NCBI GenBank assembly: GCA_049840735.1
Contig: JASGJN010000026.1
Coordinates: forward strand, 520,961-584,960
Origin: Anaeromyxobacter sp.
Lineage (GTDB): Bacteria > Myxococcota > Myxococcia > Myxococcales > Anaeromyxobacteraceae
DNA: 64,000 nt
Direction: 5' to 3'
Under the pieces are notes generated by a model. The model searched no databases, was not told the DNA's origin, and was given only the letters and a program-made list of their open reading frames with translations. This document shows, piece after piece, positions 1-64,000 of this stretch; position 1 is the stretch's first letter, and each line of letters opens with the position of its first letter. The translations under genes were made by a program, and so were the position numbers.

Positions 1-231
1 CCAGGCCCGGTTGACCAGCAGGATCCGGCCGTCCGGATCGAGGAAGGCGGCGGGGGACGGGCAGCGCTGCAGGCGCCTGCGCGCTCCGGCCAGCGCCTGC
101 GGCGCGGTGCCGAGCGCGATGACGCCGTCCGGTGGGGTGGCTTGCTTCTCGAGCCGCCCCTCGCGCGCGGAGCGCAGCTGGCCGGCCAGGCGGCGCAGGC
201 AGGCGGGGCAGGTCACGGCCGCGAGGGCCAT
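1..231 (-). CDS. PAS-domain protein, partial (runs off the window)
   Basis: Manual translation gives MALAAVTCPACL...AFLDPDGRILLVNRAW, a typical PAS start motif. The frame stays open upstream (IVHFWS...CP...). The ATG at 319, near an AGGAG, is one base out of frame across a G4A4 run, so the true start may be 319. Confidence 0.55.
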   Translation of the reverse strand, partial: MALAAVTCPACLRRLAGQLRSAREGRLEKQATPPDGVIALGTAPQALAGARRRLQRCPSPAAFLDPDGRILLVNRAW

Positions 232-471
232 GGTCCAGTTGTAGCTGGGGCCAGCTCCAGGGCACACGCTCCGCTTGGCCGCGGCGCTCCAGAAGTGGAC
301 GATCCGCGGTTTTCCCCATCCACCGCGCGCGCTCCTGCCTGGGGAGAAGAGGCGCCGAACATGCGCCCTCCCATCCGGCAAGGCGTCACCCTCGACGGGG
401 CAGCTAGCGCGGGTCAGGCCGCGGGGGGGCCCCCGGTCAGCGGGGCACTCCCGCAGCCGCAGCCGATCCGC

Positions 472-3400
472 TCAGGCGGCCAGCGCGGTGCTCCGCCGGC
501 CGCCGCTGACCTCGCCGCGCTTCCAGAGGAAGTAGACCGCCGGGTAGACCAGCAGCTCCATGAGGAAGCTGGTGATCAGGCCGCCCACCATGGGCGCCGC
601 GATGCGCTTCATCACGTCGGCGCCGGCGCCGGTGGACCACATGATGGGCAGCAGGCCCATCATGGCGGCGAACACCGTCATGGCCTTGGGGCGGACGCGC
701 TTCACCGCGCCGTGGATGATGGCCTCCACCAGGTCGGCCTCGGTGTTGAGCTTGCCCTGCTTCTTGTACTCGTCGTGCGAGAGGTCGAGGAAGAGCAGCA
801 TGAACACCCCGGTCTCGGCGTCGAGCCCCATCAGCGCGATCAGGCCCACCCAGACCGCGATGGAGACGTTGTAGTCGAGGGCCCAGAGCAGCCAGACCGC
901 GCCGATGGCGGAGAACGGCACCGCCAGCATCACGATGGACGCCTTGAAGGCGCTCTTGGTGTTCAGGTAGAGCAGGCCGAAGATGACCAGGATGGTGAGC
1001 GGCAGGATGGACTTCAGCCGCTCCTTCACGCGGAGCATGTTCTCGTACTGGCCGCTCCAGGTCATGGCGTAGCCGGCCGGCGTCTTGACGCTGGCCTCCA
1101 CCGCCTTCTTGGCCTCGGCCACGTAGCTGCCCACGTCGATCTTCGAGGTGTCGAAGTCCACGTAGACGTAGCCCGCCAGGAGCCCGTCCTCGTCGCGGAT
1201 CATCGACGGCCCCTGGGCCAGCTGCACGTCGGCGATCTCCTCCATGGGGATCTGGCCCTTGCCGCCCGGGAGCGGCAGCAGCACGCGCCGCAGCGCCGAC
1301 AGGTCCTCGCGGTAGTCGCGGGCGTAGCGGACGTTGATCCCGTACCGCTCGCGCCCCTCCACCGTGGTGCTCTGGTTGTCGCCGCCCACCGCGGTCATCA
1401 CCATCATGTTGGCGTCGTCCACCGAGAGGCCGTAGCGCGCCAGCTGCTCGCGCTTGAGCACGAAGTCGAGGAAGTAGCCGCCCGCCACGCGCTCGGCGTA
1501 GACGCTGCGGGTGCCCGGCACCTTGGAGACCGCCGCCTCGGTGTCCTTGGCGATCCGCTCGATGGTGGCCAGGTCGGCCCCCATGATCTTGATGCCGATG
1601 GGCGTCCGGATGCCGGTGGAGAGCATGTCCAGGCGCCCCTTGATGGGCATGGTCCAGGCGTTGGAGATGCCGGGCAGCTGGAGCGCCGCGTTCATCTCGG
1701 TCTCCAGGTCCTCCTGCGTGATGCGATCGCGCCAGAACGGGCGCAGCCCGGCCTTGAGCCAGTCCGGCGCCCAGCCGGAGTACCAGCGCGGCACCTCGCG
1801 CCACTCCTGCTCCGGCTTGAGGGTGATGGTGGTCTCCATCATCGTGAACGGCGCCGGGTCGGTGGAGGTGTTGGCGCGGCCGGCCTTGCCGAAGACCCGC
1901 TCCACCTCGGGGAAGGTGCGCAGGATCTTGTCCTGCAGCTGGAGCGCCTTCTGCGCCTCGGCCACCGACATGCCCGGCTCCACGGCGCTGGGCATGTAGA
2001 GGATGGTCCCCTCGCGCAGGGGCGGCATGAACTCCGAGCCCAGCTGCAGGTAGACCGGGATGCTGGTCAGCACCAGCAGCAGGCTCACGGCGATGGTGGC
2101 CTTGGCGTGGCGGACCACGAACCGGCACGGCCGCTCGTAGAGGTGGTGCAGCGCCCGGGAGATGGGGTGGCGCTCCTCGGAGTGGTACGTCCCCACCAGC
2201 GTGGAGGTGGCCAGCCTGGCCAGCATCCGGGGCCGGAAGGTGAAGGGCTCGATGCGCGCGAAGAGCATGCGCATGGCCGGGTCGAGGGTGATGGCCAGCA
2301 GCGCGGCGATGGCCATGGCCAGCGTCTTGGAGTAGGCCAGCGGCCGGAAGAGCCGGCCCTCCTGATCCACCAGCGTGAAGACCGGCAGGAAGGCGACCGC
2401 GATCACCAGCAGCGAGAAGAAGACGCCCGGCCCCACCTCCAGCAGCGCCTCCAGCCGGACCTGGTGGAAGTCGCCCTTCTTCCCGTCCTTCACCCAGTGG
2501 TGGATCTTGTTGTAGGCGTTCTCCACCTCGACGATGGCGCCGTCCACCAGCACGCCGATGGAGATGGCGATGCCGGCCAGCGACATGAGGTTGGCGTTGA
2601 GCCCCATGAAGTACATGGGGATGAAGGCCAGGGCCACCGACACCGGGATGGTGACGATGGGGATGATGGCCGAGGGGATGTGCCAGAGGAAGATGAGGAT
2701 GATGATCGAGACGATGATGATCTCCTCGATCAGCTTGTACTTCACCGTCTCGATGGCGTGGCCGATCAGCTCCGAGCGGTCGTAGGTGGTCACCACCTCG
2801 ACCCCCTTCGGCAGCGACGGCTTCACCTGCTCCAGCTTCGCCTTGATGCGGTTGATCACGTTGAGGGCGTTCTCGCCCTGCCGCATCACCACGATCCCGC
2901 CCACCGCGTCGCCCTGGCCGTCCAGGTCGGCCACGCCGCGGCGCAGCTCCGGCCCCAGCGCGACGGTGGCCACGTCCTCGATCTTGACCGGCGTGCCGCC
3001 CTCGGCGCGCAGCACCATGTTCTCGATGTCGGCGATGGACTTCACGTAGCCGCGGCCGCGGACCATGTACTCGCGCCCGGCCAGCTCCACCAGGCGCCCG
3101 CCGACGTCGTTGTTGTTGGCCCGCACCGCCTTGATGACCGCCTCCAGCGGCAGGCCGTAGGAGGCCAGCGCGTTGGGGTTGACGGTCACCTGGTACTGGC
3201 GCACCTGCCCGCCCACGGTGGCCACCTCCGAGACGCCGGGCACGCTCTGGATGGCGTAGCGGAGGAACCAGTCCTGGTAGGTGCGCAGCTCGTCGGAGGA
3301 GTGCTGCCCGGTCCGGTCCACCAGCGCGTACTGGAAGACCCAGCCCACGCTGGAGGCGTCCGGGCCCAGCTCCACCTTCACGTCGCGCGGCAGCTGCGGG

Positions 3401-3750
3401 GTGATCTTGGACAGGTACTCGAGCACGCGCGTGCGCGCCCAGTACATGTCCGTCCCGTCCTCGAAGATGACGTAGACGTAGCTGAACCCGAAGTCGGAGA
3501 AGCCGCGGATGGCCTTCACCTTGGGCGCGCCCAGCAGGGCCGCGGTGATCGGGTAGGTGACCTGGTCCTCCAGGATGTCCGGGCTGCGATCCCACTGCGA
3601 GTAGACGATCACCTGCGTGTCGGACAGGTCCGGCAGGGCGTCGAGCGGGATCTCCTTCATCGTCGCCCAGGCGCCCACCAGGGCGGCGATGGTGACGGCG
3701 ATGACGACGTACTTGTACTCCGCCGAGAAGCGGATGATGGCCTTGATCAC
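472..3750 (-). CDS. cusA: CusA/CzcA family heavy-metal RND efflux permease
   Basis: C-terminal part of ORF 472..5079. Motifs IPLDALPDLSDTQVIVY, ANLMSLAGIAISIGVLVDGAIVEVEN, AVKRVRPKAMT. GTG start overlaps the cusB stop. Confidence 0.95.
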   Translation of the reverse strand: MIKAIIRFSAEYKYVVIAVTIAALVGAWATMKEIPLDALPDLSDTQVIVYSQWDRSPDILEDQVTYPITAALLGAPKVKAIRGFSDFGFSYVYVIFEDGTDMYWARTRVLEYLSKITPQLPRDVKVELGPDASSVGWVFQYALVDRTGQHSSDELRTYQDWFLRYAIQSVPGVSEVATVGGQVRQYQVTVNPNALASYGLPLEAVIKAVRANNNDVGGRLVELAGREYMVRGRGYVKSIADIENMVLRAEGGTPVKIEDVATVALGPELRRGVADLDGQGDAVGGIVVMRQGENALNVINRIKAKLEQVKPSLPKGVEVVTTYDRSELIGHAIETVKYKLIEEIIIVSIIILIFLWHIPSAIIPIVTIPVSVALAFIPMYFMGLNANLMSLAGIAISIGVLVDGAIVEVENAYNKIHHWVKDGKKGDFHQVRLEALLEVGPGVFFSLLVIAVAFLPVFTLVDQEGRLFRPLAYSKTLAMAIAALLAITLDPAMRMLFARIEPFTFRPRMLARLATSTLVGTYHSEERHPISRALHHLYERPCRFVVRHAKATIAVSLLLVLTSIPVYLQLGSEFMPPLREGTILYMPSAVEPGMSVAEAQKALQLQDKILRTFPEVERVFGKAGRANTSTDPAPFTMMETTITLKPEQEWREVPRWYSGWAPDWLKAGLRPFWRDRITQEDLETEMNAALQLPGISNAWTMPIKGRLDMLSTGIRTPIGIKIMGADLATIERIAKDTEAAVSKVPGTRSVYAERVAGGYFLDFVLKREQLARYGLSVDDANMMVMTAVGGDNQSTTVEGRERYGINVRYARDYREDLSALRRVLLPLPGGKGQIPMEEIADVQLAQGPSMIRDEDGLLAGYVYVDFDTSKIDVGSYVAEAKKAVEASVKTPAGYAMTWSGQYENMLRVKERLKSILPLTILVIFGLLYLNTKSAFKASIVMLAVPFSAIGAVWLLWALDYNVSIAVWVGLIALMGLDAETGVFMLLFLDLSHDEYKKQGKLNTEADLVEAIIHGAVKRVRPKAMTVFAAMMGLLPIMWSTGAGADVMKRIAAPMVGGLITSFLMELLVYPAVYFLWKRGEVSGGRRSTALAA

Positions 3751-5264
3751 GGCGCGTGCCCCTGGTGCGCGTCGCCCTGGCCCGCCGCCGCCGGCGTGGC
3801 CGGCGCGCCCGCGCCCATGGCCGCCAGCGAGGCGCGCAGGCGCGACTCGGAGTCGATGAGGAAGTTGGCGCGGGTGACGACCTGGTCGCCCTCGCGCAGC
3901 CCGGTGACGACCTCGACGTGCGCGCCGTCGGAGTCGCCCAGCTCCACCTCGCGGGGCTGGAACTTGCCGTCGCCCAGCGCCACGAAGACCACGCTCTTGG
4001 TGCCGGAGTCGATCACCGCGTCGGAGGGGATGCGCAGCCCCTCGCGGCCGCGCCCCTGGAGCACCACCTCGCCGAACATCTCCGGCTTCAGCTCGCCGGT
4101 CGGGTTCCCGAACTCCAGGCGGACGTTGACGCTGCGGGTCTTCGGGTCGAGCAGCGGGGCGATGAAGGCGACGCGCCCCTGGAAGGTGCGGTTGGGGTAG
4201 GCCTTGAGCGTGAGCGTCGCCGACATGCCCACCTTCACGTGGCGCAGCTCGCTCTCGTAGACGTCCGCCACGACCCACACGCGCGAGAGGTCCACGATCT
4301 CGTAGGGCATGTCGCCGGCGTTGACGCGCATCCCCGGCACCACGTCCTTGCGCGTGATGACGCCGGTGGCCGGCGCGTAGAACATGACGTCCTTCACCGG
4401 CTGGCCGGTGCGGGCGATCTTGGCCAGCTCGCCCTCCGAGACGTCCCACAGCTCCAGCTTGCGCCGGGCCGCCGCCACCAGCTCGTCGCCGTCGCTGACG
4501 CCGGCCCCGCCGCCCTTCAGGGCGTCGCGGGTGCGCAGCGCCAGCAGGTACTCCTCCTGCGCGGCCAGCAGCTCGGGGCTGTAGAGCGCGAAGAGCGGCT
4601 CGCCCCTCCTCACCGCCTTGCCCACGAAGTCGCCGTGCGCGTGCTGCACGAAGCCGCCCACCTTGACGTTGACGTGGTGCACGCGCGTCTCGTCCACCGC
4701 CACGCGGCCGGTGGTGCGCCAGGCGCCGCCCACCGCGCCGCGGTCGGCCGCGACGGTGCGCAGCCCGATCAGCTGCTGGCGGGCCGGGTCGATGTTCACG
4801 GTGGCGAGCCCCTCCGCGTCGGAGGCGGCGGCCCCCGCCGCGCCGGCCGCGCCCGCCGCCACCTTGACCAGCTTCATGCCGCAGATCGGGCAGTCGCCGG
4901 GGTGGTCCTGGACGATGGTCGGGTGCATGGGGCACTGCCAGGTGTCGTGCGCGGCGGCCGCCGGCGCGTCCTTGGCCGCGGCCGCCCCGGCCCCGGCCAC
5001 CTTGACCAGCTTCATGCCGCAGATCGGGCAGTCGCCCGGGTGGTCCTGCACGATGGTCGGGTGCATGGGGCACTGCCACTGCTCCGCCGCCGCGGCCGGG
5101 CCGCCGCCGGCGCTGCCGTGGTCGTGGTCGCGGTGGAGGAACCAGCTGCCGCCCAGGGCCAGGCCGGCCGCGGCCAGGGCCACCAGCACGAGGCTGCCGG
5201 CGCCGAAGCGCGGGCCGCGGGGAGACGGGGAGGAGGGCTCGGGGGTCGTCATGGGGTCGGTCAC
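3747..5264 (-). CDS. cusB: CusB-type RND periplasmic adaptor with two tandem heavy-metal-binding domains
   Basis: Two WQCPMHPTIVQDHPGDCPICGMKLV motifs; MFP motifs LYSPELLAAQEEYL and LKPEMFG. Confidence 0.93.
   Translation of the reverse strand: MTDPMTTPEPSSPSPRGPRFGAGSLVLVALAAAGLALGGSWFLHRDHDHGSAGGGPAAAAEQWQCPMHPTIVQDHPGDCPICGMKLVKVAGAGAAAAKDAPAAAAHDTWQCPMHPTIVQDHPGDCPICGMKLVKVAAGAAGAAGAAASDAEGLATVNIDPARQQLIGLRTVAADRGAVGGAWRTTGRVAVDETRVHHVNVKVGGFVQHAHGDFVGKAVRRGEPLFALYSPELLAAQEEYLLALRTRDALKGGGAGVSDGDELVAAARRKLELWDVSEGELAKIARTGQPVKDVMFYAPATGVITRKDVVPGMRVNAGDMPYEIVDLSRVWVVADVYESELRHVKVGMSATLTLKAYPNRTFQGRVAFIAPLLDPKTRSVNVRLEFGNPTGELKPEMFGEVVLQGRGREGLRIPSDAVIDSGTKSVVFVALGDGKFQPREVELGDSDGAHVEVVTGLREGDQVVTRANFLIDSESRLRASLAAMGAGAPATPAAAGQGDAHQGHAP
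4858..5078. repeat. 83-bp near-identical direct repeat (4858-4940, 4996-5078) encoding the duplicated CPMHP domain
   Basis: Direct comparison shows two substitutions. Confidence 0.9.
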
Positions 5265-5271
5265 CTGGGGA

Positions 5272-6729
5272 TCACATTCCGGAGTTCATCGAGGAGGAGC
5301 CGCCGCTGGCCTCGGCCGGCGCCGCGGCCGCGGGCGCGCCGCCGCCGGACATCCCGCCGCCGGAGGCGCCCGCGCCCGGCACCGGGGTCCCGCCCATGCC
5401 GCCGCCCGCGCCCGCTCCGCCCGGCGCGTCGAGGCTGACCTCGCCCGCCGCGATGGCGAGCTGCTGGGCCCCCGCGGCGGCCTGCAGGAAGCCGTCCTCG
5501 TCGGCGATGTAGCCGGCGTTGGCCTCCAGCACGGAGGCGAAGGTGAGCTTGCCCACGCGGTACTGCGCCAGCGTGCTCTCGGTGGTGGCGCGGGACTGCA
5601 CCAGCAGCCCGTCGCGGTAGAGGCGCAAGGTCTCCAGCGCCGCCGCCAGCGCGTTCCGGCGCTCGGCCACGCGCAGCCGCAGCGTCTGGGCCACGGCCTC
5701 CTGGCCCTGCGCGCTGGCCACGCCGCGCGCCTGCCGCTCCTCGACCGCCTTGCCCTGCTTGCTGCCCGACCAGACCGGCAGGCCGATGGAGACGCTGGCC
5801 AGCCACATGGGCTCGAGCTGGCCGCGGGGCATCAGCCCCACCGTGAGCCCCAGGTCCGGGAAGCGCTCGCGCCGCGCCAGCGTGGTGCTGGCGTCGGCCT
5901 GCCGGGCCGAGAGGCGCGCCGCCGCCAGCTCCGGGCTGCGCGCGAGGGCGTCGTCCAGCGCGGCCTGCCCGTCCGGCAGCGCCGGCAGCGGCTGGTCGCG
6001 CAGCCGCGCGCCCAGCGCGATGGGCTCGTCCAGCGGGTGGTCGCGGAGCCGGTTGAGCGCCTGCAGCCGGGCGGTCTCGTCGGCCTGCAGCGCCACGCGG
6101 CGCTGGCGCAGCCGCACCAGCTCGAGCTGGGCGCGCAGCACGTCGGACTGGGCGCCCTCGCCGGCCTCGTAGCGCGCGCGCGCGGTGCCGATCGACTTCT
6201 GCCAGAGCGCCTCCAGCTGGTCGAGCAGCCCCAGCCGGTCGCGGACCAGCTGCAGCGCCAGGTAGGCGCGGCGGACCTCGGCCTCGGCCGTGAGGCGCTG
6301 GCGCGAGACGGTCGCCCCGGCGGCCTCGGCGGAGAGCCGGGCCACGTCCCGGCGCATGCCGCGCTTGCCCGGCCAGGGGAAGCTCTGGCTGAGCATGATC
6401 TGGTAGTAGCTCGTCTCCATCTCGCCGATCTGGATCTTCTCGAAGCCGTCGTTCTGGATGCCCAGCGAGAGGACCGGGTCGGGCAGCGCGCCGACCTGCG
6501 GGACGCGCGCGCGCTCGGCCGCCACGCTGGCCTCGGCCTGCTTCAGCTCCGGCCGCGCGGAGAGCGTGTCATCGATGAGCCCCCGCAGCACCGGGTCGTC
6601 CGGCGGCGTGGGGGGCAGCGGCTCGGTCGCGCCCGCCAGCGGCGCGGCCAGCAGGATGGCCAGCGCGGCCGCCAGCCGGGCGGGGCGCAGGGAGGGCAAC
6701 GTGCGTGGAGGGCAGGGGGGGAGGGTCAT
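5272..6729 (-). CDS. TolC family outer-membrane efflux protein with Met/Gly-rich tail
   Basis: Signal peptide; ALPDPVLSLG, QSFPWPGK, RERFPDL; first gene of the cus operon. Confidence 0.92.
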   Translation of the reverse strand: MTLPPCPPRTLPSLRPARLAAALAILLAAPLAGATEPLPPTPPDDPVLRGLIDDTLSARPELKQAEASVAAERARVPQVGALPDPVLSLGIQNDGFEKIQIGEMETSYYQIMLSQSFPWPGKRGMRRDVARLSAEAAGATVSRQRLTAEAEVRRAYLALQLVRDRLGLLDQLEALWQKSIGTARARYEAGEGAQSDVLRAQLELVRLRQRRVALQADETARLQALNRLRDHPLDEPIALGARLRDQPLPALPDGQAALDDALARSPELAAARLSARQADASTTLARRERFPDLGLTVGLMPRGQLEPMWLASVSIGLPVWSGSKQGKAVEERQARGVASAQGQEAVAQTLRLRVAERRNALAAALETLRLYRDGLLVQSRATTESTLAQYRVGKLTFASVLEANAGYIADEDGFLQAAAGAQQLAIAAGEVSLDAPGGAGAGGGMGGTPVPGAGASGGGMSGGGAPAAAAPAEASGGSSSMNSGM

Positions 6730-6745
6730 GTCCGGGCAGGTCCTT

Positions 6746-6761
6746 AGCGAACCGCGTGCCA
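6746..6761 (-). promoter_or_regulatory. sigma54 -24/-12 promoter of the tolC-cusBA operon
   Basis: Minus strand TGGCACG-CGGT-TCGCT with GG-N10-GC spacing, just upstream of the tolC start. Confidence 0.8.
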
Positions 6762-6823
6762 GCCGCCGGAGGCGCGGCAGAGCCCGAAAACCAGGGCTGG
6801 CCGGAGCTTAAGCGGCCTCCGGA

Positions 6824-6859
6824 GGCGCCGCCCCGGTCACGTGTGACGGCGGCAGTCAC
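6824..6859. promoter_or_regulatory. Putative enhancer-binding-protein sites, GTGAC-N7-GTCAC (perfect 6843-6859, degenerate 6824-6840)
   Basis: The same palindrome pair recurs at 8418-8454, upstream of a second sigma54 promoter. Confidence 0.6.
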
Positions 6860-6990
6860 GGAGGGGAAAGGGCGAAGCGGGGGCGTGAAGGCGTCGGGCT
6901 GGCGGGACCCGGGAGCCCTGCGCCTGGGCGGGGACGCCAGCCCCGCGTGATCGCCCGCTGGTCCGCGAGTTGCTACGCTGCCTCCCGCAC

Positions 6991-8417
<1,427 letters not shown>

Positions 8418-8421
<4 letters not shown>

Positions 8422-8454
8422 CCGCCCCGGTCTCACCGTGACCGGGACGGTCAC
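8418..8454. promoter_or_regulatory. Putative enhancer sites, GTGAC-N7-GTCAC (perfect 8438-8454, degenerate 8418-8434)
   Basis: Matches 6824-6859, including the shared CGCCCCGGTC. Confidence 0.6.
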
Positions 8455-8518
8455 AGGCGCCTGGCCGTGTGCGCTTGAATTTCACCCTTCCAGGGCCGTC
8501 TCTCGGGTGGAAACGCTC

Positions 8519-8534
8519 CGGCACGCCGCGTGCT
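8519..8534 (+). promoter_or_regulatory. sigma54 promoter of the cupredoxin gene
   Basis: CGGCACG-CCGC-GTGCT with GG-N10-GC spacing. Confidence 0.7.
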
Positions 8535-8568
8535 ATGGACCTGCTGCTCTGAGCCGTTTCGCGAACCC

Positions 8569-8619
8569 CCGCTCGCCCTGAGCGTAGCCCCGCCGGCAGG
8601 CGGGGCGGAGTCCAAGGGC
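8569..8619 (+). repeat. GTAG REP-like repeat
   Basis: CCGCTCGCCCTGAGC-GTAG-CCCCGCC ggca GGCGGGG-CGGAGTCCAAGGGC. Confidence 0.85.
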
Positions 8620-8643
8620 AGGGACCCACAGGAGCCGAACCGA

Positions 8644-9024
8644 ATGAACCGCATGCTGCTCGCCGTCTCCGCCGCCGCCGTCCTCTTCGCCGCCACCGCC
8701 TGCCGCGCCGAGGACCACTCCCAGCACATGAAGTCGGGCGCCGCTGCCAAGCCGGGCGCGCGCGTCGTCGCCGTGGAGATCACCGACGACGGCGTGAAGC
8801 CGGACCAGATCCAGGCCAAGGCGGGCGAGACGGTGCAGCTGGCCGTGACGCGGAAGACCGACAGGACCTGCATGACCCACATCGTCCAGAGCGACCTGGG
8901 CATCGACAAGGCGCTGCCGCTGGGCCAGACCGTGACCGTGGACGTGACGCCCAGGGCCGCCGGCAAGATCAAGTTCGTCTGCGGGATGGGGATGGACCTG
9001 GCGACGCTGGTGGTGACGAAGTAG
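8644..9024 (+). CDS. Secreted cupredoxin-domain protein
   Basis: Signal peptide; TCMTHI and KFVCGMGM metal-ligand motifs; AGGAG upstream. Confidence 0.85.
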   Translation: MNRMLLAVSAAAVLFAATACRAEDHSQHMKSGAAAKPGARVVAVEITDDGVKPDQIQAKAGETVQLAVTRKTDRTCMTHIVQSDLGIDKALPLGQTVTVDVTPRAAGKIKFVCGMGMDLATLVVTK

Positions 9025-9039
9025 CTGCACCCGAACCCT

Positions 9040-9089
9040 GCCCTTCGGCTGCGCGGGCCCTGCGGGCTCGCGACGCCCAGGGCGAACGG
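9040..9089 (-). repeat. Degenerate REP-like repeat
   Basis: CCCTTCGGCTGCG-hairpin-CGACGCCCAGGGCGAACGG, inverted relative to the 8569 copy. Confidence 0.65.
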
Positions 9090-9205
9090 GCCCGGTCGTG
9101 ACGCACGCGCCGGGGTCGGGCCGACGAGGCCTGGCTCCGGCGCGGCCGTCTCCGGCCGGCGCGGGCGCTGGCTGGGCCCCGCAGCAGGATTAAACCCGGG
9201 TGTTA

Positions 9206-9262
9206 TTGACGCCTGCCCGGCGAGGCGCTATGACGGGCTCGCGAATTTCATCCGGATGAAAT
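9206..9262 (+). promoter_or_regulatory. sigma70-like promoter plus perfect 18-bp operator palindrome
   Basis: TTGACG (9206-9211)-N17-TATGAC (9229-9234); ATTTCATCCGGATGAAAT (9245-9262). Confidence 0.65.
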
Positions 9263-9275
9263 CATCCGGCCGAGG

Positions 9276-9659
9276 ATGAGCATGACCGGGTCCACCGCAG
9301 ACCGCCGGGCCGAGCTGAAGCGCCAGGCGCGCGAGGAGAAGCCGCAGGCGGCCGTCTACCAGATCCGCAACCTCGGAACCGGCCAGCTGCTGGTGGAGCG
9401 CACGCCCAACGTGAAGACGCTCAACGGCCGCAAGGTGGAGCTGTCCCGCGGCGTGCACCGCAACGCCCGCCTGCGGGCGGACCTGGCCGCCCGGGGTCCC
9501 GGCGCGTTCGTCTTCGAGGTGCTGGAGATCCTGGAGGAGCCGGAGGACGGGCTGGCGTACCGGAACGACGCGCTCAAGCAGCTCGAGGCGAGGTGGATCG
9601 AGCGGCTCCAGCCGTGGGGCGAGCGCGGGTACCACGACGCGCCGGCCGGCGGCCAGTAG
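9276..9659 (+). CDS. Small GIY-YIG nuclease family protein
   Basis: AVYQIRN...GVHRNARLRAD...GPGAFVFEVLE pattern of stand-alone GIY-YIG-like proteins. Confidence 0.75.
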   Translation: MSMTGSTADRRAELKRQAREEKPQAAVYQIRNLGTGQLLVERTPNVKTLNGRKVELSRGVHRNARLRADLAARGPGAFVFEVLEILEEPEDGLAYRNDALKQLEARWIERLQPWGERGYHDAPAGGQ

Positions 9660-9668
9660 CCCGCCCGC

Positions 9669-10475
9669 TCAGTGCGTCCGCGCCCTGCGCCTGGACCTGC
9701 GCCGGACCAGCGGCGCCACCTCCAGGTTCCGGTCGCGGAACAGGAAGCCCTGCACCAGGTCCACGCCCAGCGCCTCGGCCACGGCCAGGTCGCCGCGCGT
9801 CTCCACGCCCTCCAGCACCGTGCGCACCCCGAGCCGCCGCGCCAGCCCCACCAGCGCCTCCACCAGCGCGCGGTGGCGCCAGTCGCGCAGGGCGGAGAGC
9901 GTGGACCGGTCGAGCTTCAGGTACTGCACGTCCAGCAGGCTCTCCAGCGAGACCAGCTTGCCCGGCGCGCCCAGATCGTCGAGCGCCACGCCCAGGCCGG
10001 CCAGCGAGAGCGCCTGGATCATGCCGCGGATCCGCTCGCCGTCGCCGTGGCACTCGGTCTCGATCAGCTCCACCACCACCCGGCCGCGCCCGGCCAGCTC
10101 GTCCACCAGCGGGAGCTGGCGCGCCTGGCAGCCGGCGAAGGCAAGCGGGTCCACGTTGACGAACAGGTGGCCGGAGGGCGCGTGATCGAGCTGCACGCGC
10201 TTGGCCGCCAGCTCGGCGTCGGCCAGCAGGGCCGGATCGAGCCGCAGCGCGGAGAAGACGCCGGCGGTGTCGAGCGGCGCGCCGCTGCGGGCGTGCAGGC
10301 GGGCGAGCGCCTCGTGGGCGCAGGCGGCGCCGCTGCGCACCTCGATCACCGGCTGGTAGCAGACGCCCAGCCGCCCGGCGTCGAGCGCCTCGCGCAGCGC
10401 GGCGGGGACGCGGGGGGCCCTGCGGGCGCGTTGGCGGGGGCGGGGGGTCGTCGTCAGGGCGGTGCCTCGGCTCAT
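9669..10475 (-). CDS. Stand-alone EAL-domain protein (c-di-GMP phosphodiesterase-like)
   Basis: YQPV, HEALARL, ALDDLG, KLDRS, EGVET, QGFLF motifs. Confidence 0.88.
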   Translation of the reverse strand: MSRGTALTTTPRPRQRARRAPRVPAALREALDAGRLGVCYQPVIEVRSGAACAHEALARLHARSGAPLDTAGVFSALRLDPALLADAELAAKRVQLDHAPSGHLFVNVDPLAFAGCQARQLPLVDELAGRGRVVVELIETECHGDGERIRGMIQALSLAGLGVALDDLGAPGKLVSLESLLDVQYLKLDRSTLSALRDWRHRALVEALVGLARRLGVRTVLEGVETRGDLAVAEALGVDLVQGFLFRDRNLEVAPLVRRRSRRRARTH

Positions 10476-10677
10476 GGGGTGGCTCTTGGCGAGGCTCCTG
10501 GAGAGGTGGCGGAGCCCGGGGGCGGATGCGGGCACCTACGGCGCACGCGCTCCACCCACCGGCTCCGACGTGTGCAATGCTCGGCGCGTCAGAATGCTTC
10601 CGGGTGTCTGCGGAAGTTTCGTCCAGCAGGCCCCGTCAGGGGGCGCCCAGCGCAGCCCCAGGCGTGCTTAGCTGCAC

Positions 10678-10693
10678 GCGCAAACGATTGCGC
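10678..10693. promoter_or_regulatory. LacI-family (RbsR/PurR-like) operator
   Basis: GCGCAAACGATTGCGC palindrome upstream of rbsD. Confidence 0.7.
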
Positions 10694-10752
10694 CAGCCCT
10701 TCGCCGGTTCAGCCGCCGGGGGAGCGGGCGCCCCGCCGCACCGGGAGGATCG

Positions 10753-11172
10753 ATGAAGCGCGGAACGCTGCTGCATCCCGAGCTCTCGATGGTGATCGCC
10801 GCGCTGGGCCACGGCGACACGGTGGTGATCGCCGACGCCGGCCTGCCGGTCCCGCACGGCGTGAAGCGGATCGACCTGGGGTTCGCGCCGGGCAAGCCGA
10901 GCTTCCTCGACGTGCTGGACGCGGTCCTGGCCGAGATGGAGGTGGAGGCCGCCACGGTGGCCTCGGAGCTCCACCTGGCCGAGTCCAGCGAGTTCCGCGA
11001 GGCGCTCCACGCCCGGCTGACCGCGCTCCCGAAGGTCACCCGAGCCGGTGGCCCCGTCATGGTGCCTCACGAGCAGCTGAAGGCCCTCACCCGGGACGCG
11101 AAGGCCATCATCCGCACCGGCGAGTTCACCCCCTACGCAAACGTGATCCTCACGAGCAGTGTCGTCTTCTAG
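10753..11172 (+). CDS. rbsD: D-ribose pyranase
   Basis: LGHGDTVVIADAGLP, IRTGEFTPYANVIL. Confidence 0.95.
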   Translation: MKRGTLLHPELSMVIAALGHGDTVVIADAGLPVPHGVKRIDLGFAPGKPSFLDVLDAVLAEMEVEAATVASELHLAESSEFREALHARLTALPKVTRAGGPVMVPHEQLKALTRDAKAIIRTGEFTPYANVILTSSVVF

Positions 11173-11184
11173 GATGGACGGCCG

Positions 11185-12630
11185 ATGGCCCTCCTCGAGA
11201 TGACCGGCGTGAAGAAGCACTTCGGCGGCGTCCAGGCGCTGCGCGGGGTGGACTTCGCGCTGGAGGCGGGCGAGGTGCACGCGCTGGTGGGCGAGAACGG
11301 CGCCGGCAAGTCCACGCTGATGAAGACCCTCTCCGGCGCGCTGACGCCGGACGAGGGCGCGATGGTGCTGGAGGGGCGCCTGCGCCGGCTGCGCTCGGTG
11401 GCGGAGGGGCAGGCGGCCGGCATCGTCATGGTCTACCAGGAGATCAACCTGGTGCCGGACCTGTCGGTGGCGGAGAACCTGTTCCTGGGCGGGCTGCACG
11501 GGCTGGTCCGCTACGGGGCGCTGCGCGAGCGGGCCCGCGCGCTGCTCGCGCAGATGGGGCTCTCGCTCGATCCGGCCGCGCCGGTCCGCTCGCTCGGCGC
11601 CGGCGCGCAGCAGCTGGTGGTGGTGGCGCGCGCCTTCGCCCAGCGGGCCAAGGTGATGGTGCTGGACGAGCCCACCGCCACGCTCTCCGCGGCCGAGGTG
11701 CGCCAGCTCTTCGCGCTGGTGAAGCGGCTGCGGGGCGAGGGGGTGGCCATCGCGTACATCAGCCACCGGCTGGAGGAGATCTTCGAGCTGGCCGACCGCG
11801 TGACGGTGCTCCGCGACGGCGCGCGGGTGGCCACCCACCGCATCGCCGAGGTGACGCCGGCGCAGGTGGTGGCGCTGATGGTGGGGCGCGAGGTGCGCCA
11901 CTTCCAGCGCGCGCCGCTGCTGGGCACGCCGCCGCTGGGCACGTTCCAGCTCGAGGGCGGCGGGGTGGCGCCGCTCACCCTGCCGCTCCGCCGCGGCGAG
12001 GTGGTGGGGCTGGCGGGCGTGGTGGGCTCGGGCCGGAGCGAGGCGCTGGAGGTGATGTTCGGCCTGCGCGGCCAGGCCCGCTGGAACGGCGAGGCCATCG
12101 GCAAGCCGCGCGACGCGCTCCGGCGCGGGCTCTACCTGGTCCCGGCCGATCGCAAGACGCAGGGGCTGGTGCTGGGGCTGCCGGCGCGCGAGAACGTGGT
12201 CCTCTCGGTGCTGCGCCGGCTGCAGCGGCTGGGGTTCGTCTCGCGGCTGCGCGAGCGCGCCCTGGTCTCCCGCTGGTTCGAGCGGCTGGCGGTGCGGCCG
12301 GGCGATCCGCAGAAGCCGGCCGGCACCTTCTCCGGCGGCAACCAGCAGAAGCTGGTGCTGGCCAAGGCGCTGGCCACCGAGCCGCAGGTGCTGCTCCTCG
12401 AGGAGCCGACCCGCGGCGTGGATGTGGGGACGCGCAACGAGCTGTACGGCCTGCTCGACGCGCTGGCGAAGAACGGCCTGGGGCTGGTGGTGTCGTCGAG
12501 CGACACCGAGGAGCTGTGCGGCCTGTGCGACCGGGTGCTGGTGTTCCGGGGCGGCCGGGTGACCGGGGAGCTGGCGGCCCCGCTGGACCGGGAGGAGGTG
12601 GTGCGGCATGTCACGGGCGCGGTGGCGTGA
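11185..12630 (+). CDS. rbsA: Sugar (ribose) ABC transporter ATP-binding protein
   Basis: GENGAGKST, LDEPTA, SGGNQQK; two NBDs. Confidence 0.92.
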   Translation: MALLEMTGVKKHFGGVQALRGVDFALEAGEVHALVGENGAGKSTLMKTLSGALTPDEGAMVLEGRLRRLRSVAEGQAAGIVMVYQEINLVPDLSVAENLFLGGLHGLVRYGALRERARALLAQMGLSLDPAAPVRSLGAGAQQLVVVARAFAQRAKVMVLDEPTATLSAAEVRQLFALVKRLRGEGVAIAYISHRLEEIFELADRVTVLRDGARVATHRIAEVTPAQVVALMVGREVRHFQRAPLLGTPPLGTFQLEGGGVAPLTLPLRRGEVVGLAGVVGSGRSEALEVMFGLRGQARWNGEAIGKPRDALRRGLYLVPADRKTQGLVLGLPARENVVLSVLRRLQRLGFVSRLRERALVSRWFERLAVRPGDPQKPAGTFSGGNQQKLVLAKALATEPQVLLLEEPTRGVDVGTRNELYGLLDALAKNGLGLVVSSSDTEELCGLCDRVLVFRGGRVTGELAAPLDREEVVRHVTGAVA

Positions 12631-13555
12631 GCTGCTGTCGGCGTACGGCATCCAGCTGGCCTTCGTGGCGCTGGTGATCGTGCTGGCGGTCCTGTCCCCG
12701 AGCTTCCGGGACGTGGGCAACGTGATCACCATCTTCCGGCAGATCGCGGTCATCGCCGTGCTGGCCTTCGGCATGACCGTGGTGGTGCTGACCGCCGGGA
12801 TCGACCTCTCGGTCGGCTCGATGCTGGCCCTGAGCGGCGCGGTCGCGGCCGGCCTCGCGGCGCAGGCCGGGTGGCCGCCGGCGCTGGCCATCGCGGCGGC
12901 GCTGGCGGTGGGCCTGCTGCTGGGGCTCCACAACGGGTTCTTCGCCGGCGTGATCGGCGTGGCCCCGTTCATCGCCACCCTGGGCGGCCTGACCATCTTC
13001 CGCGGCCTGGCCCTGGTCTACACAGGCGGCCGGCCCATCACCGGGCTGCCGGACGCCTTCACCACCATCGGCAGCAGCGCCTGGCTCGGCCTGCCCTCTC
13101 CGATCTGGGTGATGCTCGGCTTCCTGCTCGTCACCCACCTCATCCTCCGGTACACGGCGCTGGGCCGGGCCATCTACGCGGTGGGGGGCAACGAGGAGGC
13201 CGCCCGGCTGTCGGGCCTGCCGGTGACCAAGGTGAAGCTCTTCGCCTACGCCTACTGCGGGCTGGCGTCCGCCGTCGGCGCGCTGGTGCTGACGGGGAGG
13301 CTCAACTCCGCCCAGCCCACCGCCGGGGTCGGCTTCGAGCTGGACGCCATCGCGGCTGTGGTGGTGGGTGGGACGTCGCTGTTCGGCGGCAAGGGAGGCG
13401 TCCTCGGCACCTTGCTCGGAGCCGCCATCCTGGGGGTGCTGAACAACGGAATGAATTTGATGAACGTCGACCCGTTCTTTCAAGGGATCGCGAAGGGCTA
13501 CGTGATCCTGGGGGCAGTGACGCTGGAGCGGCTGGTCTCAACCAAGAAGAACTGA
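12608..13555 (+). CDS. rbsC: Ribose ABC transporter permease
   Basis: GIDLSVGS, GGNEEAARLSG, ELDAIAAVVVGGTSL. Confidence 0.93.
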   Translation: MSRARWRELLSAYGIQLAFVALVIVLAVLSPSFRDVGNVITIFRQIAVIAVLAFGMTVVVLTAGIDLSVGSMLALSGAVAAGLAAQAGWPPALAIAAALAVGLLLGLHNGFFAGVIGVAPFIATLGGLTIFRGLALVYTGGRPITGLPDAFTTIGSSAWLGLPSPIWVMLGFLLVTHLILRYTALGRAIYAVGGNEEAARLSGLPVTKVKLFAYAYCGLASAVGALVLTGRLNSAQPTAGVGFELDAIAAVVVGGTSLFGGKGGVLGTLLGAAILGVLNNGMNLMNVDPFFQGIAKGYVILGAVTLERLVSTKKN

Positions 13556-13575
13556 CGAAACCAGGGGAGGTCGCA

Positions 13576-14473
13576 ATGTTCGCACGTGGAGTCGTGGCGC
13601 TGGCGCTCGTGGCGCTGGCCGGTACCGCAGCTGCCAAGGACACCGTGGGCTTCTCGGTGTCGACGCTCAACAACCCGTTCTTCGTCACGCTCAGCGACGG
13701 CGCCAAGGCGCAGGCGCAGCAGGCGGGCGTGGACGTGGCCGTCCTCGACGCGCAGGACAAGGTGGACAAGCAGGTCTCGGACATCGAGGACCTGATCCAG
13801 CGGAAGGTGAAGGTCATCCTGATCAATCCGACCGACTCGGCCGCGGTGGTCCCGGCCGTCAAGGCCGCCAACGCCGCCAAGATCCCGGTCATCACCGTGG
13901 ACCGCGCCTCGGGCGGCGGCGACGTGGCCTACCACATCGCGTCCGACAACGTGGCCGGCGGCCGGCTGGCGGGCGAGCACGTCTGCAAGCTGCTGGGCGG
14001 CAAGGGCAGCGTGGTGGAGCTGGAGGGCATCCCCGGCTCGTCCGCGGCGCGCGATCGCGGCCAGGGCTTCAACGAGGCCATCAAGGCCAAGTGCCCGGAC
14101 GTGAAGGTGGTGGCCCGCCAGACCGCCAACTTCGACCGCGCCCAGGGGCTCTCGGTGATGGAGAACGTGCTCCAGGCCCAGCCCAAGGTGGACGCCGTCT
14201 TCGCCCACAACGACGAGATGGCGCTGGGCGCGCTGCAGGCCATCAAGGGCTCGGGCAAGAAGAATCAAGGTGGTCGGCTTCGACGCCACCGACGACGCGG
14301 TCAAGGCGGTGAACGCCTGCGACATGGCCGCCACGGTGGCGCAGCAGCCGGGCGAGATGGGCCGCCTGGCCGTCGAGAAGGCCGCCGCGCTGGGCAAGGG
14401 CGGCAAGGCGCCGGCCAAGACCGAGTTCATCCCGGTGGCGCTGAAGCTGGTCACCGGCGCGAGCTGCAAGTAG
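13576..14473 (+). CDS. rbsB: Ribose ABC substrate-binding protein, apparent +1 frameshift at ~14263
   Basis: STLNNPFF, AHNDEMALGA; continues as IKVVGFDATDDA in another frame after AAGAATCAAG. Confidence 0.9.
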
Positions 14474-14493
14474 CGCCGCGCTGCAGGCTCGAG

Positions 14494-14522
14494 GGCCCGG
14501 TCTCCGCCCAGGGGGCCGGGCC
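14494..14522. terminator. GC hairpin between convergent rbsB and lipoprotein genes
   Basis: GGCCCGGTCTCC-gccca-GGGGGCCGGGCC. Confidence 0.5.
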
Positions 14523-14598
14523 TTCTCCGTTCAGTCCCGCTCGGCGTTCGACAGGCTCACCTGCATGCACATGCATGTCAACGTCCCCGGCCGCACCT

Positions 14599-15915
14599 TC
14601 ATGGCACCACCCAGAACCCGGTCCGGCGGACCAGCGCGGTGACCACGAAGGCGCGGCCGTCCTCCGGCCAGATGCGCGCCTCGACGAAGGCGGAGCCCTG
14701 CCCGGGCTGCGCCGCCCGGGCGTCGAAGCTGATGGAGAGCGCGCCGGCGTCGGCCGTCGTGGACCCGCCGGCGGGCAGCGCCTCGAAGCCGGCGTAGTAC
14801 TCGCCCGCGCCCGCCGAGGCGGTCCAGCCGACCAGCAGCGGGTCGGCCGCGCTGACGGTGGCGCCGTCGGCCGGCGCCTCCAGCGCGAACTCGCCCGGCA
14901 TGGTGAACACCTGCCCGGCCGAGACGCCCGCGCCGGTCACCGAGACCAGGAAGCTGCTCCCCGGCGCCACCAGCGTGGTGGCCGGCTCGGAGAGCACGTA
15001 GGCGCCCTGCAGGTCGTCCCAGGGGATGGGCCGCCCGTTGACCTGGACGGCGGCGTCGGTGACCGGGCCGGACGGTCCCGTGACGGTCAGTGAAATCTCC
15101 AGCCGGTCCCCGTCCAGCACCACGCGCCCGTCGTAGGCCAGCGTCTCCGGGTCGCCGCCCCCGCCGCCCCACAGCCCGCACACGTCGGCCAAGAGGAAGG
15201 TGAGCCAGCCCGCCTGGCAGACGAAGGCGTCGTAGACGGGGCCGCCGCTGGTCAGCGAGAGGCGGGTCCGGGAGGTGAGCGGGACCACCGCGGCCGAGTC
15301 GTCGTCCAGCGCCTGGACCAGGTTGAAGCCAGGGGCCAGGCCGCTCTCCGCCGGCTGCGCCGAGTCCACGTAGACGAGCGCGAAGGTGGCGCGCGGGTCG
15401 CCCAGTAGCGACGAGCCGATCACCCGGTCCACCGGCGCGCCGTCCTCCGGGATCAGGTCGAGCTGCCGGTCGCCGTCCAGGTCCTGGTAGGCGAGCAGCA
15501 CGCCGAAGCTGCCGCGGCCGTCGAGCCCGCCGCCCAGCGGCGCCTGCGCGGCGCGCGGAGGCGGGCGGTAGATGGGGAAGCGGAACTCCACCGGGAAGGT
15601 GCCTTGGGCCTCCACGTCCTCGGTCACCACCGTGGGCGGCGCGGCGCCGCCGGAGGGATCCTCGGCGGAGAGCCACTGCGGGTACCAGGCCACCGCCAGC
15701 CGGACCGGGCCGGACAGCTCGGTCTCCGGGGTGGGGACCATGCTGCCGCCGAGCGTGGCCAGCGGCTCGCCGGGATAGTCGCCGCCGACCAGCTCGTCGC
15801 CGCAGCCGGCCAGGAGCAGCGCGGAGCAGGCAGCGAGCAGCGGCAGCGCCCCGTTCGTCCTGGGCGTAGCCGCCGCGCCTCGCGGCGGCGGAGTCGAAGG
15901 GCAGGGGCGGCGCAT
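14599..15915 (-). CDS. Myxobacterial lipoprotein, paralog of 18923..19651
   Basis: Lipobox LLAGC; GPVRLAVAWYP, GVLLAYQDLDGD; ATG overlaps the stop of the caspase-like gene. Confidence 0.8.
   Translation of the reverse strand: MRRPCPSTPPPRGAAATPRTNGALPLLAACSALLLAGCGDELVGGDYPGEPLATLGGSMVPTPETELSGPVRLAVAWYPQWLSAEDPSGGAAPPTVVTEDVEAQGTFPVEFRFPIYRPPPRAAQAPLGGGLDGRGSFGVLLAYQDLDGDRQLDLIPEDGAPVDRVIGSSLLGDPRATFALVYVDSAQPAESGLAPGFNLVQALDDDSAAVVPLTSRTRLSLTSGGPVYDAFVCQAGWLTFLLADVCGLWGGGGGDPETLAYDGRVVLDGDRLEISLTVTGPSGPVTDAAVQVNGRPIPWDDLQGAYVLSEPATTLVAPGSSFLVSVTGAGVSAGQVFTMPGEFALEAPADGATVSAADPLLVGWTASAGAGEYYAGFEALPAGGSTTADAGALSISFDARAAQPGQGSAFVEARIWPEDGRAFVVTALVRRTGFWVVP
15851..15902 (+). repeat. GTAG REP-like repeat inside the lipoprotein coding sequence
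   Basis: CCGTTCGTCCTGGGC-GTAG-CCGCCGCG cct CGCGGCGG-CGGAGTCGAAGGGC. Confidence 0.85.
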
Positions 15916-17480
15916 CACAGCCTCCAGCCGAAGCCGGCCCAGGCGGACGCGGTGGCGCGGGTGACGGTGCCCTGCCCCTCGATCGGCGCCGCCGTGGCCA
16001 TGAGCTGCCCCTGCAGCAGCGCGAAGGCGCGCCGGCGGATGGGGACCTCCAGCCCCGCCACCAGCCCCCCGCCCACCGCCAGCGCGCGGCGCTCCGGCAG
16101 CGGCGCGCCGCCGCCGCCGCCGATCTCCCCCTCGGCGTCGCGGGTGGCCTGCTGCTCCACCCCGGTCAGCTCCAGCCCCAGCCCCAGCTGCGGCACCACC
16201 GGCCACTCCAGCCAGCGGTACCCCGCCGACAGCCCCACCCCCAGCCGCCGCTCGTCGATCTGCAGCGCGTCGCCGGGGTAGCGCGAGCTGCCGGCGCTGA
16301 GCGCGCCCAGCGCCCACCACGGCCCCCAGGTGTGCCGGTAGCCCAGCCCCGCCGCCCAGCGCGGGCCGGTGTCCTCCACCGGCGCGGTGCCCATCCCGCC
16401 CAGCAGCAGCAGCGCGCCGTTCCGCACCGACACGTACCCCCCCTTCATCGAGACCTCGGTGTACCGGCGCCAGGCCAGCTCCTCGTCCTGCACCTGCCGC
16501 TCCCCGCCGTAGGGCAGCTCCACCTCGGCCAGCCCGGTGCTGGCGCCGGCCTTCTTGCGCACCAGGTAGCGGCCTGGCGGCACCGCCAGGCGGAGCGGGC
16601 GGCCGGCGGCCTTCTCCACCTCGGCCACCACGTCCGGCCTGGGCTGGCTGGCCACCACGTAGCGCCCGGAGAGCCGGGCCGGGAAGACCAGCGCGCTGCC
16701 GGCCGCGCGCGGCTCGGTCAGCGTGAGCTCGCCCGTCCCGGAGAGCTCCCAGGCGAAGGCGGGGTGCTGCCCGGCGCCGGCCGCGCCCGCCACCGTGCGC
16801 CGGTAGGCGTAGGTGTAGGCCTCGGCCAGCGAGACCTTGCCGTCCCCCTCGGCGTCGGCGTCGCCGCGCAGCCCGGTGAGGAGGTGGTGGGTGAAGAGCG
16901 AGCCCTTGAGCGAGTCCCACTCCTCGCTGGCCTCCCCCGGACCGCTGGAGGAGATCACCACCTGGCCGTTGAGCGGGAGCTGCTCCAGCGAGACCGCGAA
17001 CTCCGGCCCCGGCCGCGCCCCCTTGCGCCGGGCCACCACCCCGCTCTCGCAGGCGTCCACCAGCAGCACCGTCACCCGCGCGCCCGCGTCCCGGGCGGCG
17101 TCGCGCAGCTCGGCCAGCGGCAGGTGCGTGCCGCGCAGGTGGAGCACGCCGTCGTCGGCGTGGGAGGAGACGTAGACGATCAGCACCGCCTCGTCCCCGG
17201 CGGCGCGCAGCTCCGAGATGCGGCCGGCCAGCTCGGCCAGCCGCTGCCGCACCGCCTGGGCGTCGCGGTCGACCACCAGCAGCGCGCGGTCGGCGCGGAC
17301 CCCGCCCAGCTCCACGAAGACCTGGCGCACGCGCTGGGCGTCCTCGTCGGCGTAGCTCAGGACGGGATCGTCCGGGTCGCCCACGTTGGCCCCCACCGCC
17401 AGCACCAGCCGGTGCGTGGCGGCCGCGGCCGGCGCCGCCGCGGCCAGCAGGGCCAGCAGCGCGAGCGCGCGGAACCTCAC
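15915..17480 (-). CDS. Secreted caspase-family (peptidase C14) protein with C-terminal beta-rich domain
   Basis: Signal peptide; YVSSHADDG and LVDACESG (His/Cys dyad); GSLFTHHLLTGLRGDAD; aromatic-ending C-terminus FGWRL. Confidence 0.85.
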   Translation of the reverse strand: MRFRALALLALLAAAAPAAAATHRLVLAVGANVGDPDDPVLSYADEDAQRVRQVFVELGGVRADRALLVVDRDAQAVRQRLAELAGRISELRAAGDEAVLIVYVSSHADDGVLHLRGTHLPLAELRDAARDAGARVTVLLVDACESGVVARRKGARPGPEFAVSLEQLPLNGQVVISSSGPGEASEEWDSLKGSLFTHHLLTGLRGDADAEGDGKVSLAEAYTYAYRRTVAGAAGAGQHPAFAWELSGTGELTLTEPRAAGSALVFPARLSGRYVVASQPRPDVVAEVEKAAGRPLRLAVPPGRYLVRKKAGASTGLAEVELPYGGERQVQDEELAWRRYTEVSMKGGYVSVRNGALLLLGGMGTAPVEDTGPRWAAGLGYRHTWGPWWALGALSAGSSRYPGDALQIDERRLGVGLSAGYRWLEWPVVPQLGLGLELTGVEQQATRDAEGEIGGGGGAPLPERRALAVGGGLVAGLEVPIRRRAFALLQGQLMATAAPIEGQGTVTRATASAWAGFGWRL

Positions 17481-18226
17481 GGCGCCTTCCGCAGCCGGAG
17501 CAGGCTCACCCGGCAGCCGCCGCACTCGAGCCGCGGCTCGGGCCGGCCGGCCTGCCGGCGCAGCGCCTCCAGCAGGGGCGCGGCCTCCAGCGGCCGCTGC
17601 GAGAAGACCGCCAGCAGGAGCTCGGGGCCGGGCGCGTCGTCCAGCACCACGCTGCCGGGCAGGAAGTCGCGCCGCCCGGCCTCGACCGGCGCAGAGGACG
17701 CGCCGCCGAAGGGGAGGAGCACGCCGGCCTGGCCGCGCCCGTCCAGCTCCAGCACCAGCAGGAAGCCCGGCTGCGCGGCCTCGTACGAGAACCGCAGCGC
17801 GTCGCCGGCGCGGACCTGGGCGTCGCTCGCCGCCAGCTCGGGCGCGCCGCCGGCGCGCGCCACCGCCACGCGGAAGGGCTCGCCCTTGAGCGTGACCTCC
17901 GGCGTCACCTGGGCCTGCCGCAGCACCAGCACGGCCAGCACCGCCGGGACGGCCAGCGCCAGCACCGGCCGCCAGCGGCGCAGCCAGGAGGGCGCGGCGG
18001 CCTGGGCGCGTCAATCCAGCTGGCGGAGGAAGCGGTCCGGCGGGCGCGCGCGCAGGAAGGCCTCGGCCTCGGCGCGCAGCGCCGCCACGTGCGCGGCGCA
18101 GGCGCTGCAGCTCCCGAGGTGGGCCGCGACCTCGGGGGCCGGCTCGCCGGCGCTGAGCGCCTCCAGCGCCGCCGCCGGCGGGCAGCCCGGCGCGCGGGGG
18201 GCAGGGGGGAGTGGGGTGGGGCTCAT
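17477..18226 (-). CDS. Zinc-finger anti-sigma factor with TM and DUF4384-like domain; in-frame TGA at 18011-18013
   Basis: ORFs 18011..18226 (AHLGSCSAC, an HxxxCxxC motif) and 17477..17965 are in the same frame, separated by one TGA. Confidence 0.8.
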
Positions 18227-18235
18227 GGCGTGACC

Positions 18236-18727
18236 TCACCGGTGGGCGCGCCAGAGCGCGCGCACCTGCTCCTCGAAGCGCTGCAGCTTCTTGCCCACCG
18301 TCCGGCGCGAGTAGCCGGTCCGCTCCGCCACCTCCTCCTGCGTGTAGCCGTCGAGGTGGTGGAGCACGCCGATGGTGCGGGTCTTCCCGTCCAGCTGCCG
18401 GAGCGCGGCGCCGACCAGCGCCCGCCGGTCGGCGTCGGCGGCGTCGCCGTGCCCCTGCCGCTCCAGCGCGGCCAGCTGCTCCTCGCCGGCCACCGGGTCC
18501 CGCCGCTGCTTCTCCAGGATGTCGAAGCAGACGCGGCGGGCCACCGTGTAGAGCCAGGCCAGCGTGGCGCCGGCGTCGTCCGGGGCCGCGCCCAGCCGGC
18601 GGATGCGCAGGAAGGTCTCCTGGAGGGCGTCCTCCGCGTCCTCGCTGCGCCGCAGGAGCTGCCGGCAGCGCCGGTGCACCAGGTAGCCGTAGCGGGTGTA
18701 GAGGCTCGTGAGCTGGGCGTCGTCCAT
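18236..18727 (-). CDS. ECF RNA polymerase sigma factor
   Basis: DAEDALQETF, WLYTVARRVC, region 4 GYTQEEVAERTGYSRRTV. Confidence 0.92.
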   Translation of the reverse strand: MDDAQLTSLYTRYGYLVHRRCRQLLRRSEDAEDALQETFLRIRRLGAAPDDAGATLAWLYTVARRVCFDILEKQRRDPVAGEEQLAALERQGHGDAADADRRALVGAALRQLDGKTRTIGVLHHLDGYTQEEVAERTGYSRRTVGKKLQRFEEQVRALWRAHR

Positions 18728-18755
18728 GTCGGCACGTGGGGCTCCTCGATCACTG

Positions 18756-18878
18756 GACCGGGGATCGGCCCGAAACTGGGAACCACCATCCTGGCGAACG
18801 CCCATTTATGGCGTGAAACACGTGCGCCGCGCCGCAGCCCACTCAGGGCCGTTCCCACCTGGCGCCCGGGTCGCCGTC
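18756..18878. promoter_or_regulatory. Divergent pair of ECF-type promoters, GTTCCCA-N17-(C/G)GTC
   Basis: Minus 18783-18756 upstream of the ECF gene; plus 18851-18878 upstream of the lipoprotein. Confidence 0.6.
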
Positions 18879-18922
18879 TCCCTTCCCGAACCTCGCTCAC
18901 GAGGCCACGAACCGGAGAGACC

Positions 18923-19651
18923 ATGACCGCCACGCCGTCCAAGTCCACCCACACCCGCGCACTCGCCGTCGCGCTGGCCGTGCTCGCCACCGCCTGCGGC
19001 TCCGGCGGCACGTCCGGCTCCCACCCGAGCCTATCCGGCCAGCTCCGGGCCTCGGAAGGCGGCGCGGCCCAGGGCCCGCTGCGGCTCGCGCTGGCCTGGT
19101 ACCCCGGGCTGCTCGCCGCGGAGGGGGAGCCCATCAGCCAGCCCGGCCACATCGCCACCCAGGACCTCGCCTACGAGGGGGCGCTGCCGCAGGCCTACAC
19201 CTTCTCGCTGCAGGGCGCCCCGCCGGCCAGCGTCCTGCAGGCCATGCCGGAGGGCTACACCGGGGAGGGCGCGGTGGGCGTGCTGCTCGCGTATCGGGAC
19301 GGGAACGACAACGGCGCGCTCGACACCATCCCGGCCGACGGCAGCCCGGTGGACCATGTGGTCGGCGCTTCGCTGGACTGGGCCGCGGCCCCGGCCTACC
19401 TGGTGGCCTACCTGACCGAGGATCAGGACCCGGCCTCGGGGCTCGAGGCGGGGTTCAACCTCATCGAGATCAGCGACGCCGAGGACGCCGCGGTGGTGCC
19501 CTTCGGCACCGCGGTGCCGCTGACTATCGGTGAAGGAGGCCCGCTGCTGGACCTGTTCGTCTGCGAGGCCGCCTGGGACGGCTCGTCGGCCGAGGTGCCC
19601 TGCGGGCTGGTGCCGGAGGAGCCGGCGCTGCAGGCCCAGCCGCGGCGCTGA
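18923..19651 (+). CDS. Lipoprotein, paralog of 14599..15915
   Basis: Lipobox ATAC; GPLRLALAWYP, GVLLAYRDGNDNG, GFNL, GGPLLDLFVC. Confidence 0.8.
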   Translation: MTATPSKSTHTRALAVALAVLATACGSGGTSGSHPSLSGQLRASEGGAAQGPLRLALAWYPGLLAAEGEPISQPGHIATQDLAYEGALPQAYTFSLQGAPPASVLQAMPEGYTGEGAVGVLLAYRDGNDNGALDTIPADGSPVDHVVGASLDWAAAPAYLVAYLTEDQDPASGLEAGFNLIEISDAEDAAVVPFGTAVPLTIGEGGPLLDLFVCEAAWDGSSAEVPCGLVPEEPALQAQPRR

Positions 19652-19685
19652 TGCGCGCGGCGGGTGAGGGCGCGGCGCGGGGCGG

Positions 19686-21578
19686 TCAGGCCCGCGCCGC
19701 CGGGAGGTGGAGCGTGAAGGTGGTCCCCGCCCCGGGGCGGCTCTCCACCTCCACCCGCCCGCCGTGGTCCTCGGCGATGTGCTGGACCATGGGCAGCCCC
19801 AGGCCGGTGCCGCGCCCGGGCGCCTTGGTGCTGAAGAACGGCTCGAAGATGCGGGCCAGCACCTCGGGCGGCATGCCCGGGCCGGAGTCGCTCACCTCGA
19901 TGCGCACGCCGTCCCCGTCGCGCCGCGCGCGCAGGGCGACGGCGCCGCCCTCCGGCATCGCGTCGCGCGCGTTGATGAGCAGGTTCACCAGCGCCTGCTC
20001 CAGCTGCACCTCGCGCCCGTCCAGCGGCGGCAGGCCCGGCTCCACCTCGACCGTCAGCGTGACCTGCGGCCCCATCACGCGGCCCACCAGCGCGGCCACC
20101 TCGCGCACCAGCCGGTCCACCTCGAGCTGCTGGGAGGCCTGCCGCGGGGCGCCGCGGCTGTAGGTCAGCAGCGCCCGCATCATCTCGGCGCAGCGGCGGG
20201 CCGCGTGGCGCGCGACCCTCAGGTCGGGCGTGAAGGGGTGCTCCGGCCCCAGCGCCTCCAGCGTCGGATCGAGCTGGCCCAGCACGATGGTGAGCTGGTT
20301 GTTCACGTCGTGGGCGAGGCCGCTGGCCAGCGTGGCCACCGTCTCGCGCCGCTGGCTGTGGTGGAGCTGCTCGCGCAGGGTCGAGTGCTCGTGGGCGGCC
20401 CGGCCGGCCCGCTGCAGCGCCTCCGCCAGCGCCACCGTGGGCGGGGCGGGGGTGGGCTGGCCGGCCGGGGCGGCGGGCCGGCCAGGGGCCTCGGCCAGCT
20501 CGTCGAGCGGGCGGCCGAAGCGGCGGGCGATGGAGCGGGCGCGCAGCATCAGCACCACGAAGCCGAGGATGGCCAGGGCCAGCACGCCCAGCGCGCGCCG
20601 GCGGCTCACGCCCATGATCTCCGGCTCGGGGATGGCCACCACCACGTACCAGGTCAGCCCGGCCGGCCCGCGGTAGGGCCTGACCAGGCCGTAGTGGGCC
20701 ACGCCCTCCGCGTCGCGGGTCACCAGCTGCCGGCCCTCGGGCGGCAGCGCCAGGAGCCCGTCGGCCAGCGGCGCCAGCTCGGGGCCCAGCCGCGCCACCG
20801 GCCCCAGGAACTGCGCCAGCCGGGCCTCGCGCGACTCGAAGGCGGCGCGGTGGGGGAGGACCAGCGAGCGGCCCTGGGGATCGGCCAGGACGATCTCGGT
20901 GCCGGGCGTGGGGGCGATGGCCCAGAGCCGGCCGGTGAGGTCGTCGAGCATCACGTCCAGCGCAATCACCCCCTCCAGCGCGCCGGCGCGGCGGATGGGG
21001 AAGGAGAGCGTGATGCCCGGGTCCTGCGTGGTCATGAACTGGTAGGCCTCGGGCGACCAGCGCGGCGCGTCCGCGTCCCCCACGCGCGTGTACCAGTCGC
21101 GCTGGCGCGGATCGTAGCCGGTCGCGTCCCAGGGCTCGATGCGCGTCACGCCGGCGTGGCGGCGGGTCCAGCGCAGCTCCGCCTCCCCGGCGCCGCGGCG
21201 GCGCAGCGCTCGCGAGTGCCAGCCGCCGGGCTGGCGCAGCTCCAGCACCGAGGTGCCGTCGGCGCTGCACAGGTTCACCGACGAGACGAACGTCTGCGCT
21301 TCGAGCAGGGGGAGCGAGAGCGCGTCCACGCGCTCGGGATCGTCCAGCCGGAGGGTACCGTCGAGCCACCACCCCGCCAGCGTCGTGCCCACCCGGCTGG
21401 CCGAGGCCAGCTCGCCGTCCAGTGCCTGCGCCGCGCGCTCCGAGGCGTCCGCGGCGCGGGCCCAGGCCTGCGCGTCCAGCGCCCGCACCACCCCCCACCA
21501 GCCCAGCCCCAGCACCGCGGCCAGCAGCAGTCCGGTGAGCGTGAGGATCTCCCGGTAGAGGTAGCCGCTGATCCGCAT
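19686..21578 (-). CDS. Cache-domain sensor histidine kinase
   Basis: YDPRQRDWY Cache motif, AHDVNNQL, NLLINARDAM, GTGLGL. Confidence 0.9.
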   Translation of the reverse strand: MRISGYLYREILTLTGLLLAAVLGLGWWGVVRALDAQAWARAADASERAAQALDGELASASRVGTTLAGWWLDGTLRLDDPERVDALSLPLLEAQTFVSSVNLCSADGTSVLELRQPGGWHSRALRRRGAGEAELRWTRRHAGVTRIEPWDATGYDPRQRDWYTRVGDADAPRWSPEAYQFMTTQDPGITLSFPIRRAGALEGVIALDVMLDDLTGRLWAIAPTPGTEIVLADPQGRSLVLPHRAAFESREARLAQFLGPVARLGPELAPLADGLLALPPEGRQLVTRDAEGVAHYGLVRPYRGPAGLTWYVVVAIPEPEIMGVSRRRALGVLALAILGFVVLMLRARSIARRFGRPLDELAEAPGRPAAPAGQPTPAPPTVALAEALQRAGRAAHEHSTLREQLHHSQRRETVATLASGLAHDVNNQLTIVLGQLDPTLEALGPEHPFTPDLRVARHAARRCAEMMRALLTYSRGAPRQASQQLEVDRLVREVAALVGRVMGPQVTLTVEVEPGLPPLDGREVQLEQALVNLLINARDAMPEGGAVALRARRDGDGVRIEVSDSGPGMPPEVLARIFEPFFSTKAPGRGTGLGLPMVQHIAEDHGGRVEVESRPGAGTTFTLHLPAARA

Positions 21579-21802
21579 GGACGGGGCACTTTAACCTACC
21601 GATGGTGAAGGACCAGTCGGGGTCACGGTGGGTGGATGACCCACCCGACCGTCGGTACGACCGCCGACGGGTGAAGGCGAGCGGGTGAGCCCGGCCGTCG
21701 CAGCGCCCAGCCCTGCGCCGCGGTAGAGTCCGGGCGTCCGATCGAGGAGGAAGCGCCCTGGCCCCTGCTCCCCTGCCTGCCGCCCAGCCCCCTGGCTTCC
21801 CG

Positions 21803-22414
21803 GTGCCCGGCACCCCGTCGCTCCTGCAGCGCGCCTGCGCCGGGGCGCTGCGCCTGCTCGGCTGGAAGTGGCGCGTGGACTGGCCGCAGGTGCCGCGCTG
21901 CGTGGTGATCGTCTACCCGCACACGTCCAACTGGGACTTCGCCATCGGCTACCTGGTGAAGGCGGCCTCCGGCGTCCCCATCCAGTTCATCGGCAAGCAC
22001 ACCCTCTTCCGCTGGCCGCTGGGGCCGGTGCTGCGCTGGATGGGAGGCATCCCGGTGGACCGGAGCGCGCCGTCCGGCTTCATCCCGGCCATGCAGGCGG
22101 AGCTGCTGCGCCGCCCGTGGGCCTGGGTGGTGCTGGCGCCGGAGGGGACGCGCTCGCGGCTCGATCACTGGAAGTCCGGGTTCCACCGGCTGGCGGTGGG
22201 GGCGGGCGTGCCGCTGGGGCTGGCCTTCATCGACTGGAAGGAGAAGGAGGTCGGGCTCACCGCCTACGTGGACCTGAGCGGCGACCCGGAGCGCGACCTG
22301 GAGGTGCTGCGCGCCTTCTACGCCGGGAAGGCCGGCAGGCGGCCCGAGCTGGCCAGCGACATCCGCTTCCGCGCCGCCCCGCGGGTGGACGGGCGCCCGC
22401 CGACGCGGGGCTGA
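21803..22414 (+). CDS. PlsC-like acyltransferase
   Basis: PHTSNWD and APEGTR motifs. Confidence 0.88.
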   Translation: MPGTPSLLQRACAGALRLLGWKWRVDWPQVPRCVVIVYPHTSNWDFAIGYLVKAASGVPIQFIGKHTLFRWPLGPVLRWMGGIPVDRSAPSGFIPAMQAELLRRPWAWVVLAPEGTRSRLDHWKSGFHRLAVGAGVPLGLAFIDWKEKEVGLTAYVDLSGDPERDLEVLRAFYAGKAGRRPELASDIRFRAAPRVDGRPPTRG

Positions 22415-22496
22415 CGGGCGCCGAGGGCACGCACAGCAGCCGGGCGGACGGGCACTGGCGGCGGCGGGGACGCACCGTTGGCTCGCGACCCGCGCC

Positions 22497-22937
22497 ATGC
22501 CCGACACCGAGCCCCTGAACGATCCCCTGGCCGACTTCCTCCGCGCCCGCCGCGACGAGGTGGTGGAGCGCTGGGCCCGCCGCGTGCGCGCGCTCCCCTC
22601 GGCGCGGCTCCTGCCCGAGCCGGCGCTGCGCGATCACGTGCCGCACATCCTGGAGCGGATCGAGGCCTACCTGGCGGCGCAGGTCGGGCGCGACGAGGTG
22701 GCGGCGCGGGCGGAGCCGCACGGGCAGGACCGGGCCAGCCAGGGGTACGACCTGGAGGAGCTGATCCTGGAGATCGGCGTGCTGCGCGACGTGGTGCTGG
22801 AGGTGCGCGCCGAGGCCGGCGCCCTCACCGGCGAGGACGCGGTGCGGATGGTGCGGGCCTTCGACCCGGTGGTCGCGTCGGTGGTGCAGGAGTGGTCGCG
22901 CGCCGGCGGGGAGCTGGGGGAGGGCGTGGCGCCGTGA
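22497..22937 (+). CDS. RsbRD N-terminal-like domain protein
   Basis: RDEVVERW...LRDHVP...HGQDRASQGYDLEELILE. Confidence 0.7.
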   Translation: MPDTEPLNDPLADFLRARRDEVVERWARRVRALPSARLLPEPALRDHVPHILERIEAYLAAQVGRDEVAARAEPHGQDRASQGYDLEELILEIGVLRDVVLEVRAEAGALTGEDAVRMVRAFDPVVASVVQEWSRAGGELGEGVAP

Positions 22938-23157
22938 GCGCCGGGCCGGAGGCCGGCGGCGGGCCGGTCCGCGAGGTGGGCGGGCCGCCCAAGCCGGCGC
23001 CGCCGCGCCGCGCCGTAAGCGTATGCTGACCATGAACGCCCGTCCGCGGCGCGATGGCGCTGCGGCCGTGACAGAATCCGAGACACGCGCTCCTTACCTC
23101 CGCGGCGACACCGAGATCCGCCAGCGGCGCCCGCGCGGCGCCGGAGAGGGAGCCGAC

Positions 23158-24037
23158 ATGCCGCTGCTTTACCCCGAGCTGTTCCGGAACCTGGAGCGCG
23201 CCCGCTGGAACATGGCGGACGACGTGCCCTGGGACGCGTTCGACGCCTCCCTGCTCACCGAGGAGCAGGCGCTCACCATCAAGCACAACGCCATCACCGA
23301 GTGGTCGGCGCTGCCCGCCACCGAGATGTTCCTGCGCGACAACCGCCACGACCACGACTTCTCGGCCTTCATGTCGGTCTGGTTCTACGAGGAGCAGAAG
23401 CACGCGCTGGTGCTGATGGAGTACCTGCGCCGCTTCCGCCCGGAGCTGGTGCCCACCGAGGAGGAGCTGGGGGCGGTCCGGTTCGAGTTCGACCCGGCGC
23501 CGGCGCTGGAGACCCTGATGCTCCACTTCTGCGGCGAGGTCCGGCTCACCCGCTGGTACAAGCGCGCCGCGGAGTGGCACACCGAGCCGGTCATCAAGCA
23601 CGTCTACGGCCTCATCGCCGAGGACGAGGCGCGCCACGGCGGCGCCTACCTGCGCTACATGCAGCGCGCGCTGGAGCGGACGCCGGAGGAGGCGCGCGGC
23701 GCCTTCTCCAAGGTGGGCGTGCTGATGGCCGCGAGCGGCCTCTCCGGCAAGCCGCTCCACCCCACCAACCTGCACGTCAACAAGCAGCTCTTCCCCAACG
23801 ACACGGTGCAGAGCCGCCTGCCGGATCCGGCCTGGCTGGAGCGCTGGCTGGACGAGCAGAATCCGCTTCGACCGCGGCTGCGAGGAGCGGGTGGTGCGGG
23901 CCATGCTGCGCAGCCTCTCGGCGCTCTTCGGCGAGACCTTCGAGACGGTGCGCGATCTGTCGCGCTACCGGCGGGCCAAGGCGCGGGGCGCGGCGGGCGG
24001 AGCGGACGAGGCGCCGGGGGGCGAGGCCCGCGCGTAG
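23158..24037 (+). CDS. Ferritin-like diiron protein (acyl-ACP desaturase-like), apparent +1 frameshift at ~23860
   Basis: EWSALP, EEQKH, DEARHG; continues IRFDRGCEERVV in a shifted frame to TAG 24035-24037. Confidence 0.82.
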
Positions 24038-24054
24038 GCGGTTCGTCCCGCTCC

Positions 24055-24104
24055 GCCCTTCGACTCCGCCGCGGCCTGGCCGCGGCTACGCTCAGGGCGA
24101 ACGG
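24055..24104 (-). repeat. GTAG REP-like repeat, left partner of the REP pair hit by the IS
   Basis: CCCTTCGACTCCG-CCGCGGCC t GGCCGCGG-CTACGCTCAGGGCGAACGG. Confidence 0.9.
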
Positions 24105-24139
24105 TGGTACCAGACCCGTTCGGCCTTCTATGAAGCGGC

Positions 24140-24436
24140 GTCCCCGGTCAAGGGCCGGTGATGTCGTTTGTCCTGAAGCCTGGGCGGCGCTGGTTGGCCA
24201 TCGGTCAGGGAGTCAGGCGAACGCGAGTTCCATCAGCCTTCTATTCGCGCTCAACAGGGGCGGCAGTGCCGCCGGCGCAGTGGGGGATTCGAGCAGGGGG
24301 CGCCATCTGAGCGACGGCCGTTCCTGGTGACCGGCCAAGGCCGAACTCGCGCTCACCCTGTCTCGAAACCCGCTTTCGCCTCACTCCCGGATCTCCGGCC
24401 CGGCGTCCGCCCGACTGGGTCCGATTTTTCGGTCGT
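24140..24436 (-). ncRNA. Predicted bridge/seek RNA of the IS1111-type element (structured core ~24219-24366; ends unknown)
   Basis: Internal loop with GUUCGGCCU and CGCUCAG matching the target halves; second hairpin loop with AUAGAAG and GAUGGAA matching the circle junction. Confidence 0.82.
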
Positions 24437-25468
24437 CTAGGCCATCGCGTTTCCCCTGCAGGTGCGGCTGCCGTCGAAGTCCTTCCCGTCCCTCATCATC
24501 GCGAACAGGATTCCGGAGAGTTTGCGCGCCAGCGCCACGACGGCGACTGCGCGTCCCCTCCGCCGGTGGATCTTCCCCGCCCATTCGCGCAGCGGCAGCG
24601 ACTCTGCGCTCTTGCTGCGCAAGACGCAGTGCGCGGCCTGGACGAGAAGCCAGCGCACCCTGGCGTTGCCGGTCTTGGTGATCCGCCCCTTGCGCTGTTT
24701 CTCGCCCGAGCTCAGCTCGCTAGGGACCAGGCCGCAGTAGGCGGACACCTGCTGGGCACTCTGGAAGCGCTTGGGATCATCGATGACGACGTCGTACGCA
24801 ATGGCCGTCACGACGCCCACGCCTGGCGCCGTCGTGAGCCTCCGTACCACTGCGCTGTCGCGGGCGATGGCCTCGAGGTCAGCGTCGGCCTTGGCGATCC
24901 GGGCGTTCAGCGTGTCGAACATCAGCAGCAACGGCTCGACCTCGTCGCGGACCTCGTCCGGCAGGGCCATCTCCAACACCACTCGCGCGAAGTGCTCGGC
25001 TTCGCAGCTCGGGGCCCGTAGCCCGTGGCTCCGCAAGGACGTCCGGGTCACCGTGATGAACCGCGACCTGGTGCGGACCAGCGTGTCTCTCACCGACAGG
25101 CGGACAGCGACCGTCCGCCGGGATTCCGACCTCCGGTGGGCCGCTCGGTAGGTCCCTGAACGGCAAGCCTCGGCCAGCGCTCGGGCATCTCGCCGATCGG
25201 TCTTTACCCGCCTCGTCCGCGTCCCGTACATCGGCGCGTAATTCGGGTCGGCCACGATCACTTCGTGCCCGAACGATTCGATGTGCCGCGCCACCCATTC
25301 GCTTTCCGTGGAGGCCTCCAGCAGGAGCTTGGCCCGCGGCCTGTTCGCGAGCACCTCGGCGAACCGGTCGGCCCGGGTGGGGATCCGCACCTCCAGAACC
25401 CCGCCCTCCGCGTTCAGGATGCAAAGCTGGCTGTCCTTCTTGTGCAGGTCGATGCCAATATGGTCCAC
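24437..25468 (-). CDS. IS110 family recombinase/transposase
   Basis: RuvC-like DEDD residues in GIDLHK, LLEAS, KTDRRDA; C-terminal GLVPSELSSG (catalytic Ser) and GRITKTGN. Confidence 0.96.
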   Translation of the reverse strand: MDHIGIDLHKKDSQLCILNAEGGVLEVRIPTRADRFAEVLANRPRAKLLLEASTESEWVARHIESFGHEVIVADPNYAPMYGTRTRRVKTDRRDARALAEACRSGTYRAAHRRSESRRTVAVRLSVRDTLVRTRSRFITVTRTSLRSHGLRAPSCEAEHFARVVLEMALPDEVRDEVEPLLLMFDTLNARIAKADADLEAIARDSAVVRRLTTAPGVGVVTAIAYDVVIDDPKRFQSAQQVSAYCGLVPSELSSGEKQRKGRITKTGNARVRWLLVQAAHCVLRSKSAESLPLREWAGKIHRRRGRAVAVVALARKLSGILFAMMRDGKDFDGSRTCRGNAMA

Positions 25469-25555
25469 GGCTGGTCTCCACTCTCTGCGGCTCTGACCGC
25501 GTTGTGGGGCATTCGTGCCACCACCCCGAGGTGGAGGCCAGCCGCTTCATTCCAT

Positions 25556-25596
25556 CTGAGCGTAGCGCCCGCAGCGCGGGCGCGGAGCCAAAGGCC
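25556..25596 (+). repeat. Right part of the interrupted REP (left part 24116-24126)
   Basis: CTGAGC-GTAG-CGCCCGC agc GCGGGCG-CGGAGCCAAAGGCC. Confidence 0.88.
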
Positions 25597-25601
25597 AGGC
25601 G

Positions 25602-26132
25602 TCACGCCCCCAGGAACCTCCGCGCCACCTCCTCCCAGGAGGCTACGCGGGAGTAGCGGGTCTCGCGCAGGTTCTTGGGGGCGCTGAAGAGGATGCCCTG
25701 CCCGCGGAAGCGGGCGAAGTGGTGCGGGCTGTCGTCGATCAGGTACTCGGCGGCCAGGATGCTCTTGTCCCCGCAGAAGACCACGTGGCTCCCCGGGTGG
25801 AAGGGCAGGTGGCGGCGCAGCCAGCCGAACTTGGCGCTGAAGGAGGCCGGGTACTCGGTGGCGGCGCTGGCCACGAAGACCTCGTAGCGCTCCGAGAGCC
25901 GCCGCACCACCTCCGCCGCGCCGGGCATGGGCGGCAGGTCGGCGAAGAACGCGCCCTCGTGCAGCATGGCCTCGTGCGCATCGCGGTGCTCGGGGCTCAC
26001 CAGCTGGTGCAGCTCGCGGCCGGCCTGCTCGGCCTCGCTCCAGGCGTAGCCGAACCGGTCGCGGTACCAGGCCACCTGGGCGGTGTGGGTGTCCACCAGC
26101 ACGTCGTCCATGTCGATGGCGATCCGCTCCAT
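25602..26132 (-). CDS. 5'(3')-deoxyribonucleotidase (HAD, NT5C family)
   Basis: IAIDMDDVL, KFGWL, FCGDKSI, LIDD. Confidence 0.88.
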   Translation of the reverse strand: MERIAIDMDDVLVDTHTAQVAWYRDRFGYAWSEAEQAGRELHQLVSPEHRDAHEAMLHEGAFFADLPPMPGAAEVVRRLSERYEVFVASAATEYPASFSAKFGWLRRHLPFHPGSHVVFCGDKSILAAEYLIDDSPHHFARFRGQGILFSAPKNLRETRYSRVASWEEVARRFLGA

Positions 26133-26226
26133 GGCAGGAGGCTACGGCAGCGCTGCCCGCCGCGCCCGCGAAAACTCGCGGCGTGGGAGCCCTGCTGTAA
26201 GCTGCGCGCCGCGAAAGGTGGCGAGC

Positions 26227-26745
26227 ATGCGCAAGGTGGCGGGGCGGAAGCCGGCGAAGCAGGCGAAGGCGGTCCGGAAGGCGGCGAGGCGGACGGGCGC
26301 GAAGAAGGCGCCCAGGGCCGTGAAGGCGGCGAAGCGCGTGAAGAACGCGGCGAAGCCGGCCCGCAAGCCCGTCCTCAAGGTCCGGCGGGCGGCGCCTGCG
26401 GGCGCCGCGAAGGCTCGCCCTGCTCCGCGGCGCGCCGCGCCGGCCCGCGGCGGCGCGGAGTCTGGGCTTCACTGGCAGTCGCGCAGCCCCCAGCACCGGG
26501 CCGCTGCCGCGCCCGGCGGCGAGTACGTGATGCTCTCCTTCGACCGCGTCACCTGGTCGGCCGAGTGGCGGCCCAAGGGCGGCCGCGTCGAGCGGCTCGC
26601 CTTCCGCGAGACCCAGGCCGGCGCCGAGGCCGCCTGCGAGCGGCACCGCACCGTGCAGCGGGCCGACGCGCTCCTCTCGGCGGCCGACGCCGGCGGGCTG
26701 GTGGGCAAGGCCATCACCGGCGAGGCGGTGGCGTGGCGGCGGTAG
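26227..26745 (+). CDS. Hypothetical protein with Lys/Arg/Ala-rich histone H1-like N-terminus
   Basis: MRKVAGRKPAKQAKAVRKAARR... followed by a small globular domain. Confidence 0.65.
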   Translation: MRKVAGRKPAKQAKAVRKAARRTGAKKAPRAVKAAKRVKNAAKPARKPVLKVRRAAPAGAAKARPAPRRAAPARGGAESGLHWQSRSPQHRAAAAPGGEYVMLSFDRVTWSAEWRPKGGRVERLAFRETQAGAEAACERHRTVQRADALLSAADAGGLVGKAITGEAVAWRR

Positions 26746-26780
26746 GCCGTCGCGGCGGCGACGTCTGCTCGCCTGGCCGG

Positions 26781-27257
26781 ATGAAGCAGCAGGAGATCCG
26801 CGTCCGCCCGGTCACCCCGGCCGACGCCGAGGCCGTGGTGGCGCTCTGGCGCCGCGTCTTCCCGGAGTACGCCGACCCCTCGCGCCCGCAGCGCGATCCG
26901 GTCGCCTCGGTCGCCCGCAAGCTGGCCTTCGGCGACGGGCTGTTCTGGCTGGCCGAGCGCGGCGGCGAGCTGCTCGGGACCGCGATGGCCGGCTACGACG
27001 GCCATCGCGGCTGGCTCTACTCGGTGGGCGTGGCGCCCGAGGCGCGCGGCGCCGGGCTGGGCCGGCGGCTGGTGGCCGAGGCCGAGCGGGCGCTGGCGGC
27101 GCTGGGCTGCCCCAAGGTGAACCTGCAGCTGCTGGAGGGGAACGAGGCCGGCAGGCGCTTCTGGGCCCGGCTCGGCTACGCCGAGGACCGGGTGGTCTCG
27201 CTGGGGAAGCGGCTGGGCGAGGCGAGCCCGTCCGGTCCGGACGGGACGAAAGGGTAA
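26781..27257 (+). CDS. GNAT acetyltransferase (YpeA-like)
   Basis: MAGYDGHRGWLY, RGAGLG, GCPKVNLQ. Confidence 0.9.
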   Translation: MKQQEIRVRPVTPADAEAVVALWRRVFPEYADPSRPQRDPVASVARKLAFGDGLFWLAERGGELLGTAMAGYDGHRGWLYSVGVAPEARGAGLGRRLVAEAERALAALGCPKVNLQLLEGNEAGRRFWARLGYAEDRVVSLGKRLGEASPSGPDGTKG

Positions 27258-27278
27258 TGTGAAAGGACGCGACCCCTA
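27227..27278 (+). repeat. Hairpin plus 37-bp direct repeat, copy 1 (27242-27278)
   Basis: CGGGACGAAAGGGTAATGTGAAAGGACGCGACCCCTA preceded by hairpin CCCGTCCGG-T-CCGGACGGG. Confidence 0.9.
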
Positions 27279-27833
27279 CTGCACGCGGTAGCGAAGGTGG
27301 ACGACCCCGTTGGCGAAGCGGTGCTCGTCGAGGAGCGCCAGGTCGATGCGCCCGTGGGCCGGCAGCGCCGGGTTGCGGCCGCCGAGGATGACGGGCCAGA
27401 CGATCAGCCGGCACTCGTCGACAAGTCCGGCCTGGAGCGCCTGGGCCGCGAGGTGCGGCCCTCCGACGAGCACGTCCCCGGGCGCAGTCGCCAGCAGGTC
27501 GCGCACGGCGCCCGCATCGAAGCGGCGCTCCAGCCGGGTCCTGGCCGTGGGCACCGCCGTCATGCTCGTGGAGTAGACCACCTTGTCCGCCGCTCGCCAG
27601 ACGCCCGCGAAGGCGCTCATGAGGTCCGACCGCGCCGCCAGCGAGGCGTCGGTCTCCCAAACGGCCATCGTCTCGTACATGCGCCGCCCGTAGAGGTAGG
27701 TGCCGGCCGACCGCATGAGGTCGGTCGTGAACGCGAAGACCGCCTCGTCAGGTGGCGCCCAGTCGAAGGCGCCGGTGGCATCCTCGGTGTAGCCGTCGAG
27801 TGACATGTTCGACGCGTAGATCAGCTTGGCCAT
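27276..27833 (-). CDS. Dihydrofolate reductase family (RibD C-terminal-like) protein
   Basis: SLDGY, LYGRRMYETM, GLVDE, PVILGG. Confidence 0.9.
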   Translation of the reverse strand: MAKLIYASNMSLDGYTEDATGAFDWAPPDEAVFAFTTDLMRSAGTYLYGRRMYETMAVWETDASLAARSDLMSAFAGVWRAADKVVYSTSMTAVPTARTRLERRFDAGAVRDLLATAPGDVLVGGPHLAAQALQAGLVDECRLIVWPVILGGRNPALPAHGRIDLALLDEHRFANGVVHLRYRVQ

Positions 27834-27957
27834 GGCTCCCTCAATCTTCCGGCTCCTGGCGAGCAGGTCAAGCGGATGGGAACGGGGCCGAGCCGGCGCT
27901 GCTGGCGCCGGCTCGGCCAAGGCGGGCGTCGGGCGGTTGGGGCCCAGGGCCGGCGGC

Positions 27958-28020
27958 CCCGACCGGGCCCAGACGGGCCCGGTCGGGACGAAAGGGTAAT
28001 GTGGAAGGACGCGACCCCTA
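27958..28020 (+). repeat. Hairpin plus 37-bp direct repeat, copy 2 (27984-28020)
   Basis: 36/37 identical to copy 1; preceded by CCCGACCGGGCCC-agac-GGGCCCGGTCGGG. Confidence 0.9.
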
Positions 28021-29394
28021 GGCGGCCAGCCGCTCGGCCTGGCCGCGGGCCCGGGCTGCCTGGGCACCGTCCCCGCCCAGCGCCAGCGCCCGGGCCGTGA
28101 GCCGCCACGCGGGCGGGCTGGCCGGGCGGGCCCGGACGCGCTCGGAGGCGAGCGCCTGGGCCAGCGCGGCGCGGCCGGCGCGCAGCGCGGCCTCGACGAG
28201 CGTGAGCGACAGCGCGTCCCGCTGCGCGTTGGACCCGCCGAACCGGACCGCCTGGTGGCGGACCGGGTGGAGCGCCTCCACGCAGGCGTCGTGCTGGCCG
28301 CGGCCGAAGGCCAGCAGGGCCCGCCCCACCGGCAGCGCCACCTCGCGCACCATGCGCGCGTTGCTGCCAGTGCCCGCCGCCTGCGCCTCGAGCGCCGCCA
28401 CCTGGGCCGCGGCGTCGGCGTCGCGCCCGGCCGCCACGAAGGCCATGAGCGCGTGGACGTCGTTGAACGCGTAGTACCCCTCGCCCAGGCGCGGGCGCCA
28501 GTCGTCGGCCAACCGCTGCGCCCGCTCCCCCGCGTCCTGCCCGAGCAGGAACAGCCGCCAGACGAGCGCGGAGGCGTCGATCAGCTCCAGCACGGCCTCG
28601 CTGCGCGCCGGCCGGATCCGCTGGTCGTAGAGCGCCAGGGCCGCCGCCACGTCCCCGCGGTCGAGGTGGTACAGCGCCAGGTGCCACCAGTTGTGGATGG
28701 CGAAGGCGTTGTCCGGGGCCCAGTGCCGGCTGGCCTCCGTGAGCCAGGCGATCCCCTCGCCCAGCCGCGCCTGCATCTCCAGCACGTGCGCCACCGCGTG
28801 CCCGGCCCAGGCGTCGGAGGGCGCGACGGCCACGGCGCGGCGCCCGGCCTCCTCGGCGCGGGCGTACTCGCCGTTCTCCTCCAGGCCGAAGGCGTACATC
28901 CCGAGCACGTAGCCGTGGCCGGGCACGCCCTCGTCCCAGGCGTGCAGCGCCTGGGCCACCGCGTCGCGGAGCCGCGCGGTGCGCCCGAGGCAGAAGCTGC
29001 CCAGGTGCGCCAGCTGGATGGCCAGCGCGTCGCGCGGGAACTCCGCCGCCAGCCGATCCCAGCGGTCCACGGCGCCGTCGAAGTCGCGCTCCACCCAGGC
29101 GCGCGCGGCCGCCAGGTGGCCCCGCTCGCGGTCGGTGGCGCGGCCGGCGGCGGCCTCGCCGGCCTCCACCGCCGCGCGCAGCATGAACTCGAGGGGCTGC
29201 TCGGTGGCGGTGACGAGGAGCGCGGCCTTGAAGGCATGGCCCATGACGAAGGTCGGGTCGCGCTCCAGGGCGGCGTCGATGGTGGCGAGCGCGGCGGCCG
29301 AGTAGCCGAGCAGCTGGCCGGTGGCCTGGTCGAGCGCCTCCGCGCTGGCCGGGTGGGGGGTGGAGAGGGTGAGGCCCCTGGCGTCGTGCAGCAT
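28018..29394 (-). CDS. TTC38-like tetratricopeptide repeat protein
   Basis: GMYAFGLEE, HAVAHV, HNWWHLAL, GGSNAQRD. Confidence 0.85.
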   Translation of the reverse strand: MLHDARGLTLSTPHPASAEALDQATGQLLGYSAAALATIDAALERDPTFVMGHAFKAALLVTATEQPLEFMLRAAVEAGEAAAGRATDRERGHLAAARAWVERDFDGAVDRWDRLAAEFPRDALAIQLAHLGSFCLGRTARLRDAVAQALHAWDEGVPGHGYVLGMYAFGLEENGEYARAEEAGRRAVAVAPSDAWAGHAVAHVLEMQARLGEGIAWLTEASRHWAPDNAFAIHNWWHLALYHLDRGDVAAALALYDQRIRPARSEAVLELIDASALVWRLFLLGQDAGERAQRLADDWRPRLGEGYYAFNDVHALMAFVAAGRDADAAAQVAALEAQAAGTGSNARMVREVALPVGRALLAFGRGQHDACVEALHPVRHQAVRFGGSNAQRDALSLTLVEAALRAGRAALAQALASERVRARPASPPAWRLTARALALGGDGAQAARARGQAERLAA

Positions 29395-29528
29395 GGCTTG
29401 ATTCCTCCGGTTCGGGTGAACGAGGGGAGGATGCGGAGGGCCCGGGAATGGGGCGTGATCCCCGCGTGAACCGCGCGGGAAATGCGCACGCCGTCCGGGC
29501 CGGCTACGTCGGGGTTGGAGGTGACCGG

Positions 29529-31514
29529 ATGATCCGGCCTCAGCTGAGCCTGCTCGGCTCGTTCGGGCTGTCCGCCGGCGGCGTCGAGCGGGCGCTCCCC
29601 ACGCGCAAGGCGCAGGCGCTGCTGGCGCTGCTGGCGCGGCGCCCGGGCGCGGCGCTGGCGCGCGCGCACCTGGCCGGCCTGCTCTGGCCCGACGTACCTG
29701 ACGCGCAGGGGCGGGCCAGCCTGCGCCAGGCGCTCTCGGCGCTGCGGCGCGCGCTGGCGGAGGCGGGCGCGGACGGGCCGGACGGGAGGGGCGACGCGGT
29801 GGCGCTCCCGGCCGAGGCGCTGGACGTGGACGTTGCCGAGCTGGAGCGCGCGCTGGCGCGCGGCGACCTGGCCGCGGCGGTGCGGCACTACCGCGGTCCG
29901 CTCCTGGACGGCTTCCCGCCGGTGACGGATCTCTTCGACGCCTGGCTCGAGGGCGAGCGGCAGGCGCTGGCGGCGCGGGCCGCCGGGGCGCTGCGCGAGC
30001 GGCTGGGGGCCCTGGCCGAGGCCGGGGACGTCGAGGCGCTGGCGCTGGGGGAGCGGGCGCTGGCGCTGGATCCGGCCTTCGAGCCGGCCTACCGCGCGCG
30101 GATGCGGGTGCTGGCGGCGGGCGGCGACCGGGCGGGGGCGCTGCGCGAGTTCGAGCGCTGCCGGGCGGCGCTGGCGCGGGCGGTGGGGGCGGAGCCGTCG
30201 GCGGAGACGCAGGCGCTGCGCCGGGCGCTGGAGCAGGAGACGGGGAGGCCGGAGGAGCGGCGGGCGCCCACCGTGGCGGTCCTGCCCTTCGAGGTGCTGG
30301 CGCTGGAGCCGTCCGCCGAGGTGTTCGCCCGCGGGCTGGCGGAGGAGGTGGGCCTGGCGCTGTCGCGGTTCAGGTCGCTGCAGGTGATCGCGCGCGAGTC
30401 GGCGGCGCGGGCGGCGGCGGAGGGGCTGGACGCGGCCGGCCTGGGCCGGGCGCTGGGGGCGGAGTACCTGCTCTCCGGCAGCGTGCGCGCGGCGGGCGGG
30501 CGGCTCCGGGCGGCGCCGCGGCTGGTGGAGGCCGCCTCCGGGCGCCAGCTCTGGGCCGAGCGGTACGACGCCGACCTGGCCGAGGTCTTCGACGTGCAGG
30601 ACCGGATCGCCGGCGCGGTCGCGAGCGCGCTGGTGATGGGCATCGACGCGCGCGAGCTGGAGCGGGCGCGCGAGCGCGCGCCCGAGCGGCTCGACGCCTA
30701 CGCCTGCTGCGTCCGCGGGATGACCGCGCTCCGCGCCGGGAGCGCGGAGGGGGACCGCGAGGCGCGGGCGCTGTTCCAGCGGGCGCTGGCGCTCGACCCC
30801 GGCTGCGCCCGGGCGCTCTCCGGCCTGTCGCTCTCGCACTTCAACGACTGGAGCTGCTCGGCCTGGGAGCGGTGGGACGAGAACGAGCGCGAGGCCTTCC
30901 GCTACGCGGAGGCGGCCGAACGGCTCGACCCGCGCGACCACCACGCCCACTGCGTGCTGGCGCGGATCCTCTGCTACCGGCGCGAGTTCGACGGCGCCGC
31001 CCATCACCTGGAGCGGGCCCTGGCGCTCAACGGCAGCGACGCGGACGCGCTGGTCCACCTGGCGGTGGCCGCCACCTACCTGGGCGACGCCGGGCGCGGC
31101 CGGACGCTGGCCCAGGCCGCGCGCCGGCTGCATCCGTTCCACCCGGACTGGTACGACGCCGCCCTGGCCTTCGCCCATCTCCTGGGACGGGAGCCGCGCC
31201 AGGCGATCGCGCTGGTGGAGCGCGCGCCGGACCTGTTCGTGGACTCGCGCGCGCTGCTGGCGGTCGCGCACGCCCACCTCGGTGAGCTCACCCGGGCCCG
31301 CGAGGAGGCGGTCCGCTTCCTCCACCGGTTCCAGCGCCAGATCGCGCCCGGCGCCCGCCCCGCCGACGCGGTCACGTGGATGCTGCGCGTGAACCCGCTC
31401 CGTCGCGCCGAGGACCGCGCCTGGCTGGTGGCCGGGCTGGTCGCGGCGGGGGTCCCGGCGGACGCGGCGGCGCTCGAGGCCGGCGGCGGGCAGGGGGCGG
31501 GCCTTCCTGCGTGA
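29529..31514 (+). CDS. SARP/BTAD transcriptional regulator with TolB-like and TPR domains
   Basis: LLGSF, LLWPD, SLRQAL, YRGPLLDG, PTVAVLPF, QLWAERYD. Confidence 0.85.
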   Translation: MIRPQLSLLGSFGLSAGGVERALPTRKAQALLALLARRPGAALARAHLAGLLWPDVPDAQGRASLRQALSALRRALAEAGADGPDGRGDAVALPAEALDVDVAELERALARGDLAAAVRHYRGPLLDGFPPVTDLFDAWLEGERQALAARAAGALRERLGALAEAGDVEALALGERALALDPAFEPAYRARMRVLAAGGDRAGALREFERCRAALARAVGAEPSAETQALRRALEQETGRPEERRAPTVAVLPFEVLALEPSAEVFARGLAEEVGLALSRFRSLQVIARESAARAAAEGLDAAGLGRALGAEYLLSGSVRAAGGRLRAAPRLVEAASGRQLWAERYDADLAEVFDVQDRIAGAVASALVMGIDARELERARERAPERLDAYACCVRGMTALRAGSAEGDREARALFQRALALDPGCARALSGLSLSHFNDWSCSAWERWDENEREAFRYAEAAERLDPRDHHAHCVLARILCYRREFDGAAHHLERALALNGSDADALVHLAVAATYLGDAGRGRTLAQAARRLHPFHPDWYDAALAFAHLLGREPRQAIALVERAPDLFVDSRALLAVAHAHLGELTRAREEAVRFLHRFQRQIAPGARPADAVTWMLRVNPLRRAEDRAWLVAGLVAAGVPADAAALEAGGGQGAGLPA

Positions 31515-31551
31515 TCGGCTCCGCCTCGCGGCGGACCGGCCGCGCCTCGCG

Positions 31552-31585
31552 GCGGGGTGGAAGGGCAATGGAAGGAAGCGACCTC
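31552..31585 (+). repeat. Degenerate third copy of the 37-bp repeat
   Basis: CGGGGTGGAAGGGCAATG--GAAGGAAGCGACCTC after a small CCGCG/CGCGG hairpin. Confidence 0.55.
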
Positions 31586-31683
31586 AGTCCCATCACGAAC
31601 AGTCAATGGCGAACTGATCGCGCCCCACTCGAGCTATCGCCGGCGATAGTTGACCGGGGTTGCCTCGAACGCGTGCGCGGCGC

Positions 31684-32169
31684 CTACCACGGCGCCGGCT
31701 GGTCCGAGAGGACGCCGTCGGTGGCGGTGGCCTGGTCGAGGCTGCCGGCCTTGGCCTGGATGCAGAGGTAGGCCAGCGGCTCGGGGCCGGTGGCGCGCCA
31801 GCTGCGCAGGGCGGGCGGGGCGATGCGCACGGCCGAGCCGGCGGAGACGGGGATCCTCTCGCCGTCCACCAGCAGCTCGCCCTGGCCGGAGAGGAAGACG
31901 TACAGCTCCTCGTTCTGCTTGTGGGCGTGGAAGAAGGGGTAGACCTGGCCCGGCTGCAGGAGGCCGAAGGAGACCTCGGTCCCGGTCATGCCCAGCGTCT
32001 GGCCCAGGAAGACCTTCCCTGCGAACGGGCCGATGCGCGTCTGGCGCAGGTACTCGCTCCAGCCGGCGCTGGGGCCGTAGTCGGCGCTGGAGAAGTTCGG
32101 GCCCTGGCGGACGGCGGCGGGCTGGCGGCTGCCGGGGGCGAAGCTGGGGGCGGGGACGTGCTGGGGCAT
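31684..32169 (-). CDS. Cupin domain protein
   Basis: PFFHAHKQNEELY, GQGELLVDGE. Confidence 0.88.
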   Translation of the reverse strand: MPQHVPAPSFAPGSRQPAAVRQGPNFSSADYGPSAGWSEYLRQTRIGPFAGKVFLGQTLGMTGTEVSFGLLQPGQVYPFFHAHKQNEELYVFLSGQGELLVDGERIPVSAGSAVRIAPPALRSWRATGPEPLAYLCIQAKAGSLDQATATDGVLSDQPAPW

Positions 32170-32212
32170 GCGCTGCTCCTTCCTGGAACGGGTGAGCTGC
32201 CGGACTTGAAAA

Positions 32213-32232
32213 TAGCACGACCGTTCGTTCTA
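32213..32232. promoter_or_regulatory. TetR-type operator between divergent cupin and TetR genes
   Basis: Imperfect palindrome TAGCACGACCGTTCGTTCTA. Confidence 0.6.
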
Positions 32233-32302
32233 TGATGCGTTCGTGCGTCGCAGCCCCGCCGGGCTTCCCTGGGGGGCGACTTTCGAGGAGGCTCTGGCGG
32301 GC

Positions 32303-32941
32303 ATGGGCATCGGTGCGGTCACGCGCGAGCGGATCCTGGACGAGGCGGTGCGGCTGGCCAGCCGCGACGGCCTGGTGGCGCTCACCATCGGCACGCTGGC
32401 CGACGCGCTCGCGCTCTCGAAGAGCGGCCTCTTCGCCCACTTCGGCTCGAAGGAGGCGCTGCAGCTGGCGGTCATCGAGCGGGTGGGGCTGATGTACCGC
32501 GAGCGCGCGCTGGCCCCGGCCGCGGCGCTCCCGGCCGGCCCGGAGCGGCTGCGCGCGCTCCTCCGCGGCATGCTCGACTGGATGGACGCCTCCGACCTGC
32601 CCGGCGGCTGCCCCATCTCGGCGGCGTCGTTCGAGCTGGACGGCCAGGCCGCCGGGCCGCTGCGCGAGGCGGTGGCCGCCGCCATCCAGGCAGGCCTGCA
32701 GCGCAACGCGCAGGCCTTCCGCGAGTGCCTGCCCGGGGTCGGCGACGCGGAGCAGGCCGCCTTCGAGCTGCGGGCCATCACGCTCGGCTACCACGTGGCG
32801 TCGCGGCTGCTGCGGGATCCGCAGGCGCGCCGCCGGGCGGAGGCCGCGTTCGAGGCGCTGCTGGCGCGGGGGGCGGTAGGTAGGAAGGGCGGATCCCCGG
32901 CGAAGTCCGCGCCGAAGCGCAAGTCCGCGCGGCGCGCCTGA
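32303..32941 (+). CDS. TetR/AcrR family regulator
   Basis: TRERIL...SKSGLFAHFGSKEAL, PGGC. Confidence 0.92.
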   Translation: MGIGAVTRERILDEAVRLASRDGLVALTIGTLADALALSKSGLFAHFGSKEALQLAVIERVGLMYRERALAPAAALPAGPERLRALLRGMLDWMDASDLPGGCPISAASFELDGQAAGPLREAVAAAIQAGLQRNAQAFRECLPGVGDAEQAAFELRAITLGYHVASRLLRDPQARRRAEAAFEALLARGAVGRKGGSPAKSAPKRKSARRA

Positions 32942-32987
32942 GGCCCGGCGCGGGCTCACTGGCTGGAAACCGGTGAGGGTCCACCCT

Positions 32988-33131
32988 CCGTTCGTGGTGG
33001 CCGTAGGGCCGGGCTCGCGCCGGCCGGTCGGTCAACCCGGCCCGGAGTCGAACCAGGAACGGGATCCGCGAGCGGGTCCCTGTCCTTCGACTCCGCGCCC
33101 GCTGCGCGGGCGCTACGCTCAGGACGAACGG
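32988..33131. repeat. Inverted pair of REP-like repeats (32988-33055 +, 33083-33131 -)
   Basis: CCGTTCG...GTAG-hairpin-CGGAGTCGAA and CCTTCGACTCCG-hairpin-CTACGCTCAGGACGAACGG. Confidence 0.85.
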
Positions 33132-33231
33132 GGCCGTGGCAAGCCCCGGCTTCGAAGCCCCAACGCACGAGGCCCCGGTCCGCTCGGACCGGGGCCCCGG
33201 GTGACCGCCTCGTGCTCCGCGGTCCGCCGCC

Positions 33232-34059
33232 CTACCGCACCACGTTGAGGATGGTCCGCGCCGGCGGGTCCGGGATCTCCGGGTTGCGCTGGCCGCAGGG
33301 CTTCTCGGCCACGGCGTTGCCGCAGCCCTTCTTGCGCAGGCCGACGAGGTCCTTCACCAGCTCGGCCTTCATGAGCTGGATGGCCTTGGCCGGGTCCACG
33401 CCCTTCGGGCACACCTGCGAGCACTCGCCGGCGAAGTGGCAGCGCCAGGGGCCGCGCTCGCCGGAGAGCACCTCGGCGCGCTGCGCGAAGCCCTCGTCGC
33501 GCGAGTCGGCGTTGTAGCGGTGCGCCTGGGCCAGCGGCATGGGGCCGGCGTAGACCGGGTCGGTGGCCAGCGTCGGGCAGGCGCCCATGCAGCAGCCGCA
33601 CTTGATGCAGTAGCTGAACTGGAGGTAGCGCTCCAGCTCGTGCGGCGACTGCCAGTACTCGCCGGTGGGGGCCTCCTGCTCGGCCACGTCCTCGCGGATC
33701 AGGTACGGCTTCATCGCCTTGTGCGAGGCGAAGAGCGAGGACAGGTCGGGGACCAGGTCCTTGAAGATGGCGAAGTTGGGCAGCGGGCCGACGGCGACGA
33801 CGTCCGCCTCCAGCTCGGAGATCTGGGTGTTGCAGGCCAAGCCCGGGCGCCCGTTGATGAGCATGCCGCAGGAGCCGCAGATGCCCATGCGGCACGAGGA
33901 CCGCCAGGCCAGCGTGGGCGCGTGGGTCTCCTTGATGCGCCACAGGCCGTCCAGCACGGTCATGCCGGGCGTGGCCTCGACGGCGTACTCCTCCCAGTGC
34001 GGGGCCGCGTCCTTCTCCGGCTCGTAGCGGCGGACCCGGAAGATCACCTGCTTCGCCAT
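33232..34059 (-). CDS. sdhB: Succinate dehydrogenase/fumarate reductase Fe-S subunit
   Basis: SCRMGICGSC, CIKCGCCMGACP, CHFAGECSQVCP. Confidence 0.95.
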   Translation of the reverse strand: MAKQVIFRVRRYEPEKDAAPHWEEYAVEATPGMTVLDGLWRIKETHAPTLAWRSSCRMGICGSCGMLINGRPGLACNTQISELEADVVAVGPLPNFAIFKDLVPDLSSLFASHKAMKPYLIREDVAEQEAPTGEYWQSPHELERYLQFSYCIKCGCCMGACPTLATDPVYAGPMPLAQAHRYNADSRDEGFAQRAEVLSGERGPWRCHFAGECSQVCPKGVDPAKAIQLMKAELVKDLVGLRKKGCGNAVAEKPCGQRNPEIPDPPARTILNVVR

Positions 34060-34061
34060 GG

Positions 34062-34454
34062 CTAGCCTCCCACCGCCGCCGAGGCGGCCTGCGCGAGGGC
34101 CTGGGCCTGGATGGCCACCCACGCGCCGAACACGAACAGCGCCACGCCGCCCACCGTGAGGACGGCGTCGATGGCCTTCGCCAGCCGCGGCCCCGGCCCC
34201 AGCTCGCGCAGGATGTTGCGCAGGCCGTAGAAGCCGTGGAACAGCGCCGCGCCCAGCATCACCACGTAGCCGACGGCGAAGCCGATGGCCTTGGTGCGGG
34301 CGATGACGCTGGCCCACTCCACCGGGTGGACGCCGGCCAGGCCGAACCAGCCCAGCGTGGCGTCGAGGTGCATGATGGCCATGTGCAGGCCCAGGCCCAG
34401 GAAGAGGACCAGGCCGGCCAGGAGGTGCAGCGCCCAGAGGGTCCTGTCGCGCAT
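34062..34454 (-). CDS. sdhD: Succinate dehydrogenase membrane anchor
   Basis: Three TM helices, HGFYGLR; operon position. Confidence 0.8.
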   Translation of the reverse strand: MRDRTLWALHLLAGLVLFLGLGLHMAIMHLDATLGWFGLAGVHPVEWASVIARTKAIGFAVGYVVMLGAALFHGFYGLRNILRELGPGPRLAKAIDAVLTVGGVALFVFGAWVAIQAQALAQAASAAVGG

Positions 34455-34463
34455 CGTTGGCTC

Positions 34464-34892
34464 CTAGAGGAAGAAGAAGTCGGCCGCGCCCCAGGCGACG
34501 ATCACGCCCGCGAGCAGCATGCCCACCAGCGCGAGCGGCCGCTGCCGGCCCACCGAGGTGGCGTAGGGGTAGACCGGCTCGATGGGCTTGCCCACGCCGA
34601 TCCCCAGCTCCACCAGCACCAGCCGCAGGCCGTTGAGCGCGTGGAAGCCGAAGGCGGCGAAGACCAGGAACTCGCCCACCACGAAGACCGGACCGTGGAC
34701 CAGCCCCATCGACGTGTGCCAGGCCCCCTCGCCGAAGGCGCGGGCCGAGGTGACGAAGAGGTGGAGGACGAAGTAGGCCAGCAGCGCGAGGCCGCTCACC
34801 CGGTGCAGCGTGTAGAGGTAGCGCTCCAGGCCCCAGCGGCCGCCGATGGCCCAGCCGCGGATGCCCAGCCTGTTGGGATGTGGCTTGCTCAT
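34464..34892 (-). CDS. sdhC: Succinate dehydrogenase cytochrome b subunit
   Basis: LHRVSG, FHALNGLR. Confidence 0.88.
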   Translation of the reverse strand: MSKPHPNRLGIRGWAIGGRWGLERYLYTLHRVSGLALLAYFVLHLFVTSARAFGEGAWHTSMGLVHGPVFVVGEFLVFAAFGFHALNGLRLVLVELGIGVGKPIEPVYPYATSVGRQRPLALVGMLLAGVIVAWGAADFFFL

Positions 34893-34913
34893 GGTTGCTC
34901 CGTTCGCGCGGGC

Positions 34914-34961
34914 CCCTTCGGCTTCGCGGCGCTCCGCGCCGCCAAGCTCGGGGCGAGCGGG
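34914..34961 (-). repeat. Degenerate REP between sdhA and sdhC
   Basis: CCCTTCGGCTTCG-hairpin-CAAGCTCGGGGCGAGCGG. Confidence 0.5.
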
Positions 34962-34963
34962 CG

Positions 34964-36676
34964 TTAGTACTTGCGCTCCACCGGCTTCCACATGTCGGCC
35001 ACCACCGGCTTGTACTCGAGCCGGGGGCCGCCCTCGGTGCGGTAGGCCAGCGTGTGCTTCATCCACTGGTCGTCGTCGCGGGTGGTGAAGTCGCGGCGGG
35101 CGTGCGCGCCGCGCGACTCCTGGCGGGCCAGCGCGCCGGCCACCGTCACCTCGCAGAGGTCCACCAGGTTCTCCAGCTCGAAGGCGTGGATGAGGTTGGA
35201 GTTGTAGACCTTGGACTTGTCCAGCACCGGCGCCCTGGCCACGCGGGCGCGGAGCTCGCGGATCCCGGCCAGCGCCGCGGAGAGCCCCTCGCCGGTCCGG
35301 AACACGCCCACGTGCTTGTCCATCAGCGTGCGCAGCTCGGTCCGGAGCTTGTAGAGGTTCTCGTCGCCGGTGCGGGCCAGCACCGCCGCGATCCGGTCCT
35401 CGGCCGCGGCCAGCGCCGGGGCGCTCGCCTCCGCCGGCCCCAGCGCCGGCAGCGCCTTCGCGATCTGCTCGCCGCAGATGGCGCCGAACACCAGGCACTC
35501 GCCGGTGGAGTTGGAGCCCAGGCGGTTGGCGCCGTGGAGCGAGACGCAGGAGGCCTCGCCGGCGGCCCAGACGTTGGGGAGCCGGGTGCGGCCGGTGATG
35601 TCGCACTCCACGCCGCCCATGGAGTAGTGGGCCACCGGCCGGATGGGGATGGGCTGCTCGATGGGATCGACGCCCAGGAACTTGATGCAGACCTCGCGGA
35701 TGAGCGGGAGCCGCTGGTTGATCCGGTCGGCGCCCAGGTGGCGCAGGTCGAGGTGCAGGAAGTCGAGCCCGTCCTCGCGCGCGTAGCCGCGGCCGGCCTC
35801 GATCTCCATCATCTCGGCGCGGGAGACCATGTCACGCGGCGCCAGCTCCATCTTGGAGGGCGCGTAGGCCTGCATGAACCGCTCGCCCTTGGCGTTGACC
35901 AGGTACCCGCCCTCGCCGCGGCAGCCCTCGGTCATGAGGATGCCGCTGGGCACGAGGCCCGTGGGGTGGAACTGGAGGAACTCCATGTCCTCCAGCGGCA
36001 GGCCGGCCCGGTACGCCATGGCCATGCCGTCGCCGGTCACGGTCTGCGAGTAGGTGGTGAAGCCGTGCAGCGTGCCGCCGCCGCCGGAGGCGATGAGCAG
36101 CGCCTTGGCCTGGAGCGCCACCGTCTCGCCGCTGGTGGCGTCGAGGCCCACCAGCGCCTGGAAGCGGCCGTCGGCCACCACCACGTCGGTGATGAACAGC
36201 TCGTCGTAGCGGGTGAAGCTGTCGTACCGCTGCAGCTGGTCGTACAGCGTCTGCATCTCGAAGAAGCCGGTCTTGTCGGCGGCCAGCGTGGCGCGCGGGT
36301 AGGAGTGGCCGCCGAAGGGCCGCTGGTCGATGTGCCCGTCGGCGGTGCGGGTCCACGGGATGCCCCAGTGGTCCAGCTGCCGGATCTCCCTGGGCATGGC
36401 CTCGACGAAGGTCCGGACCACGTCCTGGTCGGCCAGGAAGTCGGAGCCCTTCACCGTGTCCCAGGCGTGCAGCTCGGTGGAGTCGCCCAGGTCGGTGCGC
36501 ATCACCGCGGCGGTGCCGCCCTCGGCGCAGACCGAGTGGGCGCGCATGAGCTGCACCTTGGAGACGATGCCGATGTCCACCTTGCCGCCGGTGCGGCGCG
36601 ACAGCTCCACGGCGGCGCGGAGCCCGGCCAGGCCGGCTCCGAGGATGAGGACGTCGTGCTTCAGCTGGCGGTCCAT
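34964..36676 (-). CDS. sdhA: Succinate dehydrogenase/fumarate reductase flavoprotein
   Basis: GAGLAG, RAHSVCAEGG, QFHPTG, HGANRLG, ESRGAH. Confidence 0.96.
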   Translation of the reverse strand: MDRQLKHDVLILGAGLAGLRAAVELSRRTGGKVDIGIVSKVQLMRAHSVCAEGGTAAVMRTDLGDSTELHAWDTVKGSDFLADQDVVRTFVEAMPREIRQLDHWGIPWTRTADGHIDQRPFGGHSYPRATLAADKTGFFEMQTLYDQLQRYDSFTRYDELFITDVVVADGRFQALVGLDATSGETVALQAKALLIASGGGGTLHGFTTYSQTVTGDGMAMAYRAGLPLEDMEFLQFHPTGLVPSGILMTEGCRGEGGYLVNAKGERFMQAYAPSKMELAPRDMVSRAEMMEIEAGRGYAREDGLDFLHLDLRHLGADRINQRLPLIREVCIKFLGVDPIEQPIPIRPVAHYSMGGVECDITGRTRLPNVWAAGEASCVSLHGANRLGSNSTGECLVFGAICGEQIAKALPALGPAEASAPALAAAEDRIAAVLARTGDENLYKLRTELRTLMDKHVGVFRTGEGLSAALAGIRELRARVARAPVLDKSKVYNSNLIHAFELENLVDLCEVTVAGALARQESRGAHARRDFTTRDDDQWMKHTLAYRTEGGPRLEYKPVVADMWKPVERKY

Positions 36677-36908
36677 GCGGACCTCCCTGGGTGAACGACC
36701 GCTCGCGCGGGATGGCGAGGCGTGGGCGGGCGAGGTTCGGAGGTGTCCGGTGCGACGGCGCGTGCGCGGAGCGCGGGCGCCGGCGTCCGACGGCGGCGGA
36801 AGCTAGCACACGTTTGCAGCGTGCCCGTCCGGCGAAACGCCGCGCGCGCAGGCGCACGCGCAGGCGCCGCTGCATGTCACTTGGAGTGACGCGGCCGGGG
36901 CCGCGCGG

Positions 36909-37322
36909 TCACATCGCCTTACCGAACTCCAGGTGCGTGTCGGCCGGCAGCGGCTCCAGCGACTCCAGCGCGAAACGGTTGCGCGACCAGTCCACCGCCA
37001 GGCGGAAGCGCAGCTTGGCGCCGGGCACGAGCCCATCCACCGCGGGCTGGACGTCAGCCTCGATTCCAAACGGCATGACCATTGACGCCATGCCCACCTT
37101 CCGTCCCTGGCCGTCCACGAAGTCCGGGATGGCCTCGTGGCGGATCCAGAGCTGCCGGGTCGGCCCGCTCCCCTCGATGCGCAGGAGCTCGCCGCGGACG
37201 GTGTAGCGCTGCGCCGCGCTCGCCGGGCCGGAGGACGCGGCGGCCTGCGGCGCGCGCTGCTCGCTGCAGGCGAACAGGGAGAGCAGGGCGGCGGCGGTGG
37301 CGAGGGCGCGGGCGGTGGGCAT
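36909..37322 (-). CDS. CusF-like copper-binding lipoprotein
   Basis: Lipobox LFAC; IRHEAIPDF...MASMVMPF. Confidence 0.75.
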   Translation of the reverse strand: MPTARALATAAALLSLFACSEQRAPQAAASSGPASAAQRYTVRGELLRIEGSGPTRQLWIRHEAIPDFVDGQGRKVGMASMVMPFGIEADVQPAVDGLVPGAKLRFRLAVDWSRNRFALESLEPLPADTHLEFGKAM

Positions 37323-37621
37323 CGCGGGCTCCGGGGCAGGCGGTGGGAAGGTTCTCGCACACCGCGGCGAAGGCCTCCAGCGCCGGAGCGAGGTGGCGCG
37401 AGACGGTGGCGTTCAGCAGCCCGTAGCCGGACGTCCAGGCATGCGGCGCTTTCCAGCAACGATGCCCACGCACCGAAGGTTGGCGCCGGGCGCCCCTGCT
37501 GATGCGTCGATTCCGCCACGCGCGCGCGAGGCGTTCGCGGTACGATCGGGATCTCTCCACTGGAAGGCGCTGCCCCGGCCCGCCCCCGCGGCCCGCCAGG
37601 GCCGGACGCGAGGGGTGACCC

Positions 37622-40600
37622 TTGAAGAAGAACGGTCGAGGCAGCAGCCGTGCCCCGGGCACGGGGACGGTGAAGCGGAAGGCCAAGGCGCGCAAGCCAT
37701 CCCCCGCGCCGGCCCTGCGCCGGGCGGAGAGACCGGGCCGCTCCCGCTCCCAGCCGGCACCACATCAGGACCCGGAGCTCGCCTCCAGGCCGGCCATGCC
37801 CGGCCCGCAAGATGGCCCCACGCCGGAGCCCCGCCCGTCCGCTCCGGCAGCCGGTACCCTGTCGGTGGTGGGGATCGGCGCCTCGGCCGGCGGCCTGGAG
37901 GCGCTGGAGCAGTTCCTGTCCAACGCCCCGGCCGGGAGCGGCCTGGCCTACGTGGTGGTGCAGCACCTGGATCCGCAGGACCGCGGAGGGATGGTGCCGC
38001 TGCTCCAGCGCGTGACGCAGATGCCCGTCGAGCAGGCGCGCGACGGCCAGCGGGTGGCGCCCGACCACGTCTACGTCATCCCGCCGAACGAGGAGCTCTC
38101 CATCCTCCATGGCGTGCTCCACCTCCTGCCGCGGCGAGCCGTCGGCGTGCACCTCCCGGTGGACCACTTCTTCCGGACGCTGGCCGAGGACCGCCTGGAT
38201 CGCTCCCTGGGCGTGATCCTCTCCGGCATGGGGACCGACGGCACGCTCGGCCTGCGCGCCATCAAGGAGAAGGGCGGCGCCACGTTCGTGCAGGCGCTGG
38301 CCTCCGCCAAGTTCGACGGGATGCCCCGGAGCGCGGTCGAGGCCGGCCTGGCGGACGTGGTGGCGGACGCCCGCGAGCTGCCCGCCCGCATCCTGGCCTT
38401 CGTCCGTCACGCGACCCATGCCCTGCCCGAGGTGGCCGTGGCCGAGGAGCGGCAGCTGAGCGCGCTGGCCAAGGTGTTCATCCTGCTGCGCACCCAGACC
38501 GGCAACGACTTCTCGGTCTACAAGCGGAGCACCGTCATCCGCCGCATCGAGCGGCGCATGGGCATCCACCAGATCGACAAGCTCTCGAGCTACGTCCGCT
38601 TCCTGCGCGAGAACCCGAAGGAGATCGAGCTGCTCTTCCAGGAGCTGCTCATCGGGGTGACCAGCTTCTTCCGCGACCCGCCGGCCTGGGACCACCTGCG
38701 CGCGCAGGTGATCCCGGCGCTCCTGGCCTCCCGGCCGGCCGGCACGCTCCGGGCCTGGGTCCCCGGCTGCTCCACCGGCGAGGAGGCCTACTCGCTGGCC
38801 ATCGCCCTGCGCGAGGCGCTGGACCAGCGCGAGGGCGGCCTCAGCCTGAGCATCCAGATCTTCGCCACCGACCTCGACGCCGAGGCCATCGAGAAGGCGC
38901 GGGCCGGGATCTACCCGGCCAACATCGCCGCCGACGTCTCGCCGGAGCGGCTGCGCCGCTTCTTCGTGCAGGACGACCGCGGCTTCCGCGTCAGCAAGGA
39001 GATCCGCGAGCTGGTGGTGTTCGCGCCGCAGAACATCACCATGGACCCGCCCTTCACCCGGCTCGACATCCTCTCCTGCCGCAACCTGCTCATCTACCTC
39101 TCGGCCGAGGTGCAGAAGAAGCTCATCCCGCTCTTCCACTACGCGCTCAACCCGGGCGGCGTGCTCTTCCTGGGCAGCGCCGAGACGGTGGGGGCGTTCG
39201 GGGCGCACTTCCGGCCGCTGGACGGCAAGACCCGCATCTACGAGCGGCTGGAGCTGGCCGGCGCGCAGGCGCCGGTGGAGTTCTTCTCGCGCTACGCCGC
39301 CCCGGCGCTCGGGCCGGGCGCAGAGCAGGAGGGAGACGCAGCGCCCGTGCGCGGGCCTGCGCCCAACCTGCAGGCCCTGGCCGACCGGCTGATCCTGCAG
39401 CGCTACGCCCCCTCCGCCGTGCTCACCACCGAGAAGGGCGACATCGTCTACATCAGCGGCCGCACCGGGAAGTACCTGGAGCCGGCGGCTGGGCGCGCCA
39501 ACCTGAACATCTTCGCCATGGCGCGCGAGGGGCTCCGCTACGAGCTGCAGGCGGCGTTCGCCGCCGCGCTGCGCGACGACCACGCGGTGCAGGTGCGGGG
39601 CGTCCGCGTGGGCAACAACGGCGGCGCGCAGCTGGTGGATCTCACGGTGCAGCGGCTGACCGCGCCGCGCGAGCTGGCCAGCACGGTGATGGTGGTGCTG
39701 GCGGACGCGCCGGCCGCCGAGGCGCAGGCGCGCGCCCCGCACCGGCTCAAGGCCAACGCCCGGGCCGCCGAGCTGGCCGCCGAGCTGCAGCGGACGCAGG
39801 ACGAGCTGCAGTCCACCCGCGAGGAGATGCAGACCTCGCAGGAGGAGCTCAAGTCGATGAACGAGGAGCTCCAGTCCACCAACGAGGAGCTCCAGTCCAC
39901 CAACGAGGAGCTGACCACCTCGAAGGAGGAGATGCAGTCGATGAACGAGGAGCTGCAGACCGTGAACCACGAGCTGCAGGCCAAGGTGGACGAGCTGTCG
40001 CGGTCGAACAACGACATGAAGAACCTGTTCAACAGCACCGACATCGCCACCCTCTTCCTGGACGGCGAGCTGCTGGTCCGCCGCTTCACCATCCAGACGT
40101 CCAAGCTCATCAAGCTCATCCCCGGCGACACCGGCCGCCCCATCACCGACATCGCCACCGAGCTGGACTACCCGGACCTGGCGGAGGATGCGCGCGAGGT
40201 GCTGCGCACGCTGGTGTTCAAGGAGAAGCAGGTCTCCTCCCGCTCCGGCCGCTGGTTCGTGGTCCGCATCCTGCCGTACCGGACGCTGGAGAACGTCATC
40301 GACGGCGTGGTGATCACCTTCACCGACGTGACCGCCACCAAGCTCCTGGAGGCGAAGCTCCGGGACCAGGCCAGCGAGCTGCGCCAGATGACCGACTCGC
40401 TCCCGGCGCTGGTCTGGGGCTGCCGGACCGACGGGGCCTGCGACTTCCTCAGCCGCCAGTGGCTCGAGTACACCGGGGCCTCGGAGTCCGAGCACCTGGG
40501 CTACGGCTGGCTCGATCAGGTGCACCCTGAGGACCGCGACCGCGTCCGGGAGGCCTGGCGGACCGCCGTCCGGTCGGGTGCTCCATTCGACACCGAGGAG

Positions 40601-40780
40601 CGGATCCTCGGCCGCAATGGGGCCCACCGCTGGTTCAAGACCCGCTCCATCCCCATTCGCGATGAGCAGGGTGCGATCGCGAAGTGGTACGGAACACACA
40701 CGGATGTCGATGACCTCAAGCGTGCGGCGGATCGCGCCGGCTTCCCGACGAAGGGGGAAGCCGGAGGGCCGACCGCCTGA
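37622..40780 (+). CDS. CheB-CheR fusion with coiled coil and PAS domains (start uncertain)
   Basis: GASAGG, VQHL, GMGTDG; GCSTGEEAYS, CRNLLIY; NEELQSTNEEL; PAS VHPED. Confidence 0.93.
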   Translation: MKKNGRGSSRAPGTGTVKRKAKARKPSPAPALRRAERPGRSRSQPAPHQDPELASRPAMPGPQDGPTPEPRPSAPAAGTLSVVGIGASAGGLEALEQFLSNAPAGSGLAYVVVQHLDPQDRGGMVPLLQRVTQMPVEQARDGQRVAPDHVYVIPPNEELSILHGVLHLLPRRAVGVHLPVDHFFRTLAEDRLDRSLGVILSGMGTDGTLGLRAIKEKGGATFVQALASAKFDGMPRSAVEAGLADVVADARELPARILAFVRHATHALPEVAVAEERQLSALAKVFILLRTQTGNDFSVYKRSTVIRRIERRMGIHQIDKLSSYVRFLRENPKEIELLFQELLIGVTSFFRDPPAWDHLRAQVIPALLASRPAGTLRAWVPGCSTGEEAYSLAIALREALDQREGGLSLSIQIFATDLDAEAIEKARAGIYPANIAADVSPERLRRFFVQDDRGFRVSKEIRELVVFAPQNITMDPPFTRLDILSCRNLLIYLSAEVQKKLIPLFHYALNPGGVLFLGSAETVGAFGAHFRPLDGKTRIYERLELAGAQAPVEFFSRYAAPALGPGAEQEGDAAPVRGPAPNLQALADRLILQRYAPSAVLTTEKGDIVYISGRTGKYLEPAAGRANLNIFAMAREGLRYELQAAFAAALRDDHAVQVRGVRVGNNGGAQLVDLTVQRLTAPRELASTVMVVLADAPAAEAQARAPHRLKANARAAELAAELQRTQDELQSTREEMQTSQEELKSMNEELQSTNEELQSTNEELTTSKEEMQSMNEELQTVNHELQAKVDELSRSNNDMKNLFNSTDIATLFLDGELLVRRFTIQTSKLIKLIPGDTGRPITDIATELDYPDLAEDAREVLRTLVFKEKQVSSRSGRWFVVRILPYRTLENVIDGVVITFTDVTATKLLEAKLRDQASELRQMTDSLPALVWGCRTDGACDFLSRQWLEYTGASESEHLGYGWLDQVHPEDRDRVREAWRTAVRSGAPFDTEERILGRNGAHRWFKTRSIPIRDEQGAIAKWYGTHTDVDDLKRAADRAGFPTKGEAGGPTA

Positions 40781-40792
40781 GAAGGAGGTCAT

Positions 40793-42502
40793 GTGAAGCG
40801 GCGGGGAGGCAAGCCAGCGCAGCTCAGGGCGCGGGCCGAGCGGCAGCTGGCGGAGGCCCCCGCTTCGCCCCGCCCCGTCGGCGGCAGCGGCGAGGACCTG
40901 CACCGGCTGCTTCACGAGCTGCAGGTGCACCAGGTCGAGCTCGAGCTGCAGAACGAGGAGCTGGTAGGCTCCAGGACGGAGATCGAGGAGCTGCTGCGCC
41001 GCTACACCGAGCTCTTCGACCACGCGCCCATCGGCTACCTGCACGTGGACGCAGTGGGGCGGATCACCCGCGCCAACTTCTCCGCCGCCCGGCTGCTGGA
41101 CGCGCCTCGCGGCCTGCTGGTCGGGCGCAGCGTGGCCTCCTTCGTGGCCGAGCGGGACCAGCGCAGGCTCCAGGCCTTCCTCGCGGGGCTGCTGACCAGG
41201 AGCGAGGAGGAGGTGCCGGCCGCCACCGGCGAGTTCGCGCTCAACCGGACCACCGGCGGCGCGCTCGACGTGCAGCTCACCGGCGCCCTGCTGGCGGGAC
41301 CTGTGCCCTCCGCGCTGCTGGCCGCCGAGGACGTGACCGCGCGCCGCCGGGCCGAGCGGCAGCTGGCGGCCGAGGCGGAGCGCAAGGATCAGTTCCTGGC
41401 CGCGCTCTCCCACGAGCTGCGCAACCCGCTCGCGCCCATCCGCAACGCCCTCCCGCTGCTCCGGCGCATGGTGCCGGACAGCCCCCCGGCCGAGCGCTGC
41501 CTGACGGTGATCGACCGGCAGGTCACGCACCTCACGCGCATGGTGGAGGACCTGCTGGACGTGACCCGCATCGCCCGCGGCCGGGTCGAGCTGCGGCGGG
41601 AGCGGGTGGACCTGGGGTCCCAGGTCGCGCGCACGGTCGAGGATCACCGGGCCACCTTCGACGCGGCCGGCGTGGAGCTGGCGTGCGATCTTTCCAAGGG
41701 ACCATGCTGGGTGGACGCCGACCCCGCGCGCCTGGCGCAGGTGCTGGGCAACCTGCTGGGCAACGCGGTCAAGTTCACCGGGCGCGGCGGGCGGGTGGAC
41801 GTGCGGGTGGATCGCGCGGGCGGCCGCGCGATGCTGCGGGTCCTCGACGACGGCGTGGGGATCCCTCAGGACGTGATCGGGCACGTCTTCGAGCCGTTCA
41901 CCCAGGCGCCGCAGACGCTGGAGCGGACCCGCGGCGGGCTGGGGCTCGGGCTGGCCATGGTGAAGGGGCTGGTGGAGCTGCACGGCGGCACCGTCGAGGT
42001 GCGAAGCGCGGGCGCGGGGAGCGGCGCCGAGTTCGTGGTGAAGCTGCCGCTGGCGCAGGGCGGGCCCGCTGCGCGGACGGCGCACGGGCCGGTGACGCTG
42101 GGGCCGCCGCGCCGGGTGCTGATCATCGACGACAACGAGGACGCGGCGACCACGCTGCAGGATCTCCTGACGCTGGCCGGCCACGAGGTGCGGACCGCGC
42201 TCGACGGGCCGGCGGGCCTGCAGGAGGCCGGCCGGTTCTACCCCGAGCTGGTCATCTGCGACATCGGCCTGCCCACGCTGGACGGCTACGGGGTGGCCCG
42301 CGCCCTGCGGTCCGGCGAGGCCTGCCCGGGCGCCTGGCTGGTGGCCATGAGCGGCTACGCCACGCGCGAGGACGCGGAGCGCTCCCGCCAGGCGGGGTTC
42401 GATCGCCACGTGGCCAAGCCGGCCTCGGTGGAGCGGCTGGAGGCCATCTTCGCGGAGGCGCCGTCCCAGCCGCGCGACTCCGGGGGCCCGGCGCAGCCCT
42501 GA
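40793..42502 (+). CDS. PAS hybrid histidine kinase-response regulator
   Basis: LHELQVHQVELELQNEEL, SHELRNPL, GLGLGL, CDIGLP. Confidence 0.93.
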   Translation: MKRRGGKPAQLRARAERQLAEAPASPRPVGGSGEDLHRLLHELQVHQVELELQNEELVGSRTEIEELLRRYTELFDHAPIGYLHVDAVGRITRANFSAARLLDAPRGLLVGRSVASFVAERDQRRLQAFLAGLLTRSEEEVPAATGEFALNRTTGGALDVQLTGALLAGPVPSALLAAEDVTARRRAERQLAAEAERKDQFLAALSHELRNPLAPIRNALPLLRRMVPDSPPAERCLTVIDRQVTHLTRMVEDLLDVTRIARGRVELRRERVDLGSQVARTVEDHRATFDAAGVELACDLSKGPCWVDADPARLAQVLGNLLGNAVKFTGRGGRVDVRVDRAGGRAMLRVLDDGVGIPQDVIGHVFEPFTQAPQTLERTRGGLGLGLAMVKGLVELHGGTVEVRSAGAGSGAEFVVKLPLAQGGPAARTAHGPVTLGPPRRVLIIDDNEDAATTLQDLLTLAGHEVRTALDGPAGLQEAGRFYPELVICDIGLPTLDGYGVARALRSGEACPGAWLVAMSGYATREDAERSRQAGFDRHVAKPASVERLEAIFAEAPSQPRDSGGPAQP

Positions 42503-43498
42503 TCACGCCGGCGTGCCGGGGCTGGCCTCCTCCTCTCCGGGCTCGCCGGCCTCGTCCACCCGCTCCCCCCCGCGCAGCAAGAGCCCGCGGAGCAGATCGG
42601 CCTGGCGGAGCAGGTCCTGCTCCTTCTGCTCGAACCGGTCCACCAGCCCAGGGTTCGGCTGGTGGCGGGCCAGCCGCCGGCTCAGCGCCGCGCTCTCCTC
42701 CAGCGCGCGCACCGAGGCCCAGAGCGCGCGCTCCACGTCCTCGCTCTGCTCGTGGACCAGGTTCTCCAGCGAGAAGGCGTGGCCCACGTGGCAGCGGAAG
42801 CTCCGGTGCTGCCCGACGTTCGCCTCGGTGAGCACGCCGTGGCAGGACGGGCAGACGAACTCCGCCGGGGCGCCGCGCCGGAGCCCCTCCATGGCCTCGA
42901 GCCCGGGCGCGGCGGCGACGTCCGAGGTGGCCGGCTCGGCGACCAGGCGCGTCAGCAGGCCCGGCAGCTCGGCCGGCGCCACCACGTGGTCCGCGCCAAC
43001 GCGCTGGAGGACGTGGCGCGGCATCTCGGGCACCGTCGCGGTGTCCGGGTCCTGCACCACCGCCACGCCGCCGCGGGCCCGCACCGACATCATCCCGGCG
43101 GTGCCGCAGTCCTGGTAGCCGGACAGCACCACGCCCACCACGCGAGCGCCGAAGGCCCAGGAAGCCGTGCGGAAGAGCGGATCCACCGCCGGCCGGTGGC
43201 CGTTCTCGCGGGGGCCGCGCACCACGTCGATGCGGTCCGGGCGCAGCAGCAGGTGGTTGTCCGGCGGCGCAACGTAGATGCGCCCGGGGACCAGCCGGTC
43301 GCCGTGCTGAGGGTGGACCGCCTCGAGCGACCCCCTGCGGCTGATCAGCTCGGGGAGCGTGCTGGCGTAGCCCGGCGCGGTGTGGATGACGACGAAGATC
43401 GCGGCCGGAATGCTGGGCGGGAGCTCCGCGGCCAGGTCCAGCAGCAGCTCGACTCCGCCGGCGGAGGCCCCGATCACCACCACGTCTCGCCTGGACAT
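42503..43498 (-). CDS. Stand-alone CheB-family methylesterase with C-terminal Cys/His domain
   Basis: GASAGG, VIHT, HRPAVDPLF; CPSCHG...FRCHVGH. Confidence 0.88.
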   Translation of the reverse strand: MSRRDVVVIGASAGGVELLLDLAAELPPSIPAAIFVVIHTAPGYASTLPELISRRGSLEAVHPQHGDRLVPGRIYVAPPDNHLLLRPDRIDVVRGPRENGHRPAVDPLFRTASWAFGARVVGVVLSGYQDCGTAGMMSVRARGGVAVVQDPDTATVPEMPRHVLQRVGADHVVAPAELPGLLTRLVAEPATSDVAAAPGLEAMEGLRRGAPAEFVCPSCHGVLTEANVGQHRSFRCHVGHAFSLENLVHEQSEDVERALWASVRALEESAALSRRLARHQPNPGLVDRFEQKEQDLLRQADLLRGLLLRGGERVDEAGEPGEEEASPGTPA

Positions 43499-43630
43499 GG
43501 TGAAAGGTGGGGCCGGGCGACCTGGCCCGCCCGCCCGCCCGGCCGCCGGCATGCGGAGCCCTCCAGCGAGGAGGCCCGCCGGCGTGGACCGGCGGGCCTC
43601 GGTGGACTGGACTGCGGAAGCGGACGGGCG

Positions 43631-44815
43631 CTACTTCGCCGTGTAAGGCCGCCGGTTCAGCTTGAGCTTCCAGATCCGGAAGTTCGGCACCGGCGGGTCG
43701 TCGAAGTCCATGGCGCCGTCCACCCAGAGGTGCAGGTGGTTGGAGGCCACGTAGAGCGAGCCGTCCGGCCCCCAGGAGAGCGTGTCGGGCCAGGACATCT
43801 CGGGGTGGATGAAGAGCGTGCGGACCTGGCCGGTCTTCGCGTCGCGCGTCTGCAGGCCGTTGAGCATCAGCGCGGTGGCGATCACGTTGCCGTCGCGGTC
43901 GGCGGTCATGCCGTCGGTGTTGGACAGCAGGGTGGTGACCTTCGTCACCGCCATTCGCAGGTCGGCCTCGCTGGCCTTCGGGTCGCGCAGGAGCGCGGTC
44001 GGGAGCGAGTAGAGGACGTTGCCAGTGAGGGTGGTCCAGTAGAGGGTCTTCTTGTCACCGGAGAGCGCGATGCCGTCGGCGCCGGTGCGCATGGCGTTCT
44101 TCTCCAGCACCGGACGGTTGTCGATGCGGAAGACGAAGCCGGCCTGGTCGTTGGTGAAGACGGTGCGGTCGAGGATGCGGCGGGCCTTGTTGGCCTTGCT
44201 GTCGTAGACGATCAGGCCGCCGTCGAGCGGGTCGCAGAAGATGCCGGAGTCGGCGATGTAGGCGAAGCCGGTGTCGTTGTCGACCGCGACGTCGTTCAGG
44301 AACGAGCACTTCTTGTCGGAGTCCTTGTCGGTGAAGACGTAGCGCTGGAGCTCCTTGTTGGCCTTGAGGTCCCAGAGGATCAGCTTCTCGGCGCCGGGCT
44401 TGGAGGGCGCGCCGGCCACGTGGCCCTGGTCCAGGATCCACATCACGTCGTTGCGGTCGATCTCGAAGCCCAGCACCGCCTGGAGCGCCTCGGGGTTGTT
44501 CGGGTCGTTCATGGCCAGGCTGGGGAACGGCTGCAGCAGCTTCTTGCCGTTCTTCTCCACCACCTTGGAGAGCGTGGCCGGGACCTCGGGGCCGCCCCAC
44601 CGCGCGGTGGAGACGTAGACGTTGCCCTTCGAGTCCACCTTCACGCCCTGCATCAGGGCCTTCTTGTAGGCCTGCCCCTCCGCCGACGGCACGTCGTACG
44701 GGAGCGAGTTCCACTCTGCGACGATCTCGTACTCCACGTTTCCGGCGGTGGCCGCGCGCGAGGGTGACGGCGCGGCCAGGGCGAGCAGGGCGGCGAGCAG
44801 CACGAAGCGGTTCAT
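43631..44815 (-). CDS. Major royal jelly/yellow family secreted beta-propeller protein
   Basis: Signal peptide; WILDQG, FLNDVAVD, AYIADSG, DGIALS, WPDT. Confidence 0.85.
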   Translation of the reverse strand: MNRFVLLAALLALAAPSPSRAATAGNVEYEIVAEWNSLPYDVPSAEGQAYKKALMQGVKVDSKGNVYVSTARWGGPEVPATLSKVVEKNGKKLLQPFPSLAMNDPNNPEALQAVLGFEIDRNDVMWILDQGHVAGAPSKPGAEKLILWDLKANKELQRYVFTDKDSDKKCSFLNDVAVDNDTGFAYIADSGIFCDPLDGGLIVYDSKANKARRILDRTVFTNDQAGFVFRIDNRPVLEKNAMRTGADGIALSGDKKTLYWTTLTGNVLYSLPTALLRDPKASEADLRMAVTKVTTLLSNTDGMTADRDGNVIATALMLNGLQTRDAKTGQVRTLFIHPEMSWPDTLSWGPDGSLYVASNHLHLWVDGAMDFDDPPVPNFRIWKLKLNRRPYTAK

Positions 44816-44860
44816 GGACGACCTCCTGGGGTCAGACGGCACGGGCGACGGTGCGACGGG

Positions 44861-45790
44861 TCACGGCGACTGCGAGAGCGCGGCTTCGACCTCGGCGCGG
44901 CGCGGGATGGGCGCCACCGCGCCGTGGCCGAGGGTGGAGAGGGCGGCGGCGCAGTTGGCCCACGCGGCCGCGGCGAAGGGATCGGCGCCGCGCGCCAGCT
45001 GCGCGAGGAAGGCGCCGTCGAAGGTGTCCCCGGCACCGGTGGCGTCCACCGCCTGCACCGGCCGGCCGGGGATGCGGCGGCGCTCGGCGGCGGACGCCAC
45101 CCAGGCGCCGGCCGCGCCGCACTTCAGCACCACCAGCGGCGCCCCCAGCCCGAGGTAGAAGGAGAGGATCCGCTCCGGGTCCTCGAGCCCGGTCAGCGCG
45201 GCGGCGTCCTCCAGCGAGGGCAGGAGCACGTCGCAGAGCGGCACGGTGGCGTGGACCACGGCGCGGGCCCGCTCCAGCGGCCAGAGCTTGAGCCTGAGGT
45301 TGGTGTCGTAGGAGACGCGGGTGCCGGCGGCGCGGGCCTGGCGCGCGGCGGCGAAGACGGCGTCGCAGGCGCTGGCGCTGATGGCCTGGCTGATCCCGGA
45401 GACGTGCAGCCAGCGCGCGCCGGCCAGGTCCGCCGGGACGTCGGCCGGGGACAGGCGGCTGGCCGCCGAACCGGCCCGCAGGTAGCTGAAGGCGTGGCCG
45501 GCCGGGCCGTGCGTGACGAAGTAGACGCCGGTGTGGGCGGCCGGGTCCCGCTTCACCAGCGCCGTGTCCACGCCCTCGCGCCGCCACAGCTCCAGCAGCA
45601 GCTCGCCGAAGGGATCCTGGCCCACCGCGCTCAGGTAGCCCGCCCGCGCCCCCTGGCGGGCGGCGGCGATGGCCACGTTGGAGGTGTCGCCGCCGAAGCC
45701 CTGCAGGTAGACGGGCGGCTCGCCGGCCTTCGACGGGAGCTGGTTCAGCTCCACCATGGCCTCGCCGAGGCAGAGGACGTCGAGCTCCAT
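44861..45790 (-). CDS. kdgK: PfkB sugar kinase, 2-keto-3-deoxygluconate kinase-like
   Basis: GGDTSNVA, YDTNLRLKLW, DATGAGDTF. Confidence 0.85.
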   Translation of the reverse strand: MELDVLCLGEAMVELNQLPSKAGEPPVYLQGFGGDTSNVAIAAARQGARAGYLSAVGQDPFGELLLELWRREGVDTALVKRDPAAHTGVYFVTHGPAGHAFSYLRAGSAASRLSPADVPADLAGARWLHVSGISQAISASACDAVFAAARQARAAGTRVSYDTNLRLKLWPLERARAVVHATVPLCDVLLPSLEDAAALTGLEDPERILSFYLGLGAPLVVLKCGAAGAWVASAAERRRIPGRPVQAVDATGAGDTFDGAFLAQLARGADPFAAAAWANCAAALSTLGHGAVAPIPRRAEVEAALSQSP

Positions 45791-45797
45791 GGGGCCC

Positions 45798-46448
45798 TCA
45801 AATCCGGTTGTAGCGGGCCAGCCCCTGGCGGAGGGACTTGGCCTCGATGATGAGCCTGGCCTGCTCCAGCTCGCGCTTGTCGATCTCCTGGGCCATGGCC
45901 AGCACCGCCTCGGCGTGGGCCCGCGGCACGATCACCGCGCCGTCCACGTCGGCCACCACCAGGTCGCCGGGGTGGACCAGCACCGGGCCGATGGGCACCG
46001 GCACGTTGGCGGCCAGCGTCTTGAAGCGGCCCAGCGTGGTGGCCGGGCAGACCGCGCGCGCGTAGACCGGGAAGTCGTAGTCGCGCCGGATCTCGGCGAT
46101 GTCGCGGACCGCGCCGTCCAGGATGGCCCCGGCGTGGCCGTTGGCCACCGCGCCGGCGGTCATGAGGCCGCCCCACACCGCCACGTCCTTCACGCCGCCG
46201 ATGGAGATGACCAGCACGCTGCCGGCCGGCGACTCGTCGATCAGGTCGAGCGCGTGGGTGGGCGGCAGGAGCTCGTCGGTGGGTCCCTCCAGCACGGTCA
46301 CGGCCGGCCCCACCACCTTCTTCTCGTTGATGCGCGGCCGGATCTCGTGGTCGAGGAAGCCGCGGCGGCCGGCGACCTTGTCGACGGCGTCGGAGACCGA
46401 GGCGGTGGCCACCTCGCGGAATCCGGCGATGAGCGCTTCGAGGGTCAT
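45798..46448 (-). CDS. RraA/HMG aldolase family protein
   Basis: SVSDA, WGGLM, DGAVRD, PGDLVVADVDG. Confidence 0.85.
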   Translation of the reverse strand: MTLEALIAGFREVATASVSDAVDKVAGRRGFLDHEIRPRINEKKVVGPAVTVLEGPTDELLPPTHALDLIDESPAGSVLVISIGGVKDVAVWGGLMTAGAVANGHAGAILDGAVRDIAEIRRDYDFPVYARAVCPATTLGRFKTLAANVPVPIGPVLVHPGDLVVADVDGAVIVPRAHAEAVLAMAQEIDKRELEQARLIIEAKSLRQGLARYNRI

Positions 46449-46480
46449 GGCGATGCGTCCTTCCTTGCGGCGAGGGTGGG

Positions 46481-47155
46481 TCAGTCGTCGAGGGCCGGGG
46501 GCGGCTGGGCCGAGCGGGCCCGGTCGCGGGCCTCCAGCAGCGCGCGGGCCACCGCGGTCACGGCGGCGTGGTGCCCCTTGCGGATGGCGGGCTCGTTCAC
46601 CAGCTCGCCGCCCACGCCGGCGAAGGCGGCGCCGGCGGCCAGGTAGGCGCCCACCGTGTCCGGGCCGATCCCCCCGGTGGGCGCCAGCGGCACGCCGGGG
46701 AAGACCGAGCGGAGCGCGCGGATGTGGCCCGGCCCGCCCATGCTGGAGGCGGGGAAGACCTTGACCGCGTCGGCGCCGGCGCGCGAGGCGGCCAGCACCT
46801 CGGTGGGCGTGAGCGCGCCCAGCACGCAGGCGACGTCGGCAGCCCGGCAGGCCTCGGCCACCTCCGGCGCCAGGCAGGGCGAGACCACGTAGGCCGCGCC
46901 GGCCGCCACGCAGCTGCGCGCCGCGCCCGCGTCGAGCACGGTGCCGGCGCCGACCAGCAGCCCAGGGCGCTTCGCCAGCTGCTCGATCAGCCCCAGGGCG
47001 CCGGGGATGGTGAGGGTGATCTCGAAGGTCGAGAACCCCGCCTCCACCAGCCAGTCCACCGCGGTGGCGGCCACGGCCGCCTCGGTGGTGCGGATCACCG
47101 GCACCACCCCGTGGCGCACCAGCTCGGCCAGCACCTGGGGGGCGCGGGCGGTCAC
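46481..47155 (-). CDS. eda: KDPG/KHG aldolase
   Basis: EITL, GAGTV, TPTE, KVFPA, PTGG. Confidence 0.88.
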   Translation of the reverse strand: MTARAPQVLAELVRHGVVPVIRTTEAAVAATAVDWLVEAGFSTFEITLTIPGALGLIEQLAKRPGLLVGAGTVLDAGAARSCVAAGAAYVVSPCLAPEVAEACRAADVACVLGALTPTEVLAASRAGADAVKVFPASSMGGPGHIRALRSVFPGVPLAPTGGIGPDTVGAYLAAGAAFAGVGGELVNEPAIRKGHHAAVTAVARALLEARDRARSAQPPPALDD

Positions 47156-48135
47156 GGGGCGGCCCCCGGCCAGCGGTTCACCCAGCTCCTGGGCAGCTCG
47201 CCGCGCAGCACGCGGGCCACCTCCTCCGCGGCCTTGCGCTGCAGGTCCACCACCGAGCCCTCCGAGTACCAGGCGGTGTGGTCGGTGAGCACGGCGTTGT
47301 CGAGCGCGAAGAGCGGGTTGTCGCGCGCCGGCGGCTCCTGCTCGTACACGTCCAGCCCGGCGCCGAAGAGCCGCCGCTCGCGCAGCGCGGCCACCAGGGC
47401 GGCCTCGTCCACGAGCCCGCCGCGCGAGGTGTTGACCAGGACGGCGGTGGGCTTCATGCGCGCCAGCTGCGGCGCGCCCAGCAGGTGGCGGGTGGCGGGG
47501 AGGAGCGGGGCGTGGAGCGAGACCACGTCCGCCTCCGCCAGCAGCTGGTCGAGCGGGACCAGCGCGGTCCCCTCCGGCGGGGCGGTGAGCACCGGGTCGT
47601 GCACCAGCACGCGGGCGAAGCCGAGCGCGGCGGCCTTGTGGTGGAAGGCCTGCCCGATGCGGCCGTAGCCCACCAGCCCAAGCACCTGGCCGCGCAGCCG
47701 GTACATGGGCTCGGCGCGGGCCACGTTCCAGGCGCCCTGGCGGGTGGCGCGGTCGCGGCTGGGGATGCGGCGCGCCACCGCCAGCAGGAGCGCCAGGGCG
47801 TGGTCGGAGACGTCGTCCACGCCGTAGTCCGGCACGTTGGCCACGTAGATGCGCCGGGCGGCGGCGGCGGCGCGGTCGATGTTGTCCACGCCCACGCCGC
47901 TGCGGACGATCACCTTGAAGTTCGCGCCCACGCCGGCGATGGCGGCCGCGTCGATGGGGCTCTCGCGGACGATGGCGGCGTCGGCGCCGGCCATGGCCCG
48001 CCCCACCGCGGCGGCGTCGCCGCGGCAGTAGCTGGGCACCACCTCGGCGCCCACCTCGGCCAGGATGGCCTGCTCGATGTCGTGGCTGCCGTACCCCTCG
48101 TCCAGCACCACCACCCGCCGCGTGCACGTGGTCAT
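47152..48135 (-). CDS. D-isomer-specific 2-hydroxyacid dehydrogenase
   Basis: GVGVDNID, GYGRIG, VNTSRG, GLDVYEQEP, HTAWYSE. Confidence 0.9.
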   Translation of the reverse strand: MTTCTRRVVVLDEGYGSHDIEQAILAEVGAEVVPSYCRGDAAAVGRAMAGADAAIVRESPIDAAAIAGVGANFKVIVRSGVGVDNIDRAAAAARRIYVANVPDYGVDDVSDHALALLLAVARRIPSRDRATRQGAWNVARAEPMYRLRGQVLGLVGYGRIGQAFHHKAAALGFARVLVHDPVLTAPPEGTALVPLDQLLAEADVVSLHAPLLPATRHLLGAPQLARMKPTAVLVNTSRGGLVDEAALVAALRERRLFGAGLDVYEQEPPARDNPLFALDNAVLTDHTAWYSEGSVVDLQRKAAEEVARVLRGELPRSWVNRWPGAAP

Positions 48136-48158
48136 GGCGTCCTCGCTCGGTCCTGGGC

Positions 48159-49457
48159 TCAGCGCGCTGCCGGCTGCGGGCCGGCGGCCGGCGGGTGCGC
48201 GGCCCGCTGGATGGCCAGCGTCAGCACCATGGCCATGAAGGGCAGCGCCGCCAGCGCCATCAGCGCCACGGAGAAGCTGCCGGTGGAGGTCTTGATCCAG
48301 CCGATCATGTACGGCGCCGCGAAGCCGGACAGGTTGCCGATGGAGTTGACCAGGGCGATGCTGGCCGCGGCGGCGGTGCCGCTCATCAGGCCGGTGGGCA
48401 GGGTCCAGTAGGGCGGCAGCACGGCGAAGATGCCGAAGCCGGCCAGGCAGATGAAGACCATCTTGAGCACCGGGTCCTCCAGCTGGCTGCCGATCGCGAG
48501 GCAGCTGGCGGTGAGGAGCAGCGGGCCGGCCACGTGCCAGGTGCGCTCGCCGGTCCGGTCGGAGTGCTGGCCCCACCAGTACATGGCGGCGGCGCCGCAG
48601 GCGTAGGGGAGCGCGGAGATCACGCCGGTCTGGAAGTTGGTGACGCCGAAGGCCTTGACGATGGTGGGCAGCCAGAAGGAGAGGCCGTAGTTGGAGGCGG
48701 CCACGCCGAAGTAGATGAGCCCCAGCACCAGCACCCGCGGGTTGGCGAGCCCCTGCCAGAGCGAGATGCGGTGGACGATGGCGCGGCTGGCGCGGTCCCG
48801 CTCCATCACGCGCTCCAGCGTTTCGCGCTCCTCGGGCGTGAGCCACTTCGCCTCGGAGGGGCGGTCGGACAGGAAGCGGTAGACCCAGAGGCCGAAGAAG
48901 ACCGCCGGCAGCCCCTCGATGATGAAGAGCCACTTCCAGCCCTGCAGGCCGAGCACGCCGTGGGTGGAGAGGATCAGCCCGGAGAGCGGGCCGCCGATCA
49001 CGGTGGCGATGGGGTTGGCCAGCATGAGCGTGCCGATCACGCGGGCGCGCTGCTGGGCCGGGAACCAGTAGGTCAGGTAGAAGACGATGCCGGGGAAGAA
49101 GCCGGCCTCGGCCATGCCCAGCAGGAAGCGGAGCGTGTAGAAGCTGGCCTGCCCCTGGACCAGCGCCATGGCCATGGAGATGACGCCCCAGGTCAGCATG
49201 ATGCGGGCGATCCACTTGCGGGCGCCGAACCGCTCCAGCGCGACGTTGCTGGGCACCTCGAACAGGAAGTAGCCGATGAAGAAGATGCCGGCGCCCCAGC
49301 CGTAGACCAGCGGGGTGAAGCCGAGGTCCTTGTTCATCTCCAGCGCCGCGAACCCGACGTTCACGCGGTCGATGTAGGCGATGAAGTAGCAGACGATCAG
49401 GAACGGCAGCAGCCGGAGCCGGACCTTGCGGAAGACCTGCTGCTCGAGATCGGACAC
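48159..49457 (-). CDS. MFS anion:cation symporter (sugar-acid/tartrate-type)
   Basis: DRVNVGFA, FEVPSN, AEAGFFPG, WLFIIEGLP. Confidence 0.92.
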   Translation of the reverse strand: MSDLEQQVFRKVRLRLLPFLIVCYFIAYIDRVNVGFAALEMNKDLGFTPLVYGWGAGIFFIGYFLFEVPSNVALERFGARKWIARIMLTWGVISMAMALVQGQASFYTLRFLLGMAEAGFFPGIVFYLTYWFPAQQRARVIGTLMLANPIATVIGGPLSGLILSTHGVLGLQGWKWLFIIEGLPAVFFGLWVYRFLSDRPSEAKWLTPEERETLERVMERDRASRAIVHRISLWQGLANPRVLVLGLIYFGVAASNYGLSFWLPTIVKAFGVTNFQTGVISALPYACGAAAMYWWGQHSDRTGERTWHVAGPLLLTASCLAIGSQLEDPVLKMVFICLAGFGIFAVLPPYWTLPTGLMSGTAAAASIALVNSIGNLSGFAAPYMIGWIKTSTGSFSVALMALAALPFMAMVLTLAIQRAAHPPAAGPQPAAR

Positions 49458-49517
49458 GGGCTACCTCCCTGCTGGTGGGACTCCTACATCCGGCGACCTG
49501 TCCGCTGCCTGATGGTT

Positions 49518-49664
49518 AGTAGCTATACTACAAAATCGACTGCGGCAAGGGACCCTGTCGGGTGCGCACGCGGAGTCCGTCATCGAAGCGTTACCGCTGG
49601 CGTTCAACGAAAAATGACGCATCGCGCGGCTGTTCGCGGGTCTTGGAAATGTAGCGTAACTACA
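49518..49664. promoter_or_regulatory. Two HexR-type operators (49518-49532, 49650-49664)
   Basis: AGTAG-N5-CTACA and TGTAG-N5-CTACA between the divergent MFS and RpiR-family genes. Confidence 0.72.
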
Positions 49665-49736
49665 ACATTGGTCGCGCAAGAGTGTGGTAGGTGTTCGGAA
49701 ACACAGGCGTCCGCAGGCGTGGAAAGGCCGCAACAC

Positions 49737-50591
49737 GTGCGACACCCGAACGTCCTCGAACAGGTCCGGAGCATGCTGGACCAGCTGCGCCGGTCGGAGC
49801 GGAAGGTGGCCGAGAAGGTGCTGGCCAACCCCGCCGACTTCGTGCACCAGCCGCTGGCCGCGGTGGCCCGCAGCGCCGGGGTGAGCGAGCCCACCGTGGT
49901 CCGCTTCTGCCGCGCGGTGGGGGCCGACGGCTACCAGGACTTCCGCCTCCGCCTGGCCATGTCGCTGGGCTCGGGCGACGGCCTGCCCTACGTCTCCGAG
50001 GACATCGGCCCGGGCGACTCGATCCGCGAGGTGATCCAGAAGAGCGCCGACCACGCGCTCTCGGCGCTCAAGGAGGTCCGCGACGCGCTCGACCCGGCCG
50101 CGGTGGGCGCGGTGGTGGAGGCGCTGGCGGTCGCGCGGCGCGTGCAGTTCTACGGCTCGGGCGCCTCGGGCGTGGTGGCGCTGGACGCCCAGCACAAGTT
50201 CATCCGCATGGACGTGCCGGGCATCGCCTACGTGGACGCGCACCAGCGCGTGATGGCGGCGGCGGCCACCGGCCCGGGGGACGTGGTGCTGGCCTTCTCC
50301 TCCACCGGCCGCAGCCGCGACATCGCCCACGCCACGGCGCTGGCCCGCTCCAACGGCGCCACCTCGGTGGGCGTGACGCGCGCCGGCTCGCGCCTGGCGG
50401 AGGCCTGCTCGCTGGTGATCGACCTGCCGGCGCGCGAGAACACCGAGCTCTACACGCCCATGGTCTCGCGCCTGGCCCAGCTCCTGGTGGTGGACGTGCT
50501 GGTCACGGGCCTGATGCTGCGCCGCGGCCCTGCGCTGGTGGACCACCTGCGCAAGCTGAAGGTCAGCCTGGCCTACTTCCGGGAGGAGTGA
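49737..50591 (+). CDS. hexR: RpiR/HexR family regulator (HTH + SIS)
   Basis: SERKVA, VSEPTVVRFCR, GSGASG, DAQHKF, YTPMVSRLAQL. Confidence 0.88.
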   Translation: MRHPNVLEQVRSMLDQLRRSERKVAEKVLANPADFVHQPLAAVARSAGVSEPTVVRFCRAVGADGYQDFRLRLAMSLGSGDGLPYVSEDIGPGDSIREVIQKSADHALSALKEVRDALDPAAVGAVVEALAVARRVQFYGSGASGVVALDAQHKFIRMDVPGIAYVDAHQRVMAAAATGPGDVVLAFSSTGRSRDIAHATALARSNGATSVGVTRAGSRLAEACSLVIDLPARENTELYTPMVSRLAQLLVVDVLVTGLMLRRGPALVDHLRKLKVSLAYFREE

Positions 50592-50624
50592 GGGCGCCTT
50601 CGCAGCGCTGCCCTCCGACCCCTG

Positions 50625-50798
50625 GCCTTCGACTCCGCGCCCGCGATGCGGGCGCTACGCTCTGGCCGAACGGAGTTCACTGTCCGTTCGCCTTGGGCTC
50701 TTCGACTCCGCCGCGGCTACGCTCAGGGCGAACGGGGCGGGATGGCCGTTCGGCCTGAGCGTAGGGTCCGCCGGCAGGCGGGCCCGGAGTCGAAGGCC
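50625..50798. repeat. REP cluster: 50625-50673 (-), fragment ~50684, 50699-50735 (-), 50746-50798 (+)
   Basis: Same conserved flanks and GTAG-hairpin as the other copies. Confidence 0.88.
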
Positions 50799-50806
50799 AG
50801 GGTCTT

Positions 50807-52873
50807 CTACGGCGCCTCCCCCGCCAGCGCCGAGCTGCGGCGCTGCACGAAGCGCTTCAGCGTGTCGTTGCTCTCGATGGCCTCGGCGAAGGCGTCGCCC
50901 GGGTACGGGCCGCCCAGCTGCTCGGCGAGCGAGTTCTGCGCGCTCACCCAGGACCCGTAGGTGTAGCGGTCGCCCAGCGCGGCGGCGCGGCGGTAGTCGG
51001 TGTCGCCGCTGTCGGGCGAGGCCGCGGTGGTGGCGGCGATGGCCGGCTCGAGCCGCGTCACCCAGGCCTCGACCACCGGGCCGGTGCGGTGGCTCCAGTC
51101 CAGCCACTCGCCGCGGATGGCGGACACCTGGTCCAGCAGCTCCTGGCGGTGCGCGGCGCTCTCGAAGATCCGGTCGTAGAGCACGGGGTTCATGGTCTCC
51201 GGCACCCGCACGTCGCGCCAGCGCTCCGTCGTGCCGGCGAAGATGGTGGTGGAGACCACGTCGCGGAAGGGCAGCGTGTCCGGCCAGGACGCGATGTGCG
51301 TGTCGCGGAAGGTGAAGTCGTAGTCGTACGGGATGTAGGTCCACTTGCCGGTGTCGGGGTTCAGGTACAGGTAGTAGTTGTTGGCCACGCGCGCGTAGTG
51401 GTCCACGCCGCCGATGGCGACGTCCACCGCCTGCGCGCGGATGAAGCCGTCCACGTCCAGCGCCGCCTCGATCTGCGAGAGCGGCGTGGCCGGGTCGGCC
51501 ACCTTGGCGATGAAGGCGCGCAGCGCGGCCCGCGCCTCCACCACGCCCGACTTCCTGGTCTTGAGGTCGTAGCTCGGGCGGTAGGGGGCGAACTGCGAGG
51601 TCGGGCCGCCGTCCTGGTTGATGGCGGAGTTCACGTAGTCCGGGTCGGCGGCGTGCTCGGCGCCCACCCAGTCGGCGCGGGTGTCGGGGTCGGACTGCTC
51701 CACGCCGACGGTGCAGAAGTCCGGGTCCACGAAGACGGCGCCGCGGCTCTCGTAGGGCACGCAGCCCTCCGGGTCGAGCCAGGAGAGGTCGCCGCCGGAG
51801 ACCTTGAACATGTAGCCGTTGCGGCCGAAGCTCCGGACCAGGAACGGCTTGTCCACCGGCTCCACCAGGGTGAACACGCCCATCTGCGTGGTCTGGGGCA
51901 GGGCGCGGTTGTTGAGCCAGGGGTTGCGTGCGGTCGCGGTCACCACCAGCTCCAGGGTGGTGTGCACGGCGCGCGCGGCGGGCACGCCGCTGTCGCGCAG
52001 CACGGTGTAGGCCAGCGCCTCGCGGACGTAGGTGGGGTCGTCCTTGTTGTACTTGAGGGCCACCGCCTCGAGGCCCATGAACGTCCGGTCCTTGTTGGCG
52101 GCGACCTCCGGGACGTCGTCGGCGATGAGGCCGCTGCAGTTGCCGGCCCAGCTCGCGGTGGGTTGACCGTTCGCGTCGATGCAGGCGTAGACGCTCTCGT
52201 CGCCGTCGAAGGTCTCGTCAAACTTGAGGTTCAGGTGGAAGCGGCGCGGGATGGCGGTCCAGCTGCCGTCCCCCTGGTCGTACCAGTACTCCGGCCACAT
52301 GCGGCTGGTGCTGCCGCGCATCCGGAAGCCCACGTCCGGCAGCGTGGCCGTCACCTGGCCCTGGTCGTCCAGCACCTCCAGCGTGCCGCGCCGGTAGACC
52401 TCGCTCACCGTCCAGAGGTTCCAGGCCGGCCAGCCGCGGGCGTCGGTGAGGTAGCCGGAGCGGCCGGTCTGCAGCACGAAGGCGCTCCACTCGTCGGCGC
52501 TCACGGTCAGCCGCAGGTGGTGGACCTGGGCCGGGTCGAGGAAGGCGGCGCTCTCGTCGGTGGAGCAGCGCACGGCCACGTCGCTCACCGCGCCTGCGCG
52601 GGCGGCGCCGATGGCCCTGTCCACCACGCAGTGGGCGCCGGCCGGCTGCTGCGCGACCTCGACCTCGTACCGGTCGCCGGCGGCCAGGAGCACCGGGAAG
52701 GAGAACGCGCCGTTGCCGCTGACCTCCAGCGCCTGGCCGACCGCGGCCAGCGTCAGGTGCTGCCCGCCGGGCAGGCCGGAGACGGTGCCGCCGAAGCTCA
52801 CGTCCTTCGGGGCGTCGCTGCCGCCCTTGCAGGCGGCCAGGAGCAGCGTCAACGTCAGGAGCGATCGGCGCAT
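50807..52873 (-). CDS. CotH kinase family lipoprotein
   Basis: Lipobox LAAC; RMRGSTS, DPTYVREALAY, NNYYLY, IPYDYDFTF. Confidence 0.85.
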   Translation of the reverse strand: MRRSLLTLTLLLAACKGGSDAPKDVSFGGTVSGLPGGQHLTLAAVGQALEVSGNGAFSFPVLLAAGDRYEVEVAQQPAGAHCVVDRAIGAARAGAVSDVAVRCSTDESAAFLDPAQVHHLRLTVSADEWSAFVLQTGRSGYLTDARGWPAWNLWTVSEVYRRGTLEVLDDQGQVTATLPDVGFRMRGSTSRMWPEYWYDQGDGSWTAIPRRFHLNLKFDETFDGDESVYACIDANGQPTASWAGNCSGLIADDVPEVAANKDRTFMGLEAVALKYNKDDPTYVREALAYTVLRDSGVPAARAVHTTLELVVTATARNPWLNNRALPQTTQMGVFTLVEPVDKPFLVRSFGRNGYMFKVSGGDLSWLDPEGCVPYESRGAVFVDPDFCTVGVEQSDPDTRADWVGAEHAADPDYVNSAINQDGGPTSQFAPYRPSYDLKTRKSGVVEARAALRAFIAKVADPATPLSQIEAALDVDGFIRAQAVDVAIGGVDHYARVANNYYLYLNPDTGKWTYIPYDYDFTFRDTHIASWPDTLPFRDVVSTTIFAGTTERWRDVRVPETMNPVLYDRIFESAAHRQELLDQVSAIRGEWLDWSHRTGPVVEAWVTRLEPAIAATTAASPDSGDTDYRRAAALGDRYTYGSWVSAQNSLAEQLGGPYPGDAFAEAIESNDTLKRFVQRRSSALAGEAP

Positions 52874-52978
52874 GAGGTCTCCCCGGGGGTGGTGCGCGCC
52901 CGGCGTGGGCGCGCGCAGCTTACCCCGCACAGACGAGGCGCGGCGACCGGTGTGACCGGCGACGCGCCTGCACCCCGC

Positions 52979-55900
52979 TCAGTGCTCCACTGCGGCCGCC
53001 GAGGTGAGCTCCGGGCGCACCAGGTTGTCGTCCGAGTTGCGGTCGATCCGCTCGTTGAACGGGTCCAGGCCGGCGAAGGCGGGCGCGCGGTCCACCACCG
53101 CGGTGAGCACCTGCTCGCCGTCGTGGACGCGCCGCTTCTCCAGCAGGATCACCGAGCCCTCGTCGAACCCCTGCTTGCCGGGCTCGGCCTCGAACAGCCC
53201 CACCTCGACCAGCTCGTCCATGGCCGCCTCGGCCTCGACGCCCTTGCCGTCGGCGTACTTCTTGGCGGCGCGCACCGTCAGCGCCACGTCGAAGCGGCCG
53301 TCGGGCCGCGGCGTGACCTGGGCGGCCACGGCCTGCAGGTCGTAGAGCGTGATCCGCTCGAACAGGTCGGCGATGAGCTGCTCGTGCTCCGGCCCGGCCT
53401 CCTCGCGCAGCAGCCGCAGGAAGTCGGCCGAGGTCGGGTACGGCGCGGGCTTGAGGCCGTACTGCGCGATGAGCCGGCGCAGCGCGCGGTCGATGGGCTC
53501 GCGCCCCACCACCTCGGCCAGCCAGGCCATGGCGAGCGTGCCCTTCTGGTAATAGACGTAGGACTGGTCCTCGACCTGGGCCAGCGGCAGCTCCTCCAGC
53601 AGCTCGGTGCCGCGCGAGGCCAGGTACCGGTCCAGCTCGTACTTGAGGAAGCGGCGCACCTGCGCCTTCCCGTAGAGGTCCTCCATCACGCGCAGCGCCG
53701 AGTACTGCGAGAAGGACTCGGAGAGCAGCGTCGCCCCCTGCTCCTCGGCGCCAATCACCTGGTGCGCCCACCACTGGTGCGCCACCTCGTGGGCGGTGAC
53801 GTAGGTGGCCAGGTCCACCTTCTCCGGGTCCGAGCCGTCGGCGACGAAGCCGATCGACTCGGAGAAGGGGATGGTGTTGGCGAAGGACTGGGCGAAGGTG
53901 GCGTAGGCCGGGAACTCCAGGATGCGCAGCTGCCGGAACTGGAACGGCGAGTAGGCCTGCTGGAAGAGCTCCAGCGAGCGACGCATGGCCAGCATCATCC
54001 GGTCCACGTTGTAGGGGTGGTCCGGGTGGTACAGCACGCTGGTGGTCACCGCGCCGACCTGCTCGGTCCGGACCGCGTAGCGGGCCGACTGGAGCGAGAA
54101 GAAGTGGTGGATGGGCGCGTCGGTCCGGGTGTGGATGGTGCGGCGGCCGCCCGCCGTCCGGTCCTCCAGCAGGTAGCCGGGCGCCACCGGCAGCTGGTCG
54201 GCGTCGGTGGTGACGGTCAGGTCGGCGTTCACCCAGTCCGAGTCGCGGCGCAGGTAGTGGTAGGCGCGGGCCCGATCGTCGCCCAGCCTGGCCCAGCGCG
54301 GCGGGTCGCCCAGGCCGTACTTGCGCCGCTTGGAGCAATCCTTGAGCGTCTCCTCGCCGTACCAGAAGCCGAACTGCAGCCCCAGCTCGAAGCTGTCCAC
54401 GAAGGTCCCGTTCTCGACCACTCGCGTGAGCGGGTCGAGGGCCGGGAAGCCGCGCTCCTGCAGCCGCGTGGCGAAGCCGACGCTGCGCCGCTCACCGGGC
54501 GCCATGGGCGTGGCCAGCCGGTAGATGCGGTAGTGGAGCGGGCCGAAGTCCTGCTCCAGCGTGGCGCCGGGCAGCTCCAGCGACACCAGCTCGGTGCGCA
54601 GGTTCCAGCGCACGTGGAGCCGGTCGAGCGGGGCGCCGGTCCGGTTCTCCAGGTCGTAGCGGCCGCGGGTCTCCACCCGCACCTGGCGCGGGAAGAGCTG
54701 CACGTCCAGCGTGACGTCGGTGACCTTGGGCTGCGGCAGCCCCAGGTACGGCGAGAGCTGCTTCTCCACCTCGGCCAGGCGGGCCTCCGCCGCGCGCGAC
54801 GGGACGTAGGCGTTGAGGACGTTGGTGTTGGTGAAGATCCAGCTTCCCGTCCCCACCCAGACCAGCGCCGCCCCGCCCGCGAGGGCCGCGGGCGAACCGG
54901 CCAGCCGGCGGCGCAGGCCGCGCAGCCGCGGGCGGAGCGCCTGGTCGTTGCCGCGGCGCGAGAGGCCGTGGGCCACCACCAGCAGGATCACGGCGAAGGC
55001 GGCCCAGTAAAGCGTCAGCCAGGCCGCGCCAATCCAGAAGCGGCCGGCGCCGTTCATGTCCGAGATGGGCGTGGGGGTGGTGCTGCCGTAGCGGTAGAGC
55101 ACGTGCTCGAAGCCGGCCCCGCGCAGCGCCGACATCAGCACCACGTGGACCAGCATCACCGCCCAGCCCACCGCCTTGTGCGGCACCACCGCCTGGACGA
55201 AGGTGGCGAGCGCGGCGACGAGCGCCAGCGTGGCCAGCGAGGGCGCCACGTACCAGGCCAGGTAGTGGCCCAGCTCGAGGTGCGGCCAGCCCTTGAGCAG
55301 CTGCACCAGGATGGCGGCCACCACGCCGGCCAGCGTGGTCGCGGCCAGGATCCCCATCAGCGCCGCCAGGCGCGGGAGGAGGAAGGCCCAGTCCGGCGCC
55401 GGGGTGGCGCCGGTCAGCTCGTGCACCCGCCGCTCGCGGTCGCGCCAGGCCAGCTCGCCGGCGTAGTAGATGGCGATGATGAGCGGGAAGAGGGTGAACG
55501 CGCCGTCCAGCACGTTCACCATGGTGCGGGTGGCCGGGTGCAGCTCGGCGCCCATGAGGTCGGTGCTTGTCCAGAGCGCGGCGAAGGCGTTGAGCAGCCC
55601 CAGCACCAGGAGCACCCAGAAGCCGGCCGAGCGCAGCACCCCGACCGCCTCGAACCGGCTCACCGCCAGCAGCTGCGCCCAGGCGGTGGCGCGGCCGAAG
55701 CGCGGCGTGACCCGGTGGCCGAGCGCGGCCGGGGCCGGTGCCGGCCCGGGCGCCGGAGCGCCTCCGTCCCGTTCGCGGTCCGCCTCCCAATCCGCGGACC
55801 GGCGGGCTGCGCGCCCGGGCCGGGCCTCGAAGCGGAACCGCCAGTACGCCAGCGCGAACAGCGCGCCCGCCACGCCCAGCCAGAGCAGCCGGTTCTGCAG

Positions 55901-56203
55901 CATGAGCGGCGACCAGGGGAGCTGGCCGTTCCGCTCCGCGACCGTCCAGTAGCGCGTGGCGAGCTGCAGCGGGCCGATGCCGAAGGGGTCGAGCAGCGAG
56001 ACGAGCCGCTCGTGCTCGGGCCTGGCCGCGAGCAGGACCGCCACGAAGTACGCGGCCAGGAAGGCCACCGCGCCGACGTAGGTGGCGGTCATGGAGCGCG
56101 TGCCGGTGGCCAGCGCGAAGAAGGCGGCCGAGATGAGCAGCGCGGTGGGCAGCGCCACCACCGCCAGCGCGTAGGCGTAGTCGCCCGGGCGGAACGGGCC
56201 CAG
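52979..56203 (-). CDS. ABC permease-M1 aminopeptidase fusion, 5'-truncated at the junction
   Basis: Multiple TM segments, then AHEVAHQWW...LSESF and YYQKG. The reading frame ends upstream at the compositional break. Confidence 0.88.
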   Translation of the reverse strand: MGPFRPGDYAYALAVVALPTALLISAAFFALATGTRSMTATYVGAVAFLAAYFVAVLLAARPEHERLVSLLDPFGIGPLQLATRYWTVAERNGQLPWSPLMLQNRLLWLGVAGALFALAYWRFRFEARPGRAARRSADWEADRERDGGAPAPGPAPAPAALGHRVTPRFGRATAWAQLLAVSRFEAVGVLRSAGFWVLLVLGLLNAFAALWTSTDLMGAELHPATRTMVNVLDGAFTLFPLIIAIYYAGELAWRDRERRVHELTGATPAPDWAFLLPRLAALMGILAATTLAGVVAAILVQLLKGWPHLELGHYLAWYVAPSLATLALVAALATFVQAVVPHKAVGWAVMLVHVVLMSALRGAGFEHVLYRYGSTTPTPISDMNGAGRFWIGAAWLTLYWAAFAVILLVVAHGLSRRGNDQALRPRLRGLRRRLAGSPAALAGGAALVWVGTGSWIFTNTNVLNAYVPSRAAEARLAEVEKQLSPYLGLPQPKVTDVTLDVQLFPRQVRVETRGRYDLENRTGAPLDRLHVRWNLRTELVSLELPGATLEQDFGPLHYRIYRLATPMAPGERRSVGFATRLQERGFPALDPLTRVVENGTFVDSFELGLQFGFWYGEETLKDCSKRRKYGLGDPPRWARLGDDRARAYHYLRRDSDWVNADLTVTTDADQLPVAPGYLLEDRTAGGRRTIHTRTDAPIHHFFSLQSARYAVRTEQVGAVTTSVLYHPDHPYNVDRMMLAMRRSLELFQQAYSPFQFRQLRILEFPAYATFAQSFANTIPFSESIGFVADGSDPEKVDLATYVTAHEVAHQWWAHQVIGAEEQGATLLSESFSQYSALRVMEDLYGKAQVRRFLKYELDRYLASRGTELLEELPLAQVEDQSYVYYQKGTLAMAWLAEVVGREPIDRALRRLIAQYGLKPAPYPTSADFLRLLREEAGPEHEQLIADLFERITLYDLQAVAAQVTPRPDGRFDVALTVRAAKKYADGKGVEAEAAMDELVEVGLFEAEPGKQGFDEGSVILLEKRRVHDGEQVLTAVVDRAPAFAGLDPFNERIDRNSDDNLVRPELTSAAAVEH

Positions 56204-56802
56204 TACGTGTCCTCATGGCACTTGGAAAAACGGAGGAAGCGGACGTGCTTCTGAAACGGCTTCTGAAATTCACCGTTGATAACAACCGTCCGCACAGTAA
56301 TGTTGAAATACTGAATTTATTGGCGCTTAACTCATTTGACGGTCATAGAGCCGAAGCCCTCAAGTACATGGATGAGGCCCTGGACATCGGCTTGCGCGAG
56401 GGGTATGAGCGCAGCTTCATAGACGAACTTGCGCCCATGGAACGGCTCTTAAAAACCTACACGCAGTCGCGGCGTAAACCGGACGACGAGACGGCGCAAA
56501 AACAGCGAAGGACGTTTGCCTTAAAGCTCACGCATCAGATACGCGAATATATAGTAAGGGCAGCGGAGCTAAACGGCGAAGCTGCCGCAACCTCGGTATC
56601 GAAAAACTTCGACCGCCTCACCGAACAGGAGAAAAAGGTGCTGGTACATATCGTAAAAGCCGCCGCCAACAAGGACATAGCTGAAAAACTTGGTATCAGC
56701 TTGCGGACGGTAAAAATGCATACAGGAAATATTTATGGCAAGCTGGGCTTAAAAAATCGTGCCCAGGTCGTCAAGGTCGTGCGGGATCTGGGGCTGCTGT
56801 AA
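56204..56802 (+). CDS. MalT-like LuxR regulator, C-terminal fragment only
   Basis: GYERSFIDE, LTEQEKKVL...NKDIAEKLGISLRTVKMHTGNIYGKLG. The frame is open back to the junction and the N-terminal domains are missing. Confidence 0.82.
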
Positions 56803-56840
56803 TGCCTCTATATCGAACTTTTTAAATATTCTCCCTGTCA

Positions 56841-56874
56841 ACAAAATGCGCTCATTCGGGCGCATTTTGTTTTG
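56841..56874 (+). terminator. Intrinsic terminator after the LuxR gene
   Basis: ACAAAATGCGCTC-attc-GGGCGCATTTTGT followed by T-run. Confidence 0.65.
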
Positions 56875-57000
56875 CGTATGTACTTTTCTGAATTGCGCTT
56901 GTACCTTGGTACGTTTTGAAGAGATTGGTTCTGTGCTATCATTGGGAAAATGGTCGAATTTTACATTAAAAATTGCGATTTATTTCTGGAGGTGAAAAAC

Positions 57001-60000
57001 ATGATTAAACACAAAGGTATCAAGCTTAATAAGCTGCTATCACTGTTCTTGGCGCTGGTGCTTATGTTATCGCTGCTGCCGGTTACGTCGCTGGCGGCGT
57101 CGTACAACGACACGGAAACGCACTGGGCAAGCTCCGCGATAAACAAGTGGAGCAGCCTTGGCGTTCTTCAAGGCTATGATGGCAAATTCAGACCTGACGC
57201 TCCCATTACGCGGGGTGAGATGGCAGTCATCCTCGACCGAATAATGGACTATCAGACGGCTGCGAAAAACGATTTTAGCGATCTGGAGCAGGACTTTTAC
57301 ACGGATGCCGTGCTTAAAGCCAATGCAGCAGGTGTTATGCTCGGAAATAACGGCGAGGTTCGTCCTACGGACAACATCACCCGCGAAGACGCGATCGTCA
57401 TGCTGGGACGTGCTTTGGAGATAGAAGAGAGCACAGCGGCGCTCTCCTTTGCGGACGCGGGCTTGGTTTCCTCATATGCTAAAGGATATGTCACAGCTCT
57501 TGCGGCAAAGGGCTACATCAATGGCTATCATGGGTCGTTCAACCCCAAAAGCGCGATAAGCCGCGCCGAGGTTGTAACGATTCTCAATAACGCGATATGC
57601 GGCATCTTCATTGAGGCGAAGGAATATACCGGGACATATGCCGGCGTTGTCGTCGTGAACAAATCGGGCGCCACTTTGAAAGATACCGTGATAAACGGAG
57701 ACCTCATCATCGCTGAGGGCGTAGGAAACGGCGACGTGATGCTCGATAACGTCAAAGTCACCGGCAACACCATCGTGCGCGGCGGCGGTGAAAACTCGAT
57801 ACATATTGAAGGCGGCAGCTATGCCAGCCTCATTATAGAAAAGACGGACGACGGCAAGGTGCGCGTCGTGACCTCTGACGGCGCAGTCGTGAACGCGGTC
57901 TATGTCGACGACGGAAATGACGGAGTGATCCTGTCCGGCTCTTTCGGAAACGTCACAATGAACGCGAAGGTGAACGTTGTCATTGACAGCGGCAGCAATG
58001 TCGCGACACTGACAGTCGCCGTCTCTGGCGTAACTGTTACAAATAACGGCAGCATAGGGACGCTTAACGTGAACGCGGACGGCATCGTGGTAGGCGGGAA
58101 CAAGCCCTACGCGGTGAACGTCGGTTCCGGTGTGAAGACGCCTCCTGTGGACGGGAACGGTAACCCGCTTAAGGGAAACAACGCCTCCACAACAGGCGGT
58201 ACCGGAGGCGGGGGTGGCGGTGGAGGAGACGATGCCCAAGACCAAACCGCGCCCAGCGCAAGCCTGTTCACGGCAACCGCCCCATCGGCGCAGGGGGCGT
58301 CAGACGGCTCCATTGCCATCTCCGACATTACAGGGCTTCAATTCAGCACCGACGGTACAAGCTACACGACTGTGACGGCTTCGCCCATCACCGGACTCGC
58401 CTCAGGAAATTACTATTTCAGATATTCGGCGAAAACAGGATACAACGCAAGCCCCGCGACGACCGTTACGGTACCGGCAGGATCATCGGCACCGGACAAC
58501 CAAGACCAAGCCGGCGCCAAGCGCAAGCCTGTTCACGGTCACCGCCCCATCGGCGCAGGGGGCGTCGGACGGCTTCATTGCCATCTCCAATATTACAGGG
58601 CTTCAATTCAGCGCTGACGGCACAAGCTACACGACTGTGACAGCTTCGCCCATCACCGGTCTTGCCGCAGGCTCCTACTATTTCAAATACGCCGCAAAAA
58701 CGGGGTTTAACGAGAGTGCCGCGATGGTCGTTACGGTACCGGCTTTCGGCACAGAGGCGCAGATCGGCTCCACGGACTACGCCACCTTCGCCGCGGCGAT
58801 CGCCGCGGCGAAGTCAAACAGTGGCGCGGACACGATTACTCTGCTTAGTAGCATAATCATTACCGCCTCAGTTTCAATAGACGCGAACGACACGCTTGTC
58901 ATCCCAAATGGCGTGACCCTGATTGACGAGGGCTCTTATCTGATTGGCGGGACCGGCGCAACGCTTATAATCCAAACCGGCGGTTCCTTCGTTCTTGTGC
59001 CATGGGGCGCGTATGGGGTGTTTTCTGCCGGACCGTATATTTATGCCAGCGGCGCACAGTGGTCCCCCGCGCAGGCCAGGATAGGCGATACATATTTCGC
59101 AAATCTGGATGCCGCCGTTGCAGCGGCGAATGCGAATACAACACAGGACGAAATCGATGTTTTAGGGAACAATGCGATTTCCACTTACGTATACGGGGAT
59201 ATAACGTTCGGCGCGGCGGCAAGCGGCTCTGATATCCTCGCCGTACCGGCAGGCGGAAGAATATATATCAAAGGCAGTGGTAGCTCGGGAGCCGCGTTGA
59301 GGCAGGCCGGCGGCACGCTCACAAATAATGGCTATATCCGAGGGAATGCTTTTACCGCAAGCGGCGGTGCGATCGACGTTTCCGGCATATTTGACGTATC
59401 CTCGCTGAGCGTCGGCGGCACGTCGCAGACATGGCACAGCGGCGCGGCAGTCATCATTGACGGCTCAACGATAACCGGTGTGACCGGCTTCTCGGCTACC
59501 GCTGACGGATCGTACCGTTACAATGGGACAAGTTGGGATTCCGCTCCAGCCTATGTCGAGCATAACGGTGTCACAACCTATTACGCTTCGTTTGGAGACG
59601 CTCTTGCCGCTGCGGGTGGCGGGCGATTCAGTCGAGCTGCTTTCAAATTATGCCGTCGAAGATGGGAGCGAGCTTATAATTCCGGCTTCTGTTACGCTTA
59701 CAATCGATACGGACGGGGTACTGACGATCAAAAGCGGCGGCGGTCTGACGATAAACGGCGAGCTTTATCTGGAGACCGGCACGGGGCTGGTGTTTGAAAG
59801 TGGCGGAAAAATGGGCGGCTCCGGTACGATTGAGGTGTCGGACGATACGCTGGATTTAACGGACGCGATGCAGACCTTTAGCGCCGGCGCGGTCTTCAAC
59901 GCGTCAAACAGCGGAGCCTACGTGACTGGTTTGACAGGAATAAGCGGCGCAAAATATGGCATATTCATTTACGATGGGAACTATTGGGTTGATGCGAAAG

Positions 60001-60422
60001 CATTTGTTTATGACAACAATACGGGCGTAAACACGTATTATGCTACTCTTGCAGAAGCGCTTGCCACCGCGCACAACAACGGCGCCGACGACAATATTGG
60101 GATGCGCGATTATGCAACGCTGACGGCAAACGCCCAGGTAGACGCTTCGGACACACTTTACCTTGGCTATTACCCAACGGTGGACGCCGGCGCTGAACTG
60201 ACCGTTTATGGCACGCTTGATTTTTCTAGCAGCAACGAATTCACGGTTAACGGTACGCTGACGTTTAAAGCGAACAGCAAATGCGCCAATTTGCAGAATA
60301 ATTCCTCAAGCATAACAGTTGGCTCAAGCGGTTCTGTAGCAGGCATTACGGACAAGAACGGCTCTGCTTTCGTAGCAGACTCGGTGTATGTATACGACGG
60401 CAGCGGTTGGGTAAAGCAATAA
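57001..60422 (+). CDS. SLH-domain cell-surface protein, split by apparent frameshifts (~58510-58600, ~59620)
   Basis: GGAGG RBS, signal peptide, three SLH repeats (FRPDAPITRGE, PTDNITRED, FNPKSAISRAE). ORFs 56950..58617, 58637..59797 and 59523..60422 are one continuous repeat protein. Confidence 0.82.
58237..58743 (+). repeat. Tandem duplication, ~264-bp period, within the SLH protein
   Basis: CAAGACCAA...GTTACGGTACCGGC at 58237-58479 and 58501-58743. Confidence 0.85.
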
Positions 60423-60470
60423 CCCATTTCATCCCAGGGAAGCGGGTAAAATAAGTTGCCAATCATAAAA

Positions 60471-60511
60471 AGCAGGGAGTCGGTCTTGTTCACAACCGGC
60501 TCCCTGTTTCT
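60471..60511 (+). terminator. Terminator after the SLH gene
   Basis: CAGGGAGTCGGT...ACCGGCTCCCTG followed by TTTC. Confidence 0.6.
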
Positions 60512-60626
60512 CTATGACGAACGCAGAACATATCCCGTGGTCAGTGCGCCGATGAAAGATGTAATTATAAGAAAAGAAGCGAGATTTGAAGCATTCACTG
60601 AGGCGGCAACATCTTTTGAAACAATA

Positions 60627-60685
60627 ACATGAAAAAGCAGACATCCACCCACATAAGCGTGAATGGATGTCTGCTTTTTCATGTT
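60627..60685. terminator. Long inverted repeat, possibly a bidirectional terminator
   Basis: ACATGAAAAAGCAGACATCCA...TGGATGTCTGCTTTTTCATGT. Confidence 0.6.
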
Positions 60686-60872
60686 GCCTCGTACCGGTTA
60701 CCCCACGGTTCAATCGCTGTCCCTGTGGGTGGTAACCCTTGTAAAACAGGGATTTCAAGGCTTGCGTTATGTAAAGAGATTATATAATCAAGTTTAATTT
60801 GATTTAATTGATTTATGGCAAACTGATGCAGCCATTAAAGAAGTATGACCAGAGTTATGATAACGGGTATAT

Positions 60873-62120
60873 ATCAGTATGCCGGCATATGCTGCGTTAC
60901 GCAGTGAATACCCTTCGCCCCATTTGTTTATATTCTCAGCATCAATTCCGATAATTTTACGTCCTGCAAATACCCTTTGAAATTCCGCTGACATTATTTT
61001 CAGTAGCCTTAAGGGCCTCCGAACGTCCTGCTTTCCAATAAACAGGCATTAGAACGGCACCATTTGTTACAGCATAGTTCAAATAACTTCGTATCGGTAA
61101 CTTACCGTTGCTTGTTGTCATTCCATAAGACGTAGACGGCATGGGGATTCTAATGATGTTAAAAGGCTTTCCATATTGGTCTGTAGAATTTTTCAGAATA
61201 TTGTAATTCTCTTCCAATCGAAGGTATGATTCCTTGGAATACGAATTTGTATATCTGTCCTCGGGCAGTATTTGTGCAAGCAAAATAGTATTGGGGGACG
61301 CAAAACGGGCTATTTCATTTATATGACCGCTTGTTATCCCGTCATCCTCCGCCAGACCCTTTTTTAACCAAATAATTTTATTCACCCCGAGAACTTTCTT
61401 GTATTCATTTTCAATCTGTTGTTTGGATAACCCCGGGTTACGTTTCAATACAACTGATTCGGTAGTCATCATTATACCTCTGCCGTTTGATTCTATTGCA
61501 CCGCCTTCAGAAATGAGCGATGAAGTAATCACCGGCAGTTTTAGTACCTGAGCTGTCAATTTGTCTACCTCTTTTTCGGTATTGATATATGTTTGATTAC
61601 CGTCACGGCTATAATTATTGAAACCGAAATCAACTACATTAAGGCGGTAAGCGCTGTCCTTCACGAAAATCGGTCCCACGTCCCTTGTCCATATCGACAG
61701 ATGGTTTATAACATAAAAATGGGCATTTGTCCCGACGTAACCGTTTGTTTTGAGAAGACTTTTTACACGTAGAATCTCATCGATGCTTCGCGTCATTACA
61801 TTGACTCTGATATATGGATCAAGTGATTTAATTATATTAATTATAGCCGGAGTTACATCACGGTCGCCTGCCGTGTAAACTTCAGACGGCCACTCCAGCC
61901 ACATGGCTTGTTGTTTATCAAACTCGCCCGGGAACAAATTGGAGCCCCCAAGGCTTCCTGTAGTATATTCCAGTTTAGTATATTGATTATTATTATTGCT
62001 GTTATTGTTATTACTATTATTATCATTATTTTTATTCCTGTTTAAGAACCCGGAATATGCAAATAAACCTGCCATCATGATAAAACTAACCACAACAAAT
62101 AGATACTGCTTTTTCATCAA
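60873..62120 (-). CDS. Secreted/membrane-anchored agmatine deiminase family protein, two apparent frameshifts near the 3' end
   Basis: PGEF, WTRDVGP, EGGAIESNG, GHINEIARF, SYLNY. The catalytic GIHCVTQHMP is recovered in a shifted frame ending at TGA 60873-60875. Asn-rich linker after the N-terminal TM. Confidence 0.85.
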
Positions 62121-62402
62121 CTGTTACCTCAGTATTTTTTACATATCATCTCCAATTCGAAGAGTGCTATTCTGAATGAGGTTATCGAGGGCCGTTCCTA
62201 TAAACAGCCCTTGTCTAAAAATAAGACTGATCCCTAATTTTGAAGAGATGATAAAAAATGTATAAAAAATGAGTATAAAACCCTTCGCATTGAATCGACT
62301 CTACACGACAGAGAATAATACTATTTGAATCGGACGTAACAGCGATGATAATACTAATGGAATATTTTAAGAATTTAAAGTAAATAATGGGAGGAGATAA
62401 AA

Positions 62403-63001
62403 ATGAGTGCTGACTTTTATTCAGCTATAAAAAACAGACGTACTTTTTATGGAATCAGCAAGGATTCTACAGTTTCTGACGATAGGATACAACAAATAAT
62501 TAATCAGGCAGTTTCGGTGGCTCCTACAGCCTTTAATTCTCAAAGTGAAAGAGTGATACTTTTACTGGGAGAACAGCATGAAAAGTTGTGGGATATTACA
62601 AAGGAAACCCTGCGGAAAGTAGTTTCAGAGAAAAGCTTTTCTGAAACGGAACAAAAGATGAATTCCTTCCGAAACGGATATGGCACAATTTTATTCTTTG
62701 AAGAAGAGAATATTATTCAAGGTCTTCAAAAGAATTTTCCTAGTTACAAGGATAATTTCCTGCACGGGCACAGCAGTCTAGTGGCATACTGCAATATATT
62801 ATCTGGACATCACTGAAGGAAGAAGGACTTGGTGCCTCCATGCAACATTACAATCCACTTATCGACAGTGAAGTGAAAAGACAATGGAATGTGTTGGACA
62901 GCTGGACACTAATTGCACAAATGCCATTCGGTAAGCCGACAAATTCGCCTAATGATAAAGTGGTTAAGCCATTAGAAGAAAGAGTAAAGATATATAGATA
63001 G
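62403..63001 (+). CDS. Nitroreductase family protein, apparent frameshift(s) ~62760-62815
   Basis: IKNRRTFY, PTAFNSQS, GYGTILFFE; continues EGLGASMQHYNPLID...AQMPFG. Confidence 0.85.
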
Positions 63002-63262
63002 TCTTTAAAAAATAAATACACTTTTAAAGTAAATGTAACCACTTATGTTTCCAAGATGCTACTTTTTCAGAGGTAATATGTCTGCTTCCCAGTATCTCCA
63101 GATATTACACAATCTGACTTAATTAGTTTGACAACCGATGTAGTATGTAAGATTTTGGGGCAAGGGCTGTACTTAATAACAGCCCTTTGTCCTATGCAAC
63201 CTTTGCAATATGTGAATTTTTGAGGGTAATATCAGAGTATCCCAGTATACCTTCTTGTATAC

Positions 63263-64000
63263 TTAAGTAGACGAGGCTCTCCGTCTCCAGGGCTGGAAGG
63301 ATATCATAAATGTAGTTAACAGCAATATGCAGACATTAAAGAAATTCCAAGTCCATTCCATCCGAAGCTTTTCAGGAATATCCCCTCCCAACCATCCGAA
63401 TACGCTCGAACCTGTGTAAAAAAACAACAGGTATAGAGAGGATGCCTGACCTTTATAATCTTTAGCTGCAAGTAAGCCTATCCAACTGCTTGCAACAGAA
63501 TGCCCCCCCATAAAACCGAACACAACTGCAGATATTCCAATTACCTTTATAACTAAATTTTCGTCCAAAGTGAGCAATACTCCGATAATTGTTAATTGCA
63601 ATAGCCAATCCGATAATTAGCCGCCGTGAGTATATGTGGGCCAGCTTTCCGAATAAAATCGAGCTGAATATTCCGAAGATATTAACAAGAAAGAGGAAGC
63701 CGAATACTGTATGACTTAGATTATACGGCGCTTTGGTGAGCGGATAGCCTATATAGTTCAAAATTGTAATATAGGAACCCACTAATATGCAGCCCGTCAT
63801 ATACATTAAAAACAGTCTGCCATTGAATAGGGACATCTTTATGTTAAACCATAATTGTCTGGTTGAAACCTTCATTTTTGTATAATTGACCGATTCAGGA
63901 AGATATATGAGGAACCATATACTTCCCGCCAGACTAGCTACTCCTTGTATCAAAAATGATATATGCCAGTTTGCGATGTCAGTCAGCGCTCCTACCATAA
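63263..64000 (-). CDS. MFS transporter (YnfM-like), partial and frameshifted
   Basis: NYIGYPLTKAPYNLS, GHSVASSWIG, QASSLYLLFFYTGSS, spread over ORFs 63462..63998 and 63263..63601. Confidence 0.82.

What the first reader, a model, noticed from the sequence alone, without database searches (positions are those of the whole stretch)
24295..24366. Bridge/seek RNA target loop whose guides spell the exact insertion site
Seen: the minus-strand RNA reads CAGGGUGAGCGC-GA-GUUCGGCCU-U-GGCCG(11 nt)CGGCC-GU-CGCUCAG-AUG-GCGCCCCCUG, an internal loop between an outer and an inner stem. GUUCGGCCU (24346-24338) equals the left flank plus core (24118-24126). CGCUCAG (24313-24307) is complementary to core plus right flank (25556-25562). 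The reconstructed target is GTTCGGC-CT-GAGCG. Established: IS110/IS1111 recombinases use bridge/seek RNAs, and IS621 has a 7+CT+5 target with left and right target guides arranged this way. Inference: this is a complete RNA-guided recombinase system from a myxobacterium, with readable and probably reprogrammable specificity.
Basis: partly seen in the sequence, partly recalled or inferred. Interest (0 to 1): 0.92.

Follow-up and report, generated by a model that had tools for sequence, protein, structure and literature searches.

The report
IS1111-type jumping gene with guide RNA
This is an intact insertion sequence of a known RNA-guided kind whose own folded RNA spells out the short genomic repeat it inserts into, a good natural example of a mechanism described in 2024 and not a new one.

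Summary
Window 24127-25555 (minus strand) is a 1429-bp IS110-family element of the IS1111 type. It has a DEDD/Ser transposase gene (24437-25468), 10-bp subterminal inverted repeats and a 310-nt non-coding region 3' of the gene.

In that region an internal loop carries GUUCGGCCU (24346-24338), which equals left flank plus CT. It also carries CGCUCAG-AU (24313-24305), which is complementary to CT plus right flank plus the last two bases of the element.

All five genomic copies sit in the same site. The uninterrupted 14-mer occurs 101 times (0.18 expected), inside a REP-like repeat.

The decisive test was comparative. In 28 relatives (45-66% protein identity) with different insertion sites, the two arms match their own flanks (8.0 and 6.6 of 9) but not other elements' flanks (4.4 and 4.6). 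None of 20,000 permutations reached the observed value. The stems show compensatory changes.

A second module matches the element's right end. Its left-end guide cannot be read in this copy.

RNA expression was not tested. Published work (Siddiquee 2024; Durrant 2024) already describes this architecture, and this scan has noted the same kind on other DNA. Verdict: a new member of a known kind, of modest interest.

The parts
24118..24126 (+). Left flank (GTTCGGC) plus left copy of the CT core (24125-24126). This is half of a REP-like repeat.
   Evidence: identical in all 5 genomic copies; part of a 14-mer found 101 times uninterrupted.
24127..25555 (-). IS1111-type insertion sequence, 1429 bp without the core dinucleotide.
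   Evidence: 5 copies, 98-100% identical, same boundaries. (family).
24127..24139 (-). Right end in element orientation: subterminal inverted repeat GCCGCUUCAU (24139-24130) plus the 3-nt extension AGA (24129-24127).
   Evidence: The same end architecture is present in 55 of 80 related loci.
24146..24151 (-). TTGACC, a -35-like box conserved 20 or 25-26 nt from the right end.
   Evidence: TTGAY at these distances in 33 of 38 elements. Its function is inferred only.
24236..24245 (-). 3' arm of the donor module: A-AUAGA-AG-GC. It is identical to the right end (TAGA) plus core, followed by GC, which equals the first two flank bases.
   Evidence: 9-nt match 24236-24244; the variable base of the right end matches the RNA in 26 of 28. 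MI 1.28, identical in 96%.
24246..24279 (-). Stem of the donor module (UGCGCC 24279-24274 with GAGCGCG 24252-24246), enclosing the hairpin 24273-24259.
   Evidence: helix 3 is 100% paired. Helix 4 has 3 of 4 pairs with changes on both sides.
24280..24291 (-). 5' arm of the donor module (CGAAUCCCCCAC), the expected place of the left-end guide. It is not readable in this copy.
   Evidence: the family-wide association is weak but present (own 4.85 against 4.05; 3 of 20,000 permutations). The window's own score is 3.5, and 21 of 22 foreign end types score as well.
24296..24303 (-). 3' strand of the target-loop outer stem.
   Evidence: helix 1 (columns 21-29 with 93-100) is 94.6% paired, and 4 of 8 pairs changed on both sides.
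24305..24313 (-). 3' arm of the target loop: CGCUCAG (24313-24307) is complementary to + strand CT+GAGCG. AU (24306-24305) is a handshake-type pair of bases matching the element's left end.
   Evidence: 11-nt match 24303-24313; own 6.57 of 9 against 4.63; flank positions track columns 84-87, and the first end base tracks column 90 (identical in 96%).
24315..24337 (-). Inner stem-loop of the target loop (GGCCG, 11-nt loop, CGGCC).
   Evidence: helix 2 is 91.4% paired, with 3 of 5 pairs changed on both sides. The one SNP among the five copies (24334) keeps a G-U pair.
24338..24346 (-). 5' arm of the target loop: GUUCGGCCU, identical to + strand left flank plus CT.
   Evidence: own 8.00 of 9 against 4.42; complementary covariation at columns 32-35 in element orientation.
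24349..24357 (-). 5' strand of the target-loop outer stem (family-conserved GAGCGCG).
24437..25468 (-). Transposase/recombinase gene, 343 aa, GTG start. Catalytic residues D7, E51, D91, D94 and S254-G255.
   Evidence: PF01548 and PF02371. (NF033542, 249 bits, cut-off 140). (ISCro4 1.5e-15, IS621 1.1e-12)..
25541..25555 (-). Left end in element orientation: 5-nt extension AUGGA (25555-25551) plus subterminal inverted repeat AUGAAGCGGC (25550-25541).
25556..25562 (+). Right copy of the CT core (25556-25557) plus right flank GAGCG. This is the other half of the REP-like repeat.

Best explanation
Window 24127-25555 is an intact IS1111-type (IS110-family) insertion sequence on the minus strand. Its 310-nt region downstream of the transposase gene encodes a structured guide RNA, called seekRNA or bridge RNA in print.

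The first module is an internal loop between an outer and an inner stem.
- Its 5' arm (GUUCGGCCU) pairs with one strand of the target on one side of the CT core.
- Its 3' arm (CGCUCAG) pairs with the other strand on the other side.
- Two further bases (AU) can pair with the incoming element end after strand exchange.
- Together the arms specify GTTCGGC-CT-GAGCG, which lies in a REP-like repeat with about a hundred free copies in this genome.

The second module presents a segment identical to the element's right end plus core, which is a donor guide.

The DEDD/Ser recombinase then exchanges strands at the core dinucleotide between the excised circle and the target.

Shown here: the matches, their covariation with the flanks, the conserved stems, the family of the protein and the repeated target.
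Inferred from published work on ISEc11, ISPa11 and IS621: that the RNA is made, that it binds the protein and that it directs recombination.
For: Protein:
- Pfam DEDD_Tnp_IS110 plus Transposase_20.
- NCBIfam 'IS110 family RNA-guided transposase', 249 bits against a cut-off of 140.
- Homology to the solved ISCro4 and IS621 recombinases, with D-E-D-D and S-G aligned.

Element in this genome:
- Five copies share identical boundaries and identical flanks, with identical guide arms.
- The reconstructed 14-mer occurs 101 times uninterrupted, against 0.18 expected.

Relatives:
- 55 of 80 related loci share the same end architecture.
- Exact junction-spanning matches of 7 nt or more in both arms occur in 10 of 38 elements with their own flanks, against 1 of 1362 pairings with foreign flanks.
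- On a 28-sequence alignment, own-flank agreement is 8.00 and 6.57 of 9, against 4.42 and 4.63 for 700 foreign pairings. None of 20,000 permutations reached the observed value.
- The top mutual-information pairs are exactly the predicted diagonals.
- Four helices are 94.9% paired, against 29-58% when the partner is slid. Eleven of 23 pairs changed on both sides.
- The right-end donor guide matches in 26 of 28.

Published IS1111 features are all met (PMC11187229 passages): downstream non-coding region, subterminal inverted repeats, 7-bp left and 3-bp right extensions, and the top-strand complement lying 5' of the bottom-strand match.
Against: - There is no evidence here that the RNA is made. 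No sequencing run was listed, and no promoter-like or terminator-like site was found.
- The single-sequence fold is no better than shuffles.
- Short matches of this size between a 30-nt site and this G+C-rich region are common by chance if position is ignored.
- The left-end donor guide cannot be read in this copy, so a full two-loop bridge is not shown.
- Relatives are related, so permutation counts overstate independence.
- 10 of 38 dereplicated elements were left out of the alignment. One lacked an anchor, four were mis-anchored fragments, and five were near-duplicates judged by eye.
Confidence: 0.9

Rival explanations
1. The RNA is a target-only seekRNA. It reads the insertion site, while the element's own ends are recognised by the protein through the strongly conserved subterminal inverted repeats. 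The second module is then a scaffold and not a true donor-binding loop.
For: - The left-end arm is unreadable in the window's copy. Its own score is 3.5, and 21 of 22 foreign end types score at least as well.
- The inverted repeat (A)TGAAGCGGC is nearly invariant across relatives of 45-66% identity while the targets differ.
- Only one position of the right end varies, so the agreement in 26 of 28 could be shared descent.
- Siddiquee et al. state that end recognition may differ between the two families (PMC11187229, passage).
Against: - The right-end segment plus core is copied in the RNA at a fixed place next to a conserved stem.
- Family-wide, the 5' arm is associated with the left end (3 of 20,000 permutations).
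- Durrant et al. report donor loops for IS1111-group elements (PMC11208160, passage and figure legend).
Confidence: 0.2
2. The matches are coincidence or a captured fragment of the REP-like repeat inside the element. On this reading the protein alone recognises the repeat, for example through its hairpin.
For: - Loose chance matches are frequent in this G+C-rich DNA.
- The target is a palindromic repeat of a kind that some transposases recognise by shape. This point is recalled, not from a call.
Against: - Relatives that insert into unrelated sequences carry the matching bases at the same two places of the same scaffold.
- The two junction-anchored strings co-occur in 3 of 200,000 shuffles.
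- The arms hold only the 7-9 bases around the core and no longer piece of the repeat.
Confidence: 0.02

Closest known systems
IS1111-family elements with a seekRNA: ISEc11, ISPa11, ISKpn4, ISPst6 (Siddiquee et al. 2024, PMC11187229; abstract and passages read)
   Same: - DEDD transposase of about 340 aa.
- Non-coding region downstream of the gene.
- Subterminal inverted repeats with a 7-bp left and a 3-bp right extension.
- Two short target matches in one RNA, with the top-strand complement 5' of the bottom-strand match.
- ISPa11 also homes to a REP sequence.
- Natural retargeting between relatives.
   Different: - A different clade. The closest relatives found are 45-66% identical and come from soil metagenome-assembled genomes. 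I did not compare sequences with the named elements.
- Different target and a very G+C-rich host.
- No RNA or transposition data here.
IS621 and ISCro4 bridge recombinases with bridge RNA (Durrant et al. 2024, PMC11208160; Hiraizumi et al. 2024, PMC11208158; passages read)
   Same: - Homologous recombinase with DEDD plus Ser-Gly.
- CT core.
- A target loop in which one arm is identical to left flank plus core and the other is complementary to core plus right flank.
- Seven bases before the core.
- Two handshake bases after the second arm.
- IS621 also targets REP (title in the reference list).
   Different: - The RNA is 3' of the gene and is transcribed towards the element end, not 5' of the gene.
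- The subterminal repeats are long.
- The guide order is reversed when read in the element's orientation.
- The donor loop is only half readable here.
- Sequence similarity is low (E 1e-12 to 1e-15).
ISPpu9 of Pseudomonas putida (PMC12288879; search listing and start of abstract only)
   Same: An IS110-family element in several copies inserted into REP sequences, with a small-RNA gene downstream of the transposase gene.
   Different: ISPpu9 has extra solo copies of its RNA gene. A DNA search of this genome found only the five full elements plus repeats that match the flank.

Membership tests
IS110 family (DEDD transposases) | Protein with an N-terminal DEDD RuvC-like domain and a C-terminal Tnp domain that carries the conserved Ser-Gly. 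| tested here: met
   PF01548 (8.3e-13) and PF02371 (1.1e-23). NF033542 at 249 bits against a cut-off of 140. D7, E51, D91, D94 and S254-G255 align to the ISCro4 and IS621 motifs. The residue roles come from PMC11208158.
IS1111 group | Longer non-coding region downstream of the transposase gene. | tested here: met
   310 nt downstream (24127-24436) against 87 nt upstream (25469-25555). The criterion comes from PMC11187229 and PMC11208160.
IS1111 group | Subterminal inverted repeats (usually 11-13 bp; 7-17 bp in Durrant et al.) with asymmetric extensions of 7 bp on the left and 3 bp on the right. | tested here: met
   10-bp perfect repeat at 24130-24139 and 25541-25550. The extensions are AG+AUGGA (7, counting the core) and AGA (3). 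At 10 bp the repeat is one short of the 'usual' 11-13 bp but lies within 7-17 bp.
IS1111 group | Site-specific insertion with the same flanks at every copy. | tested here: met
   5 of 5 copies are flanked by CCGTTCGGC-CT and CT-GAGCGTAG. There are 101 empty sites.
seekRNA (Siddiquee et al.) | Two short segments in the non-coding region, one complementary to each target strand, overlapping at the insertion point, with the top-strand complement 5' of the bottom-strand match. | tested here: met
   The order agrees with the passage.
seekRNA (Siddiquee et al.) | An RNA of 70-100 nt that is made, co-purifies with the transposase and is needed for movement. | not testable with these tools
   No sequencing run was listed.
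Bridge RNA (IS621 type) | Target-binding loop: an internal loop with a left and a right target guide around a shared core. | tested here: met
   Structure with covariation. Guides covary with the flanks.
Bridge RNA (IS621 type) | Donor-binding loop with guides for both element ends. | tested here: inconclusive
   The right-end guide is present (26 of 28). The left-end guide is weak family-wide and unreadable in this copy.
Bridge RNA (IS621 type) | Two-base handshake guides next to the second arm of each loop. | tested here: inconclusive
   In the target loop, the first end base tracks column 90 and is identical in 96% of sequences. In the donor loop, GC equals the flank in this copy, but the motif GNUGA is conserved across relatives whatever their flank.
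Bridge RNA (IS621 type) | RNA encoded in the left end, upstream of the recombinase gene. | tested here: not met
   The RNA is downstream. This element is therefore filed under the IS1111 group and not the IS110 group.

The most novel reading that the evidence does not exclude
In this soil clade one constant RNA scaffold has been naturally retargeted many times. The 38 dereplicated elements differ in flanks, and most carry matching arms. The guide for the left element end, by contrast, has decayed, at least in this copy. The clade may therefore use RNA for the target and the right end only, with the left end read by the protein through the invariant subterminal repeat. That would be a hybrid mode of end recognition not yet shown for any IS110 or IS1111 element.
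Probability: 0.15. Interest if true: 0.5.

Novelty: new member of a known kind. Interest (0 to 1): 0.25.

Why it matters
It adds a well-documented natural example of RNA-guided transposition in a very G+C-rich genome that is consistent with a myxobacterium.
- The guides are readable and the target repeat is defined, with about a hundred free sites.
- A set of relatives shows natural retargeting on one scaffold.
- That set could serve as a source of orthologues for recombinase engineering.
- It could also serve to test how IS1111-type elements recognise their own ends.

It does not change what is known about the mechanism.

Tried and rejected
- Rfam 15 scan of 23500-26200 at E up to 10 gave only three chance-level hits (ACAT, sX7, CRISPR-DR9, all far below their gathering scores) and nothing on the guide region.
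- The promoter and terminator consensus scan of 24050-25650 found none.
- Public sequencing runs: none was listed, and no RNA holder was listed.
- A literature search for the 10-nt inverted-repeat string found 86 papers. The 10 listed are all unrelated primer hits.
- I first read AUAGAAGGCUGA (24244-24233) as a 12-nt complement of the left junction. I also read the following GAUGGAA as a guide for the left end. Both readings are rejected beyond AUAGA-AG(-GC). GNUGA is conserved in relatives whatever their flank, and the following bases do not track the left end.
- I looked for a promoter formed at the circle junction. TTGAC is conserved near the right end, but no convincing -10 box could be placed, so this is left as a note.
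- Single-sequence folding cannot serve as evidence for the structure.
- I considered building a covariance model to look for solo RNA genes but did not do it. The DNA search and the Pfam search showed no further copies.

Full report
**What is in the sequence**

The minus strand of window 24437-25468 is a 343-codon open frame.
- It matches Pfam DEDD_Tnp_IS110 and Transposase_20.
- It matches the NCBIfam model 'IS110 family RNA-guided transposase' at 249 bits against a cut-off of 140.
- It is homologous to the solved ISCro4 (E 1.5e-15) and IS621 (E 1.1e-12) recombinases.
- In those alignments D7, E51, D91, D94 and S254-G255 stand at the motifs that Hiraizumi et al. give as the catalytic D11, E60, D102, D105 and S241-G242 of IS621 (PMC11208158, passages). 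D7 is placed through the ISCro4 alignment only.

**Boundaries and target**

A DNA search of the window's own genome (6.67 Mb, 26 contigs) found five copies that are 98-100% identical.
- All five begin and end at the same bases.
- All five are flanked by CCGTTCGGC-CT on the window's left and CT-GAGCGTAG on its right.
- The element is therefore 24127-25555 (1429 bp), with the dinucleotide CT on both sides.
- It carries a perfect 10-bp subterminal inverted repeat (24130-24139 and 25541-25550). This leaves 3 nt beyond the repeat at one end. At the other end it leaves 5 nt, or 7 if the core is counted.
- The uninterrupted site GTTCGGCCTGAGCG occurs 101 times in the genome, against 0.18 expected from composition.
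- Each time it sits at the start of a REP-like unit (site, G+C-rich hairpin, GGAGTCGAAGGCCAGG). Some units stand in tandem arrays.
- By Pfam hit and open frame, three copies look intact. One has a 208-aa frame and one gave no hit. Those two carry indels in the gene.
- In the non-coding region the five copies differ at two bases and one 2-nt indel. None of these lies in a guide arm. The change at 24334 keeps a G-U pair in the inner stem.

- GUUCGGCCU (24346-24338) equals 24118-24126.
- CGCUCAG (24313-24307) is the complement of 25556-25562.
- Both matches run on into the element ends, to 10 nt and 11 nt.

By itself this is only moderately unlikely.
- If position is ignored, matches of this length are common in this G+C-rich DNA: 456 of 5000 and 1353 of 5000 shuffles.
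- The two junction-anchored strings co-occur in 3 of 200,000 shuffles.
- The fold of the single sequence does not stand out.

**Relatives**

A scan of one genome per species returned 80 loci encoding proteins 45-66% identical. Most come from Gemmatimonadota and Vicinamibacterales assemblies. Records of the window's own genome may be left out of that scan.
- In 55 of the 80, both ends could be placed by the conserved inverted repeat. In element orientation the layout is always flank, AG, 5 nt, ATGAAGCGGC, then GCCGCTTCAN, AGA, AG, flank.
- The other 25 were not examined further.
- Of the 56 elements including the window's, I dropped three without 12 nt of flank on both sides (L032, L046, L096). 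I also dropped two with irregular ends (L097, L108).
- I then kept one element per flank pair, which left 38.

**The guides track the flanks**

In most of the 38, the region about 100-140 nt after the stop codon holds the reverse complement of the right flank plus core. About 30 nt further on it holds the left flank plus core plus the first bases of the element. The sequences differ from element to element.
- Exact junction-spanning matches of 7 nt or more in both arms occur in 10 of 38 elements with their own flanks. They occur in 1 of 1362 pairings with foreign flanks.
- I aligned 28 of the 38. Left out were L090 (no second anchor), L035, L042, L075 and L099 (fragments of the wrong length after anchoring), and L040, L061, L072, L077 and L083. 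The last five I judged by eye to be near-duplicates of rows that were kept.
- On this alignment the 5' arm agrees with its own flank at 8.00 of 9 positions and the 3' arm at 6.57 of 9. For 700 foreign pairings the values are 4.42 and 4.63. None of 20,000 permutations of flank assignment reached the observed sum.
- A blind mutual-information map of every junction position against every alignment column puts the predicted diagonals on top. Left-flank positions -4 to -1 track columns 84-87 and are identical in 71-93% of sequences. Right-flank positions track columns 32-35 and are complementary in 57-75%.
- The sequences are related, so these counts overstate independence. The flanks are unrelated sequences, however, so the signal is not inheritance of one site.

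**Structure**

RNAalifold on the 28 sequences gives four helices.
- Target module: an outer stem (columns 21-29 with 93-100; window 24357-24349 with 24303-24296) and an inner stem (24337-24333 with 24320-24315). The two 11-column arms are left unpaired.
- Second module: a stem UGCGCC/GAGCGCG (24279-24274 with 24252-24246) around a hairpin (24273-24259).
- Counted on the alignment, 94.9% of cells pair, against 29-58% when partners are slid by 1-3 columns. Eleven of 23 pairs have changes on both sides. 0-1 of 500 column shuffles reach the observed measures.

1. The 'AUG' after CGCUCAG begins with bases that copy the first bases of the element's left end. The first of them tracks that end across relatives, identical in 96%. 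This is the place and size of the two-base handshake guides of IS621 (PMC11208158, passage).
2. The arm 3' of the second stem reads A-AUAGA-AG-GC, which is the element's right end plus core. The one variable base of that end (C, G or T) agrees with the RNA in 26 of 28. This count includes L060, where an insertion shifts the match.
3. The arm 5' of that stem is where a guide for the left end is expected. Family-wide it is associated with the left end: gapped score 4.85 for own ends against 4.05 for foreign, 3 of 20,000 permutations, on 26 unique arm/end combinations, with L109 dropped as mis-anchored. In the window's own element the fit is poor: 3.5, with 21 of 22 foreign end types scoring at least as well. 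I leave it open.

**Comparison with print**

Siddiquee et al. (PMC11187229; abstract and passages) describe the IS1111 family as having:
- a non-coding region downstream of the gene;
- subterminal inverted repeats, usually of 11-13 bp;
- extensions of 7 bp on the left and 3 bp on the right;

One of their elements, ISPa11, targets a REP. Every sequence-level feature is met here. Durrant et al. (PMC11208160, passages) predicted bridge RNAs in 93.0% of the IS1111 elements in ISfinder, located in the right end.

Seen from the window's + strand, the arms have the IS621 arrangement: first arm identical to left flank plus CT, second arm complementary to CT plus right flank. Seven bases precede the core, since IS621's core stands at positions 8-9. 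The 14-nt total length of the IS621 target is recalled, not checked. Seen in the element's own orientation the order is reversed, as published.

**Host**

The genome has 73.5% G+C. It has two hits over the cut-off to the MYXO-CTERM model, against none in 14 control genomes. That is consistent with a myxobacterium and no more.

**Earlier notes of this scan**

At least seven notes on other genomes describe the same kind of element. One note on this genome describes a tandem REP array, which fits the arrays seen. None of these changed the reading. They do show that the kind is common.

**Verdict**

The element is a new member of a known kind. What remains open is expression of the RNA, the left-end guide, and whether the element is already named in ISfinder. 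I could not check the last point.

Noticed in passing
Genome-wide; in the window the half-sites at 24116-24126 and 25556-25605: A REP-like unit (CCGTTCGGCCTGAGCGTAG, a variable G+C-rich hairpin, GGAGTCGAAGGCCAGG) is abundant. The 14-mer core occurs 101 times and CTGAGCGTAG 469 times (10 expected). It also forms tandem arrays of 82-83 bp and about 111 bp units on contigs C10 and C20.
   Followed up: partly
window 24146-24151 (minus strand), and the same place in relatives: TTGAC(C), a -35-like box, lies 20 or 25-26 nt from the right end in 33 of 38 related elements. It faces outward. It might form a promoter with the left end in the excised circle, but no convincing -10 box could be placed.
   Followed up: partly
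window 24085-24097 and 25556-25566: The left flank holds GCTACGCTCAG, about 30 nt before the insertion point. This is the inverted repeat of CTGAGCGTAGC on the right flank. The occupied site therefore lies between two oppositely oriented repeat halves.
   Followed up: no
L065-L071, L078-L083, L098 (one Vicinamibacterales chromosome): A related element is present in at least 14 copies in one genome. All lie in a site with conserved flanks (GGCGTCGGGG-AG and AG-GATCTTCAGCGCGAC), which suggests that it too homes to a genomic repeat.
   Followed up: no
Genome contigs C4:42280-43742 and C26:118161-119644: Two of the five copies carry small indels in the transposase gene (1 and 2 nt; 7 and 1 nt) and are probably inactive, yet they keep intact guide arms.
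   Followed up: partly
window 23023-24036 (+ strand ORF listed as 23023-24330): The gene upstream of the insertion has a weak fatty-acid desaturase match (PF03405, 1.8e-09). The listed ORF frame runs on through the insertion point into the element.
   Followed up: no
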